A stretch of 39,812 nucleotides of DNA from Minisyncoccota bacterium (lineage in GTDB: Bacteria > Patescibacteriota > Minisyncoccia > Phycocordibacterales > JAGLOS01). Positions within the stretch are counted from its first letter, which is position 1. Each line of letters opens with the position of its first letter. Location of the stretch: the NCBI GenBank assembly GCA_023137615.1, contig JAGLOS010000003.1, positions 1 through 39,812 of the forward strand, given 5' to 3'. A program made the translations under genes and the position numbers. The notes beneath the pieces are model-generated. The model had not been told where the DNA came from. It did no database searches and saw only the letters and a list, made by a program, of their open reading frames with translations. This document shows, piece by piece, positions 1 to 39,812 of this stretch.

Positions 1-46
1 CCACTGTATTCAAATTGCCGCTGTCTTACCTTAGACTTGTCCGGCA
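1..46 (-). other. possible 5' half of a tRNA-like (Gln-like) sequence, cut by the window edge
   Basis: Minus strand TGCCGGA-CAA-GTCT-AAGGTA-AGAC-A-GCGGC-AATTTGAA: acceptor-like start and D-arm with GG; no anticodon-stem partner visible in the window. Confidence 0.3.
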
Positions 47-118
47 ATATTTAAAATGCACCAAACAGGTGCGTAAATATAATACCATATTTTCCTCCAA
101 AAACAATTCTACTAAGCA

Positions 119-149
119 AAAAGAAAAGCCCCCGGATGGATAAGGACCT
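119..149 (-). terminator. putative intrinsic terminator
   Basis: Minus strand AGGTCCTT-N8-GGGGGCTT (G-U-rich stem) followed by TTCTTTT. Confidence 0.45.
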
Positions 150-321
150 TTCAAAAACATTAACTATTAAACTATCGAAAAGTGTGTGACCCCCGTGGGT
201 CTTCCTCGTACAAATGGAATATACCATCCTACAATTCGTCCCATTTGGGCCAGATTTCAAAAAATCGGAAACACTCTAAATAGCTGTGTGAAGATCTGAC
301 CAAGGTTGATAATACTATATA

Positions 322-1365
322 TTATACTTTCTTGTCAAGCAGATCGATCAATGCAAGCTCGACGGGCAGATGTACAATATATGAAAAATCGAGTTTTGAA
401 TACGCCTCAAGAAAAGCAAGAACTGTTTTTGATGAAATGGCGGTATTTTTCGCATCGCTCAACTTTTTCAAGAATTCAAAATCGTCTTCGTCGAGTTCTT
501 CTTTGATCTCCTTTTCCATAGCCGGAGCATTGCGAAGAAGAAGAACGAAACGAAGTTTCGCCAAAATAAGCTTTACAAATATTTTCATATTAATATTCCC
601 CTCAGCCGCCTTGTTGACCGCAACAAGCCCCGCCTCAAGATCGTTTTCAGAGATCGCAATGATCACATTGTCGATAAGCGCTCGGCGCGGCGCACCGGTG
701 ATCGCCTCCACCTCCTCTGCTGTGATCTTTTTGTCAGCCGAAGTACTGATCACTTTTTGTACTATTCCCAAAGTATCGCGAAAAGCTCCGTCACCAAGGA
801 TCGCAATGAGCTGCGCCGCGGACGGATCAAGAGTATAACCCTCTTTTTTTGCTATTTTAAGCGACACCTCTTTGAGTGTTGTTTGTGAGGGTTTTTTGAA
901 GTTAAAGGTCTGACATCGCGATACGATCGTCGTAGGAAGTTTCTCTGCTTCCGTGGTCGCCAAGATAAAGACAACATGTGAAGGTGGTTCTTCCAAAGTC
1001 TTTAACAATGCATTGAACGCTTCTTTGGTAAGCATGTGCACTTCGTCTATGATATATACTTTATATTTTGAGTCGAACGGAAGCGTCGACACCGAGTCTC
1101 GCAGTTCGCGGATGTCATCAATACCTCGATTCGACGCGGCGTCTATTTCATACAGATCACTTGCCGATGTACCCAACTCTTTTGCAAAAATACGCGCAAT
1201 ACTCGTCTTTCCGATACCTCGGCTACCCGCAAAAAGATATGCGTGTGCAAATGTCTCGTTTTTGAGTGAGCTTTGAAGCGTATTTACAATATGATCCTGT
1301 CCAATAATATCTTTGAATTCCATTGGACGATGTTTTCTATAGAGTGTTGTTTCTTCTTGAGTCAT
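322..1365 (-). CDS. dnaX: DNA polymerase III subunit gamma/tau (short form, domains I-III)
   Basis: LYRKHRP, GSRGIGKT Walker A, EIDAASNRGIDDIR, IIDEVHML, LLKTLEEPP, SRC motifs. Confidence 0.97.
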   Translation of the reverse strand: MTQEETTLYRKHRPMEFKDIIGQDHIVNTLQSSLKNETFAHAYLFAGSRGIGKTSIARIFAKELGTSASDLYEIDAASNRGIDDIRELRDSVSTLPFDSKYKVYIIDEVHMLTKEAFNALLKTLEEPPSHVVFILATTEAEKLPTTIVSRCQTFNFKKPSQTTLKEVSLKIAKKEGYTLDPSAAQLIAILGDGAFRDTLGIVQKVISTSADKKITAEEVEAITGAPRRALIDNVIIAISENDLEAGLVAVNKAAEGNINMKIFVKLILAKLRFVLLLRNAPAMEKEIKEELDEDDFEFLKKLSDAKNTAISSKTVLAFLEAYSKLDFSYIVHLPVELALIDLLDKKV

Positions 1366-1397
1366 GTCTCATATTATACACGAACATATGAGACAAA

Positions 1398-1426
1398 CAA
1401 AAAACCCGCATTTAACGGGTTTTTTG
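1398..1426. terminator. intrinsic terminator after the 1500..1973 gene
   Basis: CAAAAAACCCG-N7-CGGGTTTTTTG inverted repeat. Confidence 0.75.
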
Positions 1427-1499
1427 CCATGTAAAATATTTTAATCTATAAATCTATATCATTTAAAGTTTTCATAGTATTTTTATTATACGGATCTCG

Positions 1500-1973
1500 T
1501 TATTTCTTAGCAACTTTTTTGACCGCTTTTTTCTTCACCGGCTTCTTCTCCGCCGTTGCTTTGACCACTTTCTTGGCTGCTTTGTTTGTGGCCTTTTTTA
1601 CAACCTTCCTCGCTTTCTTTGCGGTTTTTTTAGCTTTTGGTTCTATATCTTTTTGGATCTTTTTCCAGTGCTTGCGCAGATCATCCATCATCTCGTGAAC
1701 ATCATCACTGTCTATGTCTTTAACTTTTGAGTATTTGTCACTAACTTTGTCGATGATCTTATTATAATCATCTTCATCAACCTTCTGAAGCTTTTCGATC
1801 TTCTCAAGAACCTCTCCTTTTGCCTTGAGCATCCAACCTTTTACTTTTTTGCGGTTCTTTGCCGCTTCTTTACCTCCATATAAAAAATACCCCGCAGCTG
1901 CGGTCGCGGCAAGGATTGCAAGACCAAATCCGTGAGAACCTTTGTCGTCACACTTTTTAATTTCTTTTGTCAT
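1500..1973 (-). CDS. YtxH-like membrane-anchored protein with Lys/Ala-rich C-terminal tail
   Basis: N-terminal hydrophobic segment GFGLAILAATAAAGYFLYG, helical charged middle, KKA/KKV-rich tail. Confidence 0.65.
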   Translation of the reverse strand: MTKEIKKCDDKGSHGFGLAILAATAAAGYFLYGGKEAAKNRKKVKGWMLKAKGEVLEKIEKLQKVDEDDYNKIIDKVSDKYSKVKDIDSDDVHEMMDDLRKHWKKIQKDIEPKAKKTAKKARKVVKKATNKAAKKVVKATAEKKPVKKKAVKKVAKK

Positions 1974-1995
1974 AATAATACCTAAAAACTAATAA

Positions 1996-2283
1996 TTATT
2001 TTTTCTTTTTTTTGTTCTGCCTTTTTTGGTTAAAACCGGCGACAGCGGTAACGATGGACAAAATAAATCCTGTCCATACTCCTTTATCGTTGAGTTTCAT
2101 ACGTACCTCGGAGAGATCTTCTGACAAAGTCTCTGTGCCCTTGCGTATCGTTGCCAAAAAACCATGTATGTCTCGCAGTATCTTTATCACATACATGATC
2201 GCGATCAAAAATACAACCGTGATAAAGACCACAGAAACAGAGCTGATAAAAAAGAAAACATCTGATTGAAGAACGCTATTCAT
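1996..2283 (-). CDS. small membrane protein (YtxG/DUF948-like)
   Basis: N-terminal TM helix, coiled-coil-like middle, basic C-terminus; TATAAT 7 nt before ATG. Confidence 0.65.
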   Translation of the reverse strand: MNSVLQSDVFFFISSVSVVFITVVFLIAIMYVIKILRDIHGFLATIRKGTETLSEDLSEVRMKLNDKGVWTGFILSIVTAVAGFNQKRQNKKKKK

Positions 2284-2327
2284 ATATATAATTATACTTT
2301 GTTTTCTCTTTTAAGAAAAGTGGAGAA

Positions 2328-3317
2328 TTATTTTTTGAGAAATTCTTCAACTATTTCTTCCACTTCATCTGCTGAGGACACTTCCATAAGTCGTATACGT
2401 AATTCCTTTGCACCGTCAAAGCCGGTCACATATGCCTTGAAGTGTTTTTTCATAATTGCAAAATTTTTGACATCACCAAGTTTTTCTTTAAAGAGTTTTG
2501 TATGTTCAACCATAACACGCAATATTTTTTCAAGCGGCAAATTTTCTTTTGCCACTTTCTGATTAAAAAACCACGGATCACCAAAAACACCGCGCCCCAC
2601 CATAACACCATCAACACCGTACTGTTGCACTTTCTCCTGCGCCTCTTGGATACTTTTCACATCACCATTACCAATAATAAGAGTATCCGTGCCTTTTGCC
2701 ATTTCAACCACTTTTGCAATATCATCCCAACGCGCATCTGTAAGTGACAATTCTTTCCTTGTTCTGCCATGTATGGTGAGCACGGGCACTTTAGTATCGA
2801 GAAGGTACGGTATCCACTCGTCTATCTCTTCTTTGTTATAACCGATGCGAGTCTTGACTGACACGGGGATATCACCGGCGCCCTCCATTGTCGCATAAAT
2901 AACCTCTTGCGCGAGTTTTGGTGTTTTGATCATTGCAGCTCCGGCACCTTGTTTTTCGATACTTCTATCCGGGCATCCCATATTGATATCAACCCCATCA
3001 AATCCCATTTTGTTTACAAGCTCTGCTGTCTTGCGACAATTATCAGGGTCACTGCCAAATATCTGCGCTACGATCGGTCTTTCATTCTCTTGAAATTTTA
3101 GATCGCGTTTAATGATGTCGCGCCCAGGGCTGCACAAACCGTCACACGAGACAAACTCAGTCCAAAAAACATGCGGTCCGCCGTGTGATGTACCGTGTTC
3201 ACTGTACTTTACAAACATTTGTCGAAAAGGCGCATCGGTGACATCCGCCATCGGCGCTAATACAAAAAATGGTTTTTTTAATTCCGCCCAAAATCCCCGT
3301 ACGATCTTTTTCTTCAT
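2328..3317 (-). CDS. dus: tRNA-dihydrouridine synthase
   Basis: LAPMADVTD, DINMGCP, SVKTRIG, TIHGRT, IGNGDV, GVMVGRG motifs. Confidence 0.95.
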   Translation of the reverse strand: MKKKIVRGFWAELKKPFFVLAPMADVTDAPFRQMFVKYSEHGTSHGGPHVFWTEFVSCDGLCSPGRDIIKRDLKFQENERPIVAQIFGSDPDNCRKTAELVNKMGFDGVDINMGCPDRSIEKQGAGAAMIKTPKLAQEVIYATMEGAGDIPVSVKTRIGYNKEEIDEWIPYLLDTKVPVLTIHGRTRKELSLTDARWDDIAKVVEMAKGTDTLIIGNGDVKSIQEAQEKVQQYGVDGVMVGRGVFGDPWFFNQKVAKENLPLEKILRVMVEHTKLFKEKLGDVKNFAIMKKHFKAYVTGFDGAKELRIRLMEVSSADEVEEIVEEFLKK

Positions 3318-3385
3318 TGAACTACTATATGGAAGAAATTCAAATAAATCAACCGGTTAGCAACTAGTAACTAAAAACCAATCAA

Positions 3386-5860
3386 TCAAGTAAGATCCTC
3401 CGGCAAAAGAGTAAATTTGCTTCCTTCTTTGATATCTCCACGAATAAGTTTCTCTGCGATCACTTGTTCCAGATTTTCTTGTATATAACGATTCATTGGT
3501 CGCGCTCCAAAAACAGGATCAACTCCCTGCTGTGCCACATACTCGACCATCTCAGACGTGATTTCCATATCAAGACCTCGATTGCGCAAACGCAGACGCA
3601 GCTTCTCCAACATGATCCCTGATATTTTCCTAATATGTTCCAACTCAAGAGGATGAAACAATACTACCGCATCAAAACGATTCAAAAACTCCGGTTTGAA
3701 AATGCGTTCTTTGATAATATGATCCACAATCTCTTTTTGAATATTTTTTGTATCAACCTCTTGTTGCATTTTTTCAAATATCAAATTACTTCCCGCATTT
3801 GATGTTGCAATGAAAATGACATTTCGTGCATTCACACGCTTACCCTTAACATCGGAAAAGAACCCTTCGTCAAGTATCTGCAAGAAAAGATCGTGTACCT
3901 GCGTAGCGCTTTTCTCAAACTCATCAAGAAGCACCACGCCATATGAATGTTCCCGCAAGGTTCGTGTCAAAACACCTATTTGTCCACCATCAAACGAACC
4001 AATGAGACGCGCAACCGCGTCACCTCCGGCAAATTCCGACATATCAAGTCGTGTCATATTCTTCTCATCTCCAAAGAAAAGTGCCGCAAGGGCTTTTGCC
4101 GTCTCGGTCTTCCCCACTCCCGTAGGACCGACAAACAAAAATGATCCTATTGGTCGACGAGTGTTGCGCACACCGGCTCTCGAGCGGCGCATGGCATTAC
4201 TCACTACAACGATCGCCTCATCTTGTCCAATAACACGCTTGTGCAGCAGATCTTCAACGTTAAGCAATGTTTCTCTTTCCGCTTCTTTGATCTGACCAAG
4301 TGGCACTCCCGTCTTTTTCTCGACTATATCAAGAATATCCTGCTTCTCGACGAGAATTTTATGTTTTCTGATAACATGCGCCGGTAATTCCACAAGAATA
4401 TCGATAGCCTTATCGGGCATAACAGGATCAGAAAAATGATCCATTACCGCGCGAATCACCGTTTTGAGAGAATTATAGGTGAACAAAACACCACTATGCT
4501 TTTCGAGTTCTTCCGCAACATTTTGTAGTACCTCTACCATTTCTTCGTCGCCGGGATGCTCAACAAGTATGTGTTCAAATCTCTGTTTGATCGTTGGATC
4601 TTGTTCCAACAAATGATGATAGTTATCTTTGTTCGAAAGAGCAACGATCTGGATCCCCGCGGACGCAAAATACGGATCCATCAAACGTATAACATCAGTT
4701 CCCAAATACTGTGCACTCAACACAAAAGCCGACAGATCTCTAAAAATAAAAAGAATATTTCCGGCGGCAACCGCATCGTTGAGTATTTTTATAAATTGAA
4801 TTTCAAGATCATTCTTGCTTTGTGATTGTGAGACCAAAAACTCACCGTCAAAAAGCATGGGGCGTTTTCTCTCCAGAGCGGGCGGCACTTTTCCGGAATG
4901 GATATCTCGGGCAAATGAGTAGACAACGTCCATCTTGCCTTCTCCCGGTTCGCCGACAAGCAACACATTTGATTCTCGCGCGCACGACAAAAGATCCTTG
5001 AGTTGTTGAAGGTACTCGGCTCCTTTCTCGGATAGTGCGTTGAGAGACGCACCCCCTTCGTGTCCACTCAATTCATGCGCATAGCGGCGCAGTATATATG
5101 CTTGTCCGTACGACCAGTCAGAACCGATCCCTTCTATTTTTTCGAGATTGGCAGCAGTCCACCAACGCCTCTTTTCTTTTGTCTTTTCGTTTATCTTTAC
5201 AACCCAACTTGTCGCACCAAAGAAATCTTCTTTTTGAGTTCCTTTAGAGAACAAAAAATCAGCAAAAGTGGGATCATTTTGAAAAATATATTGTGCCAGA
5301 TCAGTGAGTGCAAAAACCTCTCCATCACGCATCTGCGGGTGTGAATAACGAACAACATGTTCTCTTGTATTCAAATGTGTCTCAACAATATCATCGTACA
5401 GACCGCTACGGTGCAATATCTCCCTGCCGATATCTGAGAGACAAAATGCCGCGGTAATATCTCTGTCTTGCACATTTAAAAGTATACGCAACACATGAAA
5501 ACTGAACATGTCTTCCGGTATACGATCTTTTCCATTTACCGTCGCGTCCTCTTTTTCTTTAAAATAATAGGAACAAAAGAATGCCTCAATAGAATATACA
5601 CATATCCAAAAAGCGAAAGAAAGTAATACAAGACCAAATATCTTTGGCAGTATCATATCAAACACCAACTCAATGTTACCATTGAGCAAATGAAATTGGT
5701 TTATAACCATAATCACAATGATCACTGTCAAAAAAGACAAAAGGAACGCGACTGTTATTTTATAGATACGTCTTCGAAAACTCGAAGATAGCACCTCCTC
5801 AAGAAGCACGATCGGATACAAGTAACTTTTTTTTAATTGATATCGGCTTTTTTCTTCCAT
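3386..5860 (-). CDS. ClpA/ClpB-family AAA+ ATPase with N-terminal transmembrane segments
   Basis: D1 GEPGEGK and MPDKAIDIL; D2 RVIGQDEA, GPTGVGKT, RLDMSEF, LLDEFEK, PEFLNRFD, FGARP; two hydrophobic segments in the first ~100 aa. Confidence 0.9.
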   Translation of the reverse strand: MEEKSRYQLKKSYLYPIVLLEEVLSSSFRRRIYKITVAFLLSFLTVIIVIMVINQFHLLNGNIELVFDMILPKIFGLVLLSFAFWICVYSIEAFFCSYYFKEKEDATVNGKDRIPEDMFSFHVLRILLNVQDRDITAAFCLSDIGREILHRSGLYDDIVETHLNTREHVVRYSHPQMRDGEVFALTDLAQYIFQNDPTFADFLFSKGTQKEDFFGATSWVVKINEKTKEKRRWWTAANLEKIEGIGSDWSYGQAYILRRYAHELSGHEGGASLNALSEKGAEYLQQLKDLLSCARESNVLLVGEPGEGKMDVVYSFARDIHSGKVPPALERKRPMLFDGEFLVSQSQSKNDLEIQFIKILNDAVAAGNILFIFRDLSAFVLSAQYLGTDVIRLMDPYFASAGIQIVALSNKDNYHHLLEQDPTIKQRFEHILVEHPGDEEMVEVLQNVAEELEKHSGVLFTYNSLKTVIRAVMDHFSDPVMPDKAIDILVELPAHVIRKHKILVEKQDILDIVEKKTGVPLGQIKEAERETLLNVEDLLHKRVIGQDEAIVVVSNAMRRSRAGVRNTRRPIGSFLFVGPTGVGKTETAKALAALFFGDEKNMTRLDMSEFAGGDAVARLIGSFDGGQIGVLTRTLREHSYGVVLLDEFEKSATQVHDLFLQILDEGFFSDVKGKRVNARNVIFIATSNAGSNLIFEKMQQEVDTKNIQKEIVDHIIKERIFKPEFLNRFDAVVLFHPLELEHIRKISGIMLEKLRLRLRNRGLDMEITSEMVEYVAQQGVDPVFGARPMNRYIQENLEQVIAEKLIRGDIKEGSKFTLLPEDLT

Positions 5861-5863
5861 GAT

Positions 5864-6259
5864 CTATACAAAAAATATTAAATGCAGCCCGGCAACTCCG
5901 ACAAACAAGACAACCGCCGGCAATACCGCCCATACCACCAAAAATTGGATACCGACAATAACAACGATCATAATAAATATAAATCCGATGGTAATGAGCA
6001 TCAGACGCATCACAAATCCAACAAGCCGCATCATAAGATTGACCATTTTTGTAGATAGATAATCTCCGATATCAAATCCTCGGGTCTCGCGCTGTGCTTC
6101 AATCCTTTTCCATGGTTGAAAGAGTGTCCGAAACAACGCAGAGATAGAAAAAAAATGAAATACAAAATGCGTTATGTTCCGCCAAATGTGAAAAATATCA
6201 ACAAACGCTTTGGAGTAATGCCAACGAAAATAGTCACGCAAAATAATTGTGAATATCAT
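5864..6259 (-). CDS. hypothetical membrane protein upstream of the Clp ATPase
   Basis: ORF with long C-terminal hydrophobic helices; start moved to ATG 6259 (TATAAT 6 nt upstream); 3 nt gap to the Clp start. Confidence 0.8.
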   Translation of the reverse strand: MIFTIILRDYFRWHYSKAFVDIFHIWRNITHFVFHFFSISALFRTLFQPWKRIEAQRETRGFDIGDYLSTKMVNLMMRLVGFVMRLMLITIGFIFIMIVVIVGIQFLVVWAVLPAVVLFVGVAGLHLIFFV

Positions 6260-6322
6260 ACAAAAATTATACACCAGAACCCTCCTCAAAAGTAGTGTGT
6301 GTAATATTTTTTAAACTATTAT

Positions 6323-7228
6323 TTATTCAAATTTAAACAGTACTTTATTCGCAAATCGCACATCGACATATTCTATCTGAGAGGGGGTCTTTTCTGATGA
6401 CTCTGTAAATTTCTTTTCATACGCGGTCTTTATTTTTCCCAAAACCTCCACCAAGTCCTGTGTCGGAGAAAATTTAAGAATACCTCCACTGTCCATACTG
6501 ATCTCGAAAAGGTCTTCGTCTCGTATTGTTAGTGAATATGAACCGATGGATATCTGTTCGAGAGAACGGACAAAGCTTATAACAAGCACAAAAGTCTCTT
6601 TAGGCAATAACTGTATTCCAATAACACTTGCCAGATCATCTACCGCTTTTTCTGCAAGAATATCAGGTGACGTCGTCGCTTCAACCTTTTTATCAAAAAC
6701 AAGCGGAGATCCATAAAGTTCAAAATATACATGATCTGAAAAATATGGTGCTTCTGTAAACACATACCCTGTCTTATCGACAAAATAGCAATCACTCATA
6801 TCATTCTCACTGTCCAACATATATTCCCTGCACCACAATACCGCCGGCTCACGTTCGACAACAGTTATAAGTATCTTTGAAAAATTTATACTGTCTACAG
6901 AAATACTTTTTATTCGAGGGTATTTATCTAAAAGCATGCTCTCTGTGTTTTTCTTCGGAAACAAAAAAGTGTTACGTTTTGGAAATAACCATAATATTTT
7001 TTTTGCCATTTCTTCCTCAACAACTGAAACGATCTCTCCCGCGAGCGTCTCGCTCGCACCTTTGACCTGCACCTTTTTTATCTGGTGACTGTCCATTTGA
7101 GAAAGCCAAACAACACCCGCCACAGCACAAACGACAAGCACCAACACAACGCCACCATAAAATACATTTCTCTTTCGATGGTTACTGGTTGATCTTTTTG
7201 AAATAAGCGGTAAACGTTGAATTCCCAT
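6323..7228 (-). CDS. ftsQ: FtsQ/DivIB-like cell division protein
   Basis: Basic N-terminus, single TM, POTRA-like segment (IKKVQVKG...YPRIKSISV...ITVVEREP), C-terminal YVDVRF. Confidence 0.7.
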   Translation of the reverse strand: MGIQRLPLISKRSTSNHRKRNVFYGGVVLVLVVCAVAGVVWLSQMDSHQIKKVQVKGASETLAGEIVSVVEEEMAKKILWLFPKRNTFLFPKKNTESMLLDKYPRIKSISVDSINFSKILITVVEREPAVLWCREYMLDSENDMSDCYFVDKTGYVFTEAPYFSDHVYFELYGSPLVFDKKVEATTSPDILAEKAVDDLASVIGIQLLPKETFVLVISFVRSLEQISIGSYSLTIRDEDLFEISMDSGGILKFSPTQDLVEVLGKIKTAYEKKFTESSEKTPSQIEYVDVRFANKVLFKFE

Positions 7229-7237
7229 AGTATATAT

Positions 7238-8425
7238 CTATATAATAGTGTCTCGATCTGTTTTTTCAATAGCAATCCCTTCCTCTGTGTTCTTATTCCA
7301 TATTACCAGAGATTCAACCCCGACATATTTTTGAAGACTTTTTGGTATTCGAATAGACCCGTCTTCGTTTTGGAAATTTTCAATAATACCCTGAAGTATA
7401 CCCTCTCCTGTTACAATACTTCCGTGTAAAGAATGAACAAAGCGGGTAACCTTCTGCTTGTCGACGTATTTAATATTAAGCCGACGTGCTTGAAAATCGT
7501 GAGAATATGACGACGAACACACTTCACGATATTTGCCCGATGTTGGAAAATATATTTCAATGGAATACTTTTTTACATGCTTGGACCCAAGAAGCCCACC
7601 GCAGTATGTCACCACCCGATATGGCAGCCCAAGGGCTTGTATGATCATTTCTTGATCTTTCGTCATCTCTTCGTGCAAAGACACGCTTGTCATGTGATTT
7701 GCTTCACTCAATATGATCTGTTCAAGCACAAAATCCTCTTTTTTATTTTTACGAGAAAATCCATGTGAAAAAGAAATATATTTTTTAGGTAATTCTCCCG
7801 TAACGATCGTTTTGTCCATATGATGAGACAATACTGATGCTTCCGAAGAATGAGCCAAAAACATCCCGTCCTGTGTTATGTAAAAGTCTTCATCTTTTTG
7901 TGGGAAAGATCCGATGCCAATAAAAGCGCTTTTTTCAACAAGAGAGGGTGCGATGACCGGCATATATTCTTTTCCTTTCATGGTGTCGAAAACAAACTGC
8001 CAAAGTGCCATCAAAAGTACGGCGCCTGAATTTTTTAAAAAGGTCTCACCATTATACGTATCTACCATATCGTGATCCTTCGTGAGCCGAGCATATGTAC
8101 GAGGAGTAAAAGTAAATTGTGGAACATCACCCCAGTTTCTTTCCACTCTGTTCTCTTTTGTGGTTTTACCTTCCGGAGTCGACATATCGGGAATATTCGG
8201 AACTTCGATCATCAATATTTGCCATTTCTCCATTGTTTCCTTGAGTCGCTCTTTTTCTTTTGATGTGTCTTGCAGATCTTTTTGTTTTGACCGTATTGTC
8301 TCAAGCAGCTCTCTGCGTGCATCATCTATTGCTATAAGTTTATCAACATCAAGATCAACGTGCTTTTTTTGCGCCGCCATTTTCATGATCTCTTTGTTCT
8401 GTCGGATAAAATTGATGTCGAGCAT
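7238..8425 (-). CDS. seryl-tRNA synthetase homologue with degenerate catalytic motifs
   Basis: MLDINFIRQN, VPNIPD, LGLPYRVV, YREVCSSS, DFQARRLNIKY, ENFQNEDGSIRIP match SerRS; motif 2 loop and motif 3 Arg are missing. Confidence 0.85.
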   Translation of the reverse strand: MLDINFIRQNKEIMKMAAQKKHVDLDVDKLIAIDDARRELLETIRSKQKDLQDTSKEKERLKETMEKWQILMIEVPNIPDMSTPEGKTTKENRVERNWGDVPQFTFTPRTYARLTKDHDMVDTYNGETFLKNSGAVLLMALWQFVFDTMKGKEYMPVIAPSLVEKSAFIGIGSFPQKDEDFYITQDGMFLAHSSEASVLSHHMDKTIVTGELPKKYISFSHGFSRKNKKEDFVLEQIILSEANHMTSVSLHEEMTKDQEMIIQALGLPYRVVTYCGGLLGSKHVKKYSIEIYFPTSGKYREVCSSSYSHDFQARRLNIKYVDKQKVTRFVHSLHGSIVTGEGILQGIIENFQNEDGSIRIPKSLQKYVGVESLVIWNKNTEEGIAIEKTDRDTII

Positions 8426-8484
8426 GCATTACATCATACCATGCCGCATATCAAAGAAAACTGCCGATGTGTTACAATATTTTG

Positions 8485-9336
8485 ATGCACGACATTGAAA
8501 CAAAAGACTCTCTTCCTTTCTCACAACTCAAAGAAATACCTCAACCACCAAAGAAACTCTATACTCAAGGAACCCTTCCTCTCTCTGATACAAAATTCCT
8601 TACTGTTGTGGGTTCACGCAAATTTTCCTCATATGGCAAAATGGCATGCGAGAAACTTATTGGTGGTTTGCGAGGATATAACATATCTATAGTATCCGGT
8701 CTTGCCCTCGGTACCGACACCATCGCACACCAAAGCGCACTCGAAGCGGGGCTGCACACGATTGCAGTACCCGGCTCGGGCTTGAATGAAAAAGTGCTAT
8801 ATCCCGCAACTAATAGACAGCTTGCAAAAAAGATCATTGAGCGGGGCGGGCTTTTGATCTCGGAATTCGAGCCCGATTTTAAAGCAACAATTTGGAGCTT
8901 CCCTCAACGTAATCGTATAATGGCGGGACTCGCCGATGCCGTACTTATAATAGAAGCCGCTGAAAAATCCGGTACGCTCATCACTGCGCGAATGGCGACC
9001 GATTACAACAAAGACGTACTCGTCGTACCCGGCTCAATATTTTCTGAAAATTCAAGCGGTACCAATATGCTCATCCGCCTCGGTGCCACTCCCATTAGAA
9101 ACAGCGACGATATACTTGATGCTCTGGATATGGAAAAAACCGAAAAAGAAGAAACGGACCTTTCAGAATTGTCCGAGGAGGAGCAAAAAATAATTATCGC
9201 TCTTGCCGAGCCACTTTCAAAGGATGAACTGTTGCGTCAAAATATTCTTCCCGCAGAAAAGACAAATGCAACGCTTACTCTTCTTGAGATCAAAGGTATT
9301 ATTAAAGAAGTGGGCGGAAAAATATATAGAGTGTAA
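8485..9336 (+). CDS. dprA: DNA-processing protein DprA
   Basis: VVGSR, IVSGLALGTD, FPQRNRIMAGL, EAAEKSGTLITA, C-terminal winged-helix-like segment; start placed at ATG 8485. Confidence 0.95.
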   Translation: MHDIETKDSLPFSQLKEIPQPPKKLYTQGTLPLSDTKFLTVVGSRKFSSYGKMACEKLIGGLRGYNISIVSGLALGTDTIAHQSALEAGLHTIAVPGSGLNEKVLYPATNRQLAKKIIERGGLLISEFEPDFKATIWSFPQRNRIMAGLADAVLIIEAAEKSGTLITARMATDYNKDVLVVPGSIFSENSSGTNMLIRLGATPIRNSDDILDALDMEKTEKEETDLSELSEEEQKIIIALAEPLSKDELLRQNILPAEKTNATLTLLEIKGIIKEVGGKIYRV

Positions 9337-9429
9337 AAATAGAAGTATTTTTATGAAAATAAACTTTTCTTCACTTTTCCCCTTGTAAAAAATTTGCCAA
9401 AAAAAATTATTTATAGTACATATACATAG

Positions 9430-11610
9430 ATGAAACTTTTAGTTGTTGAGTCGCCGACAAAAATAAAAACCATTTCCAAGTATTTGGATGACCCGTCATT
9501 TACTGTCAAAGCAAGTGTCGGACACATCCGGGACTTGCCGAAAAGCAATAAAAAAGCCATTGATATAGATGGCGGTTTTGTGCCACATTATGAAACTTCC
9601 AAAGGTAAAGAAAAAGTTATCGCGGAATTAAAAAAATACGCAAAGAAAGCCGATGAGATCCTGCTCGCTACCGACCCCGACCGTGAAGGAGAAGCCATCG
9701 CTTGGCATATTGTGCAAGCATTGGGTATTGAAGGCGACAAGCGGATTAAACGCATTGTTTTCAACGAAATTACCAAATCCGCGGTAGGAGAAGCTCTGAA
9801 AAATCCTCGTACTATTGACCAAGACTTGCGAAAAGCGCAGGAGGCGCGCCGTGTTTTGGATCGTCTCGTGGGATATGACCTATCCGGTCTTATTTGGAAA
9901 AAAGTGCGCTATGGACTTTCTGCCGGACGTGTCCAGTCCCCCGCGCTTCGCATCTTGATGGAACGTGAACGTGAGATTCGCGCATTTGATCCGGAAACAT
10001 TTTGGACAATTACGGCAGAAAACAAAGCATTGAGCGGTTCAACTTTTGAAACAGTTTGCAGTGAAGAACCGCGAGACAAAAAACAAGTGGATGATATTTT
10101 GAAAAAAGGACGCGCGGGCAAATGGTTTGTCCGTGATATTAAAGAAACAGAAGCTAAGCGCACTCCACGCCCGCCATTCACCACTTCCACTCTTCAACAA
10201 ACCGCGAGTTCTCGTCTTGGTTTTGCTCCGTCACGCACCATGGGTGTCGCGCAAAAACTCTACGAAGCTGGTCATATTACATACATGAGAACCGACTCCC
10301 TGACTCTTTCCAAAGAAGCGTTGGGAGCTATCACAAAAACAGTTGCGGAAGAATTTGGCAAAGACTTGCATCAATTCCGAACATACAAAACAAAGTCAAA
10401 GAATGCACAAGAAGCACATGAAGCAATACGTCCATCTCACGTCAACGTAAAGCGCGCCGGAACAACCGACGATCAGAAAAAACTCTATCAACTTATCCGC
10501 GCGCGAACACTCTCCTCACAAATGAGCGACGCGAATATACTGCGAACCAAAGTAACAACAAACACAGAAAAACAAAATGTTCCAGATTTTTCCATCAACG
10601 GTTCGCGTGTTATCTCGCCCGGCTGGCTTCTTGCCGATCCGGCAGCGCGAGGTGAGGATGTTGAACTGCCGGAACTTAAAAAAGATGACAAGATCGAGCT
10701 TCTTTCCATTGATTCGGAAGAAAAACAAACTCAACCACCCAATCGCTACACCGAAGCCGGACTTATCAAAGAGTTGGAAAAACGAGGGATAGGACGACCA
10801 AGTACATATGCGAGTATTATGAGAACGATCGTAGACCGCGGATATGTGGAGAAACAAGGTCGCACACTTTTCCCCACCGACACGGGCGATGTGGTAAGTA
10901 GTTTTCTGGAAGAACATTTTACAAAATATATCAGCGACGATTTCACGGCGCAGATGGAAGATGAGCTTGATGAGATCGCGGAAGGAAAACGTGAATATGC
11001 AAAAATGCTTAAAGAATTTTACACACCGTTTTCAAAAGAAGTAACGTCAAAAGACAAGATTGAGAAAATTACCAATTTGGGTGATGCGCCGGAAGAATTC
11101 AAATGTCCAAAATGCGGAAAAAATATGGTCATCAAACTTGCCAAAAACGGTAAATTCATGAGCTGTTCTGACTTCCCTGATTGTGTAGGAGCAAGAACAA
11201 TTGAAGGAAAAGAATTGGAAGGTCCCAAAGAGATCGGAAAAGATTGCCCAAAATGCAAAGACGGAAAACTGGTAGAACGCGAAGGACGTTTTGGCATGTT
11301 TATCTCATGCAGTAACTATCCAAAATGTAAATACATTGAAGAATCTGAAGAAGAGAAGAAACGAAAATCAACCGGTATAAAATGTCCACTTTGTGACGAC
11401 GGCGAAATGATAGAGCGGCGCGGACGATTTGGATTATTTTACAGTTGCTCAAATTATCCTGACTGCAAGCATGCAATCAAAGCAAAGCCAACAGGTAATT
11501 TTTGTCCTGAATGTGGCGCGCTTATGATGGAGGGAACTAAAACCATCCCGGAGCGTTGTTCTGTAAAGACATGCAAAATGCACAATCCTCATAAATTGGA
11601 TAAAAAATAA
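9430..11610 (+). CDS. topA: DNA topoisomerase I
   Basis: VESPTK, ATDPDREGEAI, SAGRVQS, ITYMRTD, AQEAHEAIRP, GIGRPSTY, C-terminal Zn ribbons. Confidence 0.98.
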   Translation: MKLLVVESPTKIKTISKYLDDPSFTVKASVGHIRDLPKSNKKAIDIDGGFVPHYETSKGKEKVIAELKKYAKKADEILLATDPDREGEAIAWHIVQALGIEGDKRIKRIVFNEITKSAVGEALKNPRTIDQDLRKAQEARRVLDRLVGYDLSGLIWKKVRYGLSAGRVQSPALRILMEREREIRAFDPETFWTITAENKALSGSTFETVCSEEPRDKKQVDDILKKGRAGKWFVRDIKETEAKRTPRPPFTTSTLQQTASSRLGFAPSRTMGVAQKLYEAGHITYMRTDSLTLSKEALGAITKTVAEEFGKDLHQFRTYKTKSKNAQEAHEAIRPSHVNVKRAGTTDDQKKLYQLIRARTLSSQMSDANILRTKVTTNTEKQNVPDFSINGSRVISPGWLLADPAARGEDVELPELKKDDKIELLSIDSEEKQTQPPNRYTEAGLIKELEKRGIGRPSTYASIMRTIVDRGYVEKQGRTLFPTDTGDVVSSFLEEHFTKYISDDFTAQMEDELDEIAEGKREYAKMLKEFYTPFSKEVTSKDKIEKITNLGDAPEEFKCPKCGKNMVIKLAKNGKFMSCSDFPDCVGARTIEGKELEGPKEIGKDCPKCKDGKLVEREGRFGMFISCSNYPKCKYIEESEEEKKRKSTGIKCPLCDDGEMIERRGRFGLFYSCSNYPDCKHAIKAKPTGNFCPECGALMMEGTKTIPERCSVKTCKMHNPHKLDKK

Positions 11611-11699
11611 AATATCGTGGTATCATTAAATCACAAATTAGATGATTGAATTCTCTTAATTTGTAATATCCTAAAAAGAATCCTGAAATTCTGAGACAA

Positions 11700-12368
11700 A
11701 TGAGAGTAAAAACAAACAATAAACTACTAAAAACCATTTATTATCTGGCAAGTATTACACTAATACTTGCCATACTTTGTACACTTTTTTATGTGTTTTG
11801 GTTTTTAAGAGATCCTATAAGAACAGTTCCGGAAGGAAATTTAATCCTAAGTCCTGCTGACGGCAAAGTTGTAAGACTGTTTAAAACAACCGACACCGAG
11901 TCTCTTGATATTGATAAAGGAATATTGGGTGGAATAAAAACGACTGCTTCCGAAATATCAGATTCCGCTTATATTTTGGTAATTATGATGACACCTTTTG
12001 ACGTACATTATCAGAGAGCTCCGATAGAAGGAACTATCAGATCTGTGGAATACAAAGAAGGATCTTTTTTAAATATAATGGATGATGCGAGGTCGTTGGT
12101 TGCTTTTAATAATGAAAAAAATGAAATAGTAATGAGCGGAAACAGAAACGGAGAAGAGTTTGATATAAAAATAATACAAGTAGCGGGATTTTTGGTCAGA
12201 AGAATTGTAGATTATGTTGATGTGTCACAAATAGTGGAAAAAGGTGAACATATCGGGTTAATTAAATTTGGAAGCATGGTTGTTATGATCTTCCCCGACA
12301 CCTTTGATCCAATGGTCTCAGAAGGAGATTATATTTATGGAGCTGAAACCGTTATTGCCGAATACTGA
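11700..12368 (+). CDS. psd: phosphatidylserine decarboxylase family proenzyme (short type)
   Basis: N-terminal TM, FLRDP, SPADGKV, FDVHYQRAPIEG, IKFGS self-cleavage motif. Confidence 0.85.
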   Translation: MRVKTNNKLLKTIYYLASITLILAILCTLFYVFWFLRDPIRTVPEGNLILSPADGKVVRLFKTTDTESLDIDKGILGGIKTTASEISDSAYILVIMMTPFDVHYQRAPIEGTIRSVEYKEGSFLNIMDDARSLVAFNNEKNEIVMSGNRNGEEFDIKIIQVAGFLVRRIVDYVDVSQIVEKGEHIGLIKFGSMVVMIFPDTFDPMVSEGDYIYGAETVIAEY

Positions 12369-12391
12369 TCGTTTACTAAGATCAGATCATT

Positions 12392-12907
12392 ATGGAACAT
12401 ATTAATATTGAAATAAAAACCAGATCAAATGATCAAGATGCGATTAGGAAAATCTTAAGCTCAAAAAATGCTGAGTTCAAAGGAGCTGATCATCAAATTG
12501 ACACTTACTTTAAAATAAATTTTGGCAGATTGAAATTAAGAGAAGGAAAAATTGAAAATCATCTCATTCATTATCAAAGAGAAGACAAAGAAGGTCCAAA
12601 ACGATCAGACGTTATTTTATTTGAGTCTGACCCAAAATCTTCTTTAAAAGAAATTTTGACAAAAGCATTGGGGGTTTTGGTTGTGGTTGATAAAAAAAGA
12701 GAAATATATTTTATAGATAATGTAAAATTTCATATTGATATAGTTGAAAATTTGGGTACGTTTGTTGAAATTGAAGCCATTGATAATGATGGAAACATAG
12801 GTAAAGATAAGTTACTGGAACAATGCCAATTTTTCCTTGACCTGTTTAATATCTCTCAAGAAGATCTGATCCCGGTTTCCTACAGCGATCTATTATTGCA
12901 AAAATAA
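12392..12907 (+). CDS. CYTH-domain protein (class IV adenylate cyclase/CyaB-like)
   Basis: NIEIK, QIDTYF, RLKLRE, KKREIY, HIDIVENLGTFVEIE, SYSDLL. Confidence 0.9.
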   Translation: MEHINIEIKTRSNDQDAIRKILSSKNAEFKGADHQIDTYFKINFGRLKLREGKIENHLIHYQREDKEGPKRSDVILFESDPKSSLKEILTKALGVLVVVDKKREIYFIDNVKFHIDIVENLGTFVEIEAIDNDGNIGKDKLLEQCQFFLDLFNISQEDLIPVSYSDLLLQK

Positions 12908-12972
12908 CAGGCTGTATTTCAACTTAAATTAAAAATCCTTTTGATCTATTGGAAAACAAAAAAACAAAAAAC

Positions 12973-13461
12973 ATGATTATCTTTATAAACGGATCAATAA
13001 ATGCTGGAAAAACCACTGTCGCAAAAATGCTTACGACAAAGATTCCCCAAACTGCTAATATTGAAATGGACGAATTACGTAATTTTATTGATTGGTTGGA
13101 AATTGATAAAGCGATACCGATCAATCTGGAAAACGCAGTTTTAATTATCAAAAATTTTGCCAAACATGACTATAATGTTGTTGTACCCTATCCTCTATCA
13201 CAAGATAATTATGAATACTTGAGCCACGAATTAAGTGATTTTTCCAAACAACTATATTTTTTTACACTGTCTCCAGATATTAAAAAAGCTCAGATGAGCA
13301 CAGAAGACCGAAAAATATCACAATGGGAACACAGCCGCATCCAACATCATTATGATGTTGGCATCAATAACCCCTCCTTTGGTAAAATTATTGATAACAC
13401 CAAACAAACACCTGAAGAAACCGCTAACGAAATTTTGTCGCATTTAACAACTAATAATTAG
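12973..13461 (+). CDS. small P-loop nucleotide kinase-like protein
   Basis: MIIFINGSINAGKTTVA Walker A at the N-terminus; IIDNTKQTPEE C-terminal motif of NMP-kinase-like folds. Confidence 0.8.
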   Translation: MIIFINGSINAGKTTVAKMLTTKIPQTANIEMDELRNFIDWLEIDKAIPINLENAVLIIKNFAKHDYNVVVPYPLSQDNYEYLSHELSDFSKQLYFFTLSPDIKKAQMSTEDRKISQWEHSRIQHHYDVGINNPSFGKIIDNTKQTPEETANEILSHLTTNN

Positions 13462-13471
13462 ACCAAACAAT

Positions 13472-13840
13472 ATGAAAGTAAATTATAAAAGGTATTTTTT
13501 TTATTTATGTAGATGGCAACTAAGTACCCCTCTTTTGGCTGGAGTATTAATATGGTTATCAACATACGATAAATGGACTGCAACAATTATTGCTAACCTT
13601 ATTGGAGGATTGATCTTTTTTTGGGTTGATAGATTTATTTTTAGAACAAATTTTTTGTCTGCTCAGTGGGAGGTCAAAGAAAACATCAAATGTTCTGATT
13701 GCGGAAAAACCACGAGAGGATATAGACTTACAAAAACATCAAATTATGATAAAAGCGAGGATAAAACTCCAAAATTTAGGTGTGAAGAATGTTCTGAGAA
13801 AAAAACTAAATTCCTAAGAGAACAAGGGATAAAAGTATGA
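13472..13840 (+). CDS. hypothetical membrane protein with C-terminal CxxC...CxxC Zn ribbon
   Basis: Two hydrophobic helices, then CSDC and CEEC. Confidence 0.75.
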   Translation: MKVNYKRYFFYLCRWQLSTPLLAGVLIWLSTYDKWTATIIANLIGGLIFFWVDRFIFRTNFLSAQWEVKENIKCSDCGKTTRGYRLTKTSNYDKSEDKTPKFRCEECSEKKTKFLREQGIKV

Positions 13841-13859
13841 AACTATTTTGGATTTTTGT

Positions 13860-13885
13860 TTTACTTAATTTATAAATTAAGTAAA
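13860..13885. repeat. perfect 26-bp palindrome between convergent genes
   Basis: TTTACTTAATTTATAAATTAAGTAAA equals its own reverse complement. Confidence 0.8.
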
Positions 13886-13905
13886 GAATTCAACCTAAAT
13901 AATTT

Positions 13906-14673
13906 TTATTTTAACTCAATGATTATTGGGCAATGGTCAGAGCCGTAAACATTGTCTAAAATATTAGCGCTTTTTAGACGCGGTATTAAATTATTGGAGA
14001 CAAAAAAATAATCTATTCTCCAGCCCACATTGCGGTCTCGGGCGCGAGTTTTCATGTCCCAATATGAGTAAGCATCCGCTTTGTTTGGATAAAAATGACG
14101 GAAAATGTCCGTGTATCCGGCGTTTATAACCTCATCGATCCACGCACGCTCAATCGGCAAGAAGCCGGTATTTTTTTCATTTTCCTTTGATCGCGCAAGA
14201 TCGATCGCCTCATGTGCCGTATTCACATCACCGCAAAAAATAACACTCTTCCCTTCTTTTCGTAAATTTTGTATATACATCAAAAACTCGTCATAAAAAT
14301 CAAGTTTGTATGCAAGTCTTACCGGTCCTCCACCGCCATTTGGAAAATATACATTGAGAAGCACAAAATCCTTAAAGTGCGCCTCGACGATCCTTCCCTC
14401 CTGATCAAATTTCTTAATACCCATACCATACTTCACTTTAAGTGGCTTTTCTCTGGTATAGATCGCAGTACCGCTATAGCCCTTCTTTACTTGCGACCAT
14501 GAAAAGAAAGAATGATATCCTTTAACCTCGCGTACCTCATCGGGCAATTGGTCCGGGTGCGCCTTTGTCTCTTGCAGACAAAAAATATCGGGGTCGAGTT
14601 TTAAAAACTTCTCCCAATACCCATTGCGATGCACCGCCCGCAGACCATTTACATTCCAAGAAACAATTTTCAT
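13906..14673 (-). CDS. xth: exodeoxyribonuclease III / AP endonuclease
   Basis: SWNVNGLRA, CLQETK, GYSGTA, GDVNTAH, GWRIDYF, GSDHCP. Confidence 0.97.
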   Translation of the reverse strand: MKIVSWNVNGLRAVHRNGYWEKFLKLDPDIFCLQETKAHPDQLPDEVREVKGYHSFFSWSQVKKGYSGTAIYTREKPLKVKYGMGIKKFDQEGRIVEAHFKDFVLLNVYFPNGGGGPVRLAYKLDFYDEFLMYIQNLRKEGKSVIFCGDVNTAHEAIDLARSKENEKNTGFLPIERAWIDEVINAGYTDIFRHFYPNKADAYSYWDMKTRARDRNVGWRIDYFFVSNNLIPRLKSANILDNVYGSDHCPIIIELK

Positions 14674-14741
14674 TTCATTACTATATCATGAATTGTTGAT
14701 AAAATTTTGTCATTCGTCGTATTTTATGTAAGAATTGAATT

Positions 14742-16202
14742 ATGTCAGATGTACAAGAAATTATCAGCTTAATGAAAGAACCGTCGAAAGAAAACGTAGC
14801 GCTTACTAAAAAAGCTTATGAATTTTCTCAAAGGGCTCACGAAGGAGATAAACGTTTTAGCGGCGAACCTTATTTTAATCACGCTTTTGAAACCGCAAAG
14901 AATCTTGCGGAATTTGGTATGGATGCACCGTCTATTGCCGCGGGATTTCTGCATGACACACTTGAAGATGGCAACACTGACGAAAAAACACTCGAGAAAG
15001 AGTTCGGGAAAGAGGTCTCTTTCCTCGTCGAAGGAGTAACCAAACTCGGTAAACTAAAATATCGTGGGCTTGAAAGACACGCCGAAAGCTTGCGAAAACT
15101 TTTTATTGCCACAGCAAAAGACGCACGCGTACTTATCATAAAACTCGCCGACCGACTTCACAATGTTTCAACACTTGACGGGCACCCGGAAAAGGAAAAA
15201 CGTTACCGTATCGCCCTCGAAACTCTTGAGATATATGTGCCTCTTGCAGATAGACTTGGTATGGGTCGTCTCCACGGAGAACTTGAAGACTACGTTTTCC
15301 CATATGTATTCCCCGAGGAATATAAAAAAACAAAAGAGATAATGAAGAAAAAAAGGGCTGACCACGAAAAACACCTCGAAAAGTTTCGTCGATCTCTTCA
15401 AAAAGAACTCGCCGGGCATGGAGTAAAAAACTTTAAGACAAGCTATCGTGTCAAACATCTTTACAGTCTTTACAAAAAACTACTTAGAAAAGAGATGGAT
15501 ATCGATAAAATCTATGATATCACGGCACTTCGAATAACTACGGAAACTGTCGGGGAATGCTATCAGGTGCTCGGTATCATACATGGAATATGGAAGCCCC
15601 TGCCCGGTCGTATTAAAGATTACATTGCTCTTCCAAAACCAAATGGATATCAAAGCATTCACACAACCGTCTTTACCGGGGACGGCGCTATCGTTGAAAT
15701 ACAAATACGAACAGAACAAATGCACCGTGAAGCTGAATACGGTATCGCATCACATCTTGCATACAAGAAAGGTTTCTTTGAAAAATTCAAATCTTCAAAA
15801 AACCGTCAAGCTGTACAAAAAAAACTGGGTTGGATCAATGAGCTCATTCAATGGCAAGAGAATGTTAGTGAAAATAAAAAATTCTTAAAGGAGCTTAAAA
15901 TGGACTTTTTTAAACACCGTGTGTTTGTTTTTACTCCTCATGGAGATGCTATTGATCTCCCCGAAGAATCAACTCCGGTTGATTTTGCATATATGATCCA
16001 CTCTGATATTGGAAACCATCTATCTGGGGCAAAAGTAAATGGGAAAATGGCTTCTATCAAAACCAAACTACGCAATGGCGACATTGTATCCATAGAAACC
16101 AAAAAGAACGCCCACCCGTCACGCAAATGGCTTGAATACGTAAAAACCGGTATGGCACAACGCCATATTCGTCTTTGGCTACAAAAAAATCAACAAAATT
16201 AG
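14742..16202 (+). CDS. rel: RelA/SpoT-family (p)ppGpp synthetase/hydrolase (HD-SYNTH-TGS)
   Basis: RFSGEPY, LHDTLED, IKLADRLHN, KPNGYQSIHT, EIQIRT, TGS (TPVDFAYMIHS). Confidence 0.93.
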   Translation: MSDVQEIISLMKEPSKENVALTKKAYEFSQRAHEGDKRFSGEPYFNHAFETAKNLAEFGMDAPSIAAGFLHDTLEDGNTDEKTLEKEFGKEVSFLVEGVTKLGKLKYRGLERHAESLRKLFIATAKDARVLIIKLADRLHNVSTLDGHPEKEKRYRIALETLEIYVPLADRLGMGRLHGELEDYVFPYVFPEEYKKTKEIMKKKRADHEKHLEKFRRSLQKELAGHGVKNFKTSYRVKHLYSLYKKLLRKEMDIDKIYDITALRITTETVGECYQVLGIIHGIWKPLPGRIKDYIALPKPNGYQSIHTTVFTGDGAIVEIQIRTEQMHREAEYGIASHLAYKKGFFEKFKSSKNRQAVQKKLGWINELIQWQENVSENKKFLKELKMDFFKHRVFVFTPHGDAIDLPEESTPVDFAYMIHSDIGNHLSGAKVNGKMASIKTKLRNGDIVSIETKKNAHPSRKWLEYVKTGMAQRHIRLWLQKNQQN

Positions 16203-17611
16203 ACCGAGAAGTTCTTGACCGAATATATGTCGTCATCATCCTCTTCTTCTGTCTGTGGTACCGTATTGGTATCTCCCCCGCTCTTGAGACTTTGTGTAAA
16301 TGAATCGGTATTTTGATCTGTACCTGCCTCCTGTATCAGTTTGTCATTTTCATCAGACGTCTTATTTGGATCTGATAGAATGCTGTTTACTTCTTCTCGA
16401 AACCTCCCAGTGTCAGGCAGTTCAAATTCATCATCTTCTTTGTCTTTCTGTTTGTCATTTTTTTTATCGACTTCGTTGTGTTCGTTGAATGAAGTTGTCT
16501 TTATTTCATCAGTATGAGCCGCCATATCATTATCTTGAGACAAAACACCCGTTTGGTCTGTTTGGTCTTGCTGTTCTCGGGACTCTTCCTTATCCTCATT
16601 TTGCTCTTGCACAACCTCGGGTTGCGACTCTGTTCGGAGTTTTTCATCCGTTGTGTCTTTAGAAAAACGATCTTCTTTTTCAACATTCTCTTCTTCAATA
16701 TCACCGCCTGCGCTGTCAGAACCGGTATGTGAAAATGTTTTTGACAACACTTCAGCATCTACGGTGTTCATGAGCTCAAGAATATTCTTAAGATCCTCCT
16801 CTGAAAAGAAGTCAATTACGATCTTTCCACCCACCTCACGTGACTCGATCTGCACGCGGGTTCCAAGTTGCTCCGTAAGTTCTTTTTCCATTTTGAGAAT
16901 CTCGGGATTAAAATCCCGATTCTTTTTTCTGATCTTATCTTGTGCACAACGACGTGCAATACTTTCTGCGTCACGAACAGTAAGTTTTTTATGCATGACC
17001 TCTTTAAAAAGTGTCAGTTGCTCTTCGGGCTTATCTCTGAGCATCATGATCGGTCGCGCGTGTCCTTCTGTAATTTTGCCCGCAATAAGTGCATCGAGTA
17101 TTTCGTCCGGTAGGGCAAGCAGCCGAAGACTGTTCGAAACGTATTCACGACTTTTACCAACCTTTTTTGCGATCTCTGAATGTTTGTATCCAAATTCCTT
17201 TATAAATTGATGAAATGCTCTTGCTCTGTCTACCGGGTTCAAGTCTTCGCGCTGTAAGTTCTCAATTATTGCAAGCTCCAATTTCATGAGGTTGTTATCC
17301 TCACCTGTTCGAATGACAACAGGAACCTGACCTACACCTGCCAATTTTGAAGCACGCAGACGTCGTTCTCCGGCGATAAGTTCGTACTCAACAGAAATAC
17401 CTCCATCATGTTTTGGAACTTCCCGACGTGTTACCACAAGCGGCTGCAAGACACCATATTGACGAATGGATTCAGAAAGCGCTTCCAGTGCCTCCTTGTC
17501 AAATTCCCGACGTGGCTGATATGGGTTTGGGCTTATTTTATCTACTTCAACCCAGAAGATCGAATTGCTGGCAAGTTGAGTTTTATGTGTTTCGTGAAGT
17601 GATTGAGACAT
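16199..17611 (-). CDS. parB: ParB/Spo0J partition protein with long acidic C-terminal tail
   Basis: PNPYQPRREF, GVLQPLVV, IAGERRLRAS, ENLQREDLN, HTH region, GKITEGHAR. Confidence 0.93.
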   Translation of the reverse strand: MSQSLHETHKTQLASNSIFWVEVDKISPNPYQPRREFDKEALEALSESIRQYGVLQPLVVTRREVPKHDGGISVEYELIAGERRLRASKLAGVGQVPVVIRTGEDNNLMKLELAIIENLQREDLNPVDRARAFHQFIKEFGYKHSEIAKKVGKSREYVSNSLRLLALPDEILDALIAGKITEGHARPIMMLRDKPEEQLTLFKEVMHKKLTVRDAESIARRCAQDKIRKKNRDFNPEILKMEKELTEQLGTRVQIESREVGGKIVIDFFSEEDLKNILELMNTVDAEVLSKTFSHTGSDSAGGDIEEENVEKEDRFSKDTTDEKLRTESQPEVVQEQNEDKEESREQQDQTDQTGVLSQDNDMAAHTDEIKTTSFNEHNEVDKKNDKQKDKEDDEFELPDTGRFREEVNSILSDPNKTSDENDKLIQEAGTDQNTDSFTQSLKSGGDTNTVPQTEEEDDDDIYSVKNFSV

Positions 17612-17712
17612 GAGTTTAAAATATAATCTTCATCTAATATATAGCTATTTTAACATATTCATAAAGACGCGCAAAAACAAAAGAGCGGGGAAAAGAAGTG
17701 TATAAATATGAT

Positions 17713-17805
17713 TAGCTATTAGTTGATAGGTTTTAGGAAATAAAGAAAATGCGCTAAAGCGCATTTTCCAAAAACTAAAAACTACAAGCTAACACCTAAC
17801 ATCTA
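17713..17805. repeat. degenerate heptamer repeats flanking a GC-core hairpin
   Basis: Four TAG-N4 units at 17713-17740, hairpin GAAAATGCGCT-AA-AGCGCATTTTC at 17745-17768, five N4-CTA units at 17771-17805. Confidence 0.6.
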
Positions 17806-17808
17806 AAT

Positions 17809-17914
17809 CGTCATTGCGAGGAGTGATACAAAGCGAAGCGGAGTAAAATGACGAAGCAATCCAGGGTATGGTGGTTGTAACTCTGGATTACTTCGCCTGC
17901 GGCTCGCAATGACG
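17809..17914. repeat. REP/RPE-like palindromic element, copy 1
   Basis: CGTCATTGCGAG...GAAGCAATCCAG...CTGGATTACTTC...CTCGCAATGACG nested inverted repeats. Confidence 0.8.
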
Positions 17915-17988
17915 GACGTAACCGAATTTTCGTCCACGGCTTGCAATGACGGACGTAACCGAATTTTCGTCCACGGCTCGCAATAACG
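17900..17988. repeat. 37-bp tandem repeat (2 copies plus a partial)
   Basis: CGGCTYGCAATGACGGACGTAACCGAATTTTCGTCCA at 17900 and 17937; partial at 17974. Confidence 0.9.
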
Positions 17989-18130
17989 ATGGATTAGCGA
18001 CAATCGATTATTGTTGAATCATTGTATCATTGAAAATTTTTTGTAAATTGAATATTGAACTTTGGTCATTTAAAACATTAACAATATAGAGTACAAGATA
18101 TCTCCACAAGATAACAAAACAACATATCTA

Positions 18131-18769
18131 TTATTCTATCTTCATAGCATCTTCCACGGCAAAATCCCCTATTTTTGTTCGACGCAGTTCTTTTACTGTT
18201 GTCGGCAGGTCAAAAAGTCTTCCAAATTCTTCCGCGACAGATCGAACATACACACCACTTGCCACATCCATTTCAAGCACAACAACATGCTTATCTTTTT
18301 GAAATTCAACAAAACGAACATCGAACACTTCCATATCCCGGACCGGGACAATTATCTTTTTACCTGAACGCGCTTTTTTATACAATGGCACACCGCCTTG
18401 TTTTATTGCAGAATATATAGGTACCGGCAATCTCAACACTCCAACAATCTTTTGCGCCGCTTTTTGCAATACTTCTTCATCGATATCACCAACTTGTTTT
18501 TCTTCCAATATTTCACCCTCAAGATCGCCTGTTGTAGTCTTTTTGCCCAACAACACCTCTACACGATACGTCTTATCCAACCCTATAAGTTTGTGGAGTT
18601 TTTTGGTGCCGGACCCTACCCCAATGATCATAAGTCCTGTCGCAAGCGGATCTAGGGTACCGGCATGCCCCATCTTCCGCACACCGAGCTTTTTACGCAA
18701 TACGCGGATCACATCAAAAGACGAGATGCCTTTTGGTTTGTCGATCAAAATAATATCTTGCACATCCAT
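18131..18769 (-). CDS. truB: tRNA pseudouridine(55) synthase, short form
   Basis: DKPKGISS, GHAGTLDPLATG, PIYSAIK, SGVYVRS, LRRTKIG. Confidence 0.95.
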   Translation of the reverse strand: MDVQDIILIDKPKGISSFDVIRVLRKKLGVRKMGHAGTLDPLATGLMIIGVGSGTKKLHKLIGLDKTYRVEVLLGKKTTTGDLEGEILEEKQVGDIDEEVLQKAAQKIVGVLRLPVPIYSAIKQGGVPLYKKARSGKKIIVPVRDMEVFDVRFVEFQKDKHVVVLEMDVASGVYVRSVAEEFGRLFDLPTTVKELRRTKIGDFAVEDAMKIE

Positions 18770-18801
18770 AATTATATTTTATTGCGGAGCAACGGTCTTC
18801 T

Positions 18802-19755
18802 CTAGAGTATCTCGAATAGATTGAGAATAAAGAGCGCGTAAAAAAGTAAAAACATCATACCTTCCCAACGATAGATCGTTTTTGAAATACCGGAAATGAT
18901 AAATATAAAAGTGGCAAGTGCCATTGCTGGGACACCATAGACAAACGTCTTTTCATCGATCGGCAAAAAATGAGAAGATGTTATAATGCCCGGAATACCC
19001 ACGACCATGAGCGCGTTAAAAGCATTTGAACCAAAAATATTCCCCACCGCAACCTCGGTCTTACCCGCAAGCGCCGCGCGCATAGAAACAATAATTTCCG
19101 GCAAAGAAGTACCAAAAGCAATCGCAGTAATAGAGATGATACCCGGCGCTATATCAGTCAATATGGATATTTCCACCACCGCATCAATGAGATACTTCGC
19201 GCCAACAAGCAGCCCGACAACTCCTATGATGAGTTTTCCGGCATCAAGCATCATAACCTTATCGGGTCGCCCAAAGGAAAAGGCACTTTTCGACTCATCA
19301 CCCTCACCGCTGTAAATAGTATAAAAAATATATATAAAATACGCTGCGATCAAAAAGAACGCTTCGCCAGATGTAACCACTTTGTCATATACCACAGACA
19401 AAAAGATGGACGTTGAAATAGCGAGCATGGGAAGCTCTGAATCGATAAGGTTTTTCGATACAGTAAGTCTTTTGGTAACAAGGGCGGAAAGACCGATCAC
19501 TAACAAAATATTTGCAATATTCGAACCGACAGCGTTGGCGACCACTACCTCGGGTACTTCTTTTAACACCGCCGCAAGACTTGATATAAGTTCCGGAAGC
19601 GACGTACCAAGACCAACAATAAGAACCCCCACCACAAAAGAAGAAAGTCCCATGCGCAATCCGATCTTTTCGGCCGCATCCAAAAGCCAATCAGCCCCCT
19701 TGATCAATATTATAAGCGCACCAATAAATACAAGTATCCAAATCCCTAATTCCAT
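18802..19755 (-). CDS. Ca2+/Na+ (CaCA, YrbG-like) antiporter
   Basis: Two alpha repeats GTSLPE...GSN; about 10 TM helices. Confidence 0.92.
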   Translation of the reverse strand: MELGIWILVFIGALIILIKGADWLLDAAEKIGLRMGLSSFVVGVLIVGLGTSLPELISSLAAVLKEVPEVVVANAVGSNIANILLVIGLSALVTKRLTVSKNLIDSELPMLAISTSIFLSVVYDKVVTSGEAFFLIAAYFIYIFYTIYSGEGDESKSAFSFGRPDKVMMLDAGKLIIGVVGLLVGAKYLIDAVVEISILTDIAPGIISITAIAFGTSLPEIIVSMRAALAGKTEVAVGNIFGSNAFNALMVVGIPGIITSSHFLPIDEKTFVYGVPAMALATFIFIISGISKTIYRWEGMMFLLFYALFILNLFEIL

Positions 19756-19883
19756 AGAACCTTTATTTTACACTAAAAACTCCAATTACTAAAATACTTC
19801 GACCGTGCTTTTTTCATTTCAACATCCGCAGACTCAACAATAACCGCATGAAACTGAAGACCACTAAGAAAATACTTAAAAAT

Positions 19884-19911
19884 TTGACAAATTTCTTAAA
19901 AAATGTATTAT
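19884..19911 (+). promoter_or_regulatory. sigma70-type promoter for the 20022 gene
   Basis: TTGACA-16 nt-TATTAT. Confidence 0.55.
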
Positions 19912-20021
19912 TTTCCTCAGTCAGCTGTTTGGCAAAAACTCAGCGATGCTGAGGTAGTTTATTAAGTAACACTTATTAACACCTCCGGCATATCAAGCTG
20001 GAGTAAATAAAATTTATAATT

Positions 20022-20516
20022 ATGTTTAATTTTTTAAAATTTTTATTCACGTCTGAGAAATCGTTCCAAGACAAGATGCATGAAACTTTGCTGCAAGAAA
20101 ATGTCCTGTTAAAACAAGCTCATGAGCATATGAAAGCTTATCACAATTATTGCTTAGAGGCAGAAGACGCCTCTACAAACTTACGAGGGAAAAGCGGGGA
20201 AAAAGATAAAGCAAAAGCAGAACTTGACGGGGCTCAAGCTAGATACGCTACCGTCTGCAAAGAGCGTGCGGAAGCTAAAAAACGTCATGAGACAAGCTGT
20301 GAAAATTGCGATTTTCACCTTTCTACGGCAAATTACAAAGAAAAGGAAGTGAGCAAAAATAATCTGATAGTTTCTGCTCTTAAAAAACTCAAAGACCTTA
20401 AGCAAAAACGTCGAGAGACACAAGAAACAATAAGAAAGGGACGTGAGACACTCTCTGGGATCAATCCAGCTGTCTCCAAAGCTTACTCACAACTGGCGCA
20501 GGCCAGTAGCGAATAA
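20022..20516 (+). CDS. hypothetical coiled-coil protein
   Basis: 164-aa ORF with its own promoter and terminator; K/E/A-rich helical sequence. Confidence 0.7.
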   Translation: MFNFLKFLFTSEKSFQDKMHETLLQENVLLKQAHEHMKAYHNYCLEAEDASTNLRGKSGEKDKAKAELDGAQARYATVCKERAEAKKRHETSCENCDFHLSTANYKEKEVSKNNLIVSALKKLKDLKQKRRETQETIRKGRETLSGINPAVSKAYSQLAQASSE

Positions 20517-20550
20517 AATAAACATGAGTCAAACAACGAAACAACTAATT

Positions 20551-20572
20551 AAAAGCTCCTTGCGGAGCTTTT
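20551..20572. terminator. intrinsic terminator
   Basis: AAAAGCTCC-TTGC-GGAGCTTTT. Confidence 0.75.
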
Positions 20573-20612
20573 ATTTTATCAATAATTATCACGATTAAAA
20601 CCGCACGCAACC

Positions 20613-20638
20613 AAAAAGCGCGTCTGAACGCGCCTTTT
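20613..20638 (-). terminator. intrinsic terminator of the SPFH gene
   Basis: GCGCGT/ACGCGC stem flanked by A and T runs. Confidence 0.6.
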
Positions 20639-20659
20639 AGTTGTCCATAATTAATAATT

Positions 20660-21670
20660 TTATATCCCTCTCAAAAGAGGTAGGTCATATGGTACATATA
20701 TCGTACCTTCTCTGTTCTCAAGATTTTGAATATACAAATATTGCAAGTACCTGTCTGTAAGACTCTGGTTAATAATGGACTGCGCATCACGCTGCCCTGC
20801 CGCTTCAATCCGTTTTCGGTCCGCCTCCTTTTCTTCTTTTTGAAGCACAAAATCATATTTCTGCGCTTCCTGTTCCGCGGTTAATTTATCTTCAATAGCT
20901 CCGGTTAACATTGCCGGCAAGATCACATTCCGCAAAAGAACTGTTTCGATCTCAATCCCACGCGGACCGATATTCTCGACCATAATGGTTTTTATTTTCT
21001 CTACCGCCTCTTCCCTCTTTTCCGAATAAATATCTTTTGCCTCATACAAAGCGATCACCTCACGTATCGCACTGCGCACTTCGGGACGTATGATCTTCTC
21101 TTCATAATTCACACCAATATTACGATAAACATCAGACGCTTCACCTTCCATAAGATGATAAAGCACTGTTATATCCAACGCCACTTTCAAACCTTCTTTT
21201 GTTAACGCTTCAATAGAATCGTCCCCGGTACGCTGACCTTCCTTTGGCGCGATACTCATCGTGTATTGCTCCGTGCGAATACTCATCAGACGAATAGAGG
21301 CGAATGGATTGATAAGATGGATACCCGACGACACCTCTTTGTCTCGAACTTTTCCAAAGAGATGGTACACTCCTGTCTGACCGGCAGGAATGATCACTAT
21401 CATGTTTGCCAACAACACAACACCAAGAACAACAAGGACGACCATACCCGAAGTATGTGTCACTTTCCTCTTGAATTCTTCAAAACTAAAATTTCCCATA
21501 GAAGTTGTTTGATTAGGATTAATAATCTTTACTCTACTGTCTTGTTTTATAAAATAATATGCGATACTGCCAATAATGAGAAGCGGCAACAGCAACTGCA
21601 AGCCACCCATGATAAACACTATCGCTACCCCCGCTATCAGCATCGACACAAGGTCTTGATCATTCTTCAT
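20660..21670 (-). CDS. SPFH/prohibitin (band 7) family membrane protein
   Basis: N-terminal TMs, GIHLINPF, TKEGLKVALDITV, IIRPEVRSAIR, AIEDKLTAEQEAQ, EADRKRIEAAG. Confidence 0.9.
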   Translation of the reverse strand: MKNDQDLVSMLIAGVAIVFIMGGLQLLLPLLIIGSIAYYFIKQDSRVKIINPNQTTSMGNFSFEEFKRKVTHTSGMVVLVVLGVVLLANMIVIIPAGQTGVYHLFGKVRDKEVSSGIHLINPFASIRLMSIRTEQYTMSIAPKEGQRTGDDSIEALTKEGLKVALDITVLYHLMEGEASDVYRNIGVNYEEKIIRPEVRSAIREVIALYEAKDIYSEKREEAVEKIKTIMVENIGPRGIEIETVLLRNVILPAMLTGAIEDKLTAEQEAQKYDFVLQKEEKEADRKRIEAAGQRDAQSIINQSLTDRYLQYLYIQNLENREGTIYVPYDLPLLRGI

Positions 21671-21722
21671 ATGAACGTATTATAACACCTTTTTAACCAA
21701 TCTGTGTGCCAAAAACAAGGTA

Positions 21723-22202
21723 TTATCTCTTTACAGTTATGTCGATCTCGACCGGTATGCGCCGTATTTCCATATAATCGGTTTCTCCTACATCTTTCAT
21801 GCGTACAACAATATAGTACGTGCCGCTTTTTGTGACCGGCAAGCCATTCAACGCCGCGATCATACGTAAATTTATCAAATTTTTGGGAAAAGCAAGAGAC
21901 CCTTCCGCCTTGCTACCGAGAACCTTATTGTCAGGATCAACAACAAGTAATTGAAAATTAAAACTAAGATCCGTGCCCTCTTCTTTGCGGTAAAAATGTG
22001 AAACTACACGGAGGTTGATCGGCGTCGTGTACCAACCGATCTTTTCCTTTTTCTTTTCAATATCCACATTGGCGGTGATAGTAATCTTTAGGCGCTCAAT
22101 GATATTTATAAGACTGATGCCATTGGTGTCTTTATCGACAATGGTTGAGCTGCATACGATACTCCACAACGGGTCTATTTTGTTTAAAATATTTGTTGTC
22201 AT
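21723..22202 (-). CDS. hypothetical beta-rich protein
   Basis: 159-aa ORF with TATAGT 8 nt upstream; C...IVDKDTNGISLINI N-terminal motif; beta-sandwich-like composition. Confidence 0.7.
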   Translation of the reverse strand: MTTNILNKIDPLWSIVCSSTIVDKDTNGISLINIIERLKITITANVDIEKKKEKIGWYTTPINLRVVSHFYRKEEGTDLSFNFQLLVVDPDNKVLGSKAEGSLAFPKNLINLRMIAALNGLPVTKSGTYYIVVRMKDVGETDYMEIRRIPVEIDITVKR

Positions 22203-22300
22203 ATGCTGTTACTATACTACCTTTTACCAGTTATACAAAATACACCTCCGCCGGAATAATGACATAGGATCGGATGCCCGAATAAACCTATTTTCAAAAC

Positions 22301-23962
22301 TTACCCCTTTTTACCCTTTTTTTGTCTATGGTCGGAATAATTACCTAAATATTTTGTCACTTTACCGTTTTCTATTTCCCAGATGACACTACAGACCTCA
22401 TCAAGAATATATCTGTCATGCGAAACTATCATGATAGGACCGTTGAAGTTCTTCAAAACTCCGGCAATAATACTTTTGCTCTCCAGATCCAAATGATTGG
22501 TCGGCTCATCTAAAAATAGCATGTTGACATGCCCAAGAATCAACTCGGCAATTGCGACTCGCGCGCGTTCCCCACCGCTTAATTCACTGATCAATTTGTA
22601 AACATCTTGCCCTGAAAAAAGAAGCGCTCCCAAAATACTCCTGACCTTGTTTTCATTGTCGTCAGTTTTTGATTCCACCTCCTCCAAAATGGTTTTATTT
22701 GGGTCGAGATCTTCGTGTGCTTGAGCATAATAACCAACTTTAACTTCATTGGAAAACTCAATCTTGCCTTGAGTAACCTCTTTTTTACTGATCAATGTTT
22801 TTAGAAGAGTTGATTTCCCGGCACCGTTTTGACCGATTATTCCTATTTTGTCTTCTTTTTCTATTTCCCATTTGCCTTTAAAGGTCGCCAAAGGCATATC
22901 TTTTTTGCCGAAAGCCAAGTCTTCAATTTCTAAAACCCTGTGTGGCAAACGAGGAAATTCATCAAATTTAATTCTGATCTTTTTTCCGTCTTTTTCTCCT
23001 TTTTCTACCTTTTCAATTTTATCAAGCATTTTTATTCTGCTTTGCACCGCTTTTGCTTTCGTGGCTTTAGCCCTGAAACGATCAATAAACTCTTGCTGTT
23101 TACCTAGATATTTTTCCTGCTTTTTATATATTGCTTCCTCTCCTTCTCTCCTTTTCTTTTTTTCTTCAAGATATCCCGAATAATTGCAATAATATTTTTC
23201 CAAACCATTCTTAGTTAATTCAAAAGTTTTATCGAAAACCAAATTCAAAAAATACTCGTCATGAGAAACGGCAATGATCGTCATATCGGAATCAACCAAA
23301 ACATTTTCTAGCCAAATAATAGTTTCCAGATCCAAGTGATTGGTCGGCTCATCGAGGATTAAAATATTCGGCTGACACAAGACGATCTTTGCTAAAGCGA
23401 GCCGCGTTCTCTCTCCTCCACTCAAAGACCTTACGGTTCTCTTCCAATCCTTTTCGGGAAAACCAAATTCCCTCAGGATCTTCTCTGTCGATATTTCATA
23501 TTTATATCCTTTGTTCTTTTCGTACTTCTGCACAACTTTTTCATATTTGTTTACATTTTCTTCTGAGTCTCCGTCCTTTGTTTCAAAAACCAAATGTTCA
23601 TATTCTTTCTTTTTATTTATCAGATCAAATATCTCATTGTCCGCAGACTTCATCTCGGTTATTATTTCATTATCAAGCGAACCCCAGTTTGTTTCCTGCG
23701 GCAAATAACCTATCTTAAGATTTTTATTTCTGTCGACACTTCCCTCATCACAATCCACTGTTCCTACGATCATTTTCAACAAAGCACTCTTCCCCGTTCC
23801 GTTGGGTCCCACAATAGCGATACGGTCTTTTTGCTGCACCATAAGATCAACCCCGGAAAAAATTTCTCTATTGGAAAAACTTTTGGACACCCCGCTCAAA
23901 ATAAGCAAGGGGTTTTTAAGAGGAGCTGAATTTGATCTTAATTTGATTTTATATTTTGTCAT
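22301..23962 (-). CDS. ABC-F family ribosome-associated ATPase
   Basis: Two ABC domains (GPNGTGKS, GQNGAGKS, LSGGE x2, LDEPTNHLD x2), interdomain linker FIDRFRAKATKAKAVQSR, no TMs. Confidence 0.95.
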   Translation of the reverse strand: MTKYKIKLRSNSAPLKNPLLILSGVSKSFSNREIFSGVDLMVQQKDRIAIVGPNGTGKSALLKMIVGTVDCDEGSVDRNKNLKIGYLPQETNWGSLDNEIITEMKSADNEIFDLINKKKEYEHLVFETKDGDSEENVNKYEKVVQKYEKNKGYKYEISTEKILREFGFPEKDWKRTVRSLSGGERTRLALAKIVLCQPNILILDEPTNHLDLETIIWLENVLVDSDMTIIAVSHDEYFLNLVFDKTFELTKNGLEKYYCNYSGYLEEKKKRREGEEAIYKKQEKYLGKQQEFIDRFRAKATKAKAVQSRIKMLDKIEKVEKGEKDGKKIRIKFDEFPRLPHRVLEIEDLAFGKKDMPLATFKGKWEIEKEDKIGIIGQNGAGKSTLLKTLISKKEVTQGKIEFSNEVKVGYYAQAHEDLDPNKTILEEVESKTDDNENKVRSILGALLFSGQDVYKLISELSGGERARVAIAELILGHVNMLFLDEPTNHLDLESKSIIAGVLKNFNGPIMIVSHDRYILDEVCSVIWEIENGKVTKYLGNYSDHRQKKGKKG

Positions 23963-24067
23963 ATTTTAAATAAGTTAATTTTTCCACAAAAAAATCTACT
24001 GTTCAAATGGACTATTTTTAAACTTCTTTTTGCCTTATACTTTAGGCAAAATTTAAAAACACTCCAC

Positions 24068-24157
24068 CTAATCAGTAGATTTCGCAACAAAAATAACAGC
24101 AGATCCGGCAATCTCCTTCATGTAAATATTATCCAGTTTTAGGTCGTTGTTACTCAT
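24068..24157 (-). CDS. putative leader peptide (uORF, 29 aa) of the ABC-F gene
   Basis: MSNNDLKLDNIYMKEIAGSAVIFVAKSTD*, between a promoter and an attenuator-like stem. Confidence 0.45.
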   Translation of the reverse strand: MSNNDLKLDNIYMKEIAGSAVIFVAKSTD

Positions 24158-24173
24158 AAATTTATTCAACCTT

Positions 24174-24202
24174 AATTTACCAGAGTATTATCGACACGTC
24201 AA
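24174..24202 (-). promoter_or_regulatory. sigma70-type promoter of the ABC-F leader
   Basis: TTGACG-17 nt-TAAATT with TG extension. Confidence 0.55.
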
Positions 24203-24315
24203 CGTCAAACCGCTACATTTTTATAAAGGTGTGGGATTTGATGTATTAGACTTAGAGCTTTAACTAACCCACTTTTTGCGCATTATTCGCTAAAAGATGC
24301 TAAAATGCAGACAAC

Positions 24316-24969
24316 ATGAATGAATTAACAGATCAACTCATAGAGTCCGGTATTCTTCATTCACCTAAGATCATTGATGCGTTTCGCAATATTGATCGCA
24401 AAGATTTTGTTTTGGATATATACAAAACATTAGCATACGAAGATCGTCCTTTGCCGATCGAACACGATCAGACCATCTCACAACCAACAACCGTCGCTTT
24501 TATGCTTGAGCTTTTGGCACCGCATGAAGGAAATATTATACTTGATATCGGTTCCGGCTCCGGCTGGCAGAGCGCGCTTCTTGCAAATATTGTAGGTCCG
24601 AAAGGTCGCGTCTTTGCCATTGAGATCGTTCCTGAACTAAAAACATTCGGAGAGAAAAACATTGAAAAGTATAATTTTATAAAGTCCGGTGTTGTCACTT
24701 GTTTATCTTTGAACGCGCAAAATGGACTTACGGAAAAAGCGCCGTTCGATAGGATCATCGGCGCAGCATCTGCCGAAAAAGTACCGCCGGCGTGGAAAAA
24801 ACAACTAAAAGTCGGAGGAAAAATAGTAACCCCCGTAAAAGAATCCATCTACCTTATCGAAAAGAAAAATGAGAATGAATTTAAAGAAAAAGAATTTCCC
24901 GGATTTCTTTTTGTGCCTTTTGTGGAAAAACAAAAAAGAACTTCACCACACAAAGAAGACATCAACTAA
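24316..24969 (+). CDS. pcm: protein-L-isoaspartate O-methyltransferase
   Basis: AYEDRPLPI, QTISQP, LDIGSGSGW, APFDRI, FVPF. Confidence 0.95.
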   Translation: MNELTDQLIESGILHSPKIIDAFRNIDRKDFVLDIYKTLAYEDRPLPIEHDQTISQPTTVAFMLELLAPHEGNIILDIGSGSGWQSALLANIVGPKGRVFAIEIVPELKTFGEKNIEKYNFIKSGVVTCLSLNAQNGLTEKAPFDRIIGAASAEKVPPAWKKQLKVGGKIVTPVKESIYLIEKKNENEFKEKEFPGFLFVPFVEKQKRTSPHKEDIN

Positions 24970-24993
24970 ACTTTTTTAAAATTTTTACAACCT

Positions 24994-25713
24994 CTATTTT
25001 TTGAGCTCCTCTACCTCTTTCTCGGTAAGATACATCCACTTACCGCTTGCAAGATTCCCCAGTTTAAGTTTTCCCAATGAAACTCGTTGCAAATACACCA
25101 CATGCTCATCAAGCTCTCTAAACATCATACGCACTTGTCGTTTTTTCCCCTCTGTCAAAACAACTTCAAAAGTATCGTCCCCTACGTGTTTGATTCTCTT
25201 TGCTCTTACCTGCCCGATGTCTTCAATATCCATACCGTCCACAAATACTTTCAAAATCCTCCTTACATTTCTTGCCTGATCTTTCCGCAGTGTCACAATG
25301 TATTTTTTCTCATGCTCATAGCTGGGATGTGTAAGCTCTTGTGTAAGATCTCCATCATTTGTAAGCAACACCAAACCTTGCGAATCTTTGTCGAGCCGAC
25401 CAACAATATGCAATGACATATTTTTCCAAACTTTTTGAGGCAACAAACTATATACATTCTTTTCATCTTTGAAGCTTTTGGTTGTACAAGTATAACCCGT
25501 CGGCTTGTTCATTTTTATATATACCTTCTTTTTTTCAGAACCAATGATCTTTCCGCCGATCTTCACCTCGTCGTGTTCATCTACTTTCATACCAAGTACA
25601 GCCAACTTTCCATTAACATACACGCCTCTGCCGTTACCGATAAGCTCATCCGCCTTGCGCCGGGAACAAAATCCCGAATGTGCTATAAATTTTTGTAATC
25701 TTTCTTTTTTCAT
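24994..25713 (-). CDS. RsuA/RluB-family rRNA pseudouridine synthase
   Basis: S4 domain RLQKFIA..SRRKADELI, VGRLDKDSQGLVLLTNDG, EGKKRQVRMM. Confidence 0.93.
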   Translation of the reverse strand: MKKERLQKFIAHSGFCSRRKADELIGNGRGVYVNGKLAVLGMKVDEHDEVKIGGKIIGSEKKKVYIKMNKPTGYTCTTKSFKDEKNVYSLLPQKVWKNMSLHIVGRLDKDSQGLVLLTNDGDLTQELTHPSYEHEKKYIVTLRKDQARNVRRILKVFVDGMDIEDIGQVRAKRIKHVGDDTFEVVLTEGKKRQVRMMFRELDEHVVYLQRVSLGKLKLGNLASGKWMYLTEKEVEELKK

Positions 25714-25719
25714 AATTAA

Positions 25720-26496
25720 CTATTTAGAATCATCTGCCAACTTTCTTTCTTGGATAGCATTTTGATGCTTTGCACTCCAAGCATATAATGCGATCGCCGC
25801 AGATGCCGCTGCATTGAGTGACTCACATTTTTGATCGATCGGTATGGAAAGCATAATGTCACAAAGATCACGTGTCTTTTCGCGCACACCCTTTGCCTCA
25901 TTACCAAGAACAAACACAGTCGGAGCATCAAATTTTTCATCAGTTACTTTTGTCTCAGCTTCACCTGCAAGTCCATACACCCAAAAACCGCGTTTTTTGA
26001 GGTCTCGAATCGTATCATTGATATTTCCAATAGTTACCAATGGAATTCTAAACGCCATCCCCGCAGAAACTTTTACAACAGCCCCTGTCGCTTGACCTTG
26101 ATTGTGTGACGGCATAAGTACGCCCGACACCCCAAAAGCAGCCGCAGAGCGTATCACCGCACCGATATTTTGCGGATCCTGCAATTCACCCAAGATCACC
26201 AATGACGTGTCTTCCTTTATTTCAAGATCCTTGATAAATTCTTTGTATGGACGCATCAAGCCCTCATTTGCAACAAGCGCCACCACACCTTGATGAGTGG
26301 CTTCACGCAGGTCTTTTCCCAAAGTGGCATCTCCTGAGAGTTTTGATGTCGGCACACCCGTTTCCTTAATAAGAGTCAAAAGCTCCTCATCGTCAATATT
26401 CGACGAAAGAAACACTTTCTTGATCGACTGCGGCGAATGCGCCAACGCCTCGATCAGCGCGTGTTTTCCATAGATATATGTCTTCCTCTCTTTCAT
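25720..26496 (-). CDS. rlmB: 23S rRNA Gm2251 methyltransferase (SpoU family)
   Basis: YGKHALIEAL, HQGVVA, DPQNIGAVIRSA, LGNEAKG, ESLNAA. Confidence 0.9.
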   Translation of the reverse strand: MKERKTYIYGKHALIEALAHSPQSIKKVFLSSNIDDEELLTLIKETGVPTSKLSGDATLGKDLREATHQGVVALVANEGLMRPYKEFIKDLEIKEDTSLVILGELQDPQNIGAVIRSAAAFGVSGVLMPSHNQGQATGAVVKVSAGMAFRIPLVTIGNINDTIRDLKKRGFWVYGLAGEAETKVTDEKFDAPTVFVLGNEAKGVREKTRDLCDIMLSIPIDQKCESLNAAASAAIALYAWSAKHQNAIQERKLADDSK

Positions 26497-26541
26497 GGTA
26501 TCAATTATACTATATCAGATAGAATATATTACAATACATAA

Positions 26542-26585
26542 AAAGAATTAGGTAATTAAAATATGTTTTAATTACCTAATTCTTT
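26542..26585. terminator. 20-bp perfect AT-rich inverted repeat, probable terminator of the tRNA transcript
   Basis: AAAGAATTAGGTAATTAAAA-TATG-TTTTAATTACCTAATTCTTT. Confidence 0.6.
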
Positions 26586-26621
26586 CAGCAGCAGCCATAG
26601 GCGTAAGATGAAATTTCTCTT

Positions 26622-26824
26622 TGTGACTCTACGGGGAGTCGGGGTCAAGTTTCTAAGTATTTTCTTCACTCTTTCAGAGCTCAAAAATACTAAGAACTTC
26701 CTCCCCGGACTCGGCTACAGTTCTCCTTTCGGTCGAACTGGCTTCGCCGCCTCCGTCTTTCGACTCCCCGTAGAGTTCTCAGGCACACGAAAAAATCCAT
26801 CTTTCAGATGGATTTTTGTGCCTG
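26622..26824 (-). ncRNA. structured tRNA-linked element with direct and inverted copies of the tRNA-Glu 3' end
   Basis: 18-bp direct repeat at 26622-26639 = 26823-26840; inverted 17/18 copy at 26759-26776; several GAAA-containing hairpin loops on the minus strand. Confidence 0.7.
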
Positions 26825-26896
26825 TGACTCTACGGGGAGTTGAACCCCGATTGCCGGCTTGAGAAGCCGATGTCCTAACCATTAGACGATAGAGCC
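26825..26896 (-). tRNA. tRNA-Glu (anticodon CTC), CCA not encoded
   Basis: GGCTCTA-TC-GTCT AATGGTTA GGAC-A-TCGGC TT CTC AA GCCGG-CAAT-CGGGG TTCAACT CCCCG-TAGAGTC-A cloverleaf. Confidence 0.97.
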
Positions 26897-26901
26897 GAAA
26901 T

Positions 26902-26943
26902 TAGTTTGTAGTTTGTAGTTTGTAGTTTGTAGTTACTAGTAAA
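26902..26943. repeat. heptamer tandem repeat (TAGTTTG)4 plus 2 degenerate units in the tRNA leader
   Basis: Read directly from the sequence. Confidence 0.9.
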
Positions 26944-26945
26944 AC

Positions 26946-26974
26946 AGAATACCAGATTATTTCAAAAACGTCTA
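26946..26974 (-). promoter_or_regulatory. putative tRNA-Glu promoter
   Basis: TAGACG-17 nt-TATTCT with TG extension. Confidence 0.5.
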
Positions 26975-27051
26975 CACGATCACCTGTAACCACTCACACT
27001 TAACATCAATAATCTGTAAAAAATAAGTCATTACAACTTTGTTCTAATCAT

Positions 27052-27083
27052 AATTCAATGGCTATGGGTATAGCCATTGAATT
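27052..27083. repeat. 14-bp perfect inverted repeat
   Basis: AATTCAATGGCTAT-GGGT-ATAGCCATTGAATT. Confidence 0.75.
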
Positions 27084-27112
27084 GTCCGACCTCCTTCATA
27101 ACAACGGCAAAG

Positions 27113-27210
27113 CCGTCTTTGCGAGCGTTTAGCGTGGCAATCCAGAGTCACAACCACAATACTCTAGACTGCCACGTCACTCCACTGCGTTCCGCTCCTC
27201 GCAGAGACGG
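27113..27210. repeat. REP/RPE-like palindromic element, copy 2 (inverted relative to copy 1)
   Basis: CCGTCTTTGCGAG...GTGGCAATCCAGAGT...ACTCTAGACTGCCAC...CTCGCAGAGACGG; reverse complement aligns to 17809-17914. Confidence 0.8.
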
Positions 27211-27236
27211 GTGGTTTTAGGTGTGAGTGGTTATGA

Positions 27237-28526
27237 TCACCTGCTCTGCCACTCTTTTTCCTGTCGCACCAATACTTGTTTTTTGTTCTCCGGATGTGCC
27301 ATTATCTCTTCCACGGCGTACTCCATGCGCATACCTTGTGATCCTTTTATAAATATAACATCTTCTTCTTTAATAATTCTTTCAGCATGTTTCCCCGCTT
27401 CTTTAGAATCGGCAAATTCCACGATATTCTTTTCTGACATGCCGCCGATCAACGCACCGTCCACCACAGATTGCGCACGCGGTCCAACTACGAACAAAAG
27501 GTCACACATTTTACCAACCATTACACCCACCTCTTTATGTGCCTCTATGGTAAATTTTCCAAGTTCGAGCATATCCCCCAAAATAGCGATCTTTTTACCT
27601 TTTATATTAAGTTCCCCGACAGTTTCAAGCCCCGCCAAGACAGCGACAGGAGAGGCGTTATATGTATCATCTATGATGATACATCCTTTCAAGCCCTCAA
27701 CAAGACGCAATCGCCCGGGTGGTGGCGTATAGCTTGAAAGCGACTCAAGAATGTCCTTTGTGTCCAACTTGAAATATCTCCCAACAGCGAGCGCGCACAG
27801 GGCAACATAGACATGATGTCTTCCAAAAACATTTTTCATGTGTATTGTTATTTTCTTTCTCCCATCTTTGAGTTCAAAAGAAAGACCTATCGGAACACCA
27901 TCATTGTATGAGATCTGCACGTTATCCGCTCGAATATCTGTATTTTTTTCAAATCCGTATGTAATATATTCATGATCGGTAGTGTCTTTTAGAACACGCA
28001 CTTTTTCGTCATCCCCGTTGAGAATGAGAAGTCCGTCTTTTTTTAGTGAATTTATAAGAAATGCCTTTTCCCGAACAAGATGTTCAACGGAATCAAAAAA
28101 TTCAACATGTGTCGGCACATCCCCAAATCGTGTGATGACCACAATATCAGCCACAAGCCATTTTGAAACATTTTCAACATCTCCCGGTCTTTCGGCACCA
28201 ACCTCAAGGATCAACAATTCCGGATAATGATGTCTGAATATCAAAAGAGAAACACCTTTTATAATATTCTTTAACCATAAAAAAGGGTTATTCCATCCTG
28301 TCGGACAATTCAAAATGGTCAGAAGCACATTGAATTCACCACTAAAACTCTTTTTGCTCTTCCGTACAAAAAAAGATTTGTTCAAAACAGTATAAAGAGC
28401 GTCTTCGGTAGATGTTTTTCCCACGCTTCCTGTGATCGCGATAACGCGCGGGTGATATTTTTTCAAAACAAGTTTTGCCTCGTATATAAGTATCGCAACG
28501 ACGATCTTCTTGAACATGACTTTCAT
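27237..28526 (-). CDS. murF: Mur ligase, MurF-like (no N-terminal domain)
   Basis: IAITGSVGKTST, LEVGA, LNGDD, PGRL, DDTYNASP, LGDMLELG, KGSQGMRME; start placed at ATG 28526. Confidence 0.85.
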   Translation of the reverse strand: MKVMFKKIVVAILIYEAKLVLKKYHPRVIAITGSVGKTSTEDALYTVLNKSFFVRKSKKSFSGEFNVLLTILNCPTGWNNPFLWLKNIIKGVSLLIFRHHYPELLILEVGAERPGDVENVSKWLVADIVVITRFGDVPTHVEFFDSVEHLVREKAFLINSLKKDGLLILNGDDEKVRVLKDTTDHEYITYGFEKNTDIRADNVQISYNDGVPIGLSFELKDGRKKITIHMKNVFGRHHVYVALCALAVGRYFKLDTKDILESLSSYTPPPGRLRLVEGLKGCIIIDDTYNASPVAVLAGLETVGELNIKGKKIAILGDMLELGKFTIEAHKEVGVMVGKMCDLLFVVGPRAQSVVDGALIGGMSEKNIVEFADSKEAGKHAERIIKEEDVIFIKGSQGMRMEYAVEEIMAHPENKKQVLVRQEKEWQSR

Positions 28527-28571
28527 AAAAAACATTATACCCTGTTTTACGACCCAAGAACACTCTGTTTT

Positions 28572-30284
28572 TTATCTATCCGGCGGTATGTTGTAATAAT
28601 TTATAAGAAACTTTGTCACATCCATAAACGGATGTGTGAGTGTTTGTGAGGCATATCGTACCTCTTTTGGATCAACCGCATACAAAAATACTAAAAATTT
28701 AGGATCATATGCGGGGAAATACCCAAAGAAAGAGTGAAGAAATTTGTCCTCATAATATCCACCCTCCGGATCAGCCATCTGTGCGGTTCCTGTTTTGGCA
28801 GCGATACTGTATCCATCCATCTTGACCGTTCCGTTCAAAAGCGCGGTATCAACAACTTCCACCAACATTCGGGATATTTCATCCGATGTTTCTTCCTTGA
28901 GCACTCGAGAACCTTCCTCGTGTGCTATCTCTTGTGAATACCCGAGAGTATAGTCGATCTCTTTAACCAAATGTGGTGTTATAAGAGTACCTCCGTTTGC
29001 CAAAACAGAAAGAGCTTTTACCATTACAAACGGTGTTATTGCTATACCTTGTCCAAACGAAGCAGTAGCATATTCAATATCGCGAGAACTTTTAAGGTTC
29101 GACACAAGACCCTTTGTGTCGTTTGGCAGATCGACCCCGGAGCGCTCTGCCAGACCGAAATCATACATATACTTTTTGAAATTTTCTTTCCCAACTTTCT
29201 GCATGACATGCACCGCGCCGGTGTTAAGCGATTGATTTAACACTTCCTGCATAGGAACAACACCACGACCTATACCATCGTAATTCTCTATCCGCAAACC
29301 GTCGAGAACAACATAACCATCATCTTTGTATGTTGAATCATAAGTAACAACTCCCGTATCAAGCCCTGTAGCCATAGTAAGTGGTTTCATGATGGAGCCC
29401 ATCTCATATACATTCTCTACCAATGGGTTGGTAAATACCGAGATATCATCTACTTTATTAAAATAATTCGGGTCAAAGCCCGGTCGACTGGCAAGCGCAT
29501 ATATGGAACCGGTGCGCGGATCAATAATAATACCTCCGACACTGTCAGTATTCCACTTCTCTTCAAGACCCAGCAAGCTCTCTTCTAACATACCCTGAAC
29601 AGATAGTTCGATCGTCGTTACAATATCTCCATCACGATTGTTTCTGCTGTTTGATCTAAGAAGCTCGTTTACATTGGAAAATACTTCCGCAAAAAAATTT
29701 ACATAGAGCTTATTCTCGCCACGAGACAGTATATCATCATAATACCTCTCAAGACCATATCGCCCCCCAAGAACATTTCCTTTATACCCGACAAAACCGA
29801 TCGCATGTGCGGAGAGAGTCCCCCCGGGGTAAAAACGCCACTTATCTTCTGCTAAAACAACGCCTTTTATATCAAGCGCCTCTATTTTCTGCGCGGTTTC
29901 TTTGTCGAGACGCTTAACTATTTCTTCATAGGGATCGTCTTTTTTCCCCGCACGCAAAAAGAATATGTCTTTTTCTATGTCAACAATACTCGAAAGCTGC
30001 TTGTAAACATATGAAATATTACTTATCTGAGAAGGGTCAATGGCTAATATATAACCTGAACGAAGTGTCGCGCAAGAAATACGTGTTCCATCCTTTTTTT
30101 CAAAATAGATCGTACCACGGTCAAACACATACGATTGGTCGGTGACATACTGACCGTCTGCTTGCTGCGCATACAGCTCTCCTCGTATGATCTGTACAAT
30201 AAAAAGCCGCCCCAACAAGATAAGCGCGACGACAATAATGCCAAAGTATAAAATTCCTATTCTTGATACGGATCGTATTTTCAT
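28572..30284 (-). CDS. ftsI: class B penicillin-binding protein (FtsI/PBP3-like)
   Basis: TM, RGTIY, RFYP, GRYGLE; SIMK, SLN and KTG motifs; position after mraZ-rsmH-ftsL. Confidence 0.88.
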   Translation of the reverse strand: MKIRSVSRIGILYFGIIVVALILLGRLFIVQIIRGELYAQQADGQYVTDQSYVFDRGTIYFEKKDGTRISCATLRSGYILAIDPSQISNISYVYKQLSSIVDIEKDIFFLRAGKKDDPYEEIVKRLDKETAQKIEALDIKGVVLAEDKWRFYPGGTLSAHAIGFVGYKGNVLGGRYGLERYYDDILSRGENKLYVNFFAEVFSNVNELLRSNSRNNRDGDIVTTIELSVQGMLEESLLGLEEKWNTDSVGGIIIDPRTGSIYALASRPGFDPNYFNKVDDISVFTNPLVENVYEMGSIMKPLTMATGLDTGVVTYDSTYKDDGYVVLDGLRIENYDGIGRGVVPMQEVLNQSLNTGAVHVMQKVGKENFKKYMYDFGLAERSGVDLPNDTKGLVSNLKSSRDIEYATASFGQGIAITPFVMVKALSVLANGGTLITPHLVKEIDYTLGYSQEIAHEEGSRVLKEETSDEISRMLVEVVDTALLNGTVKMDGYSIAAKTGTAQMADPEGGYYEDKFLHSFFGYFPAYDPKFLVFLYAVDPKEVRYASQTLTHPFMDVTKFLINYYNIPPDR

Positions 30285-30598
30285 CACTCACCCAATTTTG
30301 CAAAACCAGTACGAGTTCCACCATGTGCAAAAATAACATGATCCGGTTCGACAAAACCAAGTGAACCGGCAACTATCGGTGTGACCTCAGTGCTTAATTT
30401 CATATATACGGATTCAAGTTCACTGATATGAATAGTTGTTTCTGCGATCTTTTGTTCAACTGTTTTTCTCTCAACAATATGTAAAATAGTAGCATTCAAA
30501 AAGTATGTATACAACAAGAGCATTAAAAGCATTGCTGATAATATGCTCCAGAAAGATATGGTTCTTTTATTAAATTGTAATGTTTTTGCTTGAGTCAT
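30284..30598 (-). CDS. ftsL: FtsL-like cell division protein
   Basis: Single TM, coiled coil, LGFVEP; lies between rsmH and ftsI. Confidence 0.6.
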   Translation of the reverse strand: MTQAKTLQFNKRTISFWSILSAMLLMLLLYTYFLNATILHIVERKTVEQKIAETTIHISELESVYMKLSTEVTPIVAGSLGFVEPDHVIFAHGGTRTGFAKLGE

Positions 30599-31515
30599 TA
30601 TGCTATTTCTATTTGATCATGTGCCTTTTGTACTATGCGTAATTTGGCGCTGCGTGCCTTTGGATTATTTGAAAGTTCTTCTTCAGAAGGTACTATGGGT
30701 TTTTTGTTCACTATCTCGACGATCTGCTGTTGGGCAAGGTCCCTGAATGTTTTTTTGACGATCCTGTCCTCTCCGCTATGAAATGTAATAATTGCCAATC
30801 GTCCATCTTTTTTCAATAGTGCAACAGCTTTTTCAATTCCTGTTTTGAGCGCCCCGAGTTCATCATTTACCGTTATACGAAGTGCTTGAAATGTTTTTGT
30901 CGCCGGGTTTCTGCTTTTTTTCTTATACCAAAAGGGAATACTTCTATTTACTATCTCAACCAACTGAAATGTACGTCTTATGGGAGATTCTTTCCTTGCC
31001 TCCACTACATTTTTTGCGATACGTCGTGAAAATCTTTCTCCACCATACCCGTATATAATGTCAGCAATATTTTCTTCATCCCACGTATTGAGGATTTCAT
31101 AAGCCGTCAATTCATCTTCCTTTGGATGCGGATTGAAAGTCATAAGAAGAGGTTCGTCTTTGGCAAATGAGAAGCCCCTTCCACTATCTGTCAATTGACG
31201 ATTCGAAAGTCCAATATCAAGCAAAATGGCATGAACCGACACAATACCCGTCTCCTGTAATAAGATATCCATATCACGATAATTACCTCTAAGAAGTGCG
31301 AGTTTGGATTCTATCTTTTCCAGATTCTTCTGTGCAAGACAGAGCGCATCGCTATCCTGATCAATACCGATGATATAACCTTCTTTTCCTATAAGCTTTG
31401 CGATCTCAATGCTATGTCCACCAACATTTATGGTGCCGTCTATAACAACGTCTCCTTTTTTCAAATTAAGACCGGAGATCGTCTCTTTTAAAAGAACCGG
31501 GATATGATCTGTCAT
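30598..31515 (-). CDS. rsmH: 16S rRNA m4C1402 methyltransferase
   Basis: HIPVLL, RGFSF, TFQALRITVNDEL, ITFHSGEDRIVK, NPKARSAKLR. Confidence 0.97.
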   Translation of the reverse strand: MTDHIPVLLKETISGLNLKKGDVVIDGTINVGGHSIEIAKLIGKEGYIIGIDQDSDALCLAQKNLEKIESKLALLRGNYRDMDILLQETGIVSVHAILLDIGLSNRQLTDSGRGFSFAKDEPLLMTFNPHPKEDELTAYEILNTWDEENIADIIYGYGGERFSRRIAKNVVEARKESPIRRTFQLVEIVNRSIPFWYKKKSRNPATKTFQALRITVNDELGALKTGIEKAVALLKKDGRLAIITFHSGEDRIVKKTFRDLAQQQIVEIVNKKPIVPSEEELSNNPKARSAKLRIVQKAHDQIEIA

Positions 31516-31525
31516 GTGTGAACCA

Positions 31526-31566
31526 ATAACTGATAACTGATAACTGATAACTGATAACTGATAACT
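31526..31566. repeat. heptamer tandem repeat (ATAACTG)5 plus a partial in the mraZ-rsmH spacer
   Basis: Read directly from the sequence. Confidence 0.92.
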
Positions 31567-32000
31567 TACAACACACCAATTTCACCTAACTTTTCCGCCA
31601 ATACATCGGCCTGTTTTTCAATACGCTTTTTGTACTCACCCCATGCCTTATCGTTCCAGATCTCGATACGATCATGAACACCGATCACTGCAACTTTTCC
31701 CTTGAGATGTGCAAATCCTTTTAAGTATTCGGGAATCAAAATTCGACCTATTGAATCAACCTCTGTTTCCACCGCTCCTGCAAGCATAAAACGGTTGAAT
31801 CCTCGAGAGTCAGCTTGACCAAGTGGAAGCTCGGTCAGCTTCTCGGCGACCTTTTCCCATTCTTTGAGTGTGTACACAAACAGACAACTATCCAGTCCAT
31901 GCGTAACAACGACTTTTTTGCCAATTTCCTTTCGGAATTTTGACGGTAATGAAAGCCGTTTTTTCGCATCTAATGTATGTGTATACTCGCCAATTAACAT
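31566..32000 (-). CDS. mraZ: transcriptional regulator MraZ
   Basis: MLIGEYTHTLDAKKRLSLPSKFR, DSIGRILIP, RIEIW. Confidence 0.97.
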   Translation of the reverse strand: MLIGEYTHTLDAKKRLSLPSKFRKEIGKKVVVTHGLDSCLFVYTLKEWEKVAEKLTELPLGQADSRGFNRFMLAGAVETEVDSIGRILIPEYLKGFAHLKGKVAVIGVHDRIEIWNDKAWGEYKKRIEKQADVLAEKLGEIGVL

Positions 32001-32150
32001 ATGTTTTGATTATGTTATAGGGAACATTTGCGAGCCCATTTTAAAATAATAGTGTAGCGATGATAGTATGCATAAAGCATTTACATTTTTACACGATTGT
32101 TTTGAGATGGGCCCCTTAACTTTTAGTACCAATAAGCAAAAAGAGAGGTC

Positions 32151-32204
32151 TCCCACTTCTTCCCACCTGTCTACCACTATATACCACCCCTCACCACTTT
32201 GCAA
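32151..32204 (-). promoter_or_regulatory. mraZ/dcw promoter with five MraZ-box-like GTGG repeats
   Basis: TTGCAA-17 nt-TATAGT; GTGG (plus-strand CCAC) at 32153, 32163, 32174, 32184, 32194. Confidence 0.8.
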
Positions 32205-32210
32205 CCCCCG

Positions 32211-32253
32211 CTATCCACAACAGCCCACTTGAAAAGTGGGCTGTTGTGGATAG
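32211..32253. promoter_or_regulatory. 20-bp inverted repeat with DnaA-box-like ends
   Basis: CTATCCACAACAGCCCACTT-GAA-AAGTGGGCTGTTGTGGATAG; CTATCCACA is 8/9 to TTATCCACA. Confidence 0.55.
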
Positions 32254-32260
32254 CCAGTTG

Positions 32261-32317
32261 ATAGTAAAAAGCAACAAAAAAATGCGCTTTGCGCATTTTT
32301 TTGTTGCTTTTTACTAT
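32261..32317. terminator. 27-bp perfect inverted repeat, terminator downstream of greA
   Basis: ATAGTAAAAAGCAACAAAAAAATGCGC-TTT-GCGCATTTTTTTGTTGCTTTTTACTAT. Confidence 0.75.
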
Positions 32318-32334
32318 TTGCTTTTTACTTCTTT

Positions 32335-32799
32335 TTATTTAATACTCACGATCGTATACAGTATATCCCCCTTTGGCGTATTACATACCACGTCATCATT
32401 TTTTGTTTTGCCTAAAAATGCTATTCCAAGAGGAGACTTGTTTGAGATCTTTCCGGACGCCATATCAACCTCTTCCGAACCCACAATGGAAAAAGTTTGT
32501 TTTTCTTTTGATCCTTTTTTCTTAACGACCACAGTCGAACCAACTTCCACGGTATCACCGCTTTTGTACGACACGATCTCTGCCGTTTTAAGAATTGCCT
32601 CAAGGTTCATAATACGGTCCTCGACTTTTGCCTGATCATCACGGGCTTCCTGATATTCAGCGTTTTCTGACAGGTCACCAAGAGACTTTGCAAATTCAAG
32701 TTTCTCAGCAACTTCTTTTCGTTTTTCTGTTCGAAGACTTTCAAGCTCCCCCGAAAGTTCTTTATATTTCTCTTTACTTAAATATTGTTTTTCATCCAT
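32335..32799 (-). CDS. greA: transcription elongation factor GreA
   Basis: GDLSENAEYQEA, GKISNKSPLG; start placed at ATG 32799. Confidence 0.96.
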   Translation of the reverse strand: MDEKQYLSKEKYKELSGELESLRTEKRKEVAEKLEFAKSLGDLSENAEYQEARDDQAKVEDRIMNLEAILKTAEIVSYKSGDTVEVGSTVVVKKKGSKEKQTFSIVGSEEVDMASGKISNKSPLGIAFLGKTKNDDVVCNTPKGDILYTIVSIK

Positions 32800-32915
32800 A
32801 GTCCGCACATTATACATGCTTTCATATGTCGCCACAACTTGATTTTTTCTGTTTTTATTGTCTTTTTATATGACAAAACTTTTCAGAATATAAGCTTATT
32901 TTAACAGTCCAAAAA

Positions 32916-34631
32916 CTAGTCAAAATACTCCGGAGTATATATATTCATCCAATCAAATACCTGTCTCATGATATAGAGTCCACCAATGGTATTTTCCCTC
33001 GGACCTTCCTCCATCATAACAGTAAAGGCATATTGCGGATCATCATAAGGAAAATATCCTATAGCCCATGAATTTACTCTACTCTTTGAGATCCCAACCT
33101 CTGCCGTACCGGTCTTTGCCGCAACTTTTATATACGGAAGATACAAGCCTTTTGCTGTCCCATCAGTAACCGCCTGCCGCAGACCTTCCTTGACCGTTGT
33201 GTAATGAACATCACTTATCACTGTTATTTCTTCTGTGGGAATGTCCTGTTTTACGACATGTGGAACAACCAACGCTCCGTTTGATGCGATCGCGGCAATT
33301 GCACGCACCATTTGTATGGGTGTAACCTGAAAACCGTATTGTCCGATGGCAGTATTATAGGTATCACCGATACGCCACTCTTCACCATCGAAATTTATTT
33401 CTTTCCATGCGGGGTTTGGGATAACTCCGTCAACTTCTCCCGGTATATCAACACCGGTTATTTCCCCGATACCGAACATACGAGCATACCGTTCGATATT
33501 TGCAATTCCGATGCCTTCTTGATCGTCCGGTTCAAAACCACCGCCAACCTCATAAAAATAGATATTTGAAGAAACCGCGAGTGCGTCACGTATATCGACA
33601 TATCCATGTGCTCTCCAGTCGGTAAAAATCGTATTAAATTCCGGATTCCATGGATTTGGTATGACCAACTTTCCCGTACTTAATATTTTTTTGTCGGGAG
33701 ATATAACTCCTTCGTTCAATGCACCAAGCGCAACAAAAGGTTTTACGATCGAACCGGGGGTATAACGCCCTGATATGGCACGATTAAGATACGGTTTTCC
33801 TTCATTAAGACTATATCCTGCAATTGTTTCTGCGTCTTCTCCCGCCGATATGACAGACGAGTTATATTCGGGATAATTTGTAAGTGCCAATATTTCTCCG
33901 GAATGAATATTCATAATAATACCCGTACCGCCTTTAAAACCTTTTTCATATGAAAGGTCTTTAATAAATTTATACATTTGTGTCTGCACACGAGTATCTA
34001 TGGTCAAAGTAAGATCCTCTCCATCCTCAGGGGGGTTAATGATATTTTCCGATTCAACTTCAAGTAATGCATTTCTTTCAACCAGTTTGACACCGTTTAC
34101 ACCATTAAGTTCCACATTATATTGTTTCTCAATTCCGGCAACACCACTATACTCTGTTTTGTAATAAACACCGCTTGAATCCGCTTGCGGATATTTTACA
34201 TATCCCAACACGTGAGAAAGTCCTGACGTTGCGATATAAGCTCGAGTGGTAAAATCCTCACTTATCCCCGGAATATTCCAAGCCAACACCTCATCATTGC
34301 AATCAAAAATAACCCCTCTTTCCGGGAACAAAAAAGTATGAGCAAGCCGATTGTTTTCACTTATCTCAACATATTCCTGTCCCTTAACTATCTGCAACAA
34401 ACCAATTCTGCATAAAAAAATGATCGTAACAAGAACAAAAAACATCCCGAGAAACATAATGGTTGTCTTGGATAACGAACGAACGATCCTTCCTTCAAAC
34501 TGATACACATCAAACTGCGGTAAATTACTTGAATCGAGAAAGATCTCATCGGGATCTATGTCTTCATACGACCGAGAACGCGGACCATTGATCTTGAGCA
34601 AACTGTTCAAAAAATTTTTACCCATATCCAT
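32916..34631 (-). CDS. mrdA: penicillin-binding protein 2 (MrdA-like)
   Basis: TM, SENNR, RGVIFD, NRAISGRYTPGSIVK, SSNIYFY, AIGQYG, KTGTAE; downstream of mreBC. Confidence 0.9.
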   Translation of the reverse strand: MDMGKNFLNSLLKINGPRSRSYEDIDPDEIFLDSSNLPQFDVYQFEGRIVRSLSKTTIMFLGMFFVLVTIIFLCRIGLLQIVKGQEYVEISENNRLAHTFLFPERGVIFDCNDEVLAWNIPGISEDFTTRAYIATSGLSHVLGYVKYPQADSSGVYYKTEYSGVAGIEKQYNVELNGVNGVKLVERNALLEVESENIINPPEDGEDLTLTIDTRVQTQMYKFIKDLSYEKGFKGGTGIIMNIHSGEILALTNYPEYNSSVISAGEDAETIAGYSLNEGKPYLNRAISGRYTPGSIVKPFVALGALNEGVISPDKKILSTGKLVIPNPWNPEFNTIFTDWRAHGYVDIRDALAVSSNIYFYEVGGGFEPDDQEGIGIANIERYARMFGIGEITGVDIPGEVDGVIPNPAWKEINFDGEEWRIGDTYNTAIGQYGFQVTPIQMVRAIAAIASNGALVVPHVVKQDIPTEEITVISDVHYTTVKEGLRQAVTDGTAKGLYLPYIKVAAKTGTAEVGISKSRVNSWAIGYFPYDDPQYAFTVMMEEGPRENTIGGLYIMRQVFDWMNIYTPEYFD

Positions 34632-34902
34632 AAGAACGAACGCGCCTTTTAAAACGACTTCCTATCAGATACACAAAGAAAGAGATCGTGGAAAAAATAA
34701 TAGGAGCATTGAGTATAGTAAAACTTCCATCAACACCATACAAAAGATCAGTAAGAATACCGGCGGCAATAGCTTCATAATATCGCGGGAAAAACACAAC
34801 GCCCATCACCATAAATACAATGACCAACCGCCAATCAAAAAACAGCACGCTCGTGAAGAGCCCAATGTTGTATGCGATACGAATATATACTTTCTTCTTC
34901 AT
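34618..34902 (-). CDS. short membrane protein in the MreD position
   Basis: Hydrophobic 94-aa ORF with AGILTDLLYG (MreD-like GxxxD) between mreC and pbp2. Confidence 0.6.
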   Translation of the reverse strand: MKKKVYIRIAYNIGLFTSVLFFDWRLVIVFMVMGVVFFPRYYEAIAAGILTDLLYGVDGSFTILNAPIIFSTISFFVYLIGSRFKRRVRSYGYG

Positions 34903-34908
34903 GATGTG

Positions 34909-35694
34909 TTAGGGAACTATTTCTACAAATCGCAATGTAAATGGATTGATGGGAGACTTGAATAATACTCGTTCGAAAGCATCATTTGGATTATCGTCTA
35001 TCTCTTCTATCATACCCAAGACACGCGGAAAGATGTTTGGTAAATATACCGTATCACCGATAGAAACGCCGCTGTTTCTTGGAAGTTTTATTTCAAAATT
35101 TCCCGCCCCATATCCCAGAGCATCCACACGTATCGCCTCTTCTCCAATAATAACTTCGACAATGTTACCGGAAGATGAGTATAATTTTACCTTTGAAGAT
35201 GTATAGAAAGTTTCAAACACCTCTCCGATCGCCACATCTTCCAATAAAACCATGTCCCCTTTGGATACCCCTTGTTTTACACCGACATCAACAATGATCG
35301 TATCGTATAAAGTCTGATCTGCATTTGCCAATACTACTGCAAATATACGAGACTCCTTATCGTCTCTCCCCAACATCTCTTTTAGTTGTCTGTTTTCAAT
35401 ACGGAGGAAATTTCTCTCAGCGACCTTCGCCACCATAGAATCTATTTGAACTTGCAAATCTTTATTTTCGATCCACAGTGATCGACGAGACGAAAAATAA
35501 CTCAAAAACGGGCTCATTGAGTTCTCTATTGAATATCCGATCTTCCAAACAGGTGTCATTACTGTATGCGCCACACCTGAAAAAAATAATGCCGCAGGAC
35601 TAAAAAAAAGTCCGTATATTAAAAACACCCCTACTGTAAAAACAGTAACATTTCTTTTTGTCTTATTTTTTTTATCTCGGTGCGTTATCATCAT
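34909..35694 (-). CDS. mreC: rod shape-determining protein MreC
   Basis: TM, coiled coil ENRQLKEMLG, IIVDVGVKQGVSKG; follows mreB. Confidence 0.9.
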   Translation of the reverse strand: MMITHRDKKNKTKRNVTVFTVGVFLIYGLFFSPAALFFSGVAHTVMTPVWKIGYSIENSMSPFLSYFSSRRSLWIENKDLQVQIDSMVAKVAERNFLRIENRQLKEMLGRDDKESRIFAVVLANADQTLYDTIIVDVGVKQGVSKGDMVLLEDVAIGEVFETFYTSSKVKLYSSSGNIVEVIIGEEAIRVDALGYGAGNFEIKLPRNSGVSIGDTVYLPNIFPRVLGMIEEIDDNPNDAFERVLFKSPINPFTLRFVEIVP

Positions 35695-36724
35695 CGTAAT
35701 CAACAAGTATCTCTCTGTGTTTTTCTATATCTTCCAATATGATCCCCGTCCCACGAGCAACCGCAGAGAGTGGCTCAGAAGCAATATGGACAGGAACCTT
35801 AAGCATGTCTGATATAAGCTTATCGAGCCCCTTGATCATAGTCCCTCCTCCCACAAGCACGATCCCACGCCTCATAACATCAGCAAGTATTTCCGGAGGA
35901 GTAGTCTCAAGTACTTCTTTTACAGCATCAATAAGTATAGCGATCGAAGGACCGATCGCTTCTCGTATATCTGCTTCAGTAATGATCACCTCTCGTGGAA
36001 GCCCCGTTACAAGGTCGCGTCCACGAACCGGTGCCTCCAACGGTTCATCCCCTTCCGCGATCGAACCAACAGCTATTTTAATATCCTCCGCAGTCCTCTC
36101 TCCGATCAATATTTTAAATTCATCACGAATATATGACGCAATATCACTATTGAGTCTATCTCCGGCAATCGTAAGATTTTTTGAGTTTATAATCCCTCCA
36201 AGCGAGATCACTGCGATATCCGTGGTACCCCCTCCCATATCTATGATCATGCTTCCAATGGGTTCGTGCACAGGAAGCCCGATCCCGATCGCAGCCGCCA
36301 TCGGCTCTTCAACAATAAAGATCTCGCGCGCGCCGGCATTTGTCGTAGCATCAACAACAGCACGTGTCTCAACATTTGTGATCCCGGACGGCACACCTAC
36401 AACAACCCGAGGACGTCCAAACTTCTTCGATATTTGTTGCGCTTTTTTTATAAGATACATAAGCATCTCTTCGGTTACTTCAAAATTAGATACCACTCCA
36501 TCAACAAGCGGACGTATTGCTTCGACATGTCCGGGTGTTCGACCGATCATCTCTTTGGCATCCGTACCAACAGCCACGACTCGACCGGTTTTTTTATTGA
36601 GAGCAACAACAGACGGCTCGTTAATAATGATTCCGTGTTCACTCAAATATACAAGCGTGTTAGCTGTCCCTAAATCAATTCCGATATCGCCGGAAAATAA
36701 ACTGTGGAATTTTTTTAATATCAT
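35672..36724 (-). CDS. mreB: rod shape-determining protein MreB
   Basis: IGIDLGTANTLV, EPSVVA, EEPMAAAIG, DMGGGTTD, GERTAEDIK. Confidence 0.98.
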   Translation of the reverse strand: MILKKFHSLFSGDIGIDLGTANTLVYLSEHGIIINEPSVVALNKKTGRVVAVGTDAKEMIGRTPGHVEAIRPLVDGVVSNFEVTEEMLMYLIKKAQQISKKFGRPRVVVGVPSGITNVETRAVVDATTNAGAREIFIVEEPMAAAIGIGLPVHEPIGSMIIDMGGGTTDIAVISLGGIINSKNLTIAGDRLNSDIASYIRDEFKILIGERTAEDIKIAVGSIAEGDEPLEAPVRGRDLVTGLPREVIITEADIREAIGPSIAILIDAVKEVLETTPPEILADVMRRGIVLVGGGTMIKGLDKLISDMLKVPVHIASEPLSAVARGTGIILEDIEKHREILVDYDDDNAPR

Positions 36725-37971
36725 TATAACTCTTTAATAAACTCTATAAGTGCTTGCGGTGACATTATCTGACTTTCTTCGCTGTTTCGGTTCTTTACCT
36801 CAACACCACCTTGATCCAGACTTTTCTTGCTTATAACAATTCTAATAGGAATACCAATAAGGTCAGAATCGGCGAACTTTTCTCCTGGACGCAATTGTCG
36901 ATCGTCCAACAACACGTCGACCCCGTTTTCCTGTAGTGATTCATATATCTGTTTTGCTTGCTGTTGTTGCGCAAGATCGATCAAATGCACATCAAACGGG
37001 GCAACGCTCTTTGGCCAAATAATTCCTTTTTCGTCGCTAAAAATTTCTACAATCGTTCCCATCAGACGTGGAATACCAATCCCATATGAGCCCATATATA
37101 CATTTTTTTCTTCTCCATTCTCGTCTTTATAGGTAAGCCCCAAAGCTTTGGAATATTTTTCTCCAAGTGTGTAGATATCTCCCACTTCAACAGATTTGGC
37201 CTCTTTAAAATTAAATTCTGTTTTCTTTAATCCAAAATCATCAAAAATTTCTTCTGAATAATCATCTTTGTTTATAGCGATCTTTTTATTCTCGTCATAC
37301 ATAATAATATCTTCACCGGCGTCTGTAATTGTTTGAAATTCAAAAGAATATTTTGAAAAGGAACCTCCCGAAGACATTGTAAGATAGGTTTGCTCGCCGA
37401 TTCCCGTCTTTGTAAAAATACTCATATATACCTCCTTCATTTTTTCATAGAACTTGTCATGCTCTTCTTTATCTAAAGAAAAGTCATACAGATCTTTCAT
37501 AAGAAACTCTCTTCCCCGCAAAATTCCGGATTTTGCCCGGAGTTCATTTCTGAATTTTGTTTGAAATTGATACGCGTAAACCGGCACATCTTTATACGAA
37601 GAAATATAATTCTTCATAATATTGGTGAGAACTTCTTCGTGTGTAAATGCCAGTCCGAGCTCTGTCCCGTTTTTCAAAGGAGTTTTAAACCAATCGTCTA
37701 CCACCTCATCATCCCATCTACCGCTTTTTTCCCAAATATCTTTTTGCTGAAGAGCGGTCATCTTCATTTCATGTGCGCCAATATTATTCAATTCTTCTCT
37801 AATAATATCTTTTATCCTCTCTATTACACGAAGTCCAAGCGGTAAAAACGTATACACACCCGCCATTTCTTTATGAATAAAACCGGCGCGAGTTAATAAT
37901 TGAGCGTTTTTACTGGATTCGTCTTTTGGAGCTTCTTTGCGTGTTTTTGTAAATAATTGTGATTGTAACAT
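36724..37971 (-). CDS. proS: prolyl-tRNA synthetase (no INS editing domain)
   Basis: LLTRAGFI, THEE, QTKFRNELRAKSGILRGREFLMKD, MGSYGIGIPR, GEKFADSDLIGIP. Confidence 0.95.
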   Translation of the reverse strand: MLQSQLFTKTRKEAPKDESSKNAQLLTRAGFIHKEMAGVYTFLPLGLRVIERIKDIIREELNNIGAHEMKMTALQQKDIWEKSGRWDDEVVDDWFKTPLKNGTELGLAFTHEEVLTNIMKNYISSYKDVPVYAYQFQTKFRNELRAKSGILRGREFLMKDLYDFSLDKEEHDKFYEKMKEVYMSIFTKTGIGEQTYLTMSSGGSFSKYSFEFQTITDAGEDIIMYDENKKIAINKDDYSEEIFDDFGLKKTEFNFKEAKSVEVGDIYTLGEKYSKALGLTYKDENGEEKNVYMGSYGIGIPRLMGTIVEIFSDEKGIIWPKSVAPFDVHLIDLAQQQQAKQIYESLQENGVDVLLDDRQLRPGEKFADSDLIGIPIRIVISKKSLDQGGVEVKNRNSEESQIMSPQALIEFIKEL

Positions 37972-38116
37972 TACCCCTCATAGTACCGAAGTTGAGCTGT
38001 AAAATCAAGAAAAGCAAAAATACCGCCCAAGCTCACGATCAAAACGGTTTTTATCTATGATCAAGAATATTCAGTATAAAATGTTATCAAAAAACGGCTG
38101 CCTTTAAAGACAATAT

Positions 38117-39232
38117 CTAAAACATTTTAACGACATCATGATATGTTATCATTATCATCAAAAAAATAAGGAAGAAAAAACCAAGAGAATTTAGCACATT
38201 TATAATTTGCGGTTGTATTGGTTTTCCTCTAAACGCTTCAATACCCAAAAAGAGCAATCTCCCTCCATCGAGTGCGGGAAACGGAAGAAGATTTATGATC
38301 CCAAGATTAATGGAAATTACCGCAGTTAACATAATAATGGCAACGGACCCACCGGCAGCGGCATCACCTACAATACCAAACAATCCAACCGGTCCGGCAA
38401 CTTCCTCAAAATTAGCTGACCCGGCAATAACATTCATCAAAAAAGAATGGAGTCCGCCCGCGATCCCGACTATCGCCGCACCGGTATACTTTGTTCCCTC
38501 CACCACCGCAGAACCAAATGACGGTAAAACAAGTGTTCCCACATCTTCAACAGCAACACCCAATATCGAACGACCAAGAGTCTCACTCATCTGTGGCACA
38601 ACATTTACGCTATATACATCTCCACTTCTTTTCTTATACTCAACGGTGATCGTATCTGTTGTATGATCGGCAACAAACTCCTGCAGATCGGCATTTGTCA
38701 TTTTAAGCAAGGTATCGCCTTCCGAGATCAAACGTGTTGGCAGATCACCAGACCTGATACCTGCTTCATAAGCCGCGCTTGTTTTAGCAACAGCAACGAA
38801 CATTGGCTGTGCATCCTCTATATACGCACCTTCCGGAAGAGTATTGTTCACAGAAGAAAGGATCCCCAAAGAAAAGGTCAAGATGATGAGCACCCATGCC
38901 AACAAAAAATTAAAAAAAACACCTGCAGACAAGACCGCTGCTTGTGTTAATTTTGATTTGTGTATGAAGCTCCTTTGAATATCCTTCTCCGATAGAGATC
39001 CTTCGTTGGGGGTTTCTCCAAATATTTTTACAAAACCGCCTATCGGCAAGAGATTAAATGTATATTCCGTTTCACCAAATTTTTTGCCGAATAATTTTGG
39101 CGGAAATCCAAAACCGAATTCATCCACACGGATACCGGACTTTTTTGCAACAATAAAATGCCCAAATTCATGGACAAGGATGATAACCAACAAAACAAGT
39201 ATAAATATCATAACATCTGTAATGACGATCAA
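38117..39232 (-). CDS. rseP: RIP metalloprotease RseP (M50, PDZ)
   Basis: HEFGH, LPIGGFV, AGVFFN, NLLPFPALDGG. Confidence 0.93.
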   Translation of the reverse strand: MIVITDVMIFILVLLVIILVHEFGHFIVAKKSGIRVDEFGFGFPPKLFGKKFGETEYTFNLLPIGGFVKIFGETPNEGSLSEKDIQRSFIHKSKLTQAAVLSAGVFFNFLLAWVLIILTFSLGILSSVNNTLPEGAYIEDAQPMFVAVAKTSAAYEAGIRSGDLPTRLISEGDTLLKMTNADLQEFVADHTTDTITVEYKKRSGDVYSVNVVPQMSETLGRSILGVAVEDVGTLVLPSFGSAVVEGTKYTGAAIVGIAGGLHSFLMNVIAGSANFEEVAGPVGLFGIVGDAAAGGSVAIIMLTAVISINLGIINLLPFPALDGGRLLFLGIEAFRGKPIQPQIINVLNSLGFFFLIFLMIMITYHDVVKMF

Positions 39233-39238
39233 TGTATT

Positions 39239-39790
39239 TTATAACATGATCTCGCGCTCTTTTTTCTTTCCATTGTCTTCCAATTGATCTCCCGCCTTGT
39301 CTATAATCTTCTGTAGGTCGTCCTTAAGTCGGAACTTATCATCTTCAGAAAACTCTCCCTCTTTTGCTTTATCTTGAATGTCATTCCATGCTTTTTCTCT
39401 TTCTTTGCGTATTGAGATCTTTGCTTGTTCAAGCTTTTCACCAACAATTTTTTTGAGCATATCGCGTCTTTCGGCTGTCAATTCAGGGAATGAAACACGC
39501 AGCCCCGAATCATCTACAGATACCGACACGCCGAGATTGGCGACAGTGATCGCCTTTTCGATCTCTTTTATCTGCCCTTTATCCCATGGTGTAATACGAA
39601 GTGTTCGTGCGTTTTCCGATGTTACACTTGCAACATGTGCGATCGGACTTTTGGTACCATATGAGTCAATCGATATATTATCTAGCAATGTCGGTGTCGC
39701 TTGCCCTGTGCGAATACTTAAAAATTCTTTAGTAAGCCACCCTTCAACTTCCATTATCTCTTTTTTTAAACTTGAAAAATCGTATGACAT
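39239..39790 (-). CDS. frr: ribosome recycling factor
   Basis: IRTGQATP, ITPWD, PELTAERR, AKISIR, SEDD. Confidence 0.96.
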   Translation of the reverse strand: MSYDFSSLKKEIMEVEGWLTKEFLSIRTGQATPTLLDNISIDSYGTKSPIAHVASVTSENARTLRITPWDKGQIKEIEKAITVANLGVSVSVDDSGLRVSFPELTAERRDMLKKIVGEKLEQAKISIRKEREKAWNDIQDKAKEGEFSEDDKFRLKDDLQKIIDKAGDQLEDNGKKKEREIML

Positions 39791-39812
39791 ATAATATGAA
39801 TTATGAATTAAG

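Follow-up and report, generated by a model that had tools for sequence, protein, structure and literature searches.

Small gene-less folded cassettes carrying copies of the adjoining tRNA end behind tRNA genes of ultra-small bacteria

The tRNA-Glu(CUC) gene considered here lies on the minus strand of a 39,812 nt stretch of contig JAGLOS010000003.1 from a Minisyncoccota bacterium, referred to below as the window. It is followed by about 200 nt of folded sequence in which the 3' end of the tRNA occurs twice more, once in antisense and once in sense. The locus raises the question of what kind of element carries two copies of the end of its neighbouring gene. The original prediction, made from the letters of the window, was of a non-autonomous, tRNA-targeting mobile RNA or MITE, or of a conformational switch or decoy att site controlling tRNA maturation or blocking integration.

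Anatomy of the element in the window

The tRNA and all of the described parts of the folded element are found on the minus strand at the expected places (Table 1). The antisense arm X' is 94% complementary over its 18 nt to the tRNA end at 26827-26844 and complementary at 16 of 16 positions to the distal copy at 26626-26641. This distal copy belongs to an exact direct repeat of 18 nt (26622-26639 and 26823-26840), as had been predicted. The repeats are spaced 201 nt apart and all of this spacing is structured. Together, S and X' form a 16 bp closing stem, P1, which in the window is full and perfect apart from one terminal mismatch. The first hairpin has perfect 12 nt arms (26791-26802 and 26806-26817) around a 3 nt loop and an outer stem of 11 nt that is 91% matched. 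Its stem continues into the tRNA end on one side and into X' on the other, making X - H - X' one long, unbroken palindrome. The second hairpin is probably the original terminator of the tRNA-Glu locus.

Table 1. Features of the tRNA-Glu(CUC) locus in the window
Feature	Position	Strand	Description and basis
tRNA-Glu(CUC)	26824..26896	-	No encoded CCA; ARAGORN; Rfam RF00005 tRNA, 62.3 bits
Sequence X			Source of the arm copies: last ~18 nt of tRNA-Glu (T-loop end, T-stem 3' strand, acceptor 3' strand, discriminator)
Hairpin H1	26778..26823	-	A-tract, 8 bp core stem, GAA loop, T-tract, outer stem; terminator-like
Antisense arm X'	26759..26776	-	Watson-Crick complement of the tRNA 3' end
Core helix P2	26706..26755	-	Conserved internal loop GAC-GGA-G / C-GA-GUC; variable hairpin with GAAA tip; fold and covariation
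Core helix P3	26642..26705	-	Long hairpin, quasi-palindromic CTTAGT box, GAA triloop tip; fold and covariation
Sense arm S	26622..26641	-	Exact 18 nt direct copy of the tRNA end including the discriminator, plus the following CA
Covariance-model match	26631..26771	-	Type-A core and inner arm parts; model R1, 110.7 bits, E 1.3e-27
Hairpin H2	26541..26586	-	20 bp perfect stem then T-run, ~35 nt past the sense arm; terminator-like

The X' arm has an A opposite U71, and tRNA-Glu itself pairs G2 with U71. Because an A stands at this position, X' in the window is the complement of the 3' strand of the tRNA rather than a copy of its 5' strand. The same comparison of G-U positions has one usable case beyond the window, and this is also a complement.

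The 161 nt element has a minimum free energy of -77.5 kcal/mol (z = -9.46), which was equalled by none of 200 shuffles, and a 301 nt stretch has one of -131.9 kcal/mol (z = -8.79). Two mutually exclusive pairings of X' had been proposed, and either can be obtained by prediction: in the longer fold X' pairs with the tRNA's own end, and in the shorter with the distal sense copy. For the window copy, either strand is predicted to fold nearly equally well, as DNA or as RNA.

The neighbours are housekeeping genes, encoding a Mur ligase, a PBP, a SpoU methylase and a pseudouridine synthase, which bears out the observation that no integrase is close by. No promoter-like site was found within 26350-27250. 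The contigs of metagenome run X1 span 25900-26712 and 26699-26896 with 0 differences. Since contigs from an independent read set tile it without a difference, the tRNA-end repeat is not an assembly artefact. Nor is the element a known Rfam family. At the Rfam 15 gathering score the tRNA alone passes over the element region, and at E values up to 10 there are only the tRNA and chance matches of the microRNA-type hairpin kind.

A family of cassettes with local arms

The 201 nt behind tRNA-Glu(CUC) belong to a large family of cassettes that contain no genes. Each is placed immediately 3' of a tRNA or tmRNA gene and without exception shares its orientation. The parts are H (the hairpin), X' (the antisense arm), a conserved core built from P2 and P3 as a three-way junction, and S (the sense arm). 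X' and S have the T-loop, T-stem and acceptor 3' sequence of the local tRNA and close the core as P1. The family shows turnover among related genomes, tandem arrays, and exchange of core segments between copies.

The window's own genome, G000, is 768 kb in 45 contigs and 95.7% complete. A BLAST search of it with the window element identified two partial copies, behind tRNA-Leu(CAA) and tRNA-Gly(UCC), with arms that match these tRNAs and not tRNA-Glu. The copy behind tRNA-Leu(CAA) has an 83% match to the window's P3. All 34 tRNAs of G000, each with 330 nt downstream, were then scanned for ungapped copies of each tail. An antisense and/or sense copy of the gene's own end is present downstream of 20 of the 34, as counted by reading the scan. 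Most of these cassettes follow the order H, X', core, S. Their cores are of at least three types: type A, to which the window copy belongs, type B behind tRNA-His, tRNA-Thr(UGU) and tRNA-Ser(GGA), and a short type C behind tRNA-Ser(CGA). The cassette-free tRNAs (Pro, Gly-GCC, Trp and Arg-CCU) have a long hairpin directly after the gene, the stem of which stops short of the acceptor strand.

Tandem arrays are found in G000 (three units at Ala, two each at Leu-GAG and Asp) and in other genomes, at loci L057 and L061. At some arrays the repeat unit takes in H, as at Ser-GGA of G000 and locus L043, and also at L057 and L061. Solo X' arms without a core are found at Tyr in G000 and at Lys-UUU in genome G148. 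Many antisense arms contain a mini-hairpin, usually with a CTGC loop, exactly at the boundary between the acceptor part and the T-stem part. Where the gene encodes CCA, as for Asp in G000, tRNA-Gly(CCC) and tmRNA, the arms include it.

Fifteen type-A copies were aligned (A1). A second alignment of 13 copies (A2; 12 from G000 and one from the congeneric genome G002) was made with two poor aligners and three long copies with extra modules removed and the arms trimmed. RNAalifold gives a three-way junction for A2, comprising P1 from the arms, P2 and P3. Among the 13 copies, 19 of the 27 pairs are compensatory, with both sides changed and pairing kept. Their mean column identity is 61%. Across the cassettes compared, few pairs of copies exceed 95%.

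A covariance model, R1, was built from A2. It has 22 matches in G000 at E up to 0.01, of which 20 are behind a tRNA on the same strand and two are at a contig end. A further 37 copies were identified with R1 in 29 loci, each from a different genome; 34 of them follow a tRNA or tmRNA gene on the same strand, and the remaining three are at contig starts. Their arms follow the local gene across 15 amino-acid identities (Phe, Ala, Thr, Ser, Trp, Arg, Lys, His, Glu, Tyr, Gly, Leu, Gln, Pro and Asn) and tmRNA. In the alignment of these 37 copies, which is fitted to R1, standard pairs occupy 96.9% of 954 cells and 22 of the 27 pairs show changes on both sides. None of 500 shuffles reaches the observed values, and a control with slid partners gives 27-38% pairing. 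The unpaired blocks GAA, CGGAG and CGAG are nearly invariant. The inner 8-9 bp of P1 covary. P1 begins at acceptor position 1 or 2, and the discriminator stays unpaired.

The same core thus stands beside different tRNAs with flanks that match each of them, an outcome that had been named as support for the original prediction, and the core is neither unique to this locus nor free of covariation. Because of this, and because the element is neither an Rfam family nor an assembly artefact, a non-autonomous element that targets tRNA ends was the right kind of idea.

In the window's order, R1 matches are present in 118 of 151 sampled genomes, including 106 of the 134 of high quality, with at most 20 candidates scored per genome. 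Complete genomes of the order in one to five contigs that have no R1 match also exist. In an even sample of the phylum there are matches in 8 of 151 genomes, G000 among them. An exact-motif scan of 185,579 species genomes identified at least 119 stretches. Among the 80 matches listed, 68 have Patescibacteria-type labels, seven have labels of other phyla and five have no useful label. Five of the seven other-phylum stretches listed, three labelled Elusimicrobia and two Bdellovibrionales, have R1 matches right behind same-strand tRNAs, and the stretches labelled Acidimicrobiaceae and Myxococcota have neither an R1 match nor a tRNA. All five unlabelled loci have R1 matches. Two of the Elusimicrobia-labelled copies keep the fold and the local arms at 72-80% G+C. 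Given R1 matches on Elusimicrobia- and Bdellovibrionales-labelled contigs, the family is not confined to CPR bacteria, if the bins are correct. No match to the cassette was found in phage records, and no description of such elements in the full texts searched. Small gene-less folded cassettes behind the tRNA genes of ultra-small bacteria are a widespread and apparently undescribed family.

Turnover, arm states and the folded strand

Differences between related genomes were scored as presence or absence, both for G001 and G002, which are of the genus of G000, and for the congeneric pair G148 and G037; the flanks are too diverged to align. A cassette is present behind tRNA-Gly(GCC) in G002 and there is none in G000. 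Between G148 and G037, a type-A cassette directly behind the gene is common to about 11 tRNAs and differs at 11 or more, type A alone being scored. One G002 copy resembles the window core at 94% identity over 70 nt and 100% over 28 nt; its sense arm is different, and two additional modules are inserted in it. Between G002 and the window, the adjacent Mur-ligase gene has an identity of only 66%. In G037, the copies behind tRNA-Arg(GCG) and tRNA-Gly(UCC) are 95.7% identical over 138 nt, mini-hairpin included, and unrelated in H, in the acceptor part of the antisense arm and in the sense arm. Near-identical cores at different tRNAs indicate either that cores moved and had their arms rewritten or that gene conversion took place between resident copies.

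No contig joint that skips the cassette was found among contigs of four DNA runs over 25900-27500, which says little because contigs lose rare variants. Metagenome relatives of the downstream SpoU gene reach no more than 62% identity; of the 35 loci examined, none has tRNA-Glu upstream of this gene and four have another tRNA there.

The state of the arms was determined for 75 type-A copies no more than 110 nt from a tRNA (16 from G148, 22 from G037, 13 from G000 and 24 from other loci), excluding later units of arrays. The 12 nt sense arm, comprising the T-stem 3' and acceptor 3' strands, is perfect in 36 of the 75 and the 7 nt acceptor part of the antisense arm in 19. Both are perfect in three, against about nine expected under independence. 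A full and perfect P1 such as that in the window is therefore an exception. As a rule, a single arm agrees with the local tRNA throughout and its partner does so in the T-loop/T-stem part only; P1 is seldom perfect in its outer part. One copy has a sense arm that departs from its tRNA, with a compensating change in the antisense arm. The usual presence of just one fully local arm may point to renewal of a single arm at each event, or to a spread of cores through gene conversion between resident copies.

One sense arm, at G002:C58, matches the 3' region of a dnaA-like ORF in G001 with two mismatches (about 0.4 such matches expected by chance), so that a protein gene might conceivably serve as host. 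This contig begins inside the element, and the dnaA-like designation comes from a reading of the translation.

The loops and the base pairs bear on whether the cassette works as DNA or as RNA. On the tRNA-sense strand of 50 copies (6742 nt), CGAAG occurs 43 times and its complement not at all, and GCGAAGC 18 times with no occurrence of its complement. Among predicted hairpin loops, C(GAA)G is the most frequent (n = 20). In a 2026 review (PMC13037366), GCGNAGC and GCGNNAGC are described as extraordinarily stable DNA mini-hairpins, the RNA versions of which are far weaker, and such mini-hairpins are reported from single-stranded phage origins, ssiA and N4 promoters. In the cassettes, 16 of 981 paired cells (1.6%) are G-U and 32 are other mismatches (6 A-C and 26 others), as counted in an alignment fitted to the model. 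In the acceptor and T stems of 110 tRNAs from G000, G148 and G037, G-U accounts for 63 of 1320 cells (4.8%), against 14 other mismatches (4 A-C and 10 others). G-U is thus about three times rarer in the cassette than in tRNA stems of the same genomes. It appears to have no special tolerance there, since its ratio to other mismatches is 16:32 in the cassette and 63:14 in tRNA. These loops and G-U counts, which depend on predicted loops and a model-fitted alignment, together with the terminator position and the recombination-like architecture of the repeats, lean towards folded DNA of the tRNA-sense strand.

The mobile RNA or MITE of the original prediction stands, then, as a non-autonomous element that targets tRNA ends; the evidence leans away from a mobile RNA, reverse transcriptase being absent from three of five high-copy genomes, G000 among them, and the element does not fit a MITE. 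The arms differ at each locus, being the local tRNA end rather than family-wide terminal inverted repeats, no cognate transposase was found in G000, and near-identical copies are few, at a mean column identity of 61% among the 13 copies aligned.

Enzymes that might act on the cassettes were sought in five high-copy genomes: G000, G148 (one contig, 99% complete), G048, G003 and G099. Reverse transcriptase (PF00078) is present in two of the five and absent from G000, G148 and G048. TnpB is found in none. Y1 transposase and resolvase (serine recombinase) matches are each present in three of the five, the former weak, and both are absent from G000. Phage_integrase is present in all five, with exactly one match in each. 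In G000 this match is a 311 aa Xer-type protein that scores 241.7 bits with the XerA model (cut-off 220). An integron integrase was not found in G000, where the sole tyrosine recombinase scores 138.6 bits with the integron-integrase model (cut-off 265). It would appear that the Xer-like tyrosine recombinase is the only trans-acting candidate in all five high-copy genomes.

Several further identities were considered and rejected. A PBS-like primer site does not fit the window, where the complementarity ends before the discriminator and CCA, and G000 has no reverse transcriptase; its absence from three of the five high-copy genomes, G000 included, also speaks against a retron, DGR or other non-coding RNA linked to reverse transcriptase. 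A TnpB/IscB guide RNA has no TnpB to serve in any of the five. No Rfam match to a group I or II intron or a small ribozyme was obtained at E up to 10. A tRNA duplicate with a replaced interior is incompatible with an X' that is the complement of the 3' strand.

Possible origins and resemblance to known systems

The explanation tentatively preferred here, with rather less than even confidence, is that the cassette is a protein-less element that acts as folded single-stranded DNA and has the footprint of integration of the CTX-phage or integron attC type. The active form would be the folded tRNA-sense strand as DNA, not RNA. Within this strand, X' and S would pair into a duplex copy of the tRNA end, presenting a mimic of the attachment site on a structured spacer. 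A single-stranded circle, H - X' - core - X, might then recombine with the double-stranded target through one strand exchange, followed by replication, to give the integrated order X - H - X' - core - X. The enzyme would be supplied in trans, with the host's single Xer-like tyrosine recombinase as the candidate, and H would restore or preserve termination of the tRNA transcript. Because the integrated order equals that described for CTX, the cassette can be read as a minimal CTX-like element.

Such a mechanism explains neither the target-matched arms nor their either/or pattern, nor what the mini-hairpin does. Neither a circle nor a single-stranded form of the cassette was observed. Xer is not confined to the genomes that carry the family, and to our knowledge there is no precedent for a housekeeping Xer that acts at dozens of different tRNA ends. 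A move from tRNA to tRNA by crossover inside an arm would leave a chimeric tRNA. Near-identical cores can arise by gene conversion without a new insertion, the window copy folds about as well on one strand as on the other, and the fixed co-orientation, the purine-rich loops and a P1 that resembles an acceptor/T minihelix would suit a transcribed RNA equally.

A transcribed tRNA-like non-coding RNA is a doubtful explanation that nonetheless has a real claim to attention. It would be made by read-through from the tRNA gene, with P1 mimicking the acceptor/T-arm minihelix, and RNase P, RNase Z and the CCA-adding enzyme would yield a stable RNA of about 155 nt; or X' would toggle between the tRNA end and the sense arm and so control tRNA maturation. 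It would account for cassettes that always have the orientation of the tRNA and for a P1 beginning at acceptor position 1 or 2 with a free discriminator, and CCA in the arms where it is encoded. Strong covariation, purine-rich loops on the sense strand, more G-U (16) than A-C (6), the prediction of both alternative folds, and the persistence of many copies in very small genomes are further points on its side. However, the cassette is behind a terminator-like hairpin with a T-run and has no promoter-like site in the stretch searched, G-U is about three times rarer than in tRNA stems and not favoured over other mismatches, and the triloops of DNA mini-hairpins dominate rather than GNRA or UNCG tetraloops. 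With intact sense arms in 36 and perfect antisense acceptor parts in 19 of the 75 copies, the full minihelix is not general, and the presence of cassettes differs between congeneric genomes. The maturation switch and the decoy att site of the original prediction likewise draw no support from a full sense arm that is found in only 36 of 75.

Cassettes might also have arisen with no machinery and no function, as by-products of template switching at terminator palindromes and at the near-palindromic T-loop sequence TTCGAA, which is universally conserved, and have been spread by gene conversion and unequal crossing-over. The continuous palindrome X - H - X' and the tandem units with H inside the repeat (Ser-GGA of G000; L043, L057 and L061) are what such template switching might leave, and the patchy identity between copies with local arms, the solo X' arms without a core and the lack of a transposase common to the carrier genomes also agree with it. 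It is nevertheless quite improbable, in view of the 97% pairing with compensatory changes kept across 29 genomes of different families, the invariant unpaired nucleotides, and a fold retained at 72-80% G+C; moreover, the terminators of cassette-free tRNAs do not extend into the acceptor strand. More improbable by far is the ordinary scar of an integrase-borne island or prophage that was once in the tRNA-Glu gene and was later deleted. The direct repeat of the tRNA 3' end (18 of 18 nt) is the classical footprint of such an event, but just 201 nt separate the repeats, among housekeeping neighbours and with no integrase, cargo or remnants. This interior is the conserved structured core common to cassettes behind many tRNAs and genomes, its internal inverted copy is foreign to such a footprint, and there is no matching phage record.

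The single-stranded DNA explanation also has a more ambitious form, put forward as an unlikely but coherent proposal. The cassettes would be a new class of protein-less element whose single-stranded fold uses antisense and sense copies of the adjoining tRNA or tmRNA end as a self-made attachment site. At essentially any tRNA gene, the sole tyrosine recombinase or the replication machinery would be able to put cassettes in, take them out, stack them and exchange them, and the arms would be rewritten from the target by a templated mechanism. If so, the smallest bacterial genomes would have a platform for integron-like recombination that spans the whole genome.

Mobile and non-coding DNA is generally regarded as having been lost from ultra-small CPR/Patescibacteria genomes, yet the 768 kb genome of the window keeps 22 copies of a structured element of about 150-200 nt, and more than three quarters of the sampled genomes of its order (118 of 151) carry the family. 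Should the cassettes prove mobile with no enzyme of their own, they would represent a new route by which DNA homes to essential genes, and one would have to ask how arms that match each target come to be written. As RNAs, they would be among the largest unrecognised RNA families tied to tRNA biology. There are also practical consequences: the cassettes break assemblies at tRNA loci and mimic integration scars in island-finding programs, and R1 is a ready covariance model for annotating such genomes.

Among short repeats, Correia elements, REPINs and BOX/RUP are gene-less, multi-copy, hairpin-forming intergenic sequences with inverted ends. The cassettes share all of these features, being short, gene-less, multi-copy and hairpin-forming with inverted ends. 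They differ from such MITE-like repeats in having ends that are copies of the target and copies that have diverged with compensatory changes, and in that no cognate transposase was found in G000. Plant mitochondrial t-elements and mascRNA have a helix resembling the acceptor/T-arm beside another transcript, which can be cleaved by RNase P or RNase Z. The predicted P1 of the cassette may be a similar helix next to another transcript. However, t-elements and mascRNA are single loci, and the cassette has an antisense copy of the neighbouring tRNA and a conserved three-way-junction core. With the genomic islands and prophages of tRNA and tmRNA genes the cassettes share the 3' part of the gene as target and the direct repeat that is left. 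They are unlike these in their 200 nt without integrase or cargo, their extra inverted copy and folded core, and the many tRNAs occupied in a 0.77 Mb genome.

The attC sites of integrons are set by the fold of one strand, with imperfect inverted arms and a variable centre, and are found in tandem arrays behind one primary site. The cassette is similarly a structure-defined imperfect palindrome read on one strand, as indicated by the covariation and the 43:0 asymmetry of the loops. In contrast to attC, it has arms copied from the adjoining tRNA, no cassette ORFs and no conserved R-box, and G000 has no integron integrase.

CTX offers a parallel in architecture. As described in PMC3089051, the single-stranded genome has a pair of inverted dif-like sites, with about 90 nt between them, that fold to make the attachment site; XerC exchanges one pair of strands, replication resolves the junction, and both arms remain on the chromosome. 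Integrons are named there among the single-strand integrators (PMC3089051). On that account, the cassette is like CTX attP(+) and IMEX in having two inverted target-like arms, some 90-120 nt apart, that fold in one strand and mimic a double-stranded target, with no recombinase of its own and a host Xer present. It is also like CTX/IMEX in its integrated order of target copy, element, antisense arm, spacer and sense arm. CTX is a 7 kb phage with a single dif target, whereas the cassette is about 200 nt, gene-less, and has dozens of tRNA and tmRNA ends as targets. Its arms vary with each target and resemble tRNA ends rather than one dif, its spacer is a conserved covarying structure, and the enzyme that acts on it would, by analogy, be Xer.

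Core types sharing one arm arrangement

The core of the window's cassette, type A, is the basis of the covariance model, and at least two other core types were found in the window's own 768-kb genome (G000). Type B, which follows the same arm logic as type A, lies behind tRNA-His, tRNA-Thr(UGU) and tRNA-Ser(GGA) and is also present as unit 2 behind tRNA-Phe; a short type C core lies behind tRNA-Ser(CGA). One way of carrying arms is common to different cores. Some of the type A copies have an optional module of approximately 95 nt within P3, which also adjoins tRNA-Ile on contig C41 of G000 without a full cassette. Either the module is a nested insertion or it forms an optional domain.

Coordinates of cassette variants, transposase matches and elements upstream of tRNA-Glu
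Feature	Genome or source	Location
Type B and type C cores	G000	C1:25740-25884; C5:11240-11446; C45:2339-2483; C19:1805-1881
Type A copies with P3 module	G000	C12:7362-7634; C12:8765-9037; C44:29659-29929
Type A copy with P3 module	G002 (same genus), C58	L016 60-160
Cassette loci, Elusimicrobia label		L225; L242; L248
Cassette loci, Bdellovibrionales label		L253; L259
Weak Y1_Tnp matches	G148	C1:1838-2116; C1:344928-345149; C1:379502-379723
tRNA-Tyr with hairpin and antisense arm but no type A core	G000	C12:18002-18086
ACAAACT repeats	Window	26901-26933
Member of another repeat family	Window	27091-27233
Small hairpin element	Window	27007-27084
14-bp perfect hairpin	Window	27052-27083

Copies labelled outside the Patescibacteria and Y1_Tnp matches

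Type A cassettes with local arms are present behind tRNA-Arg, tRNA-Ser and tRNA-Gly on contigs labelled outside the Patescibacteria, the labels being those of MAG bins. Two of the cassette copies among such contigs have a G+C content of 72-80%.

Weak matches to Y1_Tnp (HUH) were identified in three ORFs of 239-255 aa in the carrier genome G148 (0.75 Mb, one contig), and the carrier genomes G048 and G099 have one match each. No Y1_Tnp match was found in G000 or G003. These ORFs may serve another repeat family.

Incomplete loci and the CA after the discriminator

The loci at tRNA-Lys(UUU) in G148 (L156) and at tRNA-Tyr and tRNA-Arg(UCG) in G000 each have the hairpin plus a perfect antisense arm of 19-20 nt, with no type A core after them. 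These coreless loci are either precursors or deletion derivatives. At another locus (L197, G037:C5:50800-53800), an incomplete second copy of tRNA-Phe, diverged in its 5' half, separates the intact tRNA-Phe from the cassette that belongs to it (L197 positions 878-1146, minus strand).

Nearly all G000 tRNA genes without an encoded CCA have CA directly after the discriminator, where it is the start of the terminator palindrome. The direct repeats of the cassettes in this genome take in this CA.

Repeats and an indel upstream of tRNA-Glu

Directly upstream of tRNA-Glu are approximately 4.5 repeats of the 7-nt unit ACAAACT (tRNA strand), and short, highly similar matches to this region (query 1592-1635) occur in other contigs and genomes. 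Further upstream is a member of another repeat family, with 94% identity to G000:C22:1825-1964 and 86% to C4:3584-3694. Across the four metagenome runs, the summed contig depth is 35-458 at 27088-27195, compared with 5-18 in the flanking bins. Contigs in all four runs lack 76-77 nt of the window at 27007-27084, with 10-11 different letters in their place, and the skipped part contains a 14-bp perfect hairpin. Here a small hairpin element shows insertion/deletion polymorphism.
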